Source: Gracilinanus agilis
Taxonomy: Eukaryota
Length of the DNA: 63,820 nt
Reading direction: 5' to 3'
NCBI RefSeq assembly: GCF_016433145.1
Contig: NC_058131.1
Location: 634,523,308 to 634,587,127 of the forward strand
Below the pieces are notes generated by a model. The model had not been told where the DNA came from, did no database searches, and saw nothing but the letters and a program-made list of their open reading frames with translations. Position 1 is the stretch's first letter, and the number at the start of each line of letters is the position of its first letter. This document shows positions 1 through 63,820 of the stretch, piece after piece. The translations under genes and the position numbers were made by a program.

Positions 1-78
1 TAAGTGAAACCATGAAGTTGAATACTTTTGGGTGATGGCAATTTCCCATGGTTTGATGTCATTTTCTACCAATTGAAT

Positions 79-132
79 CTCTCACTGTCTCTCTGTCTCT
101 CTCTTCTCTCTGTCTCTGTCTCTCTCTCTTCT
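79..132. repeat. Imperfect (TC)n/(TCTG)n microsatellite, probably a decayed SINE tail
   Basis: tctctcactgtctctctgtctctctcttctctctgtctctgtctctctctctt, directly adjacent to the 3' end of a minus-strand SINE. Confidence 0.8.
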
Positions 133-136
133 CTCA

Positions 137-312
137 TTTTAAAACATTCCCTTAGAATCCATATTGTGTATTGGTTCCAAGGCAGTAGAGTACCAAGGGC
201 TAGGCAATGGGGGTTGAGTGACTCGCCTAGGAAAGTGTCTGAGGCCATAGTTGAACCCAGTACCTCCCTTCTCCAAGCCTGGTTCTCAATCCATTGAGCC
301 ACCCAGCTGCTT
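137..312 (-). mobile_element. Opossum CORE-SINE (SINE1_Mdo/Opo-1-like)
   Basis: Contains gtattggttccaaggcag...gggctaggcaatgggggttgagtgact and ends ccattgagccacccagctgc, matching other copies at 44078 and 45792. Confidence 0.85.
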
Positions 313-1039
313 CCTCAAATCTTCTCAGTGTCAGAAGACAATAAGGAAAGAGAGACTCAGTTCTGTAACTTTTTTGTCAATTGTGTGACTGTCAAGATAT
401 AGGCTAATGTAGGAGTGTGAAAGCCTACATTTGGTTCTTTGAAACCTCATCAAGTGGACCCCTCATCACAGATCTAATTTAGTCTCAAAAATATTTCATA
501 GAAATGGAAATACAGCCATAGGGATTGGCAGTTATTTATATGGAAGGGTGCATGGTAGTAATATAACTTGTGGTTTCTCCCAAGTATTTAGCATCCTCTT
601 CTCTGTCAGTTTTTAAAAAAAATAAATTCTTCAATTCCTTCAAAATTATTTGTTCCCGTTTCAACCTTAAGTGGCCGTGGGATGATTCTGCTTAGTTGAG
701 TCTCTACATAAGATTTATAGATCTTTATTCTTTTCTTAAATGTCTTTCTCCAACATGAGCTTCATAGAGTGATAGGTAAAGGAAACAGATGTATGACTTT
801 ATTGGCATGGGGAAATTTTAGATGTGCAAACTCTCACTTTCCTTACAGGTGGGAACCTTCTCTGCTGCAACTTAGAAATTTAGAAAGTGGCCCATGGTGT
901 AATACTCAAAAAGAAACCAAAAAAATTCACAAATTAATATTATCTACATTTTATATTTTCATTTTGGTAAACATTTTCTGATTACAATTTAATCTGATTT
1001 GGGGAATTTCATAGGCCACTTATAGCAAGGGTGATAAGA

Positions 1040-1445
1040 CTTTTTCCCCCCATTTTTATTGTCATGCAAAACACACTTCCATATGAGTCATTGTTGAAAG
1101 AGCAAAGTCATACATATCTGAAACCCCAAAAGAGAACCAAAAACACACTGATATGAAATATGACTCCAATAGTTCTTTCTCTGGAAGTGGATAGCATTCC
1201 CTGTCATAAGTCCTTCAGGATTGTCCCATTGCTGAGAATAATTAAGTTTTCATAGATAATTATCATCCAATATTGCTGTTATTGTATACAATGTTCTCCC
1301 AGTTCTGCTTGTTTTGCTTTGCATCAGTTCATGCAGATCTTTCCAGCTTTTTCTGAAATCATCTTGTCATTTCTTAGAGCACAATAGTATTTCATCACCA
1401 ACATGAACCACAATTTGTCCAATCATTCCCCAATTGATGGACAGG
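1040..1445 (-). mobile_element. L1 3' fragment (ORF2 end/3'UTR)
   Basis: catcagttcatgcagatctttccagc...ttccccaattgatggaca is the reverse complement of the L1 3' end seen in plus-strand copies at 23.8 and 37.2 kb. Confidence 0.75.
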
Positions 1446-1629
1446 GGAAATGATTTTTGTTGACTGTCTAGAGCACTGAGACCTTCAGTGACTTGCCTAA
1501 GATCACACACCAGTAAGATTTAAACCTAGCTTTTCTGACTCCAACATGAACTGAGCTTGAATGAACCACACAGAAAAGACATTTGCTAAATATTTGTTGA
1601 ATAAATGAGCGAACTTCATTTTCTTTTTT

Positions 1630-2140
1630 TGATAGATGAGGCTGCTAAGTTATAGATAGTTTATCTAGATATTAATTAGGTATTTGACAAAATCTCTCGT
1701 GGTATTTTTTTGGACAAGGTTGTAGACATAATAGATGATAATATAGTGAAAGGGATTTCTAGCATGTTCAATAATTATATGGAAAGAATGTTGACTACTG
1801 ATTATTGTCAACAACTATAGAGATCTCAGGTGCATGTCACATTCCTGGTTTAATAATGTCATGGATAAAGACATGAAAAGTATGCTCATTTACTGTTTAG
1901 GTGGTGTATAGTGGGACATAGAAGGGGTGCAGGCAGTATTAGCTAATATGGACAGGATTCAGAAATCTTTATGGGTTGGATAGATGGACCAAAATTAACA
2001 AATGAAATCTAATACAGGAAATATAAAGTTTTACATTTAAGTACAAAATAAATTAATTGTAAGAGTACAAAATGGGGAAGAATTTGATTAACACTGTGGA
2101 AGCATATAAAAGAAATATATGTTTATCTAGTCTAAAAACC
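1630..2140 (+). mobile_element. L3/CR1 RT-domain fragment
   Basis: gtttatctagatattaattaggtatttgacaaaatctctc (degenerate VYLDFSKAFDKV) and downstream aaagttttacatttaag, typical of CR1 RT. Confidence 0.65.
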
Positions 2141-2618
2141 TTTCCAAACTTGTTCTAGTATGTAGGTTAGGTCAAGAACAAAAGACTTTCCTCTTAAATG
2201 GCAACCAAAATTATCTTTTCTTGTTTAGATCCTTGTTTTCCCTGTTCCCTGAAGCAATTGGCCTGTGACCCACCCAAGGGAAGTGTTTTCTATTGTTATT
2301 CAGAAAGGACAAGGATATTGATTTCTGGCAGGAAGCCTTTGCTTTCAATCCTTGAAGGAATAGTAATCAAGAAAGAAACTGAGTAGTGACTGGTTCTGAA
2401 ATGTCAACCCAAAACTGTGTTTTAAACTATTGTGACATTTTTCTTGTTTGAGGTTTTTATGTTACCTCAAGTCACTTTAGGATAGAGTGATGTCTGAAAG
2501 CAAGAGTGAGTTATGCTAATTTGAACATTTCTCTCTCAAAGTTATAAAAGCTTGATTATTAAATTAATGTTAATTTTTAAATTATATTTTCTTTTTTTTT
2601 CAATAGAAAAAAATCATT

Positions 2619-2700
2619 AATTCCCATTGCTTAGCCCTTATGGCTCTTCTGCCTATTGGTTCTAAGACAGAAAGTAAAGGTTTTAAAAAAAAAAAAAGAA
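2619..2700 (+). mobile_element. 3' fragment of opossum SINE with A tail
   Basis: cccattgcttagcccttatggctcttctgcc...gaaagtaaaggttttaaaaaaaa. Confidence 0.7.
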
Positions 2701-2719
2701 AAATTCTGCCTTCTCTTCC

Positions 2720-5700
2720 TTTTCCCCCATGTCTCCTCCTGTGCTGCCATCCAATTAAGAAAGAAAGAAAAAAACAACACCTCTTATTACAAACATATGC
2801 AATCAAGCAAAACGGGTTTCTATAACAGGCCATATATATATATATATAAAGTCTCATTCTACTCCCTGACAAATTTAACTTTATTTCTCTATCAGGAGAT
2901 AAGTAGCATGTCCTCATTAGTTCTCTGAAATCGTGGTTGGTGATTACACTGATCAGAGTTCTTCATTCTTTCTGTTTTTATAATACAGTGTACAATGAAT
3001 TGAAGAAAGTAATTGAAATATATCCTAACTAAAAATGGAAACAGGGAATATAGACCATGTAGAATACTTAACTATATTTAGCTTTTTGGACCACTGAACT
3101 TCAAGAAATTCCTGTTTTGTTTTGTTTTGTTTTTAATCTGGCCTAGATCAGTTTGTAGAGAAGCTAGAAAAAGCTCTTAGAAAAAGGGACTCATTTATTG
3201 TGATCCATTATTCTCACAATGGAACTGATGATGATTCAGTATATTGATTCTATTGGTTTTGGGGAAAATAACAGTTACTGTGGGGTCTAAGGAGGCAGAT
3301 CAACTTAGACTACCTAGTTTAATGCTATTTTGTAGGACCATAAATGTGTGTCTAAGAATATACATATATATGTATATATATATATATAGTGTCGATGTAC
3401 ATATTACTTATATATATATTAATACAATATTTATAATATTGTTGCCATTATATAAATCATTCTTCTGTTTGTATTCATTTCACTATACATCAGTACATAT
3501 AAATTTTCCTGGGTCTGAAACAATTAGAAAATACCTTCTTATAATACAATAGTATTCTATCACATTTATATATCATAGCATGTCACTCATTTCACAAACT
3601 AAGAGGCACTCTCTCAGATTCCTATTTTTTGCCATCTTAGAAAGAGCAATAAATATATTGTATATCCTTAGATTTTTTCCCCTTCTTAGGAATAATCCCT
3701 CCATTAATTGATTCTCCATACCATTTTTTACTTCTCTCTTTCCTATTTTCCTCTTGAGTGAGATGTATTTTTGGACCTACCTGTGTAGGCATATATTATT
3801 CCTTCCTTTGATGAGCTCAGATGAAAGCATGCTCAAATGTTAGACACTCCCCACATCCCATTTTTTTTGTATAGATACTTATTTTTGCATCCTATATGAA
3901 ATAATTTTCCTTCAATTTCTTTTTCCTTCCCACTCTCATCCCAATTCCTACTCCCAGTACATTCTTCTTCTTTTTCTTAAGATCATTAAAACGTAACAGA
4001 ACCACTCCCAGGTCTTCCATTTAATTAGACTCCCTCTCTGACCCCTATGATGATAGAGTTCACTGGGGACACATGTATTTCCTCCCCATGTTAGCATGTA
4101 GTCAGTTTATTCTTATTTAGTCCTTTATCATTTTTTACTTGTGTTTACCTTTTCATGCTTCTCTTAACTTTTGTGTTCAAACATCAGTATTTATACACAG
4201 CTTTGGACTTTTCCTCAGAAATGTTCTAAAGTCCTTTATTCCATTAAAGATCCATTTCCCTCCTGTAGCATTATATTCAGTTTTTCTGGGCAAATTTGGC
4301 TGTAAGCCCATATTCTTTGATTTTTGGAATGTCATATTTCAAACTCTCCACACCTTTATCAGGGTGACTGGTAAATCATGTGTATTTCGAATGTGTTCTC
4401 TCAGTACTTGAAAACTTTTTTTTTTCTGGTCGTCTTTCTTTAACCCACAAGTTCTGAATTATGACTAAATATTTATGGGAATTTACGTTTGGTAGTTTCA
4501 GAAGGTGACCAGTGAATTCTTTCTTTTTCTACTTTCCTCTCTGTTTCTAAGAGACTTATGCAATTTTTAGATTTCCTGAAATATAATATCTAAGCTTTAG
4601 TTTCAGTTATAGCATTCAGTTTGTTTAATGTTTTATCATTTTCCCTTTAATTGTTTTCCAAGATAGTTGTTTTTGTTTTGATACACCTTATATATTTTTC
4701 TATTATAATTATTATTAGTCTTTTGACTTTGCTTTTTATATTCCTTGTTTTCTCATGAAACCTTTGGTTTCTGTTTGGTTTATTCTAATTTTAAGTTTGT
4801 TGTGGACAAAGTTTTATTCCTCTTGTGCCAAACTATTACTTTACTCTGCCAATTCTTCCTTCCATAGCTCTCATTTCTTTTCCATTTATTTTTCCTCTAG
4901 AACTTTCATTTCATTGACAAAAAAAAGCAAAAAAGGTGTTTTTTCCCCCTAACTTTTTTTTTTAAGATCGTGCTTCATCTTTCTAGAAAGTCTAGAAAGA
5001 ATTTTTGTCTGGCTTGAATTTTCCTTTGAGACTTTACTGGTAGATATTTTAAAGTCATATTCATCTTCTGAATTTGTGCCTTCAGTGTTCCTATCAATTT
5101 AATGGCTTTTCATGACGGGATTTTATTTTCGTTGTTGTTTTCTTATTCTTCCAGCCTACATCCTGACTTCTTTCAGGAACAGCTGGCTTGCTGCTTTTTT
5201 AGGTAATGATAGTGGTGTTGTTTCAGGATTTCAGGGATAGCTCAGGCTGGAGACTTTTAAGCTTTCAGGACTTCCATAGTAGTCTAATCTAAGAGAAGTC
5301 TGATTTCTGTCCACTGATCTAATATCTATAAGCTCTTGACCTAATCTTGAATTTGAGTAAAAGTAGACTTGTATTGGACTTAACCATTATTGCCTGCTGC
5401 TTGCAAGCCTTGCTGGTTCAGAACTGTAAGATCCCTTTTGGTCTAGAATTCCTGTCCTAGTTATTCCTCTGTAGACTTTAGATTGGGCTAGAAACTGGAT
5501 TTGAGACCCTTCTCTACTCCTGGGATCTCAGTAACATTGTTACTACTTGTTTTTAAATCTACTATTCTCTTGGTGCAGTTCTGTGCCTGGGTGAGAGGTT
5601 TAGGGACATGTGCCCCCCTCATTTTGTTCTTTATCTATGACTCTGAGTAATGGGTGACAAAGTTGCCAGTTGACACTTCTGTTCATTAAGGTGCCCCATA

Positions 5701-5940
5701 TAGATCTCCTCCACTTGCCCTGATGCACAATCTTTCCTTATAACCTCTCCTTGTGCTGGAATATTTCATGTAACCTCTTGGCTAGACCCATCCTCAGTGT
5801 CTACAGACTAGAAAAATGACTCACAATGACTTTTTCTTGGATTTCCACATAAGGATTTGATCTATTTTCCAAATTTGTTTGGCACAATTGGAAGTGGAGG
5901 GGAAAGGTCTCACAGTGTTGCTTCTTACTACTCCACTATA
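2720..5940 (-). mobile_element. Degraded ORF1-only (HAL1-like or internally deleted) L1
   Basis: Minus strand near 4200-4440 translates with frameshifts to IRNTHDLPVTLIKVWRV*NMTFQKSKNMGLQP..PEKLNIMLQEGKWIFNGIKDFRTFLRKSPKL (L1 ORF1p C-terminal region), followed by inter-ORF spacer and then L1 3'-end sequence with no room for ORF2. Confidence 0.65.
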
Positions 5941-6189
5941 TTGGCTCTCCCCCAATTAATGTTAAATTAATAAATTTGTTCATAGCATATTTGTACCTAA
6001 AATATAGAGTGAAGTAATAATAATTTTTTTCTCTGCAGCAACACACATTCATATAAATGACTCAAGAATTTTAATGTACTACAAACTCTCCACTGAAGCC
6101 AATTCAATTCAGCAAATATTTATTATGTACCTATAATACCTAAGACGCTGTACCATAAGTTAAATGAAAGGGTTTTAAAAAAGAGAAAA

Positions 6190-6570
6190 AAGAGTCATAG
6201 TGTAATCTGTACTGGTCTGGCCATCTTTGAATTGTTGCTTTCATTTCTGGGAGCTATATCTTAAGAGTGACAGACAAACTGGAGAGTATCCAGATTAGGG
6301 ACCAGAGTGCTGAAGAGTTTTAAAAAGAAATCATATCAACAAAGTTTAAAGAACTGAGGACATTTAGATGGAGAAGAGAAGACTATGTTGGGGGTGGGGA
6401 TAAGAAGGGAAAGCAAGAGGGAAGCATACGTGACTATTATCTTCAAATATGTGAGGTGAAAGAACAATATCAATATGTGTATATATACATATAGACATTT
6501 ATATTATATTCATACACAAAAAATACACACATCTGCATAGCTTCAAAGGGCAGGATTTTACCAATGAGAG
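6190..6570 (+). mobile_element. L3/CR1 3' fragment
   Basis: actggtctggccatctttgaattgttgctttcatttctggg...gacaaactggagagtatccag...gaactgaggacatttagatggagaagagaagact. Confidence 0.7.
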
Positions 6571-6619
6571 AAATATGATGATATTTCTAGAAAGAACTTG
6601 GGGTCACAAATATTGTTTC

Positions 6620-7330
6620 CATCCTTAGTAACGTTGAGAGGCAAGTCATTTAGAAAAGAAAAGCTATTCTGAGAATAAATAAAAGGTCAAGACCTTTGTA
6701 TGAGCATGGATTTTGGCTTTTTGGACCACAAATTCATATATAAAAATGGCAGGATTGTGCGTAAAAAGGAAGTTCCCCTAACAAGTTATCATAAGGATAC
6801 ATTTGTTTTGAGTTGAAAATATAAGGAAAGGGGCTTTAATTGTAGATGGATGGGGAGGGAGAATACCTACATATTATACCAAGCTAGATCTGATATAATA
6901 AAAAATAGAGAACTGCCATGTAGGAAGAATAGCCTTTAAAAATCCATAAATAGTTCAATGAGTTTAAAACCCAAGAAAGGAGCCAGTACTGAAAGTCTAT
7001 GACTTCACACAAGTGCACTAAATAATATACACAAATGCACTAAATGACAACAACACGAATAATAATAAACAAGAATAACAAGAGGGTTTAAAAAGAGACA
7101 AATTTTAACTCATAGGCATCACTGAGATCAAGTATGATTTACTCTATAGCAACTTCAGGTTTGTTTCCCTTCTGGAGAGATTCCAAACAAGTTTGGCATT
7201 AGATGATTTGGAAGACTATATAGGTCCTTACTGGAAAGGAAGAGTAATTTTTGATGTGTGGGAGGGAGAATTGTACATATATCCAGTTGTTTGTGAATGA
7301 CTATAACTTGCTTATTTTGCTTTGAATTTC
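6620..7330 (+). mobile_element. Old L1 spacer/3' fragments
   Basis: A-rich sequence with gggagggagaattgtacat-type L1 3' motifs; heavily decayed. Confidence 0.4.
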
Positions 7331-7901
7331 CAAATAAAATCTATTCAATATTAGGAATTTGGTTCTTGCATTGAATCTAGGATCCTTTTATGCATGTACC
7401 CTATGACCCTGATTTTATAAAGATTCTGGGTTCTCATAGAAAGGATTAGGTGGATTACTAAAGGACAGGTTCTTTCTGGGGAAATAAGTCAATGGAAAGA
7501 AAATTGTCTCAAGAACGAATTCTGCCTTTGATGTTTAATACCTATACAATTCCGAGTAAGTTATTTACTCTTCTTTGGCTCCAATTTTCTCATTGGTAAA
7601 ATAAGCAGATTAGATGACGTCTAAGGTCCCTTTCAGTACTAGATCTATAATTGTATGATCTACCTGGGGTTTAATCTGGAACATTTCCAAATATTCTTAT
7701 GACTTTACTTTTCATACATATGGGCATCAGGGTCAGTGGAACGTTTATAAGCACTCTTGGTAATAAAATGGAGAGAATGGGGGACCACATGACACGTGTG
7801 TTTTTGTGGATATTTCTTTCTTGTATGAATTGGACTAGAAAGCTGTCAAGATTCCTCCCAGCTCGCAAATTCTGTGGTTCTGTGATTCTGTGGAAGTCTT
7901 T

Positions 7902-8087
7902 TTTTTTTTAAACCCTTGTACTTCAGTGTATTGTCTCATAGGTGGAAGATTGGTAAGGGTGGGCAATGGGGGTCAAGTGACTTGCCCAGGGTCACACAGC
8001 TGGGAAGTGGCTGAGGCCGGGTTTGAACCTAGGACCTCCTGTCTTTACTAGGCCTGACTCTCACTCCACTGAGCTACCCAGCTGTCC
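7902..8087 (-). mobile_element. Young opossum SINE (SINE1_Mdo-like) with perfect 15-bp TSD
   Basis: TSD TCTGTGGAAGTCTTT at 7887-7901 and 8088-8102; poly-T tail at left; A-box/B-box-like head on minus strand. Confidence 0.92.
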
Positions 8088-8712
8088 TCTGTGGAAGTCT
8101 TTATTGCACTCTACAGAAAATGTAAAACATGCAGAGAACTTAATGGAACACATAGGACAAAGATATACAAGGCAAAGCTTTCATCATGGTTCATAAATTC
8201 CTCTCAGAAGGGAAGTGAACTTCAGGATGACAGGCAATCTGAGGACATTTTGATATAACTCAATCCCCCAACAGGAACCCTCACAGTCCAGTGCTGCCCT
8301 GTAGTTTAGATTCTCTTGAAAAAGTGAATGCACTTTGAGACTTCTGAACAAAAAACTCTATTCCTGTTAGACCTTTATTGTCTGAATGAGTGAGTGCAAT
8401 GGAGAGTGGGAGTAGCATGATTCCAGTTTATTGGTGTCCCACATCATGATTTTAGTCCCCTTATTGATCTTCGAGTCCTTGGGTCATGTGAGCTAGCCTT
8501 TTTTTCCCCCACCAAGAGGCATGAGGATTTAAAATTCTTTTCTCTAGATGGATTGTATCTCTCAGCTCTTGAAATTGTATTACTTTTGATTCAACTCCAA
8601 AGTTAGTGCTGCCAAAGAAACCTCTCTTCTTTTCCTAAAGTCTAGATTCCAGGATCATGCTCTCTGGGAAATTCAGATTATTGTTGTCCCTCCTCCTTTT
8701 CCAATACTTACA

Positions 8713-8714
<2 letters not shown>

Positions 8715-8786
<72 letters not shown>
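8715..8786. repeat. Perfect (CT)n microsatellite, about 36 units
   Basis: Uninterrupted ct run seen directly. Confidence 0.97.
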
Positions 8787-8788
<2 letters not shown>

Positions 8789-9399
8789 AAGATCAGAAGC
8801 ATTGCTCATCAGCTCCCTCTCAGAGAACATGGTTAGGCACAAATCTATTTCTGCCTTGCATTTCAGAGGAACTTGATATTCCACAATTATCTAGATACTT
8901 TTTCCATCTTTTAGACTAGGAAAATCTACTCTTATTTCTTTGGTGTCTGATCTGTGACCATAAAGAAAACAGAAAGGGAGAAAGGATCCAGGTATCTGAA
9001 ATCCAGGAATCTTTATTCCCCTATAAAAGTCACCTGGGTAGGTCACTCAACCCATCATATCACATGAGATAAAATTTGTAAAGCACTTAGCACAGTGTAT
9101 GGCAAATAATAAGTGATTTAGAAATGTTTTCCTTCTCCATTCCCCAAAATGTATTTTCTTCAAGGAAGTCATTAATAAATTCTGTTAGGAGTAAGTGGAG
9201 GGGGGGGGGATCTGATGATAATGGAGAAAATCTGAGACTTGGCATTCTGGGATATGTTATATACATATTGTATTTCACCAGTAGAATGTAAGCTCCTGGC
9301 AGGCAAATGTTATTTCTCATTTTGTCTTTGTATTCTCAATGCCTAACACAGTACTTTGAACATATTAGATACTTATGAATGAAACCCAAGATAGGACTA

Positions 9400-10215
9400 T
9401 GGTTTAGAAAGTGGTGTTTTATTCAATTAAAAACAGCATTAAAAAAGGAGAGGGCAGTGAAGTGATTATTAAAATGATTATTCATGTTATGAAATCTAGG
9501 CACCAAAATCAGGAAGCATAATGGAATGTATTTTCATAAAGATTAGTGGAGAAACAGTGGTAATGTTATCATCACAGAGTACTTCAGACCATTGAGACAG
9601 AAAAAAGGAAAAAGATGAGGAATTAGGGAAATAGATCATAAGTTTGGCACACAGGTGTGATATAGCAATGATGGGAGACTTCAATTATCTGGCCATCTGC
9701 TGGAATTCCATCTCTGCCAAAAGAGCAAAGCAGCTAATAATTTCTTGACTTGCCTTAGTGATAATTTCTTCTTTCAAAAAGTAGAGGAACAAAAAGGGAA
9801 ATTTTAATTTAGATCTGATTCACTTGGACATGGAGAAACTTGTTCCTTGGTAGGAATGATGGAAACCTATGGCCAAAATGAACACTTGATTTTACAATAA
9901 AGGAAAGGAAAACCTTAAATTTGGAGCCATTGGGTTTCAGATTTCAGAGAAAGGTTAGATAGATCCTACTGACTAAAATTCTACAGAGGAAGGTATCCCA
10001 AGACGGGATAGGAAGTTTCAAGAGTAAAATTCAGAAGATATATGGAAAAATTATTCTAAGTAGATAAGGAGGACCTAATAGATATGGTACTCAAGGAACT
10101 CATGGACCAACTTAAACTTTTAAGAGACTTATAAAGAAAATAGAAATGAAGGCAAACTGAATGAATTCAATTGCATGTGATGATCCTTCAAGAATAACAT
10201 CAAAAGTGATGTCAT
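9400..10215 (+). mobile_element. L3/CR1 ORF2, endonuclease domain and linker (piece 1 of a fragmented element)
   Basis: atgatgggagacttcaattatctggccatctgctggaattcc = MMGDFNYLAICWNS (CR1 APE motif GDFN), then NNFLTCLSDNFFFQKVEE and LDLI-like motifs. Confidence 0.8.
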
Positions 10216-10395
10216 GGACAGCGAAGTGACTCAGAGCCAGCCTTAAATGGGAGGTCCTGGTTAAAATCTGGTCTCAGACACTTCTTAGTAGTGTGACCCT
10301 GGGCAAGTCACTTAAACCCAATTGCCTAGCCCTTACCTCTCTTCTGCCTTGGAACTGTACTACTTATAAGATGGAAAGTAAGGATTAAAAAAAAA
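10216..10395 (+). mobile_element. Opossum CORE-SINE nested in L3
   Basis: gggaggtcctggttaaaatctggtctcagacacttc...cccttacctctcttctgccttggaac...aagtaaggattaaaaaaaa. Confidence 0.8.
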
Positions 10396-10968
10396 CACAA
10401 AAGAACTGATAATGATCAGAATGAGCTGAATGTCATAAAGCATTCTAAGAACAACAGAGACTTGTGTTGGGTTTTTTAAAATCTGGGTTGGGATTTTATC
10501 AAATTCTATTGCAAAAAAAGAGTTAAAAAAGGATAGAACTAATATTTGGCATGGATGAAATGACAGAAAGGTGAAACTTCTTACTTTAATTTTCTTTTTT
10601 TTCTGTCTGGAAGAACACTTTTTTGGATAGGAAAAGACCAAAAAATATTACTAATGGGGAAATGATACCCAAAATAAAGATGGAGATGAGAAGTGAAAAC
10701 TATTTTAAAATCAAGCTTCCAAAGTGGTACACTGAGGGGATGCAATGATTATAGTTTACCTATATTTTAACAGAATAGTTTATAATGTATATCATGGTAT
10801 TTTTATGGAAAAAATGGAAACATATGGATTGGATAATCATATAATTAGATAGATTCCCAGCTGGTTGAATGGGCAAATGCCAGAAAAATTATTGATGGAC
10901 TGGTGTCATTTTGGGCAGAAGTCCTTAATGGAATGCCCCAGGAATCTACGTTTGGCACTGTGTTGTTG
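10396..10968 (+). mobile_element. L3/CR1 ORF2 linker and N-terminal RT (piece 2)
   Basis: atggaaaaaatggaaacatatggattggataat = MEKMETYGLDN; ggaatgccccaggaatctacgtttggcactgtg = GMPQESTFGTV (cf. GVPQGSVLGPV). Confidence 0.8.
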
Positions 10969-13587
10969 TTGGGTTTTGTTTTGTTTTTCACATCTAACTA
11001 ATTTAGATTTTTAATTACTCTGGATTAATGTTACATTTCAGGGTTTGCATGCCCTGAGGAAGTCAATAGGAAGTCTTGATTGCTTCTGGTAGTAGCCTAC
11101 TTAATACATGTACCCTCCTTCATTTTCTTGGTAGTCATCTTTCTGGCCTCTAAAATAACATTCATAGGAACTTTGCTTATGGTTGCAGAACCACTCATTG
11201 TTCTCTATCAAGCTACCAATTTTTCTGCCAGCTGTAAAGCCAGATTCTGCTGGGCTGTGGGCTCAGTGCTGTGCATTACCATTATCTGTGTTGGCTGATC
11301 CAGAGAGGCCATGAGCTCCTCATTGATGATTTTGGAATGAATTTTGCTGATTATGGAGTGAACAATGGGCAGATCCAGCTGGAACATATGTGACAATATT
11401 TCCATGCTAATACAGTCATAAACACTGCTATCGGTAAAAAGAGAGGCATATAATGTCTTTTCTAAGCTCTTTATAAGTAAGTATGGTATGGACTTTGTTA
11501 GCCTCAGGGAACAAATCTCACACTTTCCCATTGGTCTTCTCATTGATAGTAAAGTTGGGACAAATCTTCCAGACACCTATCTTCATGGCTTAAGAAGCTG
11601 CTACTACACATTCCTTCACTGACTTAGGTGGACCAAACAAGGGCTACAGCTCTCCCAATCTCAGTTAGTGGTGGAACTGTTTGCTGATCATGTAAATCTA
11701 GGTATCACTTTTCAGAAGCTGCCATGTATGAGATCTCCAGGAGCATGACAGATTGGATACAAAATAGGTAATTTAAGCAACTCTAGGTTGATATGCAAAT
11801 GATAGGGCATCTGGCATTGATGCTCCACCTTCTCCTGCTTCTGGTCCCATTCCTGCAGGTTCCTGAGCAGTAGACCTTGATCCAGCAGCCCTTTAGCATG
11901 GTCACTGGATTGAATATTCAGGAAGGCATTGTGTGCATTCTTTATTAGGTCCTAGAAAAAGGAAGAGAGGTCTACATGTACCATGCTACAGTTATAAGGC
12001 ATCTGCATGTTGAATGTTGTCCTCATGAATGTGAGGTCCTGAGCCTGGGACTATTTGGCCTGGTAGTACTTGTGGCAGAAGATTTCACATATCTCAATTC
12101 AGTCTCTCTAATTCTTCTATGCATGCTTTTTCTTTCAGCATAACTGAATCCTGCCCCTCATTTTCAGCCTGATCTTACTATGACTCTAAGAAACCTTCAG
12201 AGTAAGGAAGCTGTTTCTCCTAAGCCTTAAAGCCAAATTTGTTGTAGGTATGGAGTCAATTATGAAGGTAGAGATGTCAGATCTCCTTGGTTTTTCCTTT
12301 TCTCTACAAGTAGCACTGAACACACTCAATGATGGCACAGACACAGACCTCATCCTTGAGATGCTCTACATATGAGGATCTGTTTTCTGAATGATCTTGA
12401 AAAAAGATCCTTTCCACCAATGAGGATAAAACCACGAACATGAAAAAGAGCTCGAAGTTAGATAGATTCTTACAATCTTCCAGGATATTCTCTCCTGGAA
12501 TTCTCTCCAACAAAGATTTGGGGGTTTGCAAACAACATGTCCATCAATTTATAGATGTAGTCTAAGCACTCTTGCCAGAACTCTGGCTTCAAATACGTTG
12601 CCATGTTGGGGCTGCTGAGAGAGAGAACAATGATAGTGAATTTGATCTTAACAATCACTCTTTCCCTTAGATTGTTTTCTGTTGTGATCTGAACCAGCAG
12701 TTAAAGCCACTTAATTTTAGGCTACATGATCATTTCCTTTCTTGCTATAAGCTTGCAGGGTCTCATTACTACAATTGCATGGGTAATCTCTGTTTCATTG
12801 GCAAACATTTTAGGCTTCTCTATGACCCATGGTGCTATTCCTCATATCCATACCTTCTCCCACTTCTGGCCTTCTTTATCCTCCTCCTCAGTCTACGTGC
12901 TTGCATTTTTGGTCATGCTTTTTCTTGGATTGGTAATCTCACTTCTCTCTAGCCTTTTTGTCTGTGATGCTCTCTCTACTTTTTTTAAAGGAATTTGGAA
13001 GCCAAGAAGGCATATTTCTTGTCATACTCCTGAGAGAGAGTCTGAAGAAGTGGATTTTGGATCTCAGTCTTCATCATTTATGTCTCCTCAGAGTTCTCTG
13101 TGTCTTTGAGGAATTGGCAACTTTTCCTCAATGTCTTCAGGAAATTTATGATCCTTAAGTCCATCTTCATCCTCAACTGAAAGGAAAAACTTTCTGAGAA
13201 CTCCTTGTTTTCCTTAGTGTCCTCACCAGCTGATTGCCTAGGGTTATGCTCATAGTTGGTGATCTGGACTTCATAATCCTAATAATATTTATGGATCTTC
13301 TGACAGTTAGTGGATTCTGAATTTTCACAGCATACCATATATAGTCCAGATAAGATGGATCAGCTCCTCAAACATTTTGTCCTTTGCACTTTGAAAAACC
13401 TGTTTAGGGTCTTTCTCATCTTCACTCAACAGCAATGGCTGTTTGCCACAGTTGCCTCCTACAGACTTAGGCACCAGCTCCTCCCCCAATAGGGAAGACT
13501 CTGACTAGCTATTAGACCTAGTGATGAAAAACTGCTACATGGCATGGGCAGTGAGGAGACATGGGCCAGCTCAGGAGAACTAGTTTT
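10969..13587 (-). pseudogene. EIF3C: Processed pseudogene (retrocopy) of eIF3 subunit C; CDS remnant 13540 (ATG) to 11063 (TGA), with short 5'UTR, 3'UTR, ATTAAA and decayed poly(A)
   Basis: Minus strand reads [42 protein letters not shown] (EIF3[45 protein letters not shown]); [24 protein letters not shown]; YVEHLKDEVCVCAIIECVQCYL; [37 protein letters not shown]; ends ..TSY*. No introns, many stops and frameshifts, ATTAAA at 11010-11015, (AAAC)-like tail near 10963-10988, degenerate TSD tgtgttgttgt (10959-10969) / tgtgttatttt (13588-13598). Confidence 0.96.
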
Positions 13588-14030
13588 TGTGTTATTTTAA
13601 CGTTTTTATCAATGATGTGAATAAGTGGATAATTCGCTTTATGGCACAAAGTTGGGAAAGATGGCTAAATCGATGGCAGAATTAAATTCCAAAAGTTCTT
13701 TATTGAGCTAAGTTAAGATGAAATTTAAGGAGATAAGGACTGGACTTATGATTTTACTCTAGCAGAAAATTTTCCTAGTGAGAAAACTTCCTTTAACAAT
13801 GCAGATCTGAACCTATTAATCTTAGAGAGTTGCCTATAATACTAAGAAGTTAAATGAATTGCCCAGAATCAGAGATCCAATTTGAGTTAGAGGTAGAATC
13901 TCAAATCAAGCCATTCTGGTGCCAAAGTTAGTTCTTTATTTACTAGGCTTTATGGCTTCTCAAGGTGAAATTCAATAGGGATTTCAAGCTTTTGGGAAAA
14001 AGTCACTATTTTAAAAAAAACTGGGGAAAA
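13588..14030 (+). mobile_element. L3/CR1 RT continuation (piece 3), interrupted by a MIR-like fragment at about 13740-13930
   Basis: gtgttattttaacgtttttatcaatgatgtg resumes the VLFNxFINDL motif exactly where piece 2 stopped. Confidence 0.75.
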
Positions 14031-16110
14031 CTGGAAGTGGCATGAAATGGTATGGCAGAAACTAGACCCAGATCAATACCTCACACCATATGTCAAAGTA
14101 AAGTCAAAATGAATACATGATATAGAAATAAAGGGTAATACCATAAACAAATTAGCAGAGCATGAACTAGTTTACCTGTCAGATATATGGATAAGGGAAG
14201 AATTTATATCTGAATAAGAAATAGAGAACATTACAAGGTATAAAATAGATAACTTTGACTTCACTGAATTTAAAAATTTGTGCACAAACAAAGCTAACGA
14301 AAGCAAATTTAGATATGAGACAACAAACTGGGGGAAAATTTTATAGTAAGTGTCTCTGACAAAGGCTTCATTTCTCAAATATATAGAGTACTGAGCCAAA
14401 TTTACAAGAATACAATGCATTCCCTGATTGACTAATGGCTAAAGGATATGAGCAGGTAATTCTCAAATAAAGAAATTAAAACTTTCTTTGGTCATATGAA
14501 AAATTTGCCAAATTACTATTAATTAGAAAAATTCAAATTAAAACAACTGTGAGGTTCTGTCTCATGCCTAGTAGATTAGCTAACATGACAAAAAAGAAAA
14601 ATGTTAAATGTTAGAGGGAATTAGAGACACATATATTGTTGAATTGATAAACCATTCTGGAGAGCAATCTGGAACCATGCCCAAAAGACCACAAAACTAT
14701 GCATACCTTTTGATCCAGCGATACCACTACAAGGTCTGTATCCCAAAGAGATCAAAGGTTAGGGCAAAGTGCCTTCTTGTACAAAAATATTATAACAGCG
14801 CTTTTTGTGAACTAGAACTAGAAATGGAAAGAATGTTCATCAATTGGGGAATGACTGAAGAAGTTAAGTATATGATTATAATGGAATAGTATGTGCCATA
14901 AGAACTTATGAATGGGGGAATCTCAACTTCTCCCTTTTAGATATAGATAAATCAAACCAAAAAATAAACAAGAAAGAAGTAAAGGAAGTAAATGAAATCT
15001 TAGGAAAGTTAGAACTAATAGGTCTCTAGATAAAATGGAATGTGAATATAAAGGAATATACTTTCTTTTCAGTACTACATAGTTCCTACACAAAAATTGA
15101 CCATGCATTAGGGGATTAAAAACTTCACAACCAAATACATAAAAGAAGAAATAATACATACATTCATTTTAGATTATAATGCAATAAAATTATAATCAAT
15201 AAAGCTCCATGGAAAGATATATCAAAAATTAATTGGAAACTAAATAATCTAATGCTAAAAAGGGGTGAGTCAAAGAACAAATTATAGAAATAATCAATAA
15301 TTTTATTAATGAGAATGGCAATGAGAATACAACATATCAAAATTTATGGGATACAGCCAAAGTAGTACTTAGGGGAAAATTTGTATCTCTAAAAGCTTAC
15401 ATCAATAAAATAGAGAAAATGCAGCTCAATGAATTGGGCATGCGACTAAAAAATCTAGAAAAAGGACAGGTTAAAAATCCTCATTTAAAGACCAAATTGG
15501 AAATCCTAAAAATTAGGTGAGAAATTGATAAAATTGAAAGTAAGAGAACCCTTGAACTAATAAATAAGACGAGGAGTTGATTTTATGAATACAATAAAAT
15601 AAAATAGAACATTGGTAAATTTGATTAAAAAAAGAACTGATAAAATGATCACAAAAAATCTGGAAATGCTTATATGAAGTGATACAAAGTAAAGAGAAGT
15701 AGGAGAACTTTGTAACAGCACAGAACACAGTAACAGCAATAACATATGATGATCAGCTATGAATGAATGAACTTTTATTAATGCTATTATTGAGGACAAT
15801 TCTATGGGACTCACAAGGAAAAAAGGCAACCACTTCTATAGAAGAAATTGACAGAGTCTGAATGCAGACTGAAGCAAACCATTCTTTACTTATTGCCTCT
15901 AATTTTTCTATGGTGTAAGCAATATGTGTCTTATTTTCAGCATGATGAACATAGAAATATGTATTTTATTATAAAATATGCATAACTTATATTAAATTAC
16001 CTGCCACCTTGATAAGGGGAGAGGGCTGGGAGGGAAGGATAGAACATGGATCACAAAATGTCAGAAAGCAATTATGAAAAATTGTATCAATGTGTAAAAA
16101 AAATAAAAAT
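14030..16110 (+). mobile_element. Mosaic L1: ORF2 C-terminal part, an inserted endonuclease-domain segment (about 14925-15665), then 3'UTR and A-rich tail
   Basis: ctagacccagatcaatacctcacaccatatg and atgcccaaaagacc (ORF2 C-terminal); aaatcaaaccaaaaaataaacaagaaagaagta (EN domain, KSNQKINKKEV); tail aaaaaaataaaaattaaaacaaag. Confidence 0.85.
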
Positions 16111-16800
16111 TAAAACAAAGAAATTTAATAGGGATAAATATAACATATTATACTTGAAAACAAAAAAAATCAGCTTCTCAAGACCCTGATAGTTAGCATG
16201 ACTAAACAGTGGTTTGCTTTAAAAAGATCTGGGGATTTTAGATGATGTTAAGCTCGGTTTAAGATAAGAGTGATTTGTGGCAACCAATAAAGTGATTTTA
16301 GCCAGCATTAAAAGAAGCATAGATTCCAGAAATAAGGAGGTGGTAGACTCAGTGTCCTTTGCCCCAGTGAAAGCAAATCTGGGGAATTTTATTTTAGTTC
16401 TTGGCACTCTTTTAAGGAGGTCAGAGATAAGCTGGCAATCAATGAGAGAGAGCGGTATGCACTATAAGGATCAAGTCAAACAACTGAGGAAATTTATCCT
16501 GGAGAAGAAACCACTCGAGGGGAATGATAGTTATCTTTAATTATTTGGAGGGATGTCTTATGAAAGTTGGATTATATTTATTCTGCTTGGCTCTGGGGAG
16601 CCAAACTAGGTTCCATGGGTGGAAGTTGTTATAGGAGGAACATTTAGACTTCATAGTAGGAAAATTTAGAAAACAATGAGAGCTCTGCCACAGTGGAAAT
16701 GGGCTGCTTCTTAGGAGCTGTCATTTTCCTAGGCTTCAGTGAAAGACAGAATGACCATTTGTTAAGTCCTATTAGAGAAGGAATTCTTTTTTCAAGTATG
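16110..16800 (+). mobile_element. L3/CR1 3' end (piece 4)
   Basis: tttaatagggataaatataac..., agcattaaaagaagcatagattccagaaataaggagg, ggagaagaaaccactcgaggggaatgatag. Confidence 0.75.
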
Positions 16801-19379
16801 GCAAGAGGAGAAAGCCACTGAGGGCCTTTTGTTCCACCTCTGAAATTCTGTGATTCTATAATGGAGAGACAAAGAAAATAAATATGAAGAATGCCACAGA
16901 ATGCAGAAAGGATTCAGACTCCCCTTCCTGTCTTGCCCCACCCCACCCCATGTTAGCTGAGGTTGTAATTCCTTTTTGATATTGCACCAGATAAACAAGT
17001 CTCAAGTGGGAATTTATATTGTCTCGAAATTTTTAAATAAAATTTTTTTAATGAACAATGTTCAGGGGGATTGTGAGTATGTAAAACTTTAAGGAAACAG
17101 GTTTCATTTCAGTTATTAAGGGAGAAAAAGCCTTTTCTAATAATGGGAAATGTCTCAAAGTGAAATGGATTTTACAATGAGTGAATCAATTCCTTGTCTT
17201 TGAGAGAGGTTGAATAACCATCTCTGAGGATCAATGCAAGAGATTTACACATCAGGTAACAGATTGGTCTAGATGATATCTAAGGGTCTTTTCCAGCCTA
17301 AGAGTCTGGAAAATGGCCATGTGCTCAGTTTGTGCTGCCATAGCTGCTAGCCAACTTTTTGTGCTCCAAGACTACACTTTTAATTCCATTGATTTATTTT
17401 TCATTGCTTCAGATAAGGCTTGCATAACTGTCATGAGTCTATCTGCCAAAACCAACCAAAGCCTTCAGGATATTTCTCACCTTCCTTGGGAAACAAAACT
17501 CCAGGCAGGTTAATTATAACCTCAAGGATCAATAGTCCTATCTAACACATTGACACCTTTTACTCCATTTCTCTGACATTGTCGGAGTATAGAAGAGGTT
17601 TTTCCTTTCTTTTCTTCCTTAATTCTTTTAAGAAACTTAGTAGCATAAAGGAACTTCTCATGTGGAGAAGACCAATTAACTTTCAGGTTCCTGTTAGAGT
17701 TCGCTTGTGGTTTCTGGAGGTTGACTCTTACTCCCTTTACTCAATATGAAGCCAGATAGCAGCTAAGAAGTCTTCATTATGTTGGGAGGGGTGACATTAT
17801 TTCTGATGGCTAGAGTCTAACAATGAATGAAGATGAGCTAATTCCATTTACACAATACATATATAGTTATCTTAGGACATCAGGGGTTACTGAGGCTTAG
17901 AGGAGTAAAGTGACTTTAACCAAGATCATACGACTAGCTCTTGAGTAGCAAAGCCCAGACTAGAATGCAGATGTTCTGGCTTCTCTAGTCTAGAGAGCCT
18001 TCCTCTGTGATTCAATAGAAAATCATAGTTCTCTATCAGGAAAACTCAATTGATTTCTCTGATTTCTAAGAGATATATTGATAAATAGGCTTTGTGGTAT
18101 GGTCAAAAAAATGGACTGAGCATTAGGAGAACAGCACTGTAGGCCTGGCTAAGTAGCTGTGTGATCTAAGCTGATTTACTTTAGTTCAAATTTTGTTTGA
18201 AACATCTATAGATAGGATGTTTCCTACAAAGCAGCCTGTTCCATTTTTAGTAGTTTTGATCATTAAGAAGATCTTTGTTCTAAACTAAATTTTTGCTTTT
18301 GGAACTTTCTACCCATTAATCTTGATTCTGCCCTTTGGGGATGCATATTATAAAATCCAATCTCTCTTCCATGTGAGAGCTATTTAAATACTTGGAGAGA
18401 GTTTGGCCACCTTCTATTCTCTTTTTTTCAGGTTAAACATATCCAGTCACTTCCATGTTCTCCATGGTTTTTAGATCCCTCATCATTCTGAATATACTCA
18501 CTCACTGGATCCAGACATGCTATAGTTTACTAGTGATCATACTGAGTAGTTCTGACTGTAGAGCTATCAATCAAGTCCTATCTTTGGGTTAAATAAATAT
18601 TTTTTTATAAATTTAAGCTAGTGCCTTTTTTTATAGGTATCTTGTATCTACTCTGTTCTAGTCTAGTTTGTATCTCCTCCTCCACTTTTTTCTCCTCTTC
18701 CTCCCTCTCTTTATGCCTCTCACTATCTTTTCTTCCTCCCCTTTCTATCTATTTTTCCTACTCTATCCTCCTTCTCTCTCTCATCCATGTATATATAATC
18801 TATATTCTTACACATACAGATATGCATATGTATGTTTTCTTCCCCATCCTGGAATGTAAACTCCTTGAAGGCAAAGACTATTCACTTTTTCTTTACATCT
18901 CCTGCATCTAGGGGCAAATAGTTGGTGAAGCAGGTAGAGTGCTAGGCTTGGAATCAAGAAGACTTAAGTTCAAATCCTGATTCAGATGCTTGCTACAATG
19001 GCTGGTGACCCTGAACAGGTTACCTGACCTCCTAGAGCTTCTATTTTCTTATCTGTAAAGTGGGGATAATAATTATAAATGCCTCTTTGGATTGTTGTGA
19101 AGTTCAAATGACAAAACAGATGTTAAATGCTTTGGAAACATAAAAGTGCTCTAAAATATTAGCTATTATTATTACTACTACTAGTACTGTTTTTTTAGCA
19201 CAGTGCCAGGCACATCAATCAATCAATAAACACTTATTAAGCACCTGACAAGCACTGTGCTCATACATAGTAAGCACCTAATAAATATTTGTCAGTTCTT
19301 CAATGGAAAGTGGTGTAGCTCAACAACAATTCATGTAAAAAAGATTTGATAACTTTAGTGAACTGTAAACTCAGTACAG

Positions 19380-19605
19380 GGGTATTACATGGAGCACCAG
19401 GTCTGGAGTCAAAAAGATTCATCTTCCTGGATTCAAATATGGTCTTAGCTGTGTGACCCTGGGTAAGTCACTCAACTCTATTTCCCTCTGTTTCCTTATC
19501 TGTAAAATGAATTGGAGAAGAAAATAGCAAATCACTCCAAGATCTTTGGCAAGAAAACCCCATATTGGAGACATGACTGAAAATGACTTGAATGTTAACA
19601 AAACT
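19380..19605 (+). mobile_element. Mar1-like CORE-SINE (RTE-type tail)
   Basis: ctgtaaaatgaattggagaagaaaatagcaaatcactccaagatctttggcaagaaaacccc. Confidence 0.8.
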
Positions 19606-19791
19606 CAGTATATGTCAATGGCAGCCTATAAAGTAAATCCAATCATTGGGGTGGGCATTCTAGAAGAAGGAGATTCCAGTTCTCCCATACTTTGCTTTGG
19701 TTTTTAACTCCTCTCTGTTATTGTGGTTATTGTTGAATGCCACATTTTACAAAAGACTTATCTAAGCACATCAGAGAAGAGTGACCGTAAT

Positions 19792-21193
19792 TGTGAAGGA
19801 ATCCTCAAAGCCTTTACAGAAGAGAATTGATAGAAGAAATTAGAAATGTGTATACTTTTTCAGTTATATTTCCTGTACTATTTCAATAATTTTTATTCTA
19901 TAATTAGGGAAACCTGGTTAGGCCAAAGACAAAGAGTTTGAAGAAGGCCCCATGCAGATGCCTGAAGAAAACCTCCACAGCATCAGAAGAGCCAGCATGA
20001 ACTCTGGAGTATAAATGATTGAACTTTGGGGGTTGAACACAAGTATTTTGGATATATGACACAGGGAATTGCCCCCCTAATTGGCTTATTGTCAATGTGC
20101 CTAGCAAACATTGGTCTGCTCTCTCTCTCTCTCTCTCTCTATTCCTCTATCTTTTTTATTTCTCTCTTATTTCTAACTATTGAATATTGTATACATCTTT
20201 AGCTAGAAGATCTTTAGAGATACAAGATAGTTATGTAAAATGATTCATTAGGGAGACTAGTCTCCCAAAGAATCACAGGGAGGATTGTGAAAGGAAATTC
20301 TTGGTTCTCTTTGTCTGTTCTGAGTTTACACTTGTGAAAAGGGAATCCTTTGTTCTCTTTGCCTACTTGGAGTTAAAGCTTTGGTTAACAATAACTTAAG
20401 TACCCCTACTTAGTACCTCACTAAATTGTGAGGACAGGATTAACTCTTCTTTGTCTACCTTTTGATCGAATCAACACAAGCTTGGACTAGGTGGAGGAGT
20501 TCTTGAACTAGGTGGAGGAACTCAAGAACCACTTGGTGAATTCACACCCTGCTTGGTGGTGGGTGGGAGGCCAATAAGATGCTTGGAGAGCTCCATCTTT
20601 TTTTCTAGCTCAAACAGTCAGAGACTTTTGAATTCTTTGGGGAGTTCACACACAGAAACATGTGAATCCTAAGAGGAGAGTTAACACTTTTAGAGGTGAG
20701 AAGTCAATCCCAAGGATACAGTCCCTGGGCAGGGCTGGACAATTTGGAGGCTGTGAATGGCCCCTGTGAAAAGGGGAAGGGACAGGAAACCATGAAATCC
20801 TTGGGCTGGAGATGGTCTGGTGAAGTTGAGTCTGGTGGAGAGTGTCTCCTGGAGATAGTCTTCGAGGGAACTTCACTGGAGACTGCGGCTTGGATTGTGG
20901 CTTCAACTTAGATTCTGACTCCTGGATTACTTCATTGGATGAGTGAAAAGGGCTGACTTCTTTCCTAGTTTCCTAAGATACTAGCTTCCATCTTGGAGGA
21001 GGCCTCGTAGTTACTCACTACAGCCCTCCTGGCTGATGACTAGTATAGGTATTTTCTCTAACCTCTCTCACATTTCTCTACTTAATTGTTTCCCCTCTAA
21101 TTCGTAAATAAACTTCTGACTTGAGATATAATAACTTCAGCAACTACATTATTTCATATAATTTAAGTCCAAGCACTAAATTTAACCTTTATA
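19792..21193 (+). mobile_element. Probable solo ERV LTR (about 1.4 kb)
   Basis: Starts near tgtgaagg, internal (CT)n at about 20118-20140, AATAAA at 21107-21112, ends ..aaatttaacctttata; composition distinct from flanks; TSD not resolved and start uncertain. Confidence 0.55.
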
Positions 21194-21816
21194 CTGCTGG
21201 AGCTGGGAAAAAATGTCACTATTTGGAAGCAGCTCTTAGCATTTAAGGATTTCAGGTCACATTCCAAAAAGAGTTGCAGAACCAGCCACTCTGTACCAGT
21301 TCTGTAAGAGAAAATGCTTTAAGAGCCTGCATGAAAATGTCAGACCTCCTTCCCATGGGCATATAGATCAATAGGCATATTTACTCCAAGGGCTGGTAGC
21401 CTACAGCTTTGTTGCTTTCCACTCTGAAAATCTCGTGCACTCTGGCAAGGTTCCCTGACTGAAAATCAGTGGCTTCTGACACTTCCTGAATCACTAGCTC
21501 TAAACCATGTCCACAATAGTTTATAGTTGAAGAAATGTATGTTGAGCACAACCTAACCACTTAACCTTCTTTCCTTTCTCCCCTCTGTCTTTGCACTCTC
21601 AAGTCTAAGTGCATTTTTTTCCAGAATTTACTTATATGGAGGAAAACAAAGCAAAACAAACATATTTAGCTCACAAAGCAGTGCCAGGAATTAGATTTAT
21701 AAATGAAAATTTATAAATTAGATTTATTAAGAGTGATCTGAGTGGCTCACAAGCTTACTAAATCTTTAGTTTCCTTCATTTCTATGTGGTGTGACTATCT
21801 TCTTTTTAGAGAGATC

Positions 21817-22052
21817 TAGCACAGTGGGTGGATTGCAGGACTTAGAGTCAAGAAGATGAGTCTTCCTGAGTTCAAATCCAGCCTCAGACACTTACTAGCT
21901 GTGTGACCTCAAGCAGATCACGTAACCATGATTGCCTCAGTTCCTTATCTGTAAAATGAGACAGAGAAGGAAAACCACCTTAGTATCTTTGGCAAGAAAC
22001 CCCCAAATTGGATCATGAAGAGTCGGACACAACTAAAATGCTTGAACAAAAA
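21817..22052 (+). mobile_element. Mar1-like CORE-SINE
   Basis: gagttcaaatccagcctcagacacttactagctgtgtgacc...catgaagagtcggacacaactaaaatgcttgaacaa. Confidence 0.85.
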
Positions 22053-22184
22053 TATGTAGTTGGACATCTCTTCCATTCAGAACTCTCCTAGAAAGCTTTC
22101 TTACTCCTAGCATTCCTTTTGGGAGAGATAGACTCCACTCAAATTCTACATTTTTAGGTTTACCCTGTTCATATATTTTCTTTT

Positions 22185-22410
22185 CTTTCTTTTTAAAAAT
22201 TCTTTTTATATATTTTTTACAGCTTATACATCAATATAATTTTTATAATTGTTTTCTAACATTCTGTGATCCATGTTCTCTCCCTGTCTTCCCTTCTCTC
22301 TCCTCATTAAGATGGCAGGTAATATGATATACATTGTACATGTGCTATTGTGCAATACATATTTCCAAGATCATGTTGTAAGAGAAGATATATGTCACTT
22401 ACAAATATTT
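22185..22410 (-). mobile_element. L1 3' terminal fragment
   Basis: T-rich start, then tctccctgtcttcc...aggtaatatgatatacattgtacatgtgc. Confidence 0.6.
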
Positions 22411-23804
22411 TCTAAATTTATGATAAACTTTAGATAATCAAGAGAAATAGATAGTCAACCACCACTCTTCTTGAATTTCCGTATTCTGATTATGTAGTTT
22501 TCTGTTTTATAGAAATGTTTTATGTTTATATAAACATAAGGCTGGTTATGTATCTTATGTCATATATTTAAATGTCTTTGTATGTGTGTATATATATTTG
22601 GGTTGTGAATATTTATATCTATATAGGTATTTATATATATGTGCATATATACATATGCATTTATTTCTGTATTTGTTTTATACTATGTCTATAATTTTAA
22701 GTGGTATAAATAAGTGATTTTATCAGTGTGAGACATTCCTCTTTTGGAAACTTCCTTGTGCATGATACTCCCACTTCCTACTGCTGAGTAGCTTCACTGT
22801 CTATCTCTCTCACCTGGAACTTTTTCCCTATTCATGTTTGACTCCTAGCTACCTTGGCTTTCTTCAAGTCTTCGCTAAAGTATTTCCTTCTACAAGACTT
22901 TCCCAGTTCTCCTTAATCTTAAAGCCTTCATTTTAAGTTTGCCTCCAGTTTATTCTGTATATATCCTGTTCATACAAAGCTGTTTTCTCTTCCCCTAAAA
23001 TGTGGACTCCTTGAGAGCAAGAACTGTTTTTTGCTTTTCTTTGTATTCCCAACATTTTACACAGTATTTGACACATAGTAGGTACTTTAACAAATGCTAG
23101 TTAACTGACTCCACTGATGAAGATCAGCAACTTCTCTGTAGCTTGTAATCTTTAGTGAGTTGCCTGAGGACAGCTGGGGTGGGTCAGGCTGGTTAAGTTA
23201 CTTATCCAAGGTCAAATAGTTTGTAAGTGACAGAGGAAAGATTTCTATCTGGGTCTTTCTGACTCCAAGGCTGGTCATTCATTCCATGTCATATATTTTA
23301 ATGCCTGTGGTTGTGTATAAACATATATTTATATACATAGAGCATGGCATAGGAGATAGAATAATGGATTTGAAATCAGGAATTCATGAGTTCATATCCT
23401 TCCTGCTACATATTAGCTTTGTGATCATGGGCAACTCAATTGACTTTTCTGAGCCTTAGGTTCTTCATCTGAGGGATGGGGATAATATTTGTTATCCTTT
23501 TCTCTCAGATTCATTGAGAAGCTCAAATAAGAGGGAGCAAATAAACCATTTTGCAAACTTTAAAGAGCTTTATTGGTATAGGTCAAAATAAATCACTGCC
23601 TCCTTTATAATTTAATGGAAGGTTTTTTAGAGTTGGTTATGGCCAAAAAATTAATTACCCTATGGCTAATCTCATGATGAGTTTCTTTAAAATTGATTTT
23701 GCTGCTCTATAGGAAATAGATATATTATTCTTTTCCAGGACCATTTGTACTCAAAGCCTCTGTAGTTTCGTAAGACCTACCAGAGCACATGGAGTTGTTC
23801 TCAG

Positions 23805-24378
23805 GAACAAAAGATAATATGTACAAAAATATTTATACAGTTCTTTTTGTGGTGGCAAAGAATTGGAAATGGAGGGTATTTGTGAATTGAGGAATGACTA
23901 GCAAGTTGTTGTTTATGATTGTGATGGAATACTATTTCACTATAAAGTGATAAGCAGGATAATTTCAGAAAAACATGGGAAGACATATGAATTGATGCAA
24001 AGTGAAGTGAGCAGAACCAAAAGAAAATTATACCTAGGGTCAGCAATATTGTAATAATGATCAACTGCAGAAGATCTAGCTACTCTGATCAATGCAGTGA
24101 TTCAAGATAATTCCAAAGGACTCATGTTGAAAAATGTCATCTACCTCAAGAGAGAGAACTAATGAAATCTGAGGGCAATTGAAGTCCAATTTTTCACTTT
24201 TATTTTTCTTGCCTTTTTTCCAACATGACTAATGTATACATTTTGCATGATTTCATATGCATAATTAACATCACTTGCCTTCCTAATGGAATGGTTTGGA
24301 GGGAGGAAAATAATTTGGAACTTGGGATTTAAAAAAGAAATGTTAAAAAGAAATAAATAATAAAATTAAAAACAAACA
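23805..24378 (+). mobile_element. 5'-truncated L1 (ORF2 end, 3'UTR, A tail)
   Basis: gtacaaaaatatttatacagttctttttgtggtggcaaagaattggaaa...gagcagaaccaaaag...aaataaataataaaattaaaaac. Confidence 0.85.
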
Positions 24379-25879
24379 AATGATTAGATTACCCTTCCCC
24401 ATTTGGGGAGGGGATAGTTATTGAAAAAAGAGAATATGTATATATGTATATATGAATATCTATCTGTCTATATGTTGTATATAGTGGACAGAATGCTAAA
24501 CTTAGAAAAAGAAGAGACCAAGGTTCAAATTCTATTTTCAACATTAATTATCTTTGTGACAAAGTGGTAAGTCCCTTGCTCTCTGAACTTCAGTTTCCCT
24601 ACCTGTAAAATGTGGACAAAAAATATTTTAGTAACTTTCTTGCATAATTGTTATGAAGATCAAATGAGATTTCTTTTAAATTTGATTTTTTAACTTTGTA
24701 TCAATTCTAAGACAGAAGGTAAGAGTTTAAAAAAAAGATCAAATAAGATAATACATGTGCTCTGAAAACCATACTCAATGTTACATTTCAGCTACTATTA
24801 TATCCATACAGCAACACACATTAAAGAAAACACTGATTTAGTTAACTACATATGCATTGTTATTTATATATGTGTTTAGGTTATACAAAAGCTAATTGAC
24901 AGAATCTATTAGAAATGTGACTGGTTGAAATGGTCTTTACTAAGAAGAAACATTTTGAAGAAATTTGGCCATAAAGTAGGAAAACTGGTGGAATTTTGCA
25001 GACAGAAATGCAGAATGCTGGTTCAAGCCACTTAAACATTAAAAACATCATGGGCTCGATAGGAAAGCTTATGGCTTCATTTGCCATTCTTATAAATTGA
25101 TTCTGACAAAGTCTTGTACTTAGGTTGCATTCAGAGGAATTGTTATTTTAAACAAAAGCAGAACCATGCTCGGGAATACACTGAAGAATACAAAGTTGTA
25201 AGCTTGTGAGCACAAATTGTTGTATGTTACTATGCCAGAACTATAATGGAACCTTTGAAGGTGGCAGAGTACAAAGTGAAACCCTGGGGAAGCTATTAAT
25301 AAACTACAACTTTGAGAGACCAAATGGATTCTACTTACTAAAGAAAGTATTATGTCTGTATTCAATGTAAAATGCAACTATTAAATACCAAAGCAGTTTA
25401 GGAAGTGTGTTTCTTTTGACCTTATAAGATTAAAGATCCCTTTAGGCATCCACTCCTTTTAGATATCCTCTATTGCCTCAAAGACACTAAGTTTTTCTAG
25501 TTCTCAATCTTCCCTACTTGTTCACAACAGACACAGAAGCCACAATTCAATTCCATGGAATCCATTAAACATTTATTAAGCGCCTACCTTATGTCAGATA
25601 ATGTGCTAACTGCTGAGGATACAAATAAAGAAAAAGACAATTCCTGCCCTCAAGGAGCTTGCAATCTATTGGGTGAAGGTATCACACCAAACAAAGGAAG
25701 CTGAAAGAGGAGGATGGGACCAGAGGGCATATTGTTTTGAAGAGAACAAGTAGACTGTAGACATTGAGTGGAGTGACCTATGAAGTTCAAATTCTGCCCT
25801 CTATAAAGAAAGGCTTTGAGTAGAATTCAGTGCTCCCTCCAGTCCTCCAACCAGAATTTCACATGTTTCATATTAACCT

Positions 25880-26180
25880 GGAAGAATGTTGGTTCTAGAG
25901 CTACCTCTCAGCAACTCTTACTGGACCATGATTTCATGACTCCATGCCAGCTTTGGGGCAAGAACAAGCCTGTGTTTCTTTCCATAACCCTCCATGGAAG
26001 CCTAGAGCAACAGATCCTCCTCTACCAAGGAATTGTTTTCTTAGTTCCAATTTAATGACCAATCAAAGAGACCCTTTCTTCACCAACATGGAAAGAAAAC
26101 TGTCCTAAAATACCTGCGTGTGTTTTGAAGCCCATGAGAGAGGATGCATCAGGTCTCAAGAATGCTAGACATGCCTAAAA
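25880..26180 (-). mobile_element. Possible ancient RTE/RTE-X LINE 3' remnant
   Basis: Minus strand gives KKTIPW..VEEDLL..SWHGVMKSW-like fragments reminiscent of an RTE ORF C-terminus; weak. Confidence 0.3.
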
Positions 26181-28274
26181 GGACTACACTTTCACTGATC
26201 AGCCCCTATTACATATAAGTATTCATTTGTTTATTTGTATTTTTTTAAATCTCCATCACATACCTCATCCCCTTCTTCCTTGGAAGTCCAGCCTTGTACC
26301 AAATAAATATATAAGTAAAAGTATTTATATATTACATATATTTATATATAAAACATATAAATATGAAATAAATAAAATAAAATATATAAATATAAAAATA
26401 AATATAGACAAGGAGACTCATTAAACACATTGGCCATGTCTGGGACCATTTATTTTATTCCATCTCTACGTCACATGCTTTTTCATTTGATCTATAAAGT
26501 CAGAATGGTCACTGTATCAATCAGATTTACAAAGTTTTAAAGTTGTTTCCCTTTCACAGCTTTAATTTATCTGTTCTGACATTGCGGGTGGCAATTTCAT
26601 GAACTCCTTTGGTTTTAAGTACCGCCTTTTTACAATAGGACTCTGAAATCTAGGTTGAGCCCTGACCTTCCTTTAAAAGTTTAGAGTTGTACATCTAAGA
26701 GTCCCAAAGACATTTGGGATGCATATAGCCTGCCAACACCCCAAGAACTTGTTGTCTTTTCCTCTAAAACTAGACCCCTTCTGAATTCAGTATTTCTTTC
26801 ACTGGAACTATTATTCCCTTAGTCTCTTATCTTCAAATTTCAGACATAATTTTTGACTTTCCTCTCTTACACTTTTCATTTCCATTTGGTTCCCAGGTCT
26901 GTTGCATCCTCCTTCTGCAATATCTTTCTAATCTTTCCCTCTGCTCTATTCCTTTAGGATAGGAATTAGGTACCTCCTACCTGTTATTGAAATAGAAATA
27001 TCTTCCAAACATGCTTCTACTTCTCCTCTCTTCTTTATTCAAGTTCATCCTTTATTCCATTCCAAAAATAATCTCTCTTACACAAAAATCCCGGGCCCCA
27101 AAATCTGTAGTAGCTATTGCCTCCTGGGGAAAGTTCAAACTACTTTGCCTTGACATTTTACAATTTGGCACTGTCCTGCTTTCCCAATATGTACTCATCA
27201 AATTAGATGCCTTCTGTCCTCTAAAAATGCCCTGTATTTTGTACAAAATTTTCCCCCTAAGGAATAGAGTCTGCAGACTATAAGTCATTGAATTTGATTT
27301 CAATATTCAGGAAAATTCCAAGAGGCATTATTATTAAAAGTATGTTTAATAAAAATCTACAAAAGGAAGTGATGAGCACAAAGGGCCATAATGGTTATAA
27401 TGAACTCATTACCATTCCATTTTTGTCTTTAAATCTCCCCATGTATAATGTCTTGCACATAGTAGACACTTAACAAAAGATTGTTGGTTAATTGACTGAT
27501 TAAAGGCTCAGAATTATAAGCATTCTCTAATTTACAGAAATAGTGGTTTTTATTAGAAAAGTCTACCTATTTGTAAGCCAGTTGTATGGAATATGAAATA
27601 TAGTTTCTCATAGACATAACATTATAAATGTCAATTATTTGTCTAATCCAACCATCAAAAGCCTTTCTAATCCATAATGTAGGAAAATATTGTATATTTG
27701 CAATGACAAATAGTAAAAAATAGTGCTGGGATGTTCTTCTTCCATGTTGGCCTTACTCCTCCCCTACTAATCTCCCACACCAATCCCATCAGTAACTAGG
27801 TAACTAGAACCCTTCCTTCCTCTAGTCTATTTGATCCCACTACTTTTAAGCTTTTATGTGCTTTGGTCTAGTTTTCTCTTTCTCTTAGTGCCTCTTCCAT
27901 GAACATATGGAAAAAATTAAAAGCTTATAAGTTAACCTGAAGGAGGTTGGCCTTTTGTTCTCCATCTAGTAAATGGAAAAAAGATAAGGATTGGGTATAT
28001 TTCTTCCTCCTGAAATATTTGTTACCACTCTCTCTGCCTATTGAAATTCTATGAGATTAATTCTGTGGAATTCAGAGAGAGTCTATCTTCTTTGAATCTT
28101 TCCTTGAACCCTCTTCTGAGCTAGCACTGTTTTGTTTCATCTTTTCTGGTGCCATTTTCATACTCTCTCCTTCTCCTCCCCCTCACTCCTTCTCCTCCTA
28201 CTTCTCTTCCTCCATCTCTTTCTCTTCATCCTCCTTTTCCTCCTCCTCATCCCGTGGGACCTAAACTGGTCTCA

Positions 28275-28487
28275 CTTGTCATAGGTAACGTTTAGATTTT
28301 CAACATGGAATCTAGAAACCCCAAACTTGTAGCCTAGTAAGATCTGAAACTTTCCTTGGGGCAAACTGTCATGGGAACAGGGACAAAATTGGGTCTCAAT
28401 TGGGGTATAATCTAAACCTAAAATTTGGGGTTTATCAGATCTTAGTAGGCTACAAGTTTGGGGATTTCTAGATTCCACGTTGACAAG
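28275..28487. repeat. Foldback (long inverted repeat) element of unassigned family
   Basis: Arm 1 28301-28347 pairs with arm 2 28435-28482 (2 mismatches, 1 indel); outer CTTGTCA/TGACAAG inverted ends. Confidence 0.9.
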
Positions 28488-28507
28488 ATTTAAAGACTAT
28501 TAGGGCT

Positions 28508-28706
28508 GGGGGTGCAGCTAGGTGGCCCATTGAAATGAGAGCCAGGCCTAGAGACCTGGTCCTGGGTTTCCAATCTAACCAGAGATACTTCCTACCAGCA
28601 TTATTGTAATCAAGTGAATGAACCCTCATTGCCTAGTTTTTACCATTTCTCCGATTTGGAATCAATAGATGATATTGATTCTAAGATGGAAGGTAAGGGT
28701 GTTTTC

Positions 28707-28740
<34 letters not shown>
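28508..28740 (+). mobile_element. Opossum CORE-SINE whose tail expanded into a (CTTTT)n tract; 17-bp TSD
   Basis: TSD TAAAGA(C/A)TATTAGGGCT at 28491-28507 and 28741-28757. Confidence 0.85.
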
Positions 28741-28741
<1 letters not shown>

Positions 28742-30460
28742 AAAGAATATTAGGGCTTAAATGAAAGGTAGAGATTATCTACCCTAAACCCTTCATTTTA
28801 TAAATTTATATTTACCCCCGAGGTCACTAGCCATAATTAGTGGTAGAGCTGGGCCCTTAACCCTCGTCTGCTGACGTCTAAACCAATGTTCTTTCCTCTA
28901 CATCAGGACTCCACGCTGGGAAATTTTTCCTTACACAGAAATTGGCCCACTTTCCCATGGTGTAGGGAAAAAACCGAATATTGTGTCTCTCTTTAGCCTG
29001 TACATAAATTCCTGGGGTTTGGCTGCAGGGAGGCTGTTAAAGGTTGTTTTTCTTGGAGGGAGGGAGGAGGGGGAGAAAGGGGAAGATATTATTTGTTTAT
29101 TCTTTAAACTCAATGTTATCAGCTAAGCTGGGCTCAACTTGGTATTATCTGTTTTTCATCAATGTCAAAGTCAAGGTGAATTGTTGCTATTTATGTGGTA
29201 GAATATTAAACACATCTTCAGCCAACCCAAGAAATACAGACTTTGCTGAATGTGTGTGTTGGATTTTGTAAGAGCAAATGGTAAGTAGAACCATTACTGT
29301 TTTAGGGGATGGATGAGCTTAGCAGATGGAATGGTTTTGGTTTATAATTTTTTTCTGCGATGCATTGTTGGAACCCAAAACTAATATAGACAAATCAAAA
29401 ATGGACCAAAGCTGACAGCTAAGATTAGTTCTAGGCAAAATTGGGGAGCTTTTTGGAGTTCCAGCCTCCTTTTTCCTTCCCTCACAATGGTGCCCCTTAC
29501 CCTACAGGCACTCAAGAAGAACTTTTTTCACAGTATTTTATTTGAGATTTTAGTTGATTCATCATCAATAATGGGGGAACTAAGGACAGATGTTCCACCC
29601 AGTTTCCTCTTCCTCTTTTCCTCCATATCAAAATTATTCTAAAAGGAGCTAATAAACTCATTTTCACTGAAGTGTAAGTGACTAAGAAGGACTAGAGTGT
29701 GACACTGAATTATAGAAATGAGTAAATAAAAAAATAACTTTCTAACTGTAGAATTTTAGATATTACTGAGAACAGTTTGGGGAAATGCTATATGTTGTGA
29801 GGTGGGTTCTATATGTCACAAAATCATGTTACATAAAACAGACATTCATAGAACCTGTCTACCCAGTCAATCTCAGTGACAGCTTACTTTTAATGGTTAG
29901 TCACTGCAGAATGAGACCCCTTCATTTCTTTCAGAGTCTTGATATGTCAAGGATGGTATGAATTTCAGCCTGATCAACTTCTCAATCATCTTTTCCCTAT
30001 TTTTCTCACCACTCACCCAGAGACCTCGGAGGCAATCACAGAGATCATGGTGCATAATTATAAATGAAAGGGATGAAGAGAATGACTTAAAACTTAATTA
30101 GATTTCAGTCATACCAGTGTCTCCATTTCTGGGTTTCTTATTCTATGGAGGATTTTTAGCTGACAAGGAATTAAAAGCCTGAGTTTCTTGGCTTGTAACG
30201 CCTTAACCTCTTTCTCTCCTGTCCTTTACATACTCTCTGCTGTAATTAAAGCTTGTAAAGAAGAAAACTCACTTGGTTCCTTTATTTCTCTTGTTGGGGC
30301 TAAGAAGTTATGTCCAAGAGGGTAAACTTTTCCAGGCTCCTCTTCTGAGATGAATGTAGAATGGAAAGTGACTGGGTTCCTGGTGGTGCCACTTGCATGC
30401 CTGGGTAATTCATCTAACCTTTCTGAATCTCATCTTTATTTTAAGAAAGGAAAGGTTAAG

Positions 30461-30657
30461 GGGGCAGTTTTTTGACTCAGTGGATTGAGAGCCAAGGCTG
30501 GATACAGGATGAGTTCACATCTGGCCTCAAATACTTCCTAGCTATGTGACCCTGGGCAAGTCACTTGACCTCCATTGCCTAGTCCTTACCACTCTTCTGC
30601 TTTGGAACCAATACACAATATTGATTCTAGGACAAAAGGTAAGGGTTTTAAAAAAAT
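30461..30657 (+). mobile_element. Opossum CORE-SINE
   Basis: ggggcag...gtgaccctgggcaagtcacttgacctccattgcctagtccttaccactcttctgc...ggtaagggttttaaaaaaa. Confidence 0.87.
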
Positions 30658-32425
30658 AAAGATAAGGTTGTAACCTGGTAACCTCTGAGTCCCTTATTGA
30701 CTCTAAATCTATCCTCCAATGACTTATGGGATGGTATATAGCTCAGAGAATTAGGAGTGGCATAGAGAAGAAGTGGCATAGATGCTGTTACACTATGATT
30801 AATACTCTTCCCAGGAGCCTAGGAGGAGTATTAATCATAGTGTAACAACATCAAACAACAAAATATGAAGCTGGGGAACCAAGGTGGTACTTAAGATATA
30901 TATAGTGGCTTGTAGAAAAATGTGACAAATTATACTTTTCAATTAAATCCTTTTAAATCCTTTTTATCCCAACAACATAAAATCTATGAGTTGAAAGGGA
31001 GCTCAGAAATAAAGTGTGGAACAAGAATGCCCTCTAGGACATACTCAACCTGTGGTCATCAGCCTCTACTATTAGGATCAGAGTAAAATCATTCTGTTCT
31101 AGTAGTCTTCCATCTTTCTGGTATGGTATGAATAAAGTTAGGATCTTAACATCATGGATTTAGAATCAGAAAGGATCATGTAATTCAATCCTCATCATTC
31201 TATAGATCTACAGATGAGGAAATTGAGGGCCAGAGAACTCAGGAGAGTTGTGAAAGGTCCCATAGAAAGTAAGTGGTGGAGTGAGGACTGACCCCAGATC
31301 CTCTGACTCTAAAGAGAGTTCTCCTCCTGAGCCATGCAGCTTGAAGAAAGAGGGAGCCTAACCCCATCCCCTCTAAGTCTTGGACAAACATTCAAATTTG
31401 TCCTTTGAAAAAAGCTTCTATAGCCTGAGGATACTTATCATGTATATACTCTATTGAATCTGGGTTTCCCTCAAGTTGGCAGTATTTCTTTAAAAATGAA
31501 ATAATGTAAATCACATTTATACTTCATCTCTCAAGAGTATTTAGAATCCTCTACTTATTTCTCCTATTCTTTGTAAGGCAGATGAGCGAGTTAACATAGT
31601 CTTTTGGGCTGAATTAGATAGCAGTCATCACTGCTCCCTTTCCCACCTTCTCCTGCTATTTCCAAGGAGCTGGAAACTGGACCATCACCTCTTCTAATTA
31701 TAACTGTACTTGGCTAGAGCTCACTCTCTCCTCACCACTCTCCAATCCCCTGCTGAATTTAATATGCCATAAGTATTAGAGTTTCTAAGAATATGCCAAC
31801 TTTGAGTTCTAGGCTCATCTCTGCTAATTATCTATGGGATCTTGGGAAAGTCAATTTACTAAGTTATGCCTCATTTTCCTCTATAGGAGAGGAGAGTCAG
31901 ATTAGATGGTGACTAAAGCTGATTCTGTCTCTGATGATCTATGATTATGACTTGCATTTTATAGGTCTAGGAAGAGTAGTTTATGATCTGTTGGAGTTCC
32001 CATGATTATTCAGTGGCAGAGCTGGGAATGGAGCCCATTCTCTTGTCTGGTTATTTTAAAACTTTCATTGTGTTTCTATAATTTTTTTTCTCTTGGGTAT
32101 CCAAAGAACTTTATAATTCTTCCATTTTATAAGCTTACCAATGAAGCATCCCAACCAAAGATTCAAACTTCTTCCAAATGAGATACAAAAATTTTGATCC
32201 CTATCAAATCTTATATTGAGGGATGGGGGTGGTAGAAAGCAGTGTTGATAAGAGAGCAAGTGGTTGATGGGAGGAAGCAAGCAGGGCATGTATATCTTAA
32301 TCTATGAGATAAGACTTCAATATGATTTCCTAGAGCATAATTAAAGAGTTGGAGATAGCTATACTAGATGGACCCAGCAAACCAAGGGAAATAAGACAAT
32401 AAACCTTTTTTAAATGCCTACTATG

Positions 32426-33876
32426 GTATGATAAACCCAAAGAGCCCAACTTTTGGGACAAAAATCCACTATTTGACAAAAACTGTTGGAAAAATTGGAA
32501 AACAATATGGAAGAGATTAGGTTTAGATCAACATCTCACACCCTACACCAAGATAAATTCAGAATGGGTGAATGACTTGAATATAAAGAAGGAAACTATA
32601 AGAAAATTAGGTGAACATAGAATAGTATACCTGTCAGATCTCTGGGAAAGGGAAATTTTTAAAACCAGGCAAGAGTTAGAAAAAATTGCAAAATGTAAAA
32701 TAAATAAATAATAATAATAAATTTTGATTATATTAAATTAAAAAGGTTTTGTACAAAGAAATCAATGCAACCAAAATCAGAAGGGAAACAACAAACTGGG
32801 AAAGAAATCTTTATAACAAAAAATTCTGACAGAGGTCTAATTACTCAAATATACAAGGAGCTAAATCAATTGTATAAAAAATCAAGCCATTCCCCAATTG
32901 ATAAATGGGGAAGGGACATGAATAGGCAATTTTCAGATAAAGAAATCAAAACTATCAATAAGCACGTGAGAAAGTGTTCTAAATCTCTAATAATTAGAGA
33001 AATGCAAATCAAAACAACTTTGAGGTGCCACCTCACACGTAGCAGATTGGTTAAAATGATAGAAGGGGAGAGAAATGAATGTTGGAGGGGATGTGGCAAA
33101 ATTGGGACATTAATGCATTGTTGGTGGAGTTGTGAATTGATCCACCCATTCTGGATGGCAATTTGGAACTATGCCCAAAGAGCTCTAAAAGACTGCCTGC
33201 CCTTCGATCAAGCTATAGCATTGCTGGGTTTGTACCCTAAAGAGATCATAGATAAACAGACTTGTACAAAATTATTTATAGCCGTGCTTTTTGTGGTGGC
33301 AAAAAAAATGGAAAACAAGGGTATGCCCTTCAATTGGGGAATGGCTGAACAAATTGTTGTATATGCTGGTGATGGAATACTATTGTGCTCAAAGGAATAA
33401 TAAACTGGAGGAATTCCATGTGAACTGGAAAGAACTCCAGGAATTGATGCAGAGGGAAAGGAGGAGAGCCAGAAGAACACTGTACACAGAGACTGATATA
33501 CTGTGGTAAAATCGAATGTAATGGACTACTTCTGTACTGACAGCAAAGCAATGACTCAGGACAATTCTGAGGGATTTATGGGAAAGAATGCTACCCACAT
33601 TCAGAGGAAGAACTGCAGGAGTGGAAACACAGAAGAAAACAACCGCTTGAACACATGGGTTGATGTAGACATGGTTGGGGATGTAGACTTGAAACAACCA
33701 CACCAATGCAACTATCAATAATATGTAAATAAGTCTTGATTGATCACACATGTTAAAACCAGTGGAAATGTGTGTTGGATATGGGGGTGGTGGTGAAGGG
33801 GAAAGTAAAAACAAGAATCACGTAACCATGGAAAATTTTTTCTAAAAATGTAAAATATTTAAATAAAAAAAGTAAA
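32426..33876 (+). mobile_element. Relatively young 5'-truncated L1 (about 1.45 kb) with perfect 15-bp TSD; ORF2 C-terminus frameshifted
   Basis: TSD TAAATGCCTACTATG at 32411-32425 and 33877-33891; ORF 32765-33400 carries the L1 CCHC motif CWRGCGKIGTLMHCWWSC; a slip in the A-run near 33301-33309 moves WKTRVCPSIGEWLNKL..MEYYCA into another frame; inserted into an L2 tail. Confidence 0.95.
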
Positions 33877-33879
33877 TAA

Positions 33880-34860
33880 ATGCCTACTATGTTCCAGCCA
33901 CTGTGCTAAATACTCTGAATATAAAGAAAGACAAAAGGCAATCTCTGCTTTTATGGAGCTAACAGTCTAATAGGAGAGAGAACATGCAAAGAAGGCAAAA
34001 TGTACAAACAAGATACATATAAAATCAATGGGAAGTAATCAACAGAGGAAAGGCACTAGAATTAAGATTAGGAAAGGCTTCCTATATAAGGTACAATTTA
34101 AGCTGAGACTTGAAAAAAGCCAGGGATGCCAGGCAGTGGAGATGAGGAGGGAAAACATTTCAACAAGAGACAGTCTGTAAGAAAGCCCAGAGTCAAGAGA
34201 TGGAGTGTCTTATTAGTGGAACAGTAAAGAGACCAGTGTCAAAGGATCCCAGAGGATATGAAGTGAGGGGAAGGGATAATATATAAGAAGTCTGAAAAGA
34301 TAGATGTGTATAGGAGGGTCAGATTATCAAGGGATTTGAAAGATAGAATCTTTTAAAAAATATTTTACTGACAGCAAAAGGGACCATTAGTTTGTTGAGT
34401 AGGGGGCTGACATGGTGAGATCTGTGCTTTAGAAAGATCATTTTAACAGTGGAGTGAAAGATGGATGAAGTAGGAGGTGAGGAAGAGATGGGAGGCAGGG
34501 TGACCAACCAACAGCCTATTTCAATACTCCTGGAATAATGTGATGAGGGCCTGAACCAAGGTGGTGACAATGTAAAAGCAGGACATATATAAGAGATATT
34601 ATGAAGGCACAATCAGACCTTGGAAAAAGTTTGAATATAGTGAGGTGAGAGAGAGTCAAGGATAACACCCAGTTTGCAAGCCTAGCTGACTGGGAGGATA
34701 TTGGTACCCTCAAACAGTAATAGAGAAATTAAGAAGAGGGGAGAGTTTTGGAAGGGAAAATGAAGAATTCAGTTTTGGACAAGTTGCATTTAAGATGTCT
34801 AGGAGACATCTAATTCAAGATTTCCAATGGAGGTGAATGTCTGGAGGTCAGTAGAGAGAT
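33880..34860 (-). mobile_element. L2 LINE fragment
   Basis: atgcctactatgttccagccactgtgctaa (L2 3' end, reverse); gagggcctgaaccaaggtggtgac; gaattcagttttggacaagttg. Confidence 0.8.
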
Positions 34861-35796
34861 CAGTCACAATCTATGGCAGCTCATCTTTAAGACAAGGGAA
34901 TGGAAGAACCCAAAAAATGAAACCTAGTTCTTAAATTCTGGTAGAATGAGACTCTATCCCAGAAAGATGACCACATGTCCTTTCCCTAATTTTCTCTAAG
35001 GGAAGATCATTTCAAAGTGCCAACCCATGAAGCCAGATACTTTCTTCTAGTCTATTCATTTAATCTCACTTACCATGAGAAATTACAAGGAGTGACCAGA
35101 TTCTTTGGAGTAACAAGTTTTCTCATGACAAATTAACTCAATTAGTTCAAGCTCATTCCCTGAATGGTGATTTGTTCAGCAAAAAGGCTGGTAGCTGGCC
35201 TGAAAAGAAAGAACTGAGTTCTTGTATTTCATAACTTGAAGTTTCTTCATATCCAGACACTAACAATCTCCTGAAATTCATAGGGTGCTATCTTTTATAG
35301 ATCTCCTGGTTATTTGACAGTCTAGTACATACAAAGACCTAAATCACAAAGCTATAAAAGAGCTTTATTCACTAGGGCAAAACAATTGGATTTGGAGTTG
35401 AGGAAAAGATGGAATCTGGGGCTAATATTTAAAATGTACAGAACATATTCTGATGAGCATTGAAACAGAAGTTTGAAAGTAGTGCATTTATGAGTATAGT
35501 TATGACTATAATGGGTGACCTGTCCCCAAGAGAAGTCAGTCCTTTTCCTTCTGAGCATGAAGGAAAAAGTTAGGTTCTAGGAAAAGGGCCCTGTTAGCAG
35601 TTGAAGCCTGGAGGGGGCCACTTGGGCTACTGATTAGCCAGCATCTCAAGGTAGGGAACAATTGTGATGACTGTAAAGAGAAAGTATGCCCCCTGGATAT
35701 AAGCACCCCAAGACAAAGTCCCCTTAACCTTGGGCTAGTTATAGCTGTGCCTGAATTATATAGCTTAAGCATTTTTCTTTTAGAAAGAATATTTCA

Positions 35797-35975
35797 GGGG
35801 CAGCTGGGTAGTTCAGTGGATTGAGAGTCAGGCCTAGAGTTCAAATCTGGCCTCAGACACTTCCCAGCTGTGTGACCTTGGGCAAGTCACTTGACCCCCC
35901 ATTGCCCACCCTTACCACTCTTCCACCAAGGAGCCAATACACAGAAGTTAAGGGTTTAAAAAAAAAGAAAAAAAA
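35797..35975 (+). mobile_element. Young SINE1_Mdo-like SINE with about 15-nt internal deletion and perfect 15-bp TSD
   Basis: TSD AGAAAGAATATTTCA at 35782-35796 and 35976-35990; tail ccaccaaggagccaatacacagaagttaagggtttaaaaaa. Confidence 0.93.
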
Positions 35976-36229
35976 AGAAAGAATATTTCACAGAGTTCTA
36001 AGGTTAAGAAATGGAAGGTCGATTGCTCTTTTCCCCATATGATAATAACTTGGTTCTATTCTCAAGTCTAATTAAATTCTATAATATAAGCTTTTGTTTC
36101 TTAATTTATAACATCTTTAAATGATTCTGCATTTTTATCATCTTAGGCAGAAATTATGTTTATATTCATAATGAGGTGGGGATCACTATAGTTGCATCCT
36201 TCTTGAAAATAAATATTATGTATTACAAA

Positions 36230-37640
36230 GCGATGATTAAAACAATCAGATATTGGCTAAGAAAAAGTGGTGGATCACTGAAATAGATTAAGTACACAAT
36301 ATAAAGAAATAAATGAGCATAGTAATCTAGTGTTTTGTAAACCCCCAAATCCAAACTTTTGAGGAAAGAACTCAATATTTGACAAAAATTGCTTGGGAAA
36401 CTGGAAAGAAATTTGGCAGAAATTTGGCATAGACCAACATCTCACACTGTATTTCAAAATCGAGTTAAAATGGATAAGTGATTTAGACATAGAGGATAAT
36501 ATCACCAGTAAATTAAGGGAACATGGAAAAATGTACCTGTCAGATCTGTGGATAAAGGAAGAGTTATGACAGAACAAGAGATAGAGAAGATTATATAGGA
36601 AGTAAAATAGAGAATTTTGTTTATATGACATTGAAAAGCTTTTGCACAAATAAAGCTAATGCAGACAAAATTAGAAGAAAAATGGAAAGTAAGGGGAAAT
36701 TTGTAATAAATTTCTCTGAGAAAGTTTTCATTTCTTAAACATATAGGGATATGTTTATAGCCAAATGTATGAAAATAAGAGCCCATCTCTAGTTGAGTCA
36801 AAGGATATGAGCAGGCAGTTTTCAGAATAAGAAATTAAAGAAATCAAATCAATAATCACATAAAAATGTTCTAAAGCAGTTAGGATTAGAGAAATGCAAA
36901 TTAAAATAACAGAAAAGGAAAATGACAAATGCTGGTGGGATGTAGAAAAATCGAGACACTCATGCACTGTTGGCATAGTTGTGAACTACTCTAAACCATT
37001 CTGTAGAACAATTTGGAACTTTGACCCAGCAATACCACTATTGGTCTGTAACTCAAAGAGATAAAAAGGGGAAAATATCTATTTGTACAAAAATATTTAT
37101 AGTAGCTCTTTTTGTGGTGGTGAAGAATTGGAAATAGAGGAGATGCCCATCAATTGGGGAATGTTAGAACAAGTTGTGGTATCTGATTGTAATGGAATAT
37201 TATTGTTGTATGAGAAATAACAAGCAGGATGGCTTCAGAAAAACCCAGGAAGACATGTGTGAATTCATAAAAAGTGAAGGGAGCAGAACCAGAGAATATT
37301 GTTCCTAGTAACAGGAATATTGTGATCAATTATGAAAGACTTAGTTAATTTGATCAAGACAATTTTCCAAGACAATTCCAAAGAACCTTGTGATGAAGAA
37401 TACTATCTACAACCAGAAAATTAATAAACTCTGGCTTCAGGTTGAAGTATGCTTTTTATCGTGTTATTGTTTTATTTTATGATTTCTTTTGCAACATAGC
37501 TAATATGCATGACTTCTGAAGGAGTGGGGAGACTCAAAAGGAAAGTAAAGAATTTGGAACTCATAATTCTAAAAATGATTGTTAAAAATTTGTTTACATG
37601 TAATTGGGAAATATTTAATTAAATAAACAAAAAGAATAAA
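36230..37640 (+). mobile_element. Older 5'-truncated L1 (ORF2 C-terminal and 3'UTR)
   Basis: gaactcaatatttgacaaaaattgcttgggaaactgg; gacaaatgctggtggggatgtagaaaa; gcagaaccagagaatattg. Confidence 0.85.
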
Positions 37641-38176
37641 TAAATGTTAAAACTCTTTCTAGGGTGGTTGTGAGAATAAAATTAAAAAAATATTTGTAAA
37701 ACACTTTGCAAACCTTTAAGGCTTACATAAATAAAAGGTATGCCACAAATTTAACCTTGCAATGATTTTTAATTTTGTCTCTACTTTTCTTTATTCCAAG
37801 TCTACATCACCTAGAAATCAGAAAGCTCAATCAGCTTTCTCAACGGAGATCCTAAGTTTGTTTGGTGCCAAGAACAGGGTACAACTATTTGGTACAAAAA
37901 TTCCTCAAATAAAGCCAGTAATATTTTTTAGCTTGACAGAGTAAATCAACTGCTTATTCTTGGCTTGTGAAGGTCCAAACCCACTCCCATAATATGAGGA
38001 GAATGATAGCAGATGGATAGACTCTCAGCCACCACAACTTGGCCACAGAGGCCAAAGAAGAATGATTTCTAAGCCTATGTGAACTTTCAAGTAGGGCTTC
38101 CAGAACAGAGACCTGCCAGAAAGGGAGCAGTTGGCTGGAAGGCATGTAGGATTTCTGCTCAATAAAAAGATACAGA

Positions 38177-38204
38177 ACACACATACACACACACACACAC
38201 ACAC
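38177..38204. repeat. (CA)n microsatellite
   Basis: acacacatacacacacacacacacacac. Confidence 0.9.
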
Positions 38205-38879
38205 GTGAGGAATGCAGGTGAACTCATAAAGACCAAGAACAAATGCAACTCACGCACCAACAAGTTTCTCCATGTTTTCCTGCAGGGTGGAGCTACTCAT
38301 TCATACCTGTCAACACATATATGATCCACAATTATCTGGATTTGCATTCTTTTGGTCTAGGAGATAGAGCCAAGACGCAGAAAGTCACTGCAGGGAAGTT
38401 ACTGGTTTCACACTTTGAAATAAAAGTCTCACCCCATGGATGGGGCCACTGGTGAACTGGTAACCCCTTCCCTATGGTGCATATATACTGCCTTTTCTGT
38501 GATATAAAACTGCTCAAAGGCAATCTTGCAAATGCTTGTCAGCTTTGCTCTCCAAGAAAGCACAAGACAAGAACCATTTCTCACCATGTATGGGCTAGCG
38601 TGGTTGGAAATCAAAAGATTTTAATTAAAATTTATGGTTCTGCCTGCCTGGGAGCAAGCAGTCAGCTTGATGGAAAAGCTGACACCAGCAAGGTGTCTAT
38701 TGCTGTGAGAAACTAAAAACCCTTTTTCTTATACTTTATATAGTCGGACTTTCCTATGAGTCTGTGGGATGGGGAATTTCTCAGCCTTTAAGCACTGGAA
38801 GAAAAGGATAATAATATTTGGAACTAGCTGCCTGTCATATAGTATAGTTGAAAGAGTACTGGATCTTGAGTTCAAATAC

Positions 38880-39090
38880 TTGAACACAGCTGTTATTGCC
38901 CTCCTCCCCTGCCTCCCATTCCCTACTTGTACCCATACTTCTGTCTTCTTTTCTCCCATCTGAGCCTCACTTGTCATGAATTCAAGTCTCTCCACCACCC
39001 TGATCAGCCACCTCTAGACCCTCTTAAATTTACCAGTATTCTTATTAAACTGTGGTGCCCCAGAACTGAAAACGATGTTCCAAATTCCTC
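38880..39090 (-). mobile_element. L3/CR1 fragment
   Basis: ccctgatcagccacctctagaccctcttaaatttaccagtattcttattaaactgtggtgccccagaactg. Confidence 0.65.
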
Positions 39091-39114
39091 ATTTCAGTAT
39101 TTAAAACTCTTCAT

Positions 39115-39300
39115 AGCAGGGAATTATACCATTTGTTGTGCCATGTGTGCTTGTGGCTACAGTCTGGTGAAACCTTTGCAGAATTACAATTTAAAACTAC
39201 ATTTTAATATATATGAAATAAAAGGCAAAAATTACCCAAAACCAATCATACTGAAATACAATGATCAAAATTAAAAGCAAGTTCACAGGGCACAGGTGAG
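39115..39300. mobile_element. Old hAT-Charlie-type non-autonomous element
   Basis: gcagggaattataccatttgttgtgccatg...cagtctggtgaaacc...accaatcatactgaaatacaatgatcaaaattaaaagcaagttcacaggg resembles ancient Charlie MITEs; TIRs decayed. Confidence 0.45.
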
Positions 39301-40633
39301 GCTCCCTTGTACTTACAGTCTGGCTCCGATCTGCTCTACCTTTTAGCTACAACCCAGGATTCCATCTCCTATCTCCAAATGTTTGAACCAGTCATTCAGG
39401 AGTCTTAGAATGCGCTCATTTCAGGCTCTCAGAAAATTGTTATTATCTCCCTTTGGGACTCACCTCAGCTGCCACCTCCTCCACAAAGTCTCCTCTGATT
39501 CCTTTGCTTATTAGGTCTTTTACCTTCCTCAGTTTTCCTTGTCTGGTACTTATCTCTGTACATATTCCAACCTTCCTCCCTTCCCAAGTAGAAGGTGAAC
39601 TTTTTGAGGACAAGGATTGCTTGATCTCTAGAATGCCTTGAACATAGTAGATGTCCAGAAAAAACCCACCCAAACATTTAATGGAATGGAATTGAATTAA
39701 ATGCTTCAATCCCTTCATTTTGGTTACTGAGAAACTTTGTCTATAATCTTGACCTATTGATTCTTGAGCCTTTTGGTGGAGCTCTTCCCAAATGGTTCTA
39801 CTACAGGCAAAGGCAGTGAGACTAGTCCTGAGATTTTTTTTTCCTCTTTGCTTTACCAATTATATCTGTCCATATTACTTACTGTTGTGTCTTTACTGCT
39901 TCATTGTTTTTTCTTGCCTGGGTGGGTTAGAAGTTACATGGTAAGTAACTGAATACCTAATACCTCCTGAATGAACTTCCAAGGTTCCCAGATTCCTAAC
40001 CGAGTGGGGACAAATGGGCCAAGATAAGCAAATTCCCATGAATAAGGTCCACAAAAAATATAGGGGCCTCAGAAGTACAAATAAGACTTCATCCCTGACT
40101 TTGGGGAATGAATTGAATAGTAGAGGAGATATGCACAGGCACAAATAACTCATACTTGTCTCAGAGGGTGATTGTGAGTCTCACAGGAGAGGTGAGAACC
40201 TGTATATAAAAATCTTTGCACTATATAAATAGCAGCTATTAGGATGATTAGTGTTACTTTTATTATTATACAAAATAGAATTCAGAAATGAGTACCTAAG
40301 ACAACTTTAGAAGTAGAAGAGATCAGTACTAGCCAGGGAATTCTCAAAGGTTTAATCATTGGATCTGAGCCTTGAAGGCTAGGTAGGATCTCAATACACA
40401 AGGGTAGTGTGGGATTAAGAATAGGGCAAATGGTAACTTCTCTGGGAAAACATCTTTCAAGCCTGAATTCATTGTTTTCTATCATGTCCAGAACTAAGCA
40501 TTCAGTTATCTTTGTACAGTTGTTCCTTTGATTGCTTATAATTTCTGAGTGACTTCTGTAAGCATTCTTTGAAACATTTTTAGAAAATTTATTGGTTTCC
40601 TTAAATATGTCCCGATTACATGTAAATAAAAAA

Positions 40634-40815
40634 TTTTCAAATTTACTTTCTGTATTAGAATCAGTACCAAGTATTGGTTTCAAGGCAGAAGCTCAGTAAG
40701 AGCTAGGCAACTGGGGTTAAACGATTTGCCCAGGGTCACACAGCAAGGAAGTGTCTGAGGCTAGATTTGAACTGAGGACCTTCCTTCTCTATCCACTGAG
40801 CCATCTAGCTTCCCC
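40634..40815 (-). mobile_element. Opossum CORE-SINE
   Basis: gtattggtttcaaggcagaag...gcccagggtcacacagcaaggaagtgtctgagg...ccactgagccatctagcttcccc. Confidence 0.85.
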
Positions 40816-40829
40816 TTAATATTCATTTC

Positions 40830-41125
40830 TTTAAAAATTTGAGTTCCAAATTTGCTTCCTTCCTCCTCTACCCCTTGAGAAGGCAAGCAATGTAATATAG
40901 ATTATACATATAATGTCATATAAAACATATTTCCATATAAGCTATATTACAAAAGAAAATACATACAAACATGAAAATTAAAATAAACAGAGTATGTTTT
41001 AATCTGCCTTGAGAGTTCATCAATTCTCTCTCTGGAGATAGTATTTTTCATCAAGAGTCCTCTAGAATTGTCTTGGATCATTGTCTTGATCAGAGTAGCT
41101 AAGTTTTACACAAGGGATCATCATT
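40830..41125 (-). mobile_element. L1 3'UTR fragment
   Basis: gagttcatcaattctctctctggagatag...gaattgtcttggatcattgtcttgatcagagtagctaag. Confidence 0.7.
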
Positions 41126-41717
41126 TTGTAAACATTCTTGGTTCTGGCTCAGCAGCCAGTGGAAAAGCTCCTCTTCCTTCCATAGCAGGCAGACTAAAAA
41201 CAACACTTATGCTCTGAATGAGGAGCGAGGTTCATCCATGACATTTGATCACGCCTTTCTGGAAACACCCTCCCTCTGTCTCTTCCACTTGTGTCAGCTC
41301 AGTCCACTCTTCATGCTCATAAGGACTGAGCTTGGTCAGTCCCCCGTTACAACACAATGAGACCAGGAACTCCGTTAAGACTCTCTATCACACAATCACA
41401 TGCATGGTTTATTGTTACCTTGTTTTTGATTGTTCAAGCCTCTGCTATCTTCCACCAACTTAGATGAACAAAGCTGATTTATTAAGCCAAAAATCCACTC
41501 CAATGAGCCACAGAAAATCTTATGAGGCCAGTTCAATTCAATTCCACAAATCCTTATTAATCACCAAGTATGGCAAGGAACTGTGCTATTTCATGAAGAT
41601 ACAAAGAATAACAAAATAACTTCCAGGGAGTTTATAGTCTACTGAGGAACAAGTACAATATATGCACAAATAAATAATCAGGAATTAGTTGCAAAACAAA
41701 TGCAAAATCATTTGGTG

Positions 41718-41977
41718 GTAGTTGTTGTTATTCAGTCGTTCAGTCATGTCCAAACTCTTTGTGACCCCATTTTGGGGTTTTCCTGGCAAAGATTCTGGAG
41801 TGGTTTACCATTTCCTTCTCCAGCTTATTTTACAGATGAGGAAACTGAAGCAAATAGGGTTGTGACTTGCCCAGAGTCACATATTTCATTAGTGTCTGAG
41901 GCAAGATTTGAACTCAGGAAGATGAATATTCCTGACTCCAGGTCTGGTGTTCTATCCACTGTACCACCTAGTTCTCC
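41718..41977 (-). mobile_element. Mar1-like CORE-SINE
   Basis: gttgttgttattcagtcgttcagtcatgtcc...ggagtggtttaccatttccttctccagc...ccactgtaccacctag. Confidence 0.88.
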
Positions 41978-41984
41978 AAGTAAT

Positions 41985-42660
41985 TTGGGGCATGGCACTG
42001 ATAACTATAGGTTTAGAAAGATCATCTGTCACTTGACTTCCCCTTGAAGGAAACTAGAAATAAGCAGGGTGAGACAATATAAAGGCATACATGTGGAAAA
42101 CAAGATTTCAAGTTTGTGGAAGTATCTAGTAGGCCAATTTGGCAGGAATATGATGTATGAAAGGGAATAATATGACAAAAGAGACTGATAATGAGCTTTA
42201 AGTACCAAATGGGAGTTTTTATTTATTCCTTGAGCCAACAGACAGCCACTGAAGATTTTTGAGCAAGGGAACTACATGGTCAGAGCAGTCATGAACTGAT
42301 TTGGTAGCTGTGTAAATGAAGAGAAGAGGACTTGACAGGTAATAATGATATTTGACCACTGATTTAATATAGAGGAGGGAGAATCAAGATGACTGTAATT
42401 GTGAACCCTGGTAACCAAAAGAATGATGGTGCTCTTAACAAAACAGAAAAGTTAGTGAAAGGATGGGTTTAGAGGGAAAGAGTAAATTCTATTTTGACAT
42501 TTAAAATTTGAGGTGTCCATGAGATATCCAAGTGGAGTAAATATTTTTGTCTAGTAAATATTTTTGAGCATTTTCTTTTTGTGGGACTAAGAGAAGATCA
42601 AGGCTGGATTTGTAGACTTCAGGGTCATCTGCACAGATATGATCCTTAAGGAAAACTGGT
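41985..42660 (-). mobile_element. L2 fragment
   Basis: ccttgagccaacagacagccactgaagatttttgagcaaggg; gaatcaagatgactg; tttgaggtgtccatgagatatccaagtggag. Confidence 0.7.
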
Positions 42661-42849
42661 GGGATCATCAAGAATTCCTAATAAGACCTGAACTGCATAG
42701 AAAGTTTGAAATTCAAACACAGGGGTTAAGAGAAACACACAAAGGTAAACAAAAATAAATAATCACAAGGGAGTAATAAACAATAAACTGCTTATGTGAA
42801 GAAATGATTCCTTTCCTCGCTGAATCCTGTCATCTACAGAGATCATATT

Positions 42850-43082
42850 TGTTTTTGTCATTGTCATTCAGTTGTTTCAGTCATGTCAGTTTTTCTTGGC
42901 AAAGATACAGGAGTAGTTTGCCATTTCCTTCTCCAGCTCATTTTACAGATGAGAAACTGAGGCAAACAGGGTTGGATGACTTGACCAGGGTCATGCAACT
43001 GGTAAATGTCTAAGGCCATATTTGAGCTCAGGAGAATGAGTCTTCTTAACTACAGCATTTTATCCACTGTGCTACCTTGCTG
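42850..43082 (-). mobile_element. Mar1-like CORE-SINE
   Basis: gtttgccatttccttctccagctcattttacagatgagaaactgaggcaaacagggtt. Confidence 0.85.
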
Positions 43083-44077
43083 TGGATAGGGATCATGAAG
43101 TCCAATTAGATAGAAGTCCTTAGCATTTCTGTTATAATTTGATAATCTTTAAAAAAGAATAGAAAAGGAGAGGAAAGAGAAATTCCTTTCCTGGACAAAG
43201 GGAGGTTAGGAAAAATAATCTTACATGAGGATATGTGCGAATAGAAGTCTATATAAATAAGAATTAAGTAGTGGAGGGAATGTGGCTAACACTCGAACTT
43301 CCTCATCATCTAAACTGCTTAAAGGAAGGAAGAATATATATAGCATTGAATACAGAAATACCTTTCACACATCAGAGAAATAGGAGGGACAAGGGAGAAG
43401 GAAGGAAATATAGGAAGAGCATGTCCAAAAGAAAAAAATACACATATATGCATATTCATATACTTATATATATACATGCATCTGTATATAAATACATATA
43501 TACACATACATTTGTTCTGATACTCTTCACTTCACTCTGTATCAGTTCATAAAAGTCTTCTCAAGTTTCTCTGAATCCATCTTCATTAATTTTTTATAGC
43601 ACAATGATGTTCTATCATACATACTATAATTTATTCAGATATTCCCTAGTTGAGGGAATTCAACAGATTTAAATTCTTTGTCACCTGAAAAAATGTTTTT
43701 GTTTTTCCTTGGAGTTTGTTTTGTTTAGGATTAATCTCTCACTTAATTTACCCTTCCTATAGTCTTTCCTTCTTTTCTTTTTTAAAGAAACAAGACTATA
43801 TAGATATTATTTAGAAGACTATAAATTTCTTAATCTAAAAAAATCCTGTTCAACTTCAACAGTTGAATAAAAAATATCCTTTAGCAACAGAATGACTCAT
43901 AACCAGAAGGAATATTTTTTATTTTTGTGGACTATAATTTTATATTTATATTTACAAATGTTTGTTTTCAAATTTTTGGCCATTACCTTTTATTTCTGAA
44001 GCTTTAAGTGATGGAAAGATGATCAACTAATTTAATTAAATTATTTATTTATTTAATTAACTTTTAATTTAATTTAA

Positions 44078-44277
44078 TTTTTAAAAACCCCTACCTTCCG
44101 TCTTGGAGTCAATACTGCATATTGGTTCCAAGGCAGAAGAGTGGTAAGGCCTAGGCAATGGGGAACAAGTGATTTGCCCAGGGTCACACAGCTAGGAAGT
44201 GTCTGAGCCCAGATTTGAACCTAGGACCTCCTGTCTCCAGGCCTGGCTCTCACTCCATTGAGCCACCCAGCTACCCC
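44078..44277 (-). mobile_element. Opossum CORE-SINE preceded by an AT-rich decayed tail (about 44025-44080)
   Basis: aaacccctaccttccgtcttggagtcaatactg...ccattgagccacccagctacccc. Confidence 0.9.
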
Positions 44278-45791
44278 CTGATCAATTTATTTTAAAATGT
44301 GTGTACTTATATCTAAAAGGTATTTGGAACTAAAACAAAAAAGAAACCACTGCAAACCTTGGAGAGAGCATTTTTAGTCAAGTCATGGAGGACAGATATG
44401 CCAGGGGGTTGAGAAATAAGTGGGAGGTATCACTTCAGAGGCAACCAATAGTCATCTAAAATAATTTACATCAATAGTTAGATACACAACAGTGCCAAGG
44501 AATGTTTCAGTTCTCCTTTGGCCTAGAGGCTGGTTACTCTGTAAAATTCCTAACATGTGAGTTGGCATTATCTAAGAAGAACACTTCTAAAATAAAGAGA
44601 AAATACTCCATTGCTGTTCCTGGGACCTCCAAACAGATTGTTTATAATAGAGTTATGGTTCTGAGTTGAAAAAAATTATATAAAAAGACTTTAAATTGTC
44701 TCAAAATAACTCAAGTCATGGTTAATATTTATAACCCACAGGCTCAGTTCAGGTGGTTTTCTGAGTATTATTTGAAATTCAGTTGAATTACTATATATAT
44801 GTATGTATTGATCATTTGGGGCTTTAGCTTATCTCTGTTTATTACCAGGAGGCAGTTGGGAATACACTTGGCTTTCAAAGGTTCAACTTGTGCCATGGCA
44901 AGGGAAATCTATCCACCTTATTTTTAAACTGTATTTAGTTTCCCTGAAGTCTAAATAAACATTACTCAACAGTTGAAGTTACTTAAGCATCAATCATTTC
45001 CACTTCAATGAAAAAAGGTAAAGGTAGCTAAGCTGTAACAGTGCAAAAAGATTGAAATTTAACCTAAAATGTTAAGTACTTTCCAAGTCAGCTCAGATTA
45101 AAAAAAATTTATGATGAAATTGACAAACATCAGATTAGTTTTTGAGGAAGAAGTCTGAGAGTCCATGCCACCACAAGTTCACTGGAATTTCCTTTGACGA
45201 TCGCACTTGACTATGAAGGGAGACATATTTGGTAAGCTCTACAAGTTCAACAATGGAAGTCAGCCATTTGTCCTTTATTTCCACATTACTTTTGTACCAT
45301 TTTATATTCTTTCCTTTCTGACTCAGTCTTTCTTTACCATCCTTAACCTCTCATAAAACTTCTAATTCCCAACTTTTGTATCCTCCCTCCTCTCTCTGCC
45401 TCCTAACTATTCCTAGTATTTCCATTAAATCCTATTAAATTTAAAATTGATTAAATCCTGAATTAGCTAAACCCCAGAAGTTTTCTCAGGTTCCTTCAAG
45501 GTTCTGATCATAATCAATCAACTAGAGAGTGTTAATTAAGCTCCTATTTTGCACCAGATACTCTTCTAGTTGATGGTGATACAACATCAATGAAATCATT
45601 CCTGTCCTTACATTGTGTAGGAGAAGATAACTATGTACATATATATGTATATGTGTATAGATATATACATATGTAGTATAAAAATAAATACAAGGTAGTT
45701 TGGAGGGCAGGCAATAGCAGATAATGTTCAGAGAAGGATTCATGTAAAAGGTAATACTTTAGCAGAACTTTGATGGAAACTGGGGATTATC

Positions 45792-45992
45792 TTTTTTTCT
45801 TAACCCTTACCTTCTATCATAGAATCAACACTATGCATTGGTTCCAAGGCAGAAGAGTGGTAAGGGGTAGGTGATGGGAGTTAAGTGACTTGCCCAGGGT
45901 CAACCAGCTAGGAAGTGTCCTGAGATCACACTTGAACCCAGGACCTCCCATCTCTGGACCTGGCTCTCAATCCACTGAGCTACCCAGCTGCC
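45792..45992 (-). mobile_element. Opossum CORE-SINE nested in L2
   Basis: taacccttaccttctatcatagaatc...ccactgagctacccagctgcc. Confidence 0.88.
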
Positions 45993-46778
45993 TTCTGAAA
46001 CCAGGGATTCTGAGAGTCAGAGATGCCATTCCAGAATTGGTGGATAGCATGTGTAAAGTCACTGATATGAGAGACAGAATGTTATGCATGAGTAACAGCA
46101 AGAAAACTAGCTTTGCAGGTCTAAAGGGTGCATCAAAGTGAGTAATGGATAAAGCTGGATAGGCAAGTTGGAGCAAGAGCCAAAAGAAAGGTTTTAAATA
46201 CTGACAGAACTATATGGAGTAGCTTCCTCTAGAATATGGAAGAAAAGCATAGACATTTCTTTCTTTAATGATTAAATATAACTCCACAGTCATTTTAGAT
46301 GTCAAAATGAGCCTATCTTGACTACAAGAATTACTGTACTGTATTGGGAAATATGGGAATACAACAATGAACGGAATTCAGAAGACTTGTATTCTAGACC
46401 CCAGTAGCTCTGTGATGTATATCTTTTAGTCTCACTTCCTACAACTTTTCCTGGTTGTGGAAGGGCCAGTGGTAAGGTCCATTTAGTCTTCCATCTTACC
46501 AGAAGACTTATAGTTGGTGATTTCTTGCTCATCAAAATGTTTGCTTCTGCAATAGATAGAGAATTGACCTTAGAGCTAGAAGTTATGAGTTCAAATCCCA
46601 CATACTACCTATGTGATCCTAGGCAAATCACTTAACCTTTGTGCTCTAGACCAGAGATATCAAACACCTGGCCATAAGCAGCATGTAGTTTACTACTAAT
46701 AAAACAAAAATATATAACATTACATTTTAAAATTAAATCAATATGTGGTCCACAGGATTTTGTATGAATGTATGGATT

Positions 46779-47007
46779 TTGTTGAATCATTTCAATCATG
46801 TCTGACTCTTCATGACCCTATGCAAGTCACTTAACCCTGTTTTCCTCAGTTTCCTAATCTGTAAAGTGAGCTGGAGAAGGAAATGGCAAACCACTCCAGC
46901 ATCTCTACCATGGTGCATAAGGTCATACAGTAAGTATCTGAGGCAGGACTTGAATTCAGGTCTTCCTGATTCCAGATTGTGCTATCCACTGTACCACCTA
47001 ACTTTTC
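46779..47007 (-). mobile_element. Mar1-like SINE with inverted central segment, 14-bp TSD, inside a decayed hAT-like MITE (about 46652-47052)
   Basis: TSD TGAATGTATG(G/A)ATT at 46765-46778 and 47008-47021; tail and head read on minus, middle (about 46819-46910) reads on plus; host ends resemble cagagatatcaaac / gtttgacactg. Confidence 0.75.
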
Positions 47008-47169
47008 TGAATGTATGAATTAGTGGTACCATTTCTATTTGAGTTTGACACTGCTAATCTCAGCAACCAAAACCATGAATTGCTGACAAGTTGTTAACAT
47101 GAATTAGTGGAGGGTGTTTCCCTATCAGGGAATTGCTTATATTAATGAAATCACATGTCCAGTCCCTAC

Positions 47170-47590
47170 CTCTAGAAGTCCATACAAGTTTTCTTTTCTA
47201 GGCTAAAACTTCAAGTTCCTTTAGCTGATGTTTTTGCATAAACTTCAGCTCTCTATTACAATCATTATCCTCCTCTGAACACTCTCAAACTTGCTAATAT
47301 CTTTAATGAAATGTAGTGTCAGGGATGACCCATGACTCTCCAGATGTGGTCTGACAAGGGCAGAGTACAGTGGAGATGTTATCTCTTTTTTCCTTGAGGT
47401 TACATCTCTTTTAATATAGCCTAAGATTGTTTCCATGTCATATTGTTGGTTTGTCCTGATTTTGCAGTACATTAAAATAGCCAATTATTTTTTTTTTTTT
47501 TGCTGTCTCAAGTATGTCTTCTCCATCATGTACTTCTATTGTTGAGTTTTGGAACCTAAGTGGAAGACTTTACATATATGCTATGAAATG
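47170..47590 (-). mobile_element. L3/CR1 fragment
   Basis: ccagatgtggtctgacaagggcagagtacagtgg; catgtacttctattgttgagttttggaacctaagtggaagactttaca. Confidence 0.75.
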
Positions 47591-47597
47591 TCATCTT

Positions 47598-47804
47598 TTT
47601 AAACCTTTGAAAAAAAAGGCCCTTACCTTCAGTTATTCAGAATTAACCCTGTGTCAGTTCTAAGGAAGAAGAGTGGAAAAGACGAGGGGGTTAAGTGACT
47701 TGCCCAGTGTCACACAGTCAGAAAGTGTCTGAGACCATATTTGAACCCAGATCTTCCCAATTCAAGTCCTTGTCCTCTCATCCACTGAGTCACCTAGCTG
47801 TCCT
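47598..47804 (-). mobile_element. Opossum CORE-SINE with 14-bp TSD
   Basis: TSD TGAAATGTCATCTT at 47584-47597 and 47805-47818. Confidence 0.87.
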
Positions 47805-48329
47805 TGAAATGTCATCTTACCAGCTTTGGGCAACAGTTGGCAGCAATGCACCTCCAGGGGACACAGAAGACAAGCTGATATTTAATTCTCTGTCCTCCTA
47901 GCCCTTATCTCTCTCTTTTTTTTTCTAGTTTGGAACAGTGATTCCTACATGGTTTGTTCCAAATGAGCTGGCCAGGAAAAAAATAATCGAATTCTATCTT
48001 ATTTATAGAAATAAACATGTGTCCTCTACTTTTAGGGTCATGTTCTTTTTTTTTCTGGAAACCCATTTGTTGAATTTGTATGTCTATAGAATGAACTAAA
48101 AATTCCCTCAGAGTCTGAGTACTTGCTGTTCCTCAATAAATATCTCTTTCCTTCTCTCTAGACCAAAAAAAGTCTTTTTATTCGGTCCATTGATTTTAAA
48201 TATTCCTTATAAAAGAGAGTGAGTCCTAGTCTTTAACATTGCTGGAACTTAAATACCAAGAGAAGGTCAAGAAAAATGTCACTTGGTTCTTAGAATTATT
48301 TTGGCCAAAGTAAGGAAAGATCAGAAAAG

Positions 48330-48690
48330 GGGAATGGGAGATCTCTTCTTTCAGAAAGACTGAGATCTTCAAGATTTTTTATTCCAGACATATGAGACAT
48401 ATACCCAGGATACAGATAATCCAGAATAACACCGTTTCACCTTTTTGAGGAGAATTCACTTGTCTTTTGATATTTTCAGATTGATATTTACTATAACCAA
48501 GTTCTAACATTCTCAGAATTTGATCTGGATTCAAAGAGATGCAATGGCATTCATCTGTATCCTTTCACCTCTGGTGTTGAACTCTTCTTTGTAGATTTGC
48601 TACAACTGGATGGCTTTTGTCACCTCTTTCAATTTGTCCTTCTTCCTTTCTCAGTACCAGCAAACCTCCTCCATCTCCAAGGCACAGTTT
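48330..48690 (-). mobile_element. RTE-clade LINE ORF remnant
   Basis: Minus strand KEVTKAIQL*QIYKEEFNTRGERI and later PQKGE..IC..KIL resemble RTE pre-RT motifs (QIYxEE..GG; LLPKKGD..NYRPICLL). Confidence 0.45.
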
Positions 48691-48999
48691 TGTTATAATT
48701 GGCTGAAAGCCCAATCTGTATGGCCTTCTTTCCCTCCCTTTCCCCCCTTTCTTGTGTTGGGCCCCTCACCTTGGCTTTCTCTGGAAGAAAGTCTAAGTGG
48801 ATATTTTCTTCAGGCTGTTTTAATCAAATTTCTGTTATCTTTATCCTCTCTAGCCCTTCCACTTCTCTCCCACCACCATCCCCTTCCGGCCAGCCCCTAA
48901 AATACCTCCTACTCTAAATCCCAAATAGGGGCTTTAGGGACAAAAATGACTGCTGATTGCCCCTTTTTTCTGTAATGACATGTGATGATCTCAGGTTAG

Positions 49000-49520
49000 A
49001 CATGCAATTCTCCAATCTGGAAAATGAAAGGGAGGGAGGCACCATACTGTGAAATCATTGTGCAAAATATATTTTTTTTGAGAAGGCCTCATAGCCCCTT
49101 TTTCCATGGTGTCATACCTGACCCCATTTCACACTGGAAAAATAAAAATTAAAACTCGAAGGAAAATTCCATTATATCGCAGGTGAGCTGCTGGGGAAAA
49201 TGACCAGTCTTACCAAAGTCACTAAACATGACCATTTAATAATTTTATTTTACTTGCTTATAATTTTTAATTGGCGTCACTGGCGGATTGTTTATTTCCA
49301 ATAATTTGGGAGGAAAAAGCCATGCTCTCATCCTAGCTGTGGACTTGTTTGCCAAGTTTCAAACCAGAGCAGATTTTACTGCTGACTATAACCCCCTGAA
49401 AGAAGGCTTATAAGGCGCTGCTGACAGAAACTTTACAATCGTAGTACCATTGACGCCATTATAATTAGCAGTGCCCCCACCCCCACCCCCCCACCTCCAC
49501 AGCCCTCCCTCCCAAGGACT
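49000..49520. promoter_or_regulatory. Candidate conserved non-coding element / enhancer
   Basis: No recognisable repeat; 7 CpGs in 49141-49470 in a CpG-poor genome; several TAAT/ATTA cores, two half-CRE sites (CGTCA 49275, TGACG 49451), FOX-like TGTTTAT 49289. Confidence 0.5.
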
Positions 49521-50724
49521 GACTTTGCAGGGTAAGATTTGAATCTTTCTCTATGCACGAGAATGTCACAGAGCTGGAGCAAAAACATTACTTAGGGTGA
49601 GTCATAGACCAGCATTAGGTTTTAAAGACTAATGCAGATCCAATAAATCTAACCCACATTCTTTCTCTGGGAATGACTGACTTTTATGAAAAAACCAAGG
49701 GTTGTAAATCAGAAACCTAAATAAGATACTTTTCAACAGATAAACATCAATTTATTCGTTGCCTGAGCCCAAGGTTAACCATTTCGTGGTGCCATAGACA
49801 CCAGGGGGAAGGGTTATTCAGATGAACTACTACAATTTTCCCAGAAGGGCATCAGGAGAGAGAAAGGAGCCAGAAAGACAGTGACATGCAAGGATGATTC
49901 TTAGGGATTATTTTTCTCCCCTTGAATTTTTGGGCTTAATTTTCTAACATGGCCCCATGGACTCAATTGCAATTTAGCCCTTGAATGTGCATTCTCTTAA
50001 GATGCAGGGAGGAATAGAGGAGAGAGTCCTGCACACAGATATGTAGGCAAGTCATGAGAACTTGGGTTCCATTCGTTCCAGGTTAACCCTCCTGGAGCCT
50101 CAGCATCCTCATCTGTGAGATGGGGATCTCTTCGTATTGTTGCAAGCCTCAAATGAGATAACGTCCACAAAGTGCTCTATCAGTGTCATTTATTATTATT
50201 ATAACCTTAAAATCTTTCCAGAGAATGTGAATGTATCCATGCCTGGAATGTTTTCCCTCTTGCCCTCCTCCTGTCTCTTAACTCCTTTCAAGGCTCTGCT
50301 TAAGTGCCTTTTCTAATCCCCTGCTCTTCTGTCTGTTAGCCTCCCCCTTCCCCATCACTTTGTATTTATTGTGTATTTTACTCTGTAATGACTTAAACTC
50401 TGTACATGTTGCTCCCCACCAGTATTGTGTCAGTTCCCTGAAGACAGGGATTATTTTCACTTTTGTTTTTGCATTCCTAAACTTAGAAACACCTAGGAGA
50501 CACCTTCCAGTGCTTATTGAATTGAGTCAAATTCATTCCCATCACCCAAACTCTTTATTCCTGGGACTCTTTTTTTTTTTTTAATTCAAATATAGACATG
50601 CTGAACTATATTCCCAAACCCTAGCAGAGTGACTTCAGGCAAATGATTCCCTCTAGGCGAGCCTCAGTTTCCCTTTGTGTAAAGTGGGAATAATAACAAT
50701 AGCTTCCTTGCCTACTTCTCAGGA

Positions 50725-50920
50725 CAGTTAATTCCCAAAGTGGGTACCACCACCCCCTGGTGGGTGCTGCAGCGATCCAGGGAGGTGGTGATGGCCACAG
50801 GTGCATTTATCTTTCCTATTAATTGCTATTAAAATTAAAAAAAATAATAATTTCCAGGGGGCTAAGTAATATTTTTTTCTGGAAAGGGGGCGGTAGGCCA
50901 AAAAAGTTTGGGAACCACTG
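50725..50920 (+). mobile_element. hAT-superfamily MITE, copy 1 (inserted in a MIR)
   Basis: Ends cagttaattcccaaag...gtttgggaaccactg; near-identical to copies 2 and 3; TSD degenerate. Confidence 0.9.
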
Positions 50921-51299
50921 CTTAAGATGAAATGGAATCCAGCAATTTGCTTTTATAAATTTAGAAGCCGGTTCAAGCTGTGGGGATGGGGATGCATGTG
51001 AGTGAAATAAGGACTCGATAATCCTCATAAGGCCACTTCCAAAGCTAACATTTGAGGGGATAGTCATTCTTTGCATCCTTAACAAAACGCAAGCTTTCCC
51101 ATGTGAGCAGGAGTCCGTTTGATCAATTCAATCTTTGGCCCCAGTTCCATTTGCCTCTTCTTTTCATGGCATCCTCCGCCTCTGTATTGTAACTCACACC
51201 ACTATCTTGTACAATGCACACTCCCTGAAACCCTCCAGCCTCCTTATCTTAACAGAGTCCAGGCTCAGCTTCTCCCAGCAGCCAGATTACTTAACCTTA

Positions 51300-51950
51300 T
51301 CTGCCTTACACTTCTATATTTAAACAAGGGGAGCTCTTTGTTGAGACTTCATATAAAAAAAAATGACTGCAGCAGATTTCGGACTTTTAGAGAAAGGGTA
51401 TCTATCACTTTTATGTGGCATTTCAAAGGGGGAGGCATTTACTCAGCCAAGAGACAAAGGCGGGCATCCGTGTTAATGAAGGACTGCTGATTTAATAATT
51501 AACTTTTAATACTAAACCAGCTCCAAGGGTAAGAAGCAATTAGATCGAGCCACTGTTAAGTGACTCACTCTGGATTTGGCAAGAGGTGAAAAAGGGAAAG
51601 AGACTGATTTTGAATGTGGACTATTGTTGGGAACCCACCAGGGCTTCCCGGGGCTTTTCTAGAGTGCCAAAGTCCTGGCAGGCAAGAGTTAACACCACGT
51701 GCAAGGAGAATGGAAGGGTCTCCAGTGGAATCCTTTGTGGGGAGAGAAAGTAGGACACGGAGCAGTTATCCCTTGCAAAATCTTGGATGGGGAAGGCTGC
51801 TTGGCAAGCACAATGATTCACACCGGCTGTTTTCCTCCTGCAGATAGCACACCTGTCTTTCTATGCCTGTCTTCGAGGCTTCCTCCCCTACGCAGCCGGT
51901 CCCCATTACCCTCAGCCGGGCATCCTCTGACCTCTCAGCAGAGCTTTGTA
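51300..51950. promoter_or_regulatory. Candidate enhancer (HNF1, TCF/LEF, SOX-like and E-box motifs)
   Basis: TTTAATAATTAAC 51491-51503 (12/13 to HNF1 GTTAATNATTAAC), TTCAAAG 51422-51428, CTTTGTT 51336-51342, CACGTG near 51696, 8 CpGs in 51640-51920. Confidence 0.45.
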
Positions 51951-52014
51951 ATTCCTCTCTTAAACATTTGCCCTCACTAGATCTCGAGCTGGAAGGGACC
52001 TCCCACAATATATG

Positions 52015-52220
52015 TTGCTCTTGTTGTTCAGTTTATCTGACTCTTTGGGGTTTTCTTGGCAAAGCTAACCAAGGTGGTTTGCTGTTTCCTTCTCTAGCTC
52101 ATTTGGCAGTTGAGGAAACAAAGGCAAATAGAGTTAAGTGACTTGTCCAGTAAGCACTGGAAGCTGAATTTGATTTCAGATCTTTCTGACTCCAGGTCCA
52201 CTGAGCCAACTAGCTGCCAC
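52015..52220 (-). mobile_element. Mar1-like CORE-SINE nested in a MIR
   Basis: ttgttgttcag...ttggggttttcttggcaaag...ccactgagccaactagctgcc. Confidence 0.8.
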
Positions 52221-52944
52221 ATTTTGTAGTTAAGTAAAATGAGGCTCAGATAGATTAAGCCCAATGTTCACACAGCCTGCAAATGGGAATTCTGCTCCAA
52301 CGTGGGGGTATGATGGTAAATGTCTACAACTGACTCTCTGGGAGGAGGAGGGGGAAATGTATTCAGGACACACTTTAAAATTTAATCTGCATTATTAACT
52401 TGTTCTCCATCACTTTCTTATGACTAGACAGCCAACAAAACAATAAGTTAAGCTCTAATTTGTAGCCTTTGCTAATTTCTGAGGCATAAGTGCTCACACT
52501 GAAAATTTAACAATTGGCTCTCTCTGCTTTTAATAATAGAATCTATCTAGTTCTTTAAGGCATGTTGTCTCATTTGATCCTTATAACAACTCTAAGCTGT
52601 AGGTAATATTATTATCCTCACTTTACAGATGGGGAAACTGAGTCTGAAAAAGTAAAATGACTTACTCAGGGACACAGAGCTAGTAAGCATCTTAAGCAGG
52701 AAATTTAGGTATTCTTGACTATATTGCATAATACTTCTGCCAGAGGATTTAATAAATTCACACTAAGATTATAAGTAAGTTTTAAAATATTGCTCCTCTA
52801 AAAGATATTTACAGGGTTTTTGTGGTGTGAGGGGGTGAAAGAAGGTAGGTAGGAAGATTGGATGGAATGGGAGAAAGGAGAGAGGAAGGTAGAGGAAGGG
52901 AAAGGAAGGTATTGGGCTCCCAGCCTGGACAGAATAGTCAACAG

Positions 52945-53137
52945 CAGTTGTTGCCAAACATTTTTGGCCTACCTCCCCCTTTCCAGAAAAAATATTACTT
53001 ACCCCCCCCTGGAAATTATTCTTTTAAATTTTAATAGCAATTAATAGGAAAGATAAATGCACCTGTGGCCATCACCACTTCCCTAGATCACTGCAGCACC
53101 CACCAGGGGGCGGTAGCGCCCACTTTGGGAATCACTA
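52945..53137 (-). mobile_element. hAT-superfamily MITE, copy 2, with perfect 8-bp TSD
   Basis: TSD GTCAACAG at 52937-52944 and 53138-53145 (8-bp TSD is diagnostic of hAT); imperfect TIRs cagttgttgccaaac / tttgggaatcacta. Confidence 0.95.
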
Positions 53138-53514
53138 GTCAACAGGCACAGGTCTCAAATGACACAGCGGGGTAGTGTATGTTCAATAGTAACGAAGGAA
53201 TGAAAAATCCCAATTGTGGGATTTTAGACAGAAAAACTGGATGGAAAAGGATCTAGAACGTAAGTCTCTGGCTCTCATCATACCGTTTTTTTTAGGGTGA
53301 AGGAGAGGAGATTTTGGACCTCTGTTTTCATCCAGTCATAAAAGATGCCTCAGCAGTAGCTTAGTCTTAGTTGCTAGGATTATTAAGAAGTAAAATGAGT
53401 TGTCCATGAGAAGAGTAACGTGGTACATGAACTTGAACCCAAGCCTTGCTGACTCCTAGGTGAGCTTGCTCATGTACTGTGCCATGCTAATTGGCACCTT
53501 ACTTAATAATGAGA

Positions 53515-53752
53515 GGGGCAGCTGGTGGATAGAATGGATAGTGAATAGAGTGATGGATCTGAAGAGAGGAAGACTTCTCTTCCTGAGTTCAAATCTGGCA
53601 GCAGACATTTATTAGCTGTGTGACCCTAGGCAAGTCACTTAACCCTGTCTGCCTCATTTCCTCATCCGTAAAATAAACTGGAGAAGAAGATATTGAACCA
53701 TTTTAATATCTTTGCCAAGAAAACCCCAAAGAAAACAACTGAACGATAATAA
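53515..53752 (+). mobile_element. Mar1-like CORE-SINE
   Basis: gagttcaaatctggcagcagac...gtgaccctaggcaagtcacttaaccctg...tttgccaagaaaacccc. Confidence 0.85.
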
Positions 53753-55149
53753 TTAGAAATCTTAGATTGGGGTTTGAAAACTGGCTCCCCTAGTTACTTT
53801 TTGTGTGAACTCTGAAGAAGTCACTCTTTACGACTTAGTTTCTTGATCTATAAAAAGAGGAGATTGTCCTTGTTTTGTGACCTGGCAGGTCATGCTCAGA
53901 TCTCAGCCTATGACCTGTGACTAGATGGTACGATCTGTAAGACATCGTCCAGTACTAAATGCTAATGTTGCCTTTTATAATGCTTTCGATTTGAGGATCA
54001 GGAAAAAAAAAAAGAACTTTTGCACAATTCTTAAAAGATCTGGGCTAGTCTACCCAGCTGCCTTTATTGAACCCATTACCACTTTGGCCTCACTTTCGAC
54101 AATGGGAAATAAGCAAAGGGAAAGAATGTTAGATTTGGAGATGAAAGACGGGGTCCATTGCTTCTTTGCTACTTGTTACCTGTATGACCCTGGGCAAGAC
54201 ACTTGGGTCTTTGTTTCCTCATGTGTAAAATGAGGGCATTGGACTAGATGGCCTCAATGGTCCCTTTGAACTCGAAATCTCTCTCCTCCCAAGTGCCTTC
54301 GCTGGCCATTCAGGGAGATTAGGGGTCTGACAAAGATAGGCAGAATGAATTTGCTTTCTTTTGGGTGACTGACTATCCTGGAAGCCTACCTAGCTTTCCC
54401 TTAAGAATGGACCTCCAAGCTTTCATTCTCACCTCTCTGAGGGGAGCGGAACTCAAGGGAACCAAGCTAGAAGTCCCCAATTCTTCAGCCTCAGGTGTAA
54501 TCTGGGCCAGGTGCCCAGGTGGAGGGGGACATTTGATGGAAGGAGAGGAAGCACTGAGCTTTTGTATCCCTGAATAAGTGGCCTTTCTCTTAACACAGTA
54601 GCACATCTCTACAGGGAACGACCCACAGGAGCCAATATTATCGAATATCTTTAAGGCACGCTGGATCAGGGTGCATTCCTAGGTAGCAAGAGGTAGAAAA
54701 ATAGTTAATATTTGACTGAAACCCTGGGCCACTTCAGTGCTCTCAGCAAAGAGCCTTGCCATATTTCTGCTCTCTCCACTCCCCTCTCCCCCTCCCCAAG
54801 TGGAACTAATAACCTCCCTGGGGTTCCCTAGTTAGCTTTCCACACAATAGCAAAGGAAACTTTAAAGAGGACAGTGTAGAGGCAGGGGGCTAGAAGCAGG
54901 AAATCTTTAGGCAAAATGAAAGAGTGGTTAAGATGAAATTGAAAGGAATGAATTCTCCAGGGGTAGATGAAGTGCAGAAAAAAATTCAAGCTTCCCTCCT
55001 TGGGCCTCAGTTTCCTCTTCTCTAAAATCTCAGGGCTGGGTTAAGTGATCTCTAAAGTCCCTTCCAATCCTAACAAACAGCCTGCAATTTAAGTCCTTTG
55101 TAGTTTCTCTCAGGTCCCTCCCAGCTCAGAATCTGATTCACTCTGTCTG

Positions 55150-55950
55150 GCCAGGTTCAGCCACAACCTTATCAGCCTTAAGTGTTGATCTTCCCTCCCT
55201 TCCGAAGGAAAATGATTAACAAATCTTAAAAGACAGTTGCCCGTTACCTTGTTAGTTTTTTAGATAATGCTTTTTTAAAAACATATACCATTTTACAAAA
55301 TCAATTTTTCCTTCAGGATGAGAGAGGCTATTTACTCACTGGGGGGCTTTTCTTGCTCTTGGTCTTTGAAAAAGACTCAGAGAAATCCTCCCCCAGGGAG
55401 GAGAGAAGAAAGAAAAAAAAAATCTGACATTGAAAAAATCAACTCCTGGCTTAGTTTTTGCCACAATTCTGTGACTTTTATTTTTTATGACTGTCGATTA
55501 AAACTCACTTTATTCTTTGGGAAAAAGAAAAGAATCCTATTTGTCAAATTGCATTCCATGTCAGGCATTCTTAAATGAGAACAAACAGAATACCTTTGGT
55601 TTCATCAACTCAAGGGCAATTATGTTTTGGTTTGGGATTTCAGGCATATAATGCATCATAAGCCTCAACTTTATGTTCATTTTCATGTGAAATTAATTAT
55701 AGAAGAAATTGGAAATTGCAAAGTTTTTTTAAAGCAAAAACTCCAAAAGCCTACAACTAGAGAATGCATGAGAAAGCCATTTGAAATTTTAAAGTGCTAA
55801 AAAATGGATAAGGCCATTATTCAATTTGAAATGATTATTAAATGAAAAAGCATGATTCGAGCCCTCCCTCTGCCCCTCGCTGTTCAGCCATACTCTGATG
55901 CTCGGAAAATCTGTATTTCTTTGCCAGTTTTATTGGAAAGACAAATTCAA
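55150..55950. promoter_or_regulatory. Candidate enhancer (TEAD, HNF1-like and CDX/posterior HOX motifs)
   Basis: No recognisable repeat; CATTCC 55552, CATTCT 55566, AGAATG 55761; GAAAATGATTAAC 55208-55220; TTTTATGAC 55483-55491. Confidence 0.4.
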
Positions 55951-56329
55951 GATTAGTAGACAAAGGCAAATGCACTCTCAAGACAACAAGGTCTCAACTT
56001 TTCTTCCTGGGGTCTGAAAGAAGGGAGTTTCTAGCCAACTTTGGGTTCTATTCATGTGGTATGCATAGGCATATCAGACTTAGTTTACTTTACTTGGGTC
56101 TGAAATCTTTGCCAGTGAAAGAACTGGGGTGTTGTTGAAGCAAAATCTGGTACATTGAAACAAATTCTCTTTTGGTTAAGGCATCAGGGCTTAGCTTCTA
56201 CTTAAAGTAGGATAGGGCTAATTATCTAGGTTGACCCCACCTCCCTTACACTCATAAGCTTTCTTTAACATTTATGGCCTTCTTTTTACAACTCATCATT
56301 AAATTTCAAACAAGAACATTAGCATTTTT

Positions 56330-56770
56330 CTCTACTCCAATCCACCCTGCAAGTTGCCAAAAGAAATCTTCCAAAAACCTTTGATCAAGTCTCCTTACTC
56401 AAAAGCCTTCAGTGGCTCACTGCTACCTATGAGCAGCGAATGTCTGACAGTTCAGGGAACAAGTTAATGCCCTCCACATCCTGGTTGACTGCTTATCCTC
56501 TTTATCACCCCAATACTTCCTTTCACTCCCTTCCCAGGTGATCCATTGACTCTTCTCCAAACACACTTTGTTCACTCCTACCTCCCTGTCTTTGTTCATT
56601 AACCTTCTCCTCCCCATCCCTCAGTCTACCACTTATCTCAAACTTACTCATCCTTGAGACCTGCCTCTCTGAACCTGGCCCCTCCAGCCTATTGTTCTTG
56701 GCACTAAGTTTAATGTTCATAGGACTCATTTGACAATTAATCACATCCTGCCTAGAGGCACCTTTTGTGC
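56330..56770 (+). mobile_element. L2 3' fragment
   Basis: ccttactcaaaagccttcagtggctcactgctacc; cttactcatccttgagacctgcc. Confidence 0.7.
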
Positions 56771-57608
56771 TGTGATCTCTATGGTTATTGTCAGGTTTAT
56801 CTAGAGCTGTGTTGAAAACAGTATCATTCTGGCTCTTTAGATTTGGCTAGCATGTAGATGTCCCTTGCTAGTTGCAGATAACCCTTAAGAAGCCTCGACT
56901 TGCTTTTCTCTAATTCTGTGCTCACTGCACAACCTTCTGGCTATAATTTAGTCTCCTGAGCAGACTCATTTACTAAAAGAGTAGGTACCCTGGTTCAATT
57001 CCCACTGCCAATGAGCAAATTGGCATTCATGTTAAGACAGAATCTTACTCTTATGAATTTCATTAGTATGAATAAGTTTCTCCAAACCTGGTTACTACTG
57101 AAGAACTAACAAAATTTGGTTTCTAAACCTACAAAGCTGAGGACCAGATCATGGACTCTATCAAGTTAAGCAGAACTTTGTGGGGTTCATAGACTTAGAA
57201 TGGGAGAGGATTTTATGAGTCTTCTGGTACAACTCTCTCATTTTATAGATGAGAAGACTGAGACCCAAAGAAATTGAGTAACTGGTCCAAAGTCAAACAG
57301 AATTCATAACAAACTAGACCTACTGTAACTTTCCACTGAACCACAATTACTCCCTTAAAATTGCAATCAAACTCTCTTTTGATGTTAACAAATCTTTGAG
57401 ACCACTTGCAATAATCATTCAAAGAACATTCAATCATAATGAGTAGATAATAGTCTTCATGAGAGTGGGAATCTTACCACATCTAAATTTCTTGCCTGGG
57501 AAATAAAAGATACTCTGTACCCCAAAGGTCCTTAATAAATGCTTGTTGAATGTATATATTTTTTTCTTTTTTTAACATAATGTTTATTTTTCCAATTAGG
57601 CCGTAAAC

Positions 57609-57801
57609 CAATGAGTCCCAAAGTGGGCACCACCGCCCCCTGGTGGGTGCTACAGTGATCCAGGGAGGTGGTGATGGCTACAGGTGCATTTATTTTTCCT
57701 ATTAATTGCTATTAAAATGTAAAAAAATTAATTTCCAAGGGACTAAGTAATATTTTTTTCTGGAAAAGGGGTGGTAGGCCAAAAAAGTTTGGGAACCACT
57801 G
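57609..57801 (+). mobile_element. hAT-superfamily MITE, copy 3
   Basis: Ends caatgagtcccaaag...gtttgggaaccactg; 8-bp TSD CCGTAAAC / TCATAAAC (6/8 match, central TA). Confidence 0.93.
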
Positions 57802-58749
57802 TCATAAACTATCTAAGGGAAGGGAAAATGTATTATAAAACTCTGAAGCCCTGCCCCTCACCCCCAAGGCCTTATGCACAGTAGGTGTTTGATTTGCTGT
57901 TAGATAATTAATTTCAGTCATTATGTGTGTGGCCAAACATTTTAAAAACTATTGAGATAGCCTCAAAAATTCTGGTTTTAGTTATTTGCTTTTGCTGTAA
58001 AAAGGAGACATATAAAAATATTTCAACCACATTTAAGTTTTAATGAAACCACATAGAGAGGAGAAGCTCTATTCTGTATCTTAAATATATTTCCAAAACA
58101 TGAGCTGAAATTCAACAAAAGGTAAATGCTCTAATTTCTGTGCATTTACAAGCTCCTTACATAAAATTCATGGAGTCATATTTATCCTTCCAAGCCTCTT
58201 GGATTAGGACTCTGTTTTCTCAATTTTCTGTTGACTCGTTTAATATGCAGTCAGGTTCTTCCCCCTTCCTCACTGCCCCAAGTATATCAAGTCATTCTAA
58301 GGTCATTCTCTCTCTAGGGTAGGAGCATTTAAAAATAAGTGGTAATGGAAAACTCTAGGAAGGTCTGGGGCGTTGGGAGCAGAACAGTGTGCCTAGAGAA
58401 GCCTAGGATAAGACTTGACCCCAGCGTTCTGGGTTAAATCAATATGGGGAGGTTGAAGGTCTTATATAGAGAGTCTATATTCTCTCATCTTCTGTAGGGG
58501 CAGCAGGTGCTGCTATCTATTGTCTACTGTTGCTAGGGCTGAATGTCAGTCCCTGTTGCCTAGAGATGAAGTTTTCCTCTACATCCCGACTGCAAGGCCC
58601 CAAGCAAAAACGAAATCCTCTGTCCAAACCAGCCACACTGTCTCCATTTGCTTTCTTCTAGGCAGGTCCATCTGTTGTTGTAGGTGGCCAGGTGGTATAA
58701 ACTTATTTGAAACACAGTCACTGGTTCCATAAATATACCCACTCATCAA

Positions 58750-59052
58750 GGAATCATTGATCTGGGAGTCAGGAGGCCTGGGTCTAGTAAGGGTTTTGCA
58801 ACCAGCTTGCTGTGTGAGCTTGGGCAGGTTATTTACTCTCTGGACCTCAGTTTGCCCAATCAGAAAATGAGGATCATTCAGACACTAGCTGTGGGGTACT
58901 GGGCAAGATATTTGACCTTGTTTGCCTCAGTTTTCTCATCTGTAAAATGAGCTGGGGAAGGAAATGGCAAACCACTTTAGTAGTTTTGCCAGGAAAATAC
59001 CAAATAAGATCATGAAGAGTTGGATATGACTAAAAATGATCGAACAACAACA
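58750..59052 (+). mobile_element. MIR followed by a Mar1-like SINE
   Basis: tgagctggggaaggaaatggcaaaccac...catgaagagttggatatgactaaaaatgatcgaacaacaac. Confidence 0.8.
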
Positions 59053-59419
59053 CAATGAGAATCAGATGACCTCTAAATTCCTATCCTATGAATTAAAGTC
59101 AGAAAAGCATGCAGTTTGGCATCCATAGACTTAGACTTGAGTCCCAGTCCTTGGACCTAGTAATAGCATGACTTTGGGCAAGTCCCTTTGAATTTCTAAG
59201 TCTTAGTTTTCTTGTCTTAAAAAAGTGCAAATAATAATTCTTGTACTATTACTATTATATGTTAGTATATACTACTATATATAACATATGTTATATTTAT
59301 ATATAATACTATAATTGTACCATAGTACTATGCTATTATATGCAAGATGTTTTATAAAGTTTTATACTATGCTGTACAAATAATAACTAATGTTTTAGAA
59401 TACTTATTTTCATGATTTT

Positions 59420-60760
59420 TTTTATAATACTTAAGATTTGAAAAGCAACTTTACCTTATCTCATTTGATCTCACACCAACCCCAAGAGACAGGTGCTATT
59501 ATCACCCTCCTTTTACAGATGAAGAAATTTAAGGGGCAATAGATGAAGGGGCTTGTTGAGTCACATAATAAGTGTCTGAAGTAGCTTTTGAATTCAGTTT
59601 TATATCAATAGACCTGGATCTATTACTTAATGACTATTTGACCTTGGCCTTTTTTGCTTTTTTAGATCTCAGTTTTCCCATCTAAAAAATAGATATAATT
59701 CAAACCCAAGGTTTCCTGATGCTTAGACCTGTACTCCATCTACTATGCCCCAAATGTAAGTCATTGTTATTATTTCTTGCTTTTCTCTTGAGTACTTATG
59801 TTGGCATGCATTCATTTTCCATTTCCATTCCTGAGTACCCTAATCTGATCTCATTATCTCTGAATTAATTACATTTCAGTGCCATTGGACCTGTTGTTTC
59901 GTATTAAGAATGACATATGTTTTTATAGCTCAAACTATAAAATAGCCTATAACGACAGTGGATTGAAGAGCAAGCTGCCATAAAACCACTAGGCTGTACA
60001 GAGTATATTGGGAAGACTCTTCTACTTATGTGTGGCCCTGGGAAATGCTAGTATCATTCCAAAGCAGAAAACTCCCCAAAGCCATCTTTGCTGCAGGTGT
60101 CGGAGAGGTATGCCCATGTAGGTATCAACCGAAAGAGCCAAACTAGCTGATTTTTTCTATAGTCTTTTTTATTCCCTAAATTGTCTCCTTTTACGAATGA
60201 GGAAACTGAATCCTAGAGAGGTTAATTTACTTTCCTGCGATCACACTGCTAGTAAGGAGCTAGACTTCAAACCTATATTTTCAATGTTTAAACCCAGTGG
60301 TCTTTCCACTATACTATACTCATCCTGCTCTCCAACCAACAGGGAGCAAAATAATTCCTACCCTTTTCCATGAGAGAATAGTAAGGATCAAGGGAGTTAA
60401 GGAAGGTGAGAATCCTTTGAAAACTGTAAAATGTTACATAAACTGACAGAATTTTTATTGTTGGCATTCTCTCCTGGTAGCCTACAAAGATTCTAATAAC
60501 ATACATACATGATAGTCAGCCAAGGGGCACCATAGTACAAGAGAGCTGGACAGGAAGATTTGAGGTCAAATATGATCTCAGACACTTACTAGTTGTATGA
60601 CCTTGATCAAGTCACTTAACTTCTGTCTACTTCAGTTTCCTCAGATATAATACGGGAGTAATAACACTTTCCAGGACTATTGAAAGGATGAAATAAGAGA
60701 GTATTTTAAAAATCCTTAGCACAGTGCCTTAACCCATAATAGGCACTGTGTAAATTCTAA
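59420..60760. mobile_element. Cluster of several MIR fragments (about 59430-59600, 60185-60320, 60530-60760)
   Basis: Recurrent MIR core (ttttacagatgaagaaa; gtcacttaacttctgtctacttcagtttcctc). Confidence 0.65.
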
Positions 60761-61839
60761 GTATTATCATCATCATCATTATATTATTATTATTGTTGTA
60801 ATATATTATTACTATTTATTATTATTACTGGGGAGAAGGAAATAATCATTTTTTGTATATTGCAAATCTCGAAATAAATGAGAGAAGAATCTTTTAGTTA
60901 CTAAGAGGGAGAATTGTCCTTTTGCTTGATTCAAAGCTCCCTACAAAATCAGGTTCCTGACAAGATAGTCTTTTTTTCTGTTGAAAGGAAATATGTTTCA
61001 TAAGTTGCATGTTCATTGCAAATGAGTATCAAGTGAATGGCAATTCTGCGATAACAGGAAATAGAAGGATGAGTAGATACCTTGAGATCTATGGGACAGG
61101 GAAGGAGAATGTAGAAACAGATTTTTTTTAAAAAGGACTTGGGGAAATAATCATGAAGGCACCACCGAAGGCAGAAGAGAAAGATTTGAGTCTGTCCAGG
61201 GGAGTTAAAATGAAATTTGGAATAGAGGACTCAAATTGTAAAGAGGTGTAAGCTACCTGTCTAAGGTCCCCCCAGAAAGGGTAATGGATTTGTTTAGAGT
61301 CAGAAGGCTTAGTTCATCATCATTATCATCAAGAACAACGACCAGAAGTATTTATTATGCCCCTACTATGTGCCAAGCAGTACATTAAATACAGGGTCTA
61401 CAAAGAGAAGCAAAAACATGGTTCTTGAGCTCAAGGAGCTCACATCCTGGTCCTAGATCTGTTTCACTAATCATGCCACAACCTCTGATAGCCTCGGTTT
61501 TTTCAGAATGCAGACTCTCTTTGAATAGAAGACTTGCTCTAGCACCTAGACTTTTAAAGGTGAGGCCAGGGACCTCAGATTTAACCCAGTCAAACTTCTT
61601 CATATTCAAGTCTTCTACATCCAAGGCTTTTTCTTTTTTGACTCTAGCACCTTCCTTTGAAAAGAACGCATGCAGTCCTTGTTTCAGCAGCTCTCTTCTA
61701 ATACCTATGACTTTGGAGACATCTTGGGGACTTCTTATTTCTCTATCTTTTTTTTGCCATCACTCAGTTGACTTCAGTATCAAAGGGTGCTATCAATTTG
61801 CTAAACAAATCATGGCATATGAACATAATGAGATGCTCT

Positions 61840-62209
61840 TATATGTAAAAATTGATGGAAGGTACAGTTTCTGAAAGACTGGGAAGACATATGAATAAAT
61901 TCAAAGGGATATGAGCAGAACTGGGAGAACAATTTCTGTAATAGCAACAACATTATAAAGGCAAACAATTGTGAAAGACTTAAGAACTCCAACCAGGGCA
62001 ATGACTAAACATGATTACGAAAGATGCAATCTACCTCCTGAGAGAAAGGAGAAGAACTCAAGGTGTAGAAGTAGGCATACGTTTTTGGATATAGTCAATG
62101 TAGAATTTGTTTTGCTTGGCTATCCATATTTGTTTCTTGTGTTCCCCTGTACCCAGGGAAAAAAAAGTAGGAGAGAGATTCTTATTAATTTTTTAAAAGT
62201 AAATGAAAG

Positions 62210-62210
<1 letters not shown>
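61840..62210 (+). mobile_element. L1 3'UTR fragment
   Basis: gactgggaagacatatgaataaattcaaagggatatgagcagaactgggagaacaattt. Confidence 0.75.

Positions 62211-62213
<3 letters not shown>

Positions 62214-62246
<33 letters not shown>
62214..62246. repeat. (TA)n microsatellite
   Basis: Uninterrupted ta run at the L1 tail. Confidence 0.93.
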
Positions 62247-62249
<3 letters not shown>

Positions 62250-63820
62250 AAAACTTAAATAATTGGTATTTTCCATAGGCAGTTATTAGGCTCCCTTATT
62301 AGGGCACAAACACCCAAGGCTCAAAAGAGGAACAGTTTTTTTTTTTGTAAAGTTAATGGAAAGAGTTAGGACTTACATTCCAGGCCAGACAAATAATGGT
62401 AGTCATATTCCCTTTCCCAATGAAAAACTGCCCCCAAATCAAACAATCAACAATTATTTATTAAGCTTCTACTTGTGCCAGCTACTAGGTTAGACCCTGG
62501 AGACTTGTACCATCTCTGAAACTGATTTCTGCCCTAGGCCAGTAAGACAACAGCCAAGAGCAGTCTGGGTTTGTCATTCTGAATTATCACTCCTCTCCAT
62601 GGCTTTGTGTTCTCCAGTTTGGCAGACAGCAAATGGAGGATTTCCACATTGCTTATTTCTACTCTTGCTCGTTCCAGTTGCTTGATTCCAGTAGCAGCTT
62701 TCAGAAGACATTGCTAGTCACTGATTCCAACTATTAACTTCAGTAACTGCTTGCCCCAGCTATATTGTTACTTGCTTCAACTTTCAGCTCTTTTTGCTTG
62801 CCTTCCATAACTGGCGATTCTACGTTCTTCTGAAAGATACTTGTTACCCTCTGCTTTCATTTCTTCAGCTCTGAGGTACTCTGAAGTTCCACTCTCCATC
62901 AACAGATGGCACTCACCACCTTTTTTAGGGGATCAGCTATCTCAAAATAGATTTTTTAAAAAATTACTTAACAACTATACCTCCCTTTTACTTAAACTTT
63001 GTTTTCTACACTATAAGCAGGGTCCCACATTTGACACAATAAGTTGAGGGCGGGATGGGGTAAGCTAGCCTCCTTCTTTCCTCATATTTCTACTGGTACA
63101 TCTTCTGTCCATAACAACACTTCACATTGAGTCTTGGGATTTGGGAAAGCACAGCCATTATCTCTCTGATTGCCCCTTTATACTTGTTTTCTCCCTAAGA
63201 CATCTAAGTTGGGGGTGGGGCCACTTTTTAAGATATATAAAAAATGTAGATTAATGCAAAGATGCAGAGAACAGGGAAATATCTGTCATCTCGTATATTA
63301 GACCTTCTTCAATGGAAAACACATTTTTACATGCAATATTGTCATAAATGGGCTTGAAGCCTAGATATGAAGATTTCATTTTCCCCAGAAGGTTGGATTA
63401 AGGTAACTTCTGCTTTTTGACTCGCTTTGGGCTTGTTTTTATTCTTAATATATTTGAAACAAGCAATAGGGAGTTAAAGCAAACAATAGCTAAGTTTTGA
63501 CCACAATATCAAATGATGTTTGTTCTCTGATTATACAGAGCTTCTGACATTACCTTGCAAGATATGCTATTTTGCCGCCAAGATTGCATTCCTATTGCAT
63601 GAAATCAATCCAGATTAATTTAGTAAAACAAACATGAAAAGAAACCATACCTGGGAAAGAGTTTGATTCATAATAGCCCCAAATAACATGAAGATATTTG
63701 GGAAAGGCCCAACAACTCTTGCTAAATTTTCTGGGAACATGATTTTTCACAGGCAGCAGTTGGAGTATAGAGGCAAAAACCACTGAATTTGGTTTTGGGT
63801 GACTATGGTTCAAATCCCTA

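Follow-up and report, generated by a model that had tools for sequence, protein, structure and literature searches.

Three copies of a non-autonomous hAT MITE in Gracilinanus agilis carry a strong, oriented CTCF motif within one inverted end

Results

Three relics of a non-autonomous hAT-superfamily MITE of about 194 bp are present in the window, the 63.8-kb stretch of Gracilinanus agilis DNA analysed here, and the strong CTCF core motif that each of them carries is a built-in part of the MITE consensus and not a private mutation. The most probable account is that one hAT MITE inserted independently three times, with the CTCF motif built into its inverted end, and that the clustering of the copies calls for no selection for an insulator. 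As it stands, the finding amounts to three correctly annotated transposon relics, each having a strong predicted CTCF motif.

Structure of the element

Copy 1 (196 bp, hAT-type) lies at 50725-50920 on the minus strand, and copy 2 (52945-53137, plus strand) and copy 3 (57609-57801, minus strand) are both 193 bp long; all three were recognized by sequence reading and alignment. An nhmmer search with a profile derived from the copies themselves returned exactly these three full-length elements and no fragments in the window, with E values of 5e-71, 4e-66 and 2.5e-68 for copies 1, 2 and 3 respectively. In pairwise comparison the copies differ by 9-13%. The K2P divergence between them, 9-15%, corresponds to roughly 15-23 Myr since insertion if the neutral rate is 3.21e-9, the value that PMC3621081 gives for marsupials.

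The inverted ends, CAGTG...CCCAAA, are present in all three copies and have the short CAG-type (YARNG) terminal inverted repeats of hAT elements, with CAGTGGTTCCCAAA at one end and a CAGTGATTCCCAAA-type sequence at the other. The imperfect inverted repeat of the ends reaches about 37 bp and is laid out as CAGTGRTTCCCAAA, a spacer of approximately 10 bases and then ACCGCCCCCT, the last of these being common to both ends of every copy. Target-site duplications of 8 bp, the length typical of hAT insertion, are found at the element boundaries: copy 2 has a perfect duplication (GTCAACAG, 8 of 8 positions, at 52937-52944 and 53138-53145), copy 3 matches at 6 of 8 positions with both differences being transitions (CCGTAAAC and TCATAAAC, at 57601-57608 and 57802-57809), and that of copy 1 has decayed to 5 of 8 with the register one base off. 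The copies are MITE-like insofar as they are small, non-coding and dispersed, the three of them having unrelated flanks within the window. None of the ORFs of at least 90 aa in the window overlaps a copy, and no autonomous partner having a hAT transposase and matching ends was found in the window.

The CTCF motif is part of the element

The core motif is located at 50748-50766 (minus strand) in copy 1, at 53097-53115 (plus strand) in copy 2 and at 57631-57649 (minus strand) in copy 3, approximately 25-40 bp from the 3' end of each copy. Scoring used a CTCF weight matrix after the JASPAR MA0139.1 counts, which has a maximum possible score of 31.2 bits. The intact motifs of copies 2 and 3 score 24.7 and 24.9 bits, and that of copy 1, which has a C-to-T change at the motif CpG, still scores 20.7 bits; over all window positions and both strands these three sites rank 1 to 3 (p 2e-9 to 7e-8). 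This bears out the initial annotation, which had described three MITEs of about 195 bp, each with a subterminal CTCF core that is intact in copies 2 and 3 and CpG-decayed in copy 1. The 14-mer CCACCAGGGGGCGG occurs at 53100-53113 (plus strand) and 57633-57646 (minus strand) and its one-mismatch form CCACCAGGGGGTGG at 50750-50763 (minus strand), and no further match with up to 2 mismatches was found in the window, where 0.07 would be expected by chance. The degenerate consensus CCASYAGRKGGCRSY, allowing up to 1 mismatch, matches only the three MITE sites in the window.

The GGGGGCG subterminal repeats reported earlier were recovered as AGGGGGCGGT-type G-rich words, present at each terminus of every copy and inverted relative to one another. 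It is at the 3' terminus alone that CCACC stands before the G-rich half AGGGGGCGGT, and the two together make up a near-consensus CTCF core; the opposite end scores at most 6.5 bits with the CTCF matrix. All three copies have the motif at one and the same place in the element, and the CpG transition is the sole difference between their motifs, confirming that it belongs to the consensus. With a strong, oriented CTCF core in that consensus, every insertion brings along one strong motif already formed, and the way round in which the element inserts determines which way the motif points. The approximately 37-bp imperfect inverted end is presumably the transposase-binding region.

Two of the three copies retain the motif CpG and the other three inferred ancestral CpGs are retained in 3 of 9 cases, which across three copies amounts to no difference and gives no sign that the motif is protected or constrained.

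Setting of the cluster

The cluster spans 7077 bp (P = 0.034 for three points placed uniformly in the window) and falls within the most CpG-rich part of the window. CpG is strongly depleted over the window as a whole (observed/expected = 0.10), and heavy germline methylation is therefore implied. The densest 600 bp is a unique block at 51401-52000, between copies 1 and 2 and outside the MITE, in which CpG counting gave 12 CpG where 2.1 are expected (Poisson 1.8e-6 before correction for approximately 630 windows), a density that fits a candidate regulatory element. The initial annotation had spoken of two enhancer-like blocks: the one at 51.4-52.0 kb stands out, by its CpG density alone, and the one at 55.2-55.9 kb does not, being AT-rich with no CpG enrichment. 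No convincing exon was found among the ORFs of at least 90 aa in the window.

The tightness of the cluster is probably due either to local re-insertion, as is typical of hAT transposons, or to insertion favouring an accessible neighbourhood with relatively many CpGs, and selection for an insulator arrangement would not be needed to account for it.

We also considered the MITE as a hairpin or small-RNA source, a role that it fails, the fold z-score being only -1.8 with no long stem. Rfam scans, which ran to 52590 and then from 52700 on, gave no match on the MITEs or on either block, and a weak Rfam match to SMAD5-AS1_2 at 49465-49590 was rejected as C-rich low complexity (score 17 bits, where the threshold is 50).

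Discussion

The copies might be read as oriented insulators or loop anchors: copies 1 and 2 would then form a boundary around 51.3-51.9 kb, and a convergent loop between copies 2 and 3 would enclose 55.2-55.9 kb. The motifs are indeed strong, the orientations first reported hold (divergent for copies 1 and 2, convergent for copies 2 and 3) and no part of the window is denser in CpG than 51.4-52.0 kb. However, the 55.2-55.9 kb block has no distinguishing feature, and the arrangement, to which a meaning had been attached, carries no information, because 4 of the 8 orientation patterns of three random elements hold a convergent neighbouring pair and the spacing of 2-4.5 kb is below that of usual cohesin loops, which are far larger. 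We regard this reading as very improbable, and with the copies so close together it would be unlikely that they insulate or form loops here. There is even less to be said for a local segmental duplication in place of transposition. The copies do lie within 7 kb of one another, but their similarity ends exactly at the inverted ends, one copy is inverted with respect to the other two, and the flanks are unrelated. Since no two copies have the same flanks and every one is bordered by an 8-bp duplication of its own, the copies are separate insertions; the comparison of flanks refutes a segmental duplication, which we consider next to impossible.

A reading with a substantial claim, although we lean against it, is that the motif is an inert by-product of the transposase-binding end and that the copies, like most transposon relics, are methylated and in closed chromatin with no CTCF occupancy. 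The G-rich half of the motif belongs to the inverted end at both termini, the low CpG content of the window implies the methylation that this reading calls for, and the motif CpG has decayed in one of the three copies, its retention being no better than that of other CpGs. Against this, a substantial proportion of mammalian motifs so near the CTCF consensus is usually occupied. In opossum liver, the CTCF ChIP-seq study (PMC3368268) flagged no hAT family, naming MAR1_Mdo SINEs only, which we counted against occupancy, whereas MER20, MER91B and the lamprey hAT repeats are bound in vivo. Returning to three independent insertions with a built-in motif, copies 2 and 3, whose motifs are intact, may be able to bind CTCF in vivo in at least one tissue, a prospect that we judge to be finely balanced and just on the doubtful side.

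Relation to known repeat-borne CTCF sites

The proposal that a DNA-transposon MITE is a separate, new source of CTCF sites had been anticipated in the literature: the spreading of CTCF motifs by hAT MITEs is already known, and the three copies add a further instance of what has been established for eutherians and lamprey. The eutherian hAT MITEs MER20, MER20B and MER91B are found at deeply conserved CTCF sites (Table S3, PMC3368268) and at loop anchors (PMC9902604). Likened by class and motif, they resemble the Gracilinanus MITE in being short non-autonomous hAT elements (hAT-Charlie, hAT-Tip100) that contain a CTCF site; they differ in being ancient families of eutherians, backed by ChIP and Hi-C data, whereas the MITE is marsupial and younger, as its 9-13% copy difference indicates. 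In the Arctic lamprey, hAT-Tip100 and hAT-Charlie repeats are strongly enriched in CTCF ChIP-seq peaks, with odds ratios of 18-50 (PMC5504073). These too are hAT-class, but they belong to another vertebrate lineage and to other families, and binding was shown there whereas the MITE motif is predicted.

Lineage-specific expansion of MAR1_Mdo (opossum), B2 (rodents) and SINEC_Cf (dog) spreads the CTCF M1 motif, which these repeats, like the MITE, carry in fixed orientation (Schmidt et al. 2012, PMC3368268). They are copy-and-paste retrotransposons, whereas the MITE is a DNA transposon of the cut-and-paste type, and its motif lies within the inverted end. In the opossum data of that study the lineage-specific motif words were in MAR1_Mdo SINEs, with hAT elements unmentioned; the word test required a more than 7-fold excess over other species, and a near-consensus word might therefore not reach it. 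If many copies of the MITE are bound, CTCF sites would have expanded in a marsupial by a second route, that of a DNA transposon, beside the MAR1_Mdo SINE, and the family's intact and CpG-decayed sites would form a natural series for the birth, methylation and loss of CTCF sites.

On a wider scale, the opossum lineage could have gained thousands of near-consensus CTCF sites over roughly 15-25 Myr up to the present through a burst of a single Charlie-like hAT MITE. The MITE, whose ends equal those of the laterally transferred hAT-HT3 family of Anolis, might have arrived by horizontal transfer; a sizeable share of the sites would be occupied, and local hopping would leave small clusters of alternating orientation beside accessible regulatory DNA. 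The 2012 ChIP study would then have missed the family because its motif word lies so near the universal consensus. We consider such a burst unlikely.

Family identity

The 14-bp inverted end of the MITE, CAGTGRTTCCCAAA, is identical to that listed for hAT-HT3_AC of Anolis, a Charlie-like, horizontally transferred element (Table 1, PMC3014272). Since only this 14-bp end was comparable, kinship with hAT-HT3, and horizontal transfer with it, is a lead and not a result. The OC1 MITE of the Tasmanian devil is similar in size (192 bp), and identity with OC1 (OposCharlie1) was rejected: the OC1_Das-NA consensus starts CAGGGGTCCTCAAACT and by eye has no evident similarity to the MITE beyond a generic Charlie-type end. 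Identity with SPIN was likewise rejected, as the SPIN end CAGYGGTTCTCAACCT does not match (PMC3014272). The MITE end sequence was not found in a literature search, and exact-pattern scans of metagenome, viral and prokaryote contig collections with the MITE core (46-mer and 26-mer) gave 0 matches. When the end of copy 2 and its flank (53090-53230) were used as a query against public sequencing runs, one run contained the query words at a share of 0.77, and 23 runs from 13 other organisms shared 2-3 of the 17 sampled words.

A hAT MITE carrying a CTCF motif

Alignment and a profile search of the window placed three copies of one MITE at 50725-50920 (copy 1, minus strand), 52945-53137 (copy 2, plus strand) and 57609-57801 (copy 3, minus strand). 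The profile, built from these copies, detects no further element in the window, complete or fragmentary, and all three copies are full-length. The copies differ pairwise by 9-13% (K2P 0.09-0.15), and a separate 8-bp direct duplication flanks each of them: copy 2 has GTCAACAG at either side (8/8 match), copy 3 has CCGTAAAC versus TCATAAAC (6/8, both differences being transitions and one of them CpG decay), and copy 1 has a 5/8 match with the register shifted by one base. Segmental duplication as the origin of the three copies is excluded, since similarity stops at the termini, the flanking DNA is unrelated and every copy has its own duplication. The termini are CAGTGGTTCCCAAA and CAGTGATTCCCAAA-type; these CAG-type ends, the 8-bp duplications, the size near 194 bp and the lack of coding capacity are hallmarks that identify the element as a hAT-superfamily MITE. 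At the neutral rate for marsupials given in PMC3621081 (3.21e-9 per site per year), the pairwise distances correspond to an insertion age of very roughly 15-23 Myr.

As reported in the initial annotation, the 14-mer CCACCAGGGGGCGG is present at 53100-53113 (plus strand, copy 2) and 57633-57646 (minus strand, copy 3), and a decayed form, CCACCAGGGGGTGG, with C-to-T at the motif CpG, is present at 50750-50763 (minus strand, copy 1). No further match with up to 2 mismatches occurs in the 63,820 bases, where 0.07 would be expected. We scored both strands with a hand-entered version of the CTCF count matrix JASPAR MA0139.1, whose column sums (908-913) look right. By this matrix the top three matches of the window are the three MITE sites, scoring 24.9, 24.7 and 20.7 bits of a possible 31.2 (p 2e-9 to 7e-8), and the best match elsewhere in the window reaches 16.9 bits. 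A matrix-free check agrees: the degenerate consensus CCASYAGRKGGCRSY, allowing one mismatch, matches the three MITE sites only (0.14 expected). The proposed likeness to the established CTCF core is thus borne out, and the alignment and the duplications likewise bear out the reading of the element as a hAT MITE that brings a strong CTCF motif of its own. In copy 1 the C-to-T change lowers the score by about 4 bits, which weakens the predicted CTCF site without destroying it.

When the opening 48 bases of every copy are aligned to its reverse-complemented closing 48, an imperfect inverted repeat about 37 bp long appears, ending in ACCGCCCCCT at either terminus, and the G-rich half of the CTCF core therefore belongs to the end region of the MITE, presumably the part bound by transposase. 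CCACC precedes the G-rich half at the 3’ end only and completes the CTCF core there; the opposite end scores at most 6.5 bits. The motif belongs to the consensus of the MITE, and its direction in the genome is simply the direction of insertion. From the three copies we infer 4 ancestral CpGs. Two of the 3 copies retain the motif CpG, and the remaining three CpGs survive at 3 of 9 copy-sites, too few copies to demonstrate protection or constraint of the motif CpG.

Arrangement of the copies and the flanking blocks

The orientations are as first described, copies 1 and 2 being divergent and copies 2 and 3 convergent. A convergent neighbouring pair arises in 4 of the 8 patterns open to three randomly oriented elements, so the orientation pattern carries no information, and the copies are spaced 2-4.5 kb apart, far under usual loop sizes. 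The suggestion that the motifs act as insulators around enhancers finds no support beyond coincidence of position. The clustering itself is mildly unusual: the three copies span 7,077 bp, with the other 56.7 kb free of copies (P=0.034 under uniform placement of three points). Local re-insertion is a known habit of hAT elements, and either this or a preference for accessible DNA is the economical explanation of the cluster, which its CpG-rich neighbourhood fits.

The window is 37% G+C with a CpG observed/expected ratio of 0.10, values that, together with its many MIR/MAR-type SINE copies, give it a marsupial look; its CpG-richest part is 49-54.7 kb. Two enhancer-like blocks had been proposed between the copies, of which the first (51.3-51.9 kb) stands in part: the CpG-densest 600 bp, 51401-52000, has 12 CpG versus 2.1 expected (Poisson 1.8e-6, uncorrected for about 630 windows), which lends some support to calling this block regulatory. 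The second (55.2-55.9 kb) is AT-rich and unremarkable, and lends the proposal no support. Rfam gave no match on either block or on the MITE copies; a weak SMAD5-AS1_2 match was rejected as a C-rich artefact.

Family relationships and occurrence elsewhere

The 14-bp end of the MITE is identical to the one given in Table 1 of PMC3014272 for hAT-HT3_AC, a Charlie-like Anolis family that spread by lateral transfer. As the comparison used this 14-bp end only, kinship with that family is only a lead. OC1 (consensus in the PMC3621081 supplement) and SPIN (PMC3014272) were rejected on their differing ends.

Pattern scans of metagenome, viral and prokaryote collections for the MITE gave 0 matches. Public runs were searched with 17 sampled 31-mers from the motif end of copy 2 and its unique flank (53090-53230). 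A single run (X19) contains most of these (0.77 of 17); a further 23 runs, labelled with 13 other coded organisms, contain 2-3 of 17 each, which could reflect a MITE end nearly unchanged in other species, through relatedness or horizontal transfer.

CTCF occupancy and precedents

Occupancy of the MITE sites by CTCF is plausible. Opossum liver CTCF and STAG1 ChIP-seq has been described (Schmidt et al. 2012, PMC3368268), with lineage-specific opossum motif words “frequently associated” with MAR1_Mdo SINEs, in the hundreds, and no mention of a hAT element in the opossum CTCF analysis. The word test there required a >7-fold excess of a word over other species, a threshold that a near-consensus MITE word might miss, so this silence is compatible with binding.

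In Table S3 of the same study, numerous eutherian CTCF sites with deep conservation fall within the hAT MITEs MER20, MER20B, MER91B and MER91C; loop anchors are enriched for MER20 and MER91B (Choudhary et al. 2023, PMC9902604), and lamprey CTCF peaks are strongly enriched for hAT-Tip100 and hAT-Charlie repeats (PMC5504073). The hAT MITE as a vehicle of CTCF sites is therefore already an established kind, and the DNA-transposon source that had been proposed has precedents. The element described here resembles MER20, MER20B and MER91B as a hAT MITE with a CTCF site, which in those families is supported by ChIP and Hi-C and here is predicted from the motif. Our literature search found no description of this marsupial MITE family as a CTCF-site carrier.

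Other features of the window

A short way upstream of the MITE cluster, at 47848, 48874 and 49795 (47827-49813), are the next-best CTCF-like matches (15-17 bits), which share its relatively CpG-rich neighbourhood. Copy 1 directly adjoins a MIR-like SINE tail (…CTCAGTTTCCCTTTGTGTAAAGTGGGAATAATAA…, 50600-50724), and the flank on its motif side is therefore also repetitive.

MIR/MAR-type SINEs (families D1-D6 and D10) abound in the window in either orientation, with copies among others at 7900-8045, 40644-40789, 44092-44237, 45808-45953 and 47686-47757. This is the repeat class reported with opossum-specific CTCF sites, yet the matrix scan found no strong match in any of its copies within the window.

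A 211-aa ORF at 32765-33400 (plus strand) has no Pfam match; we take it to resemble the C-terminal part of the LINE-1 ORF2 protein. The C-terminal part of a 122-aa ORF at 11208-11576 (minus strand) presumably resembles a translation-initiation-factor-3 subunit C type protein. This ORF has a PCI domain (Pfam PF01399, E=5e-6) and is probably a processed pseudogene fragment.
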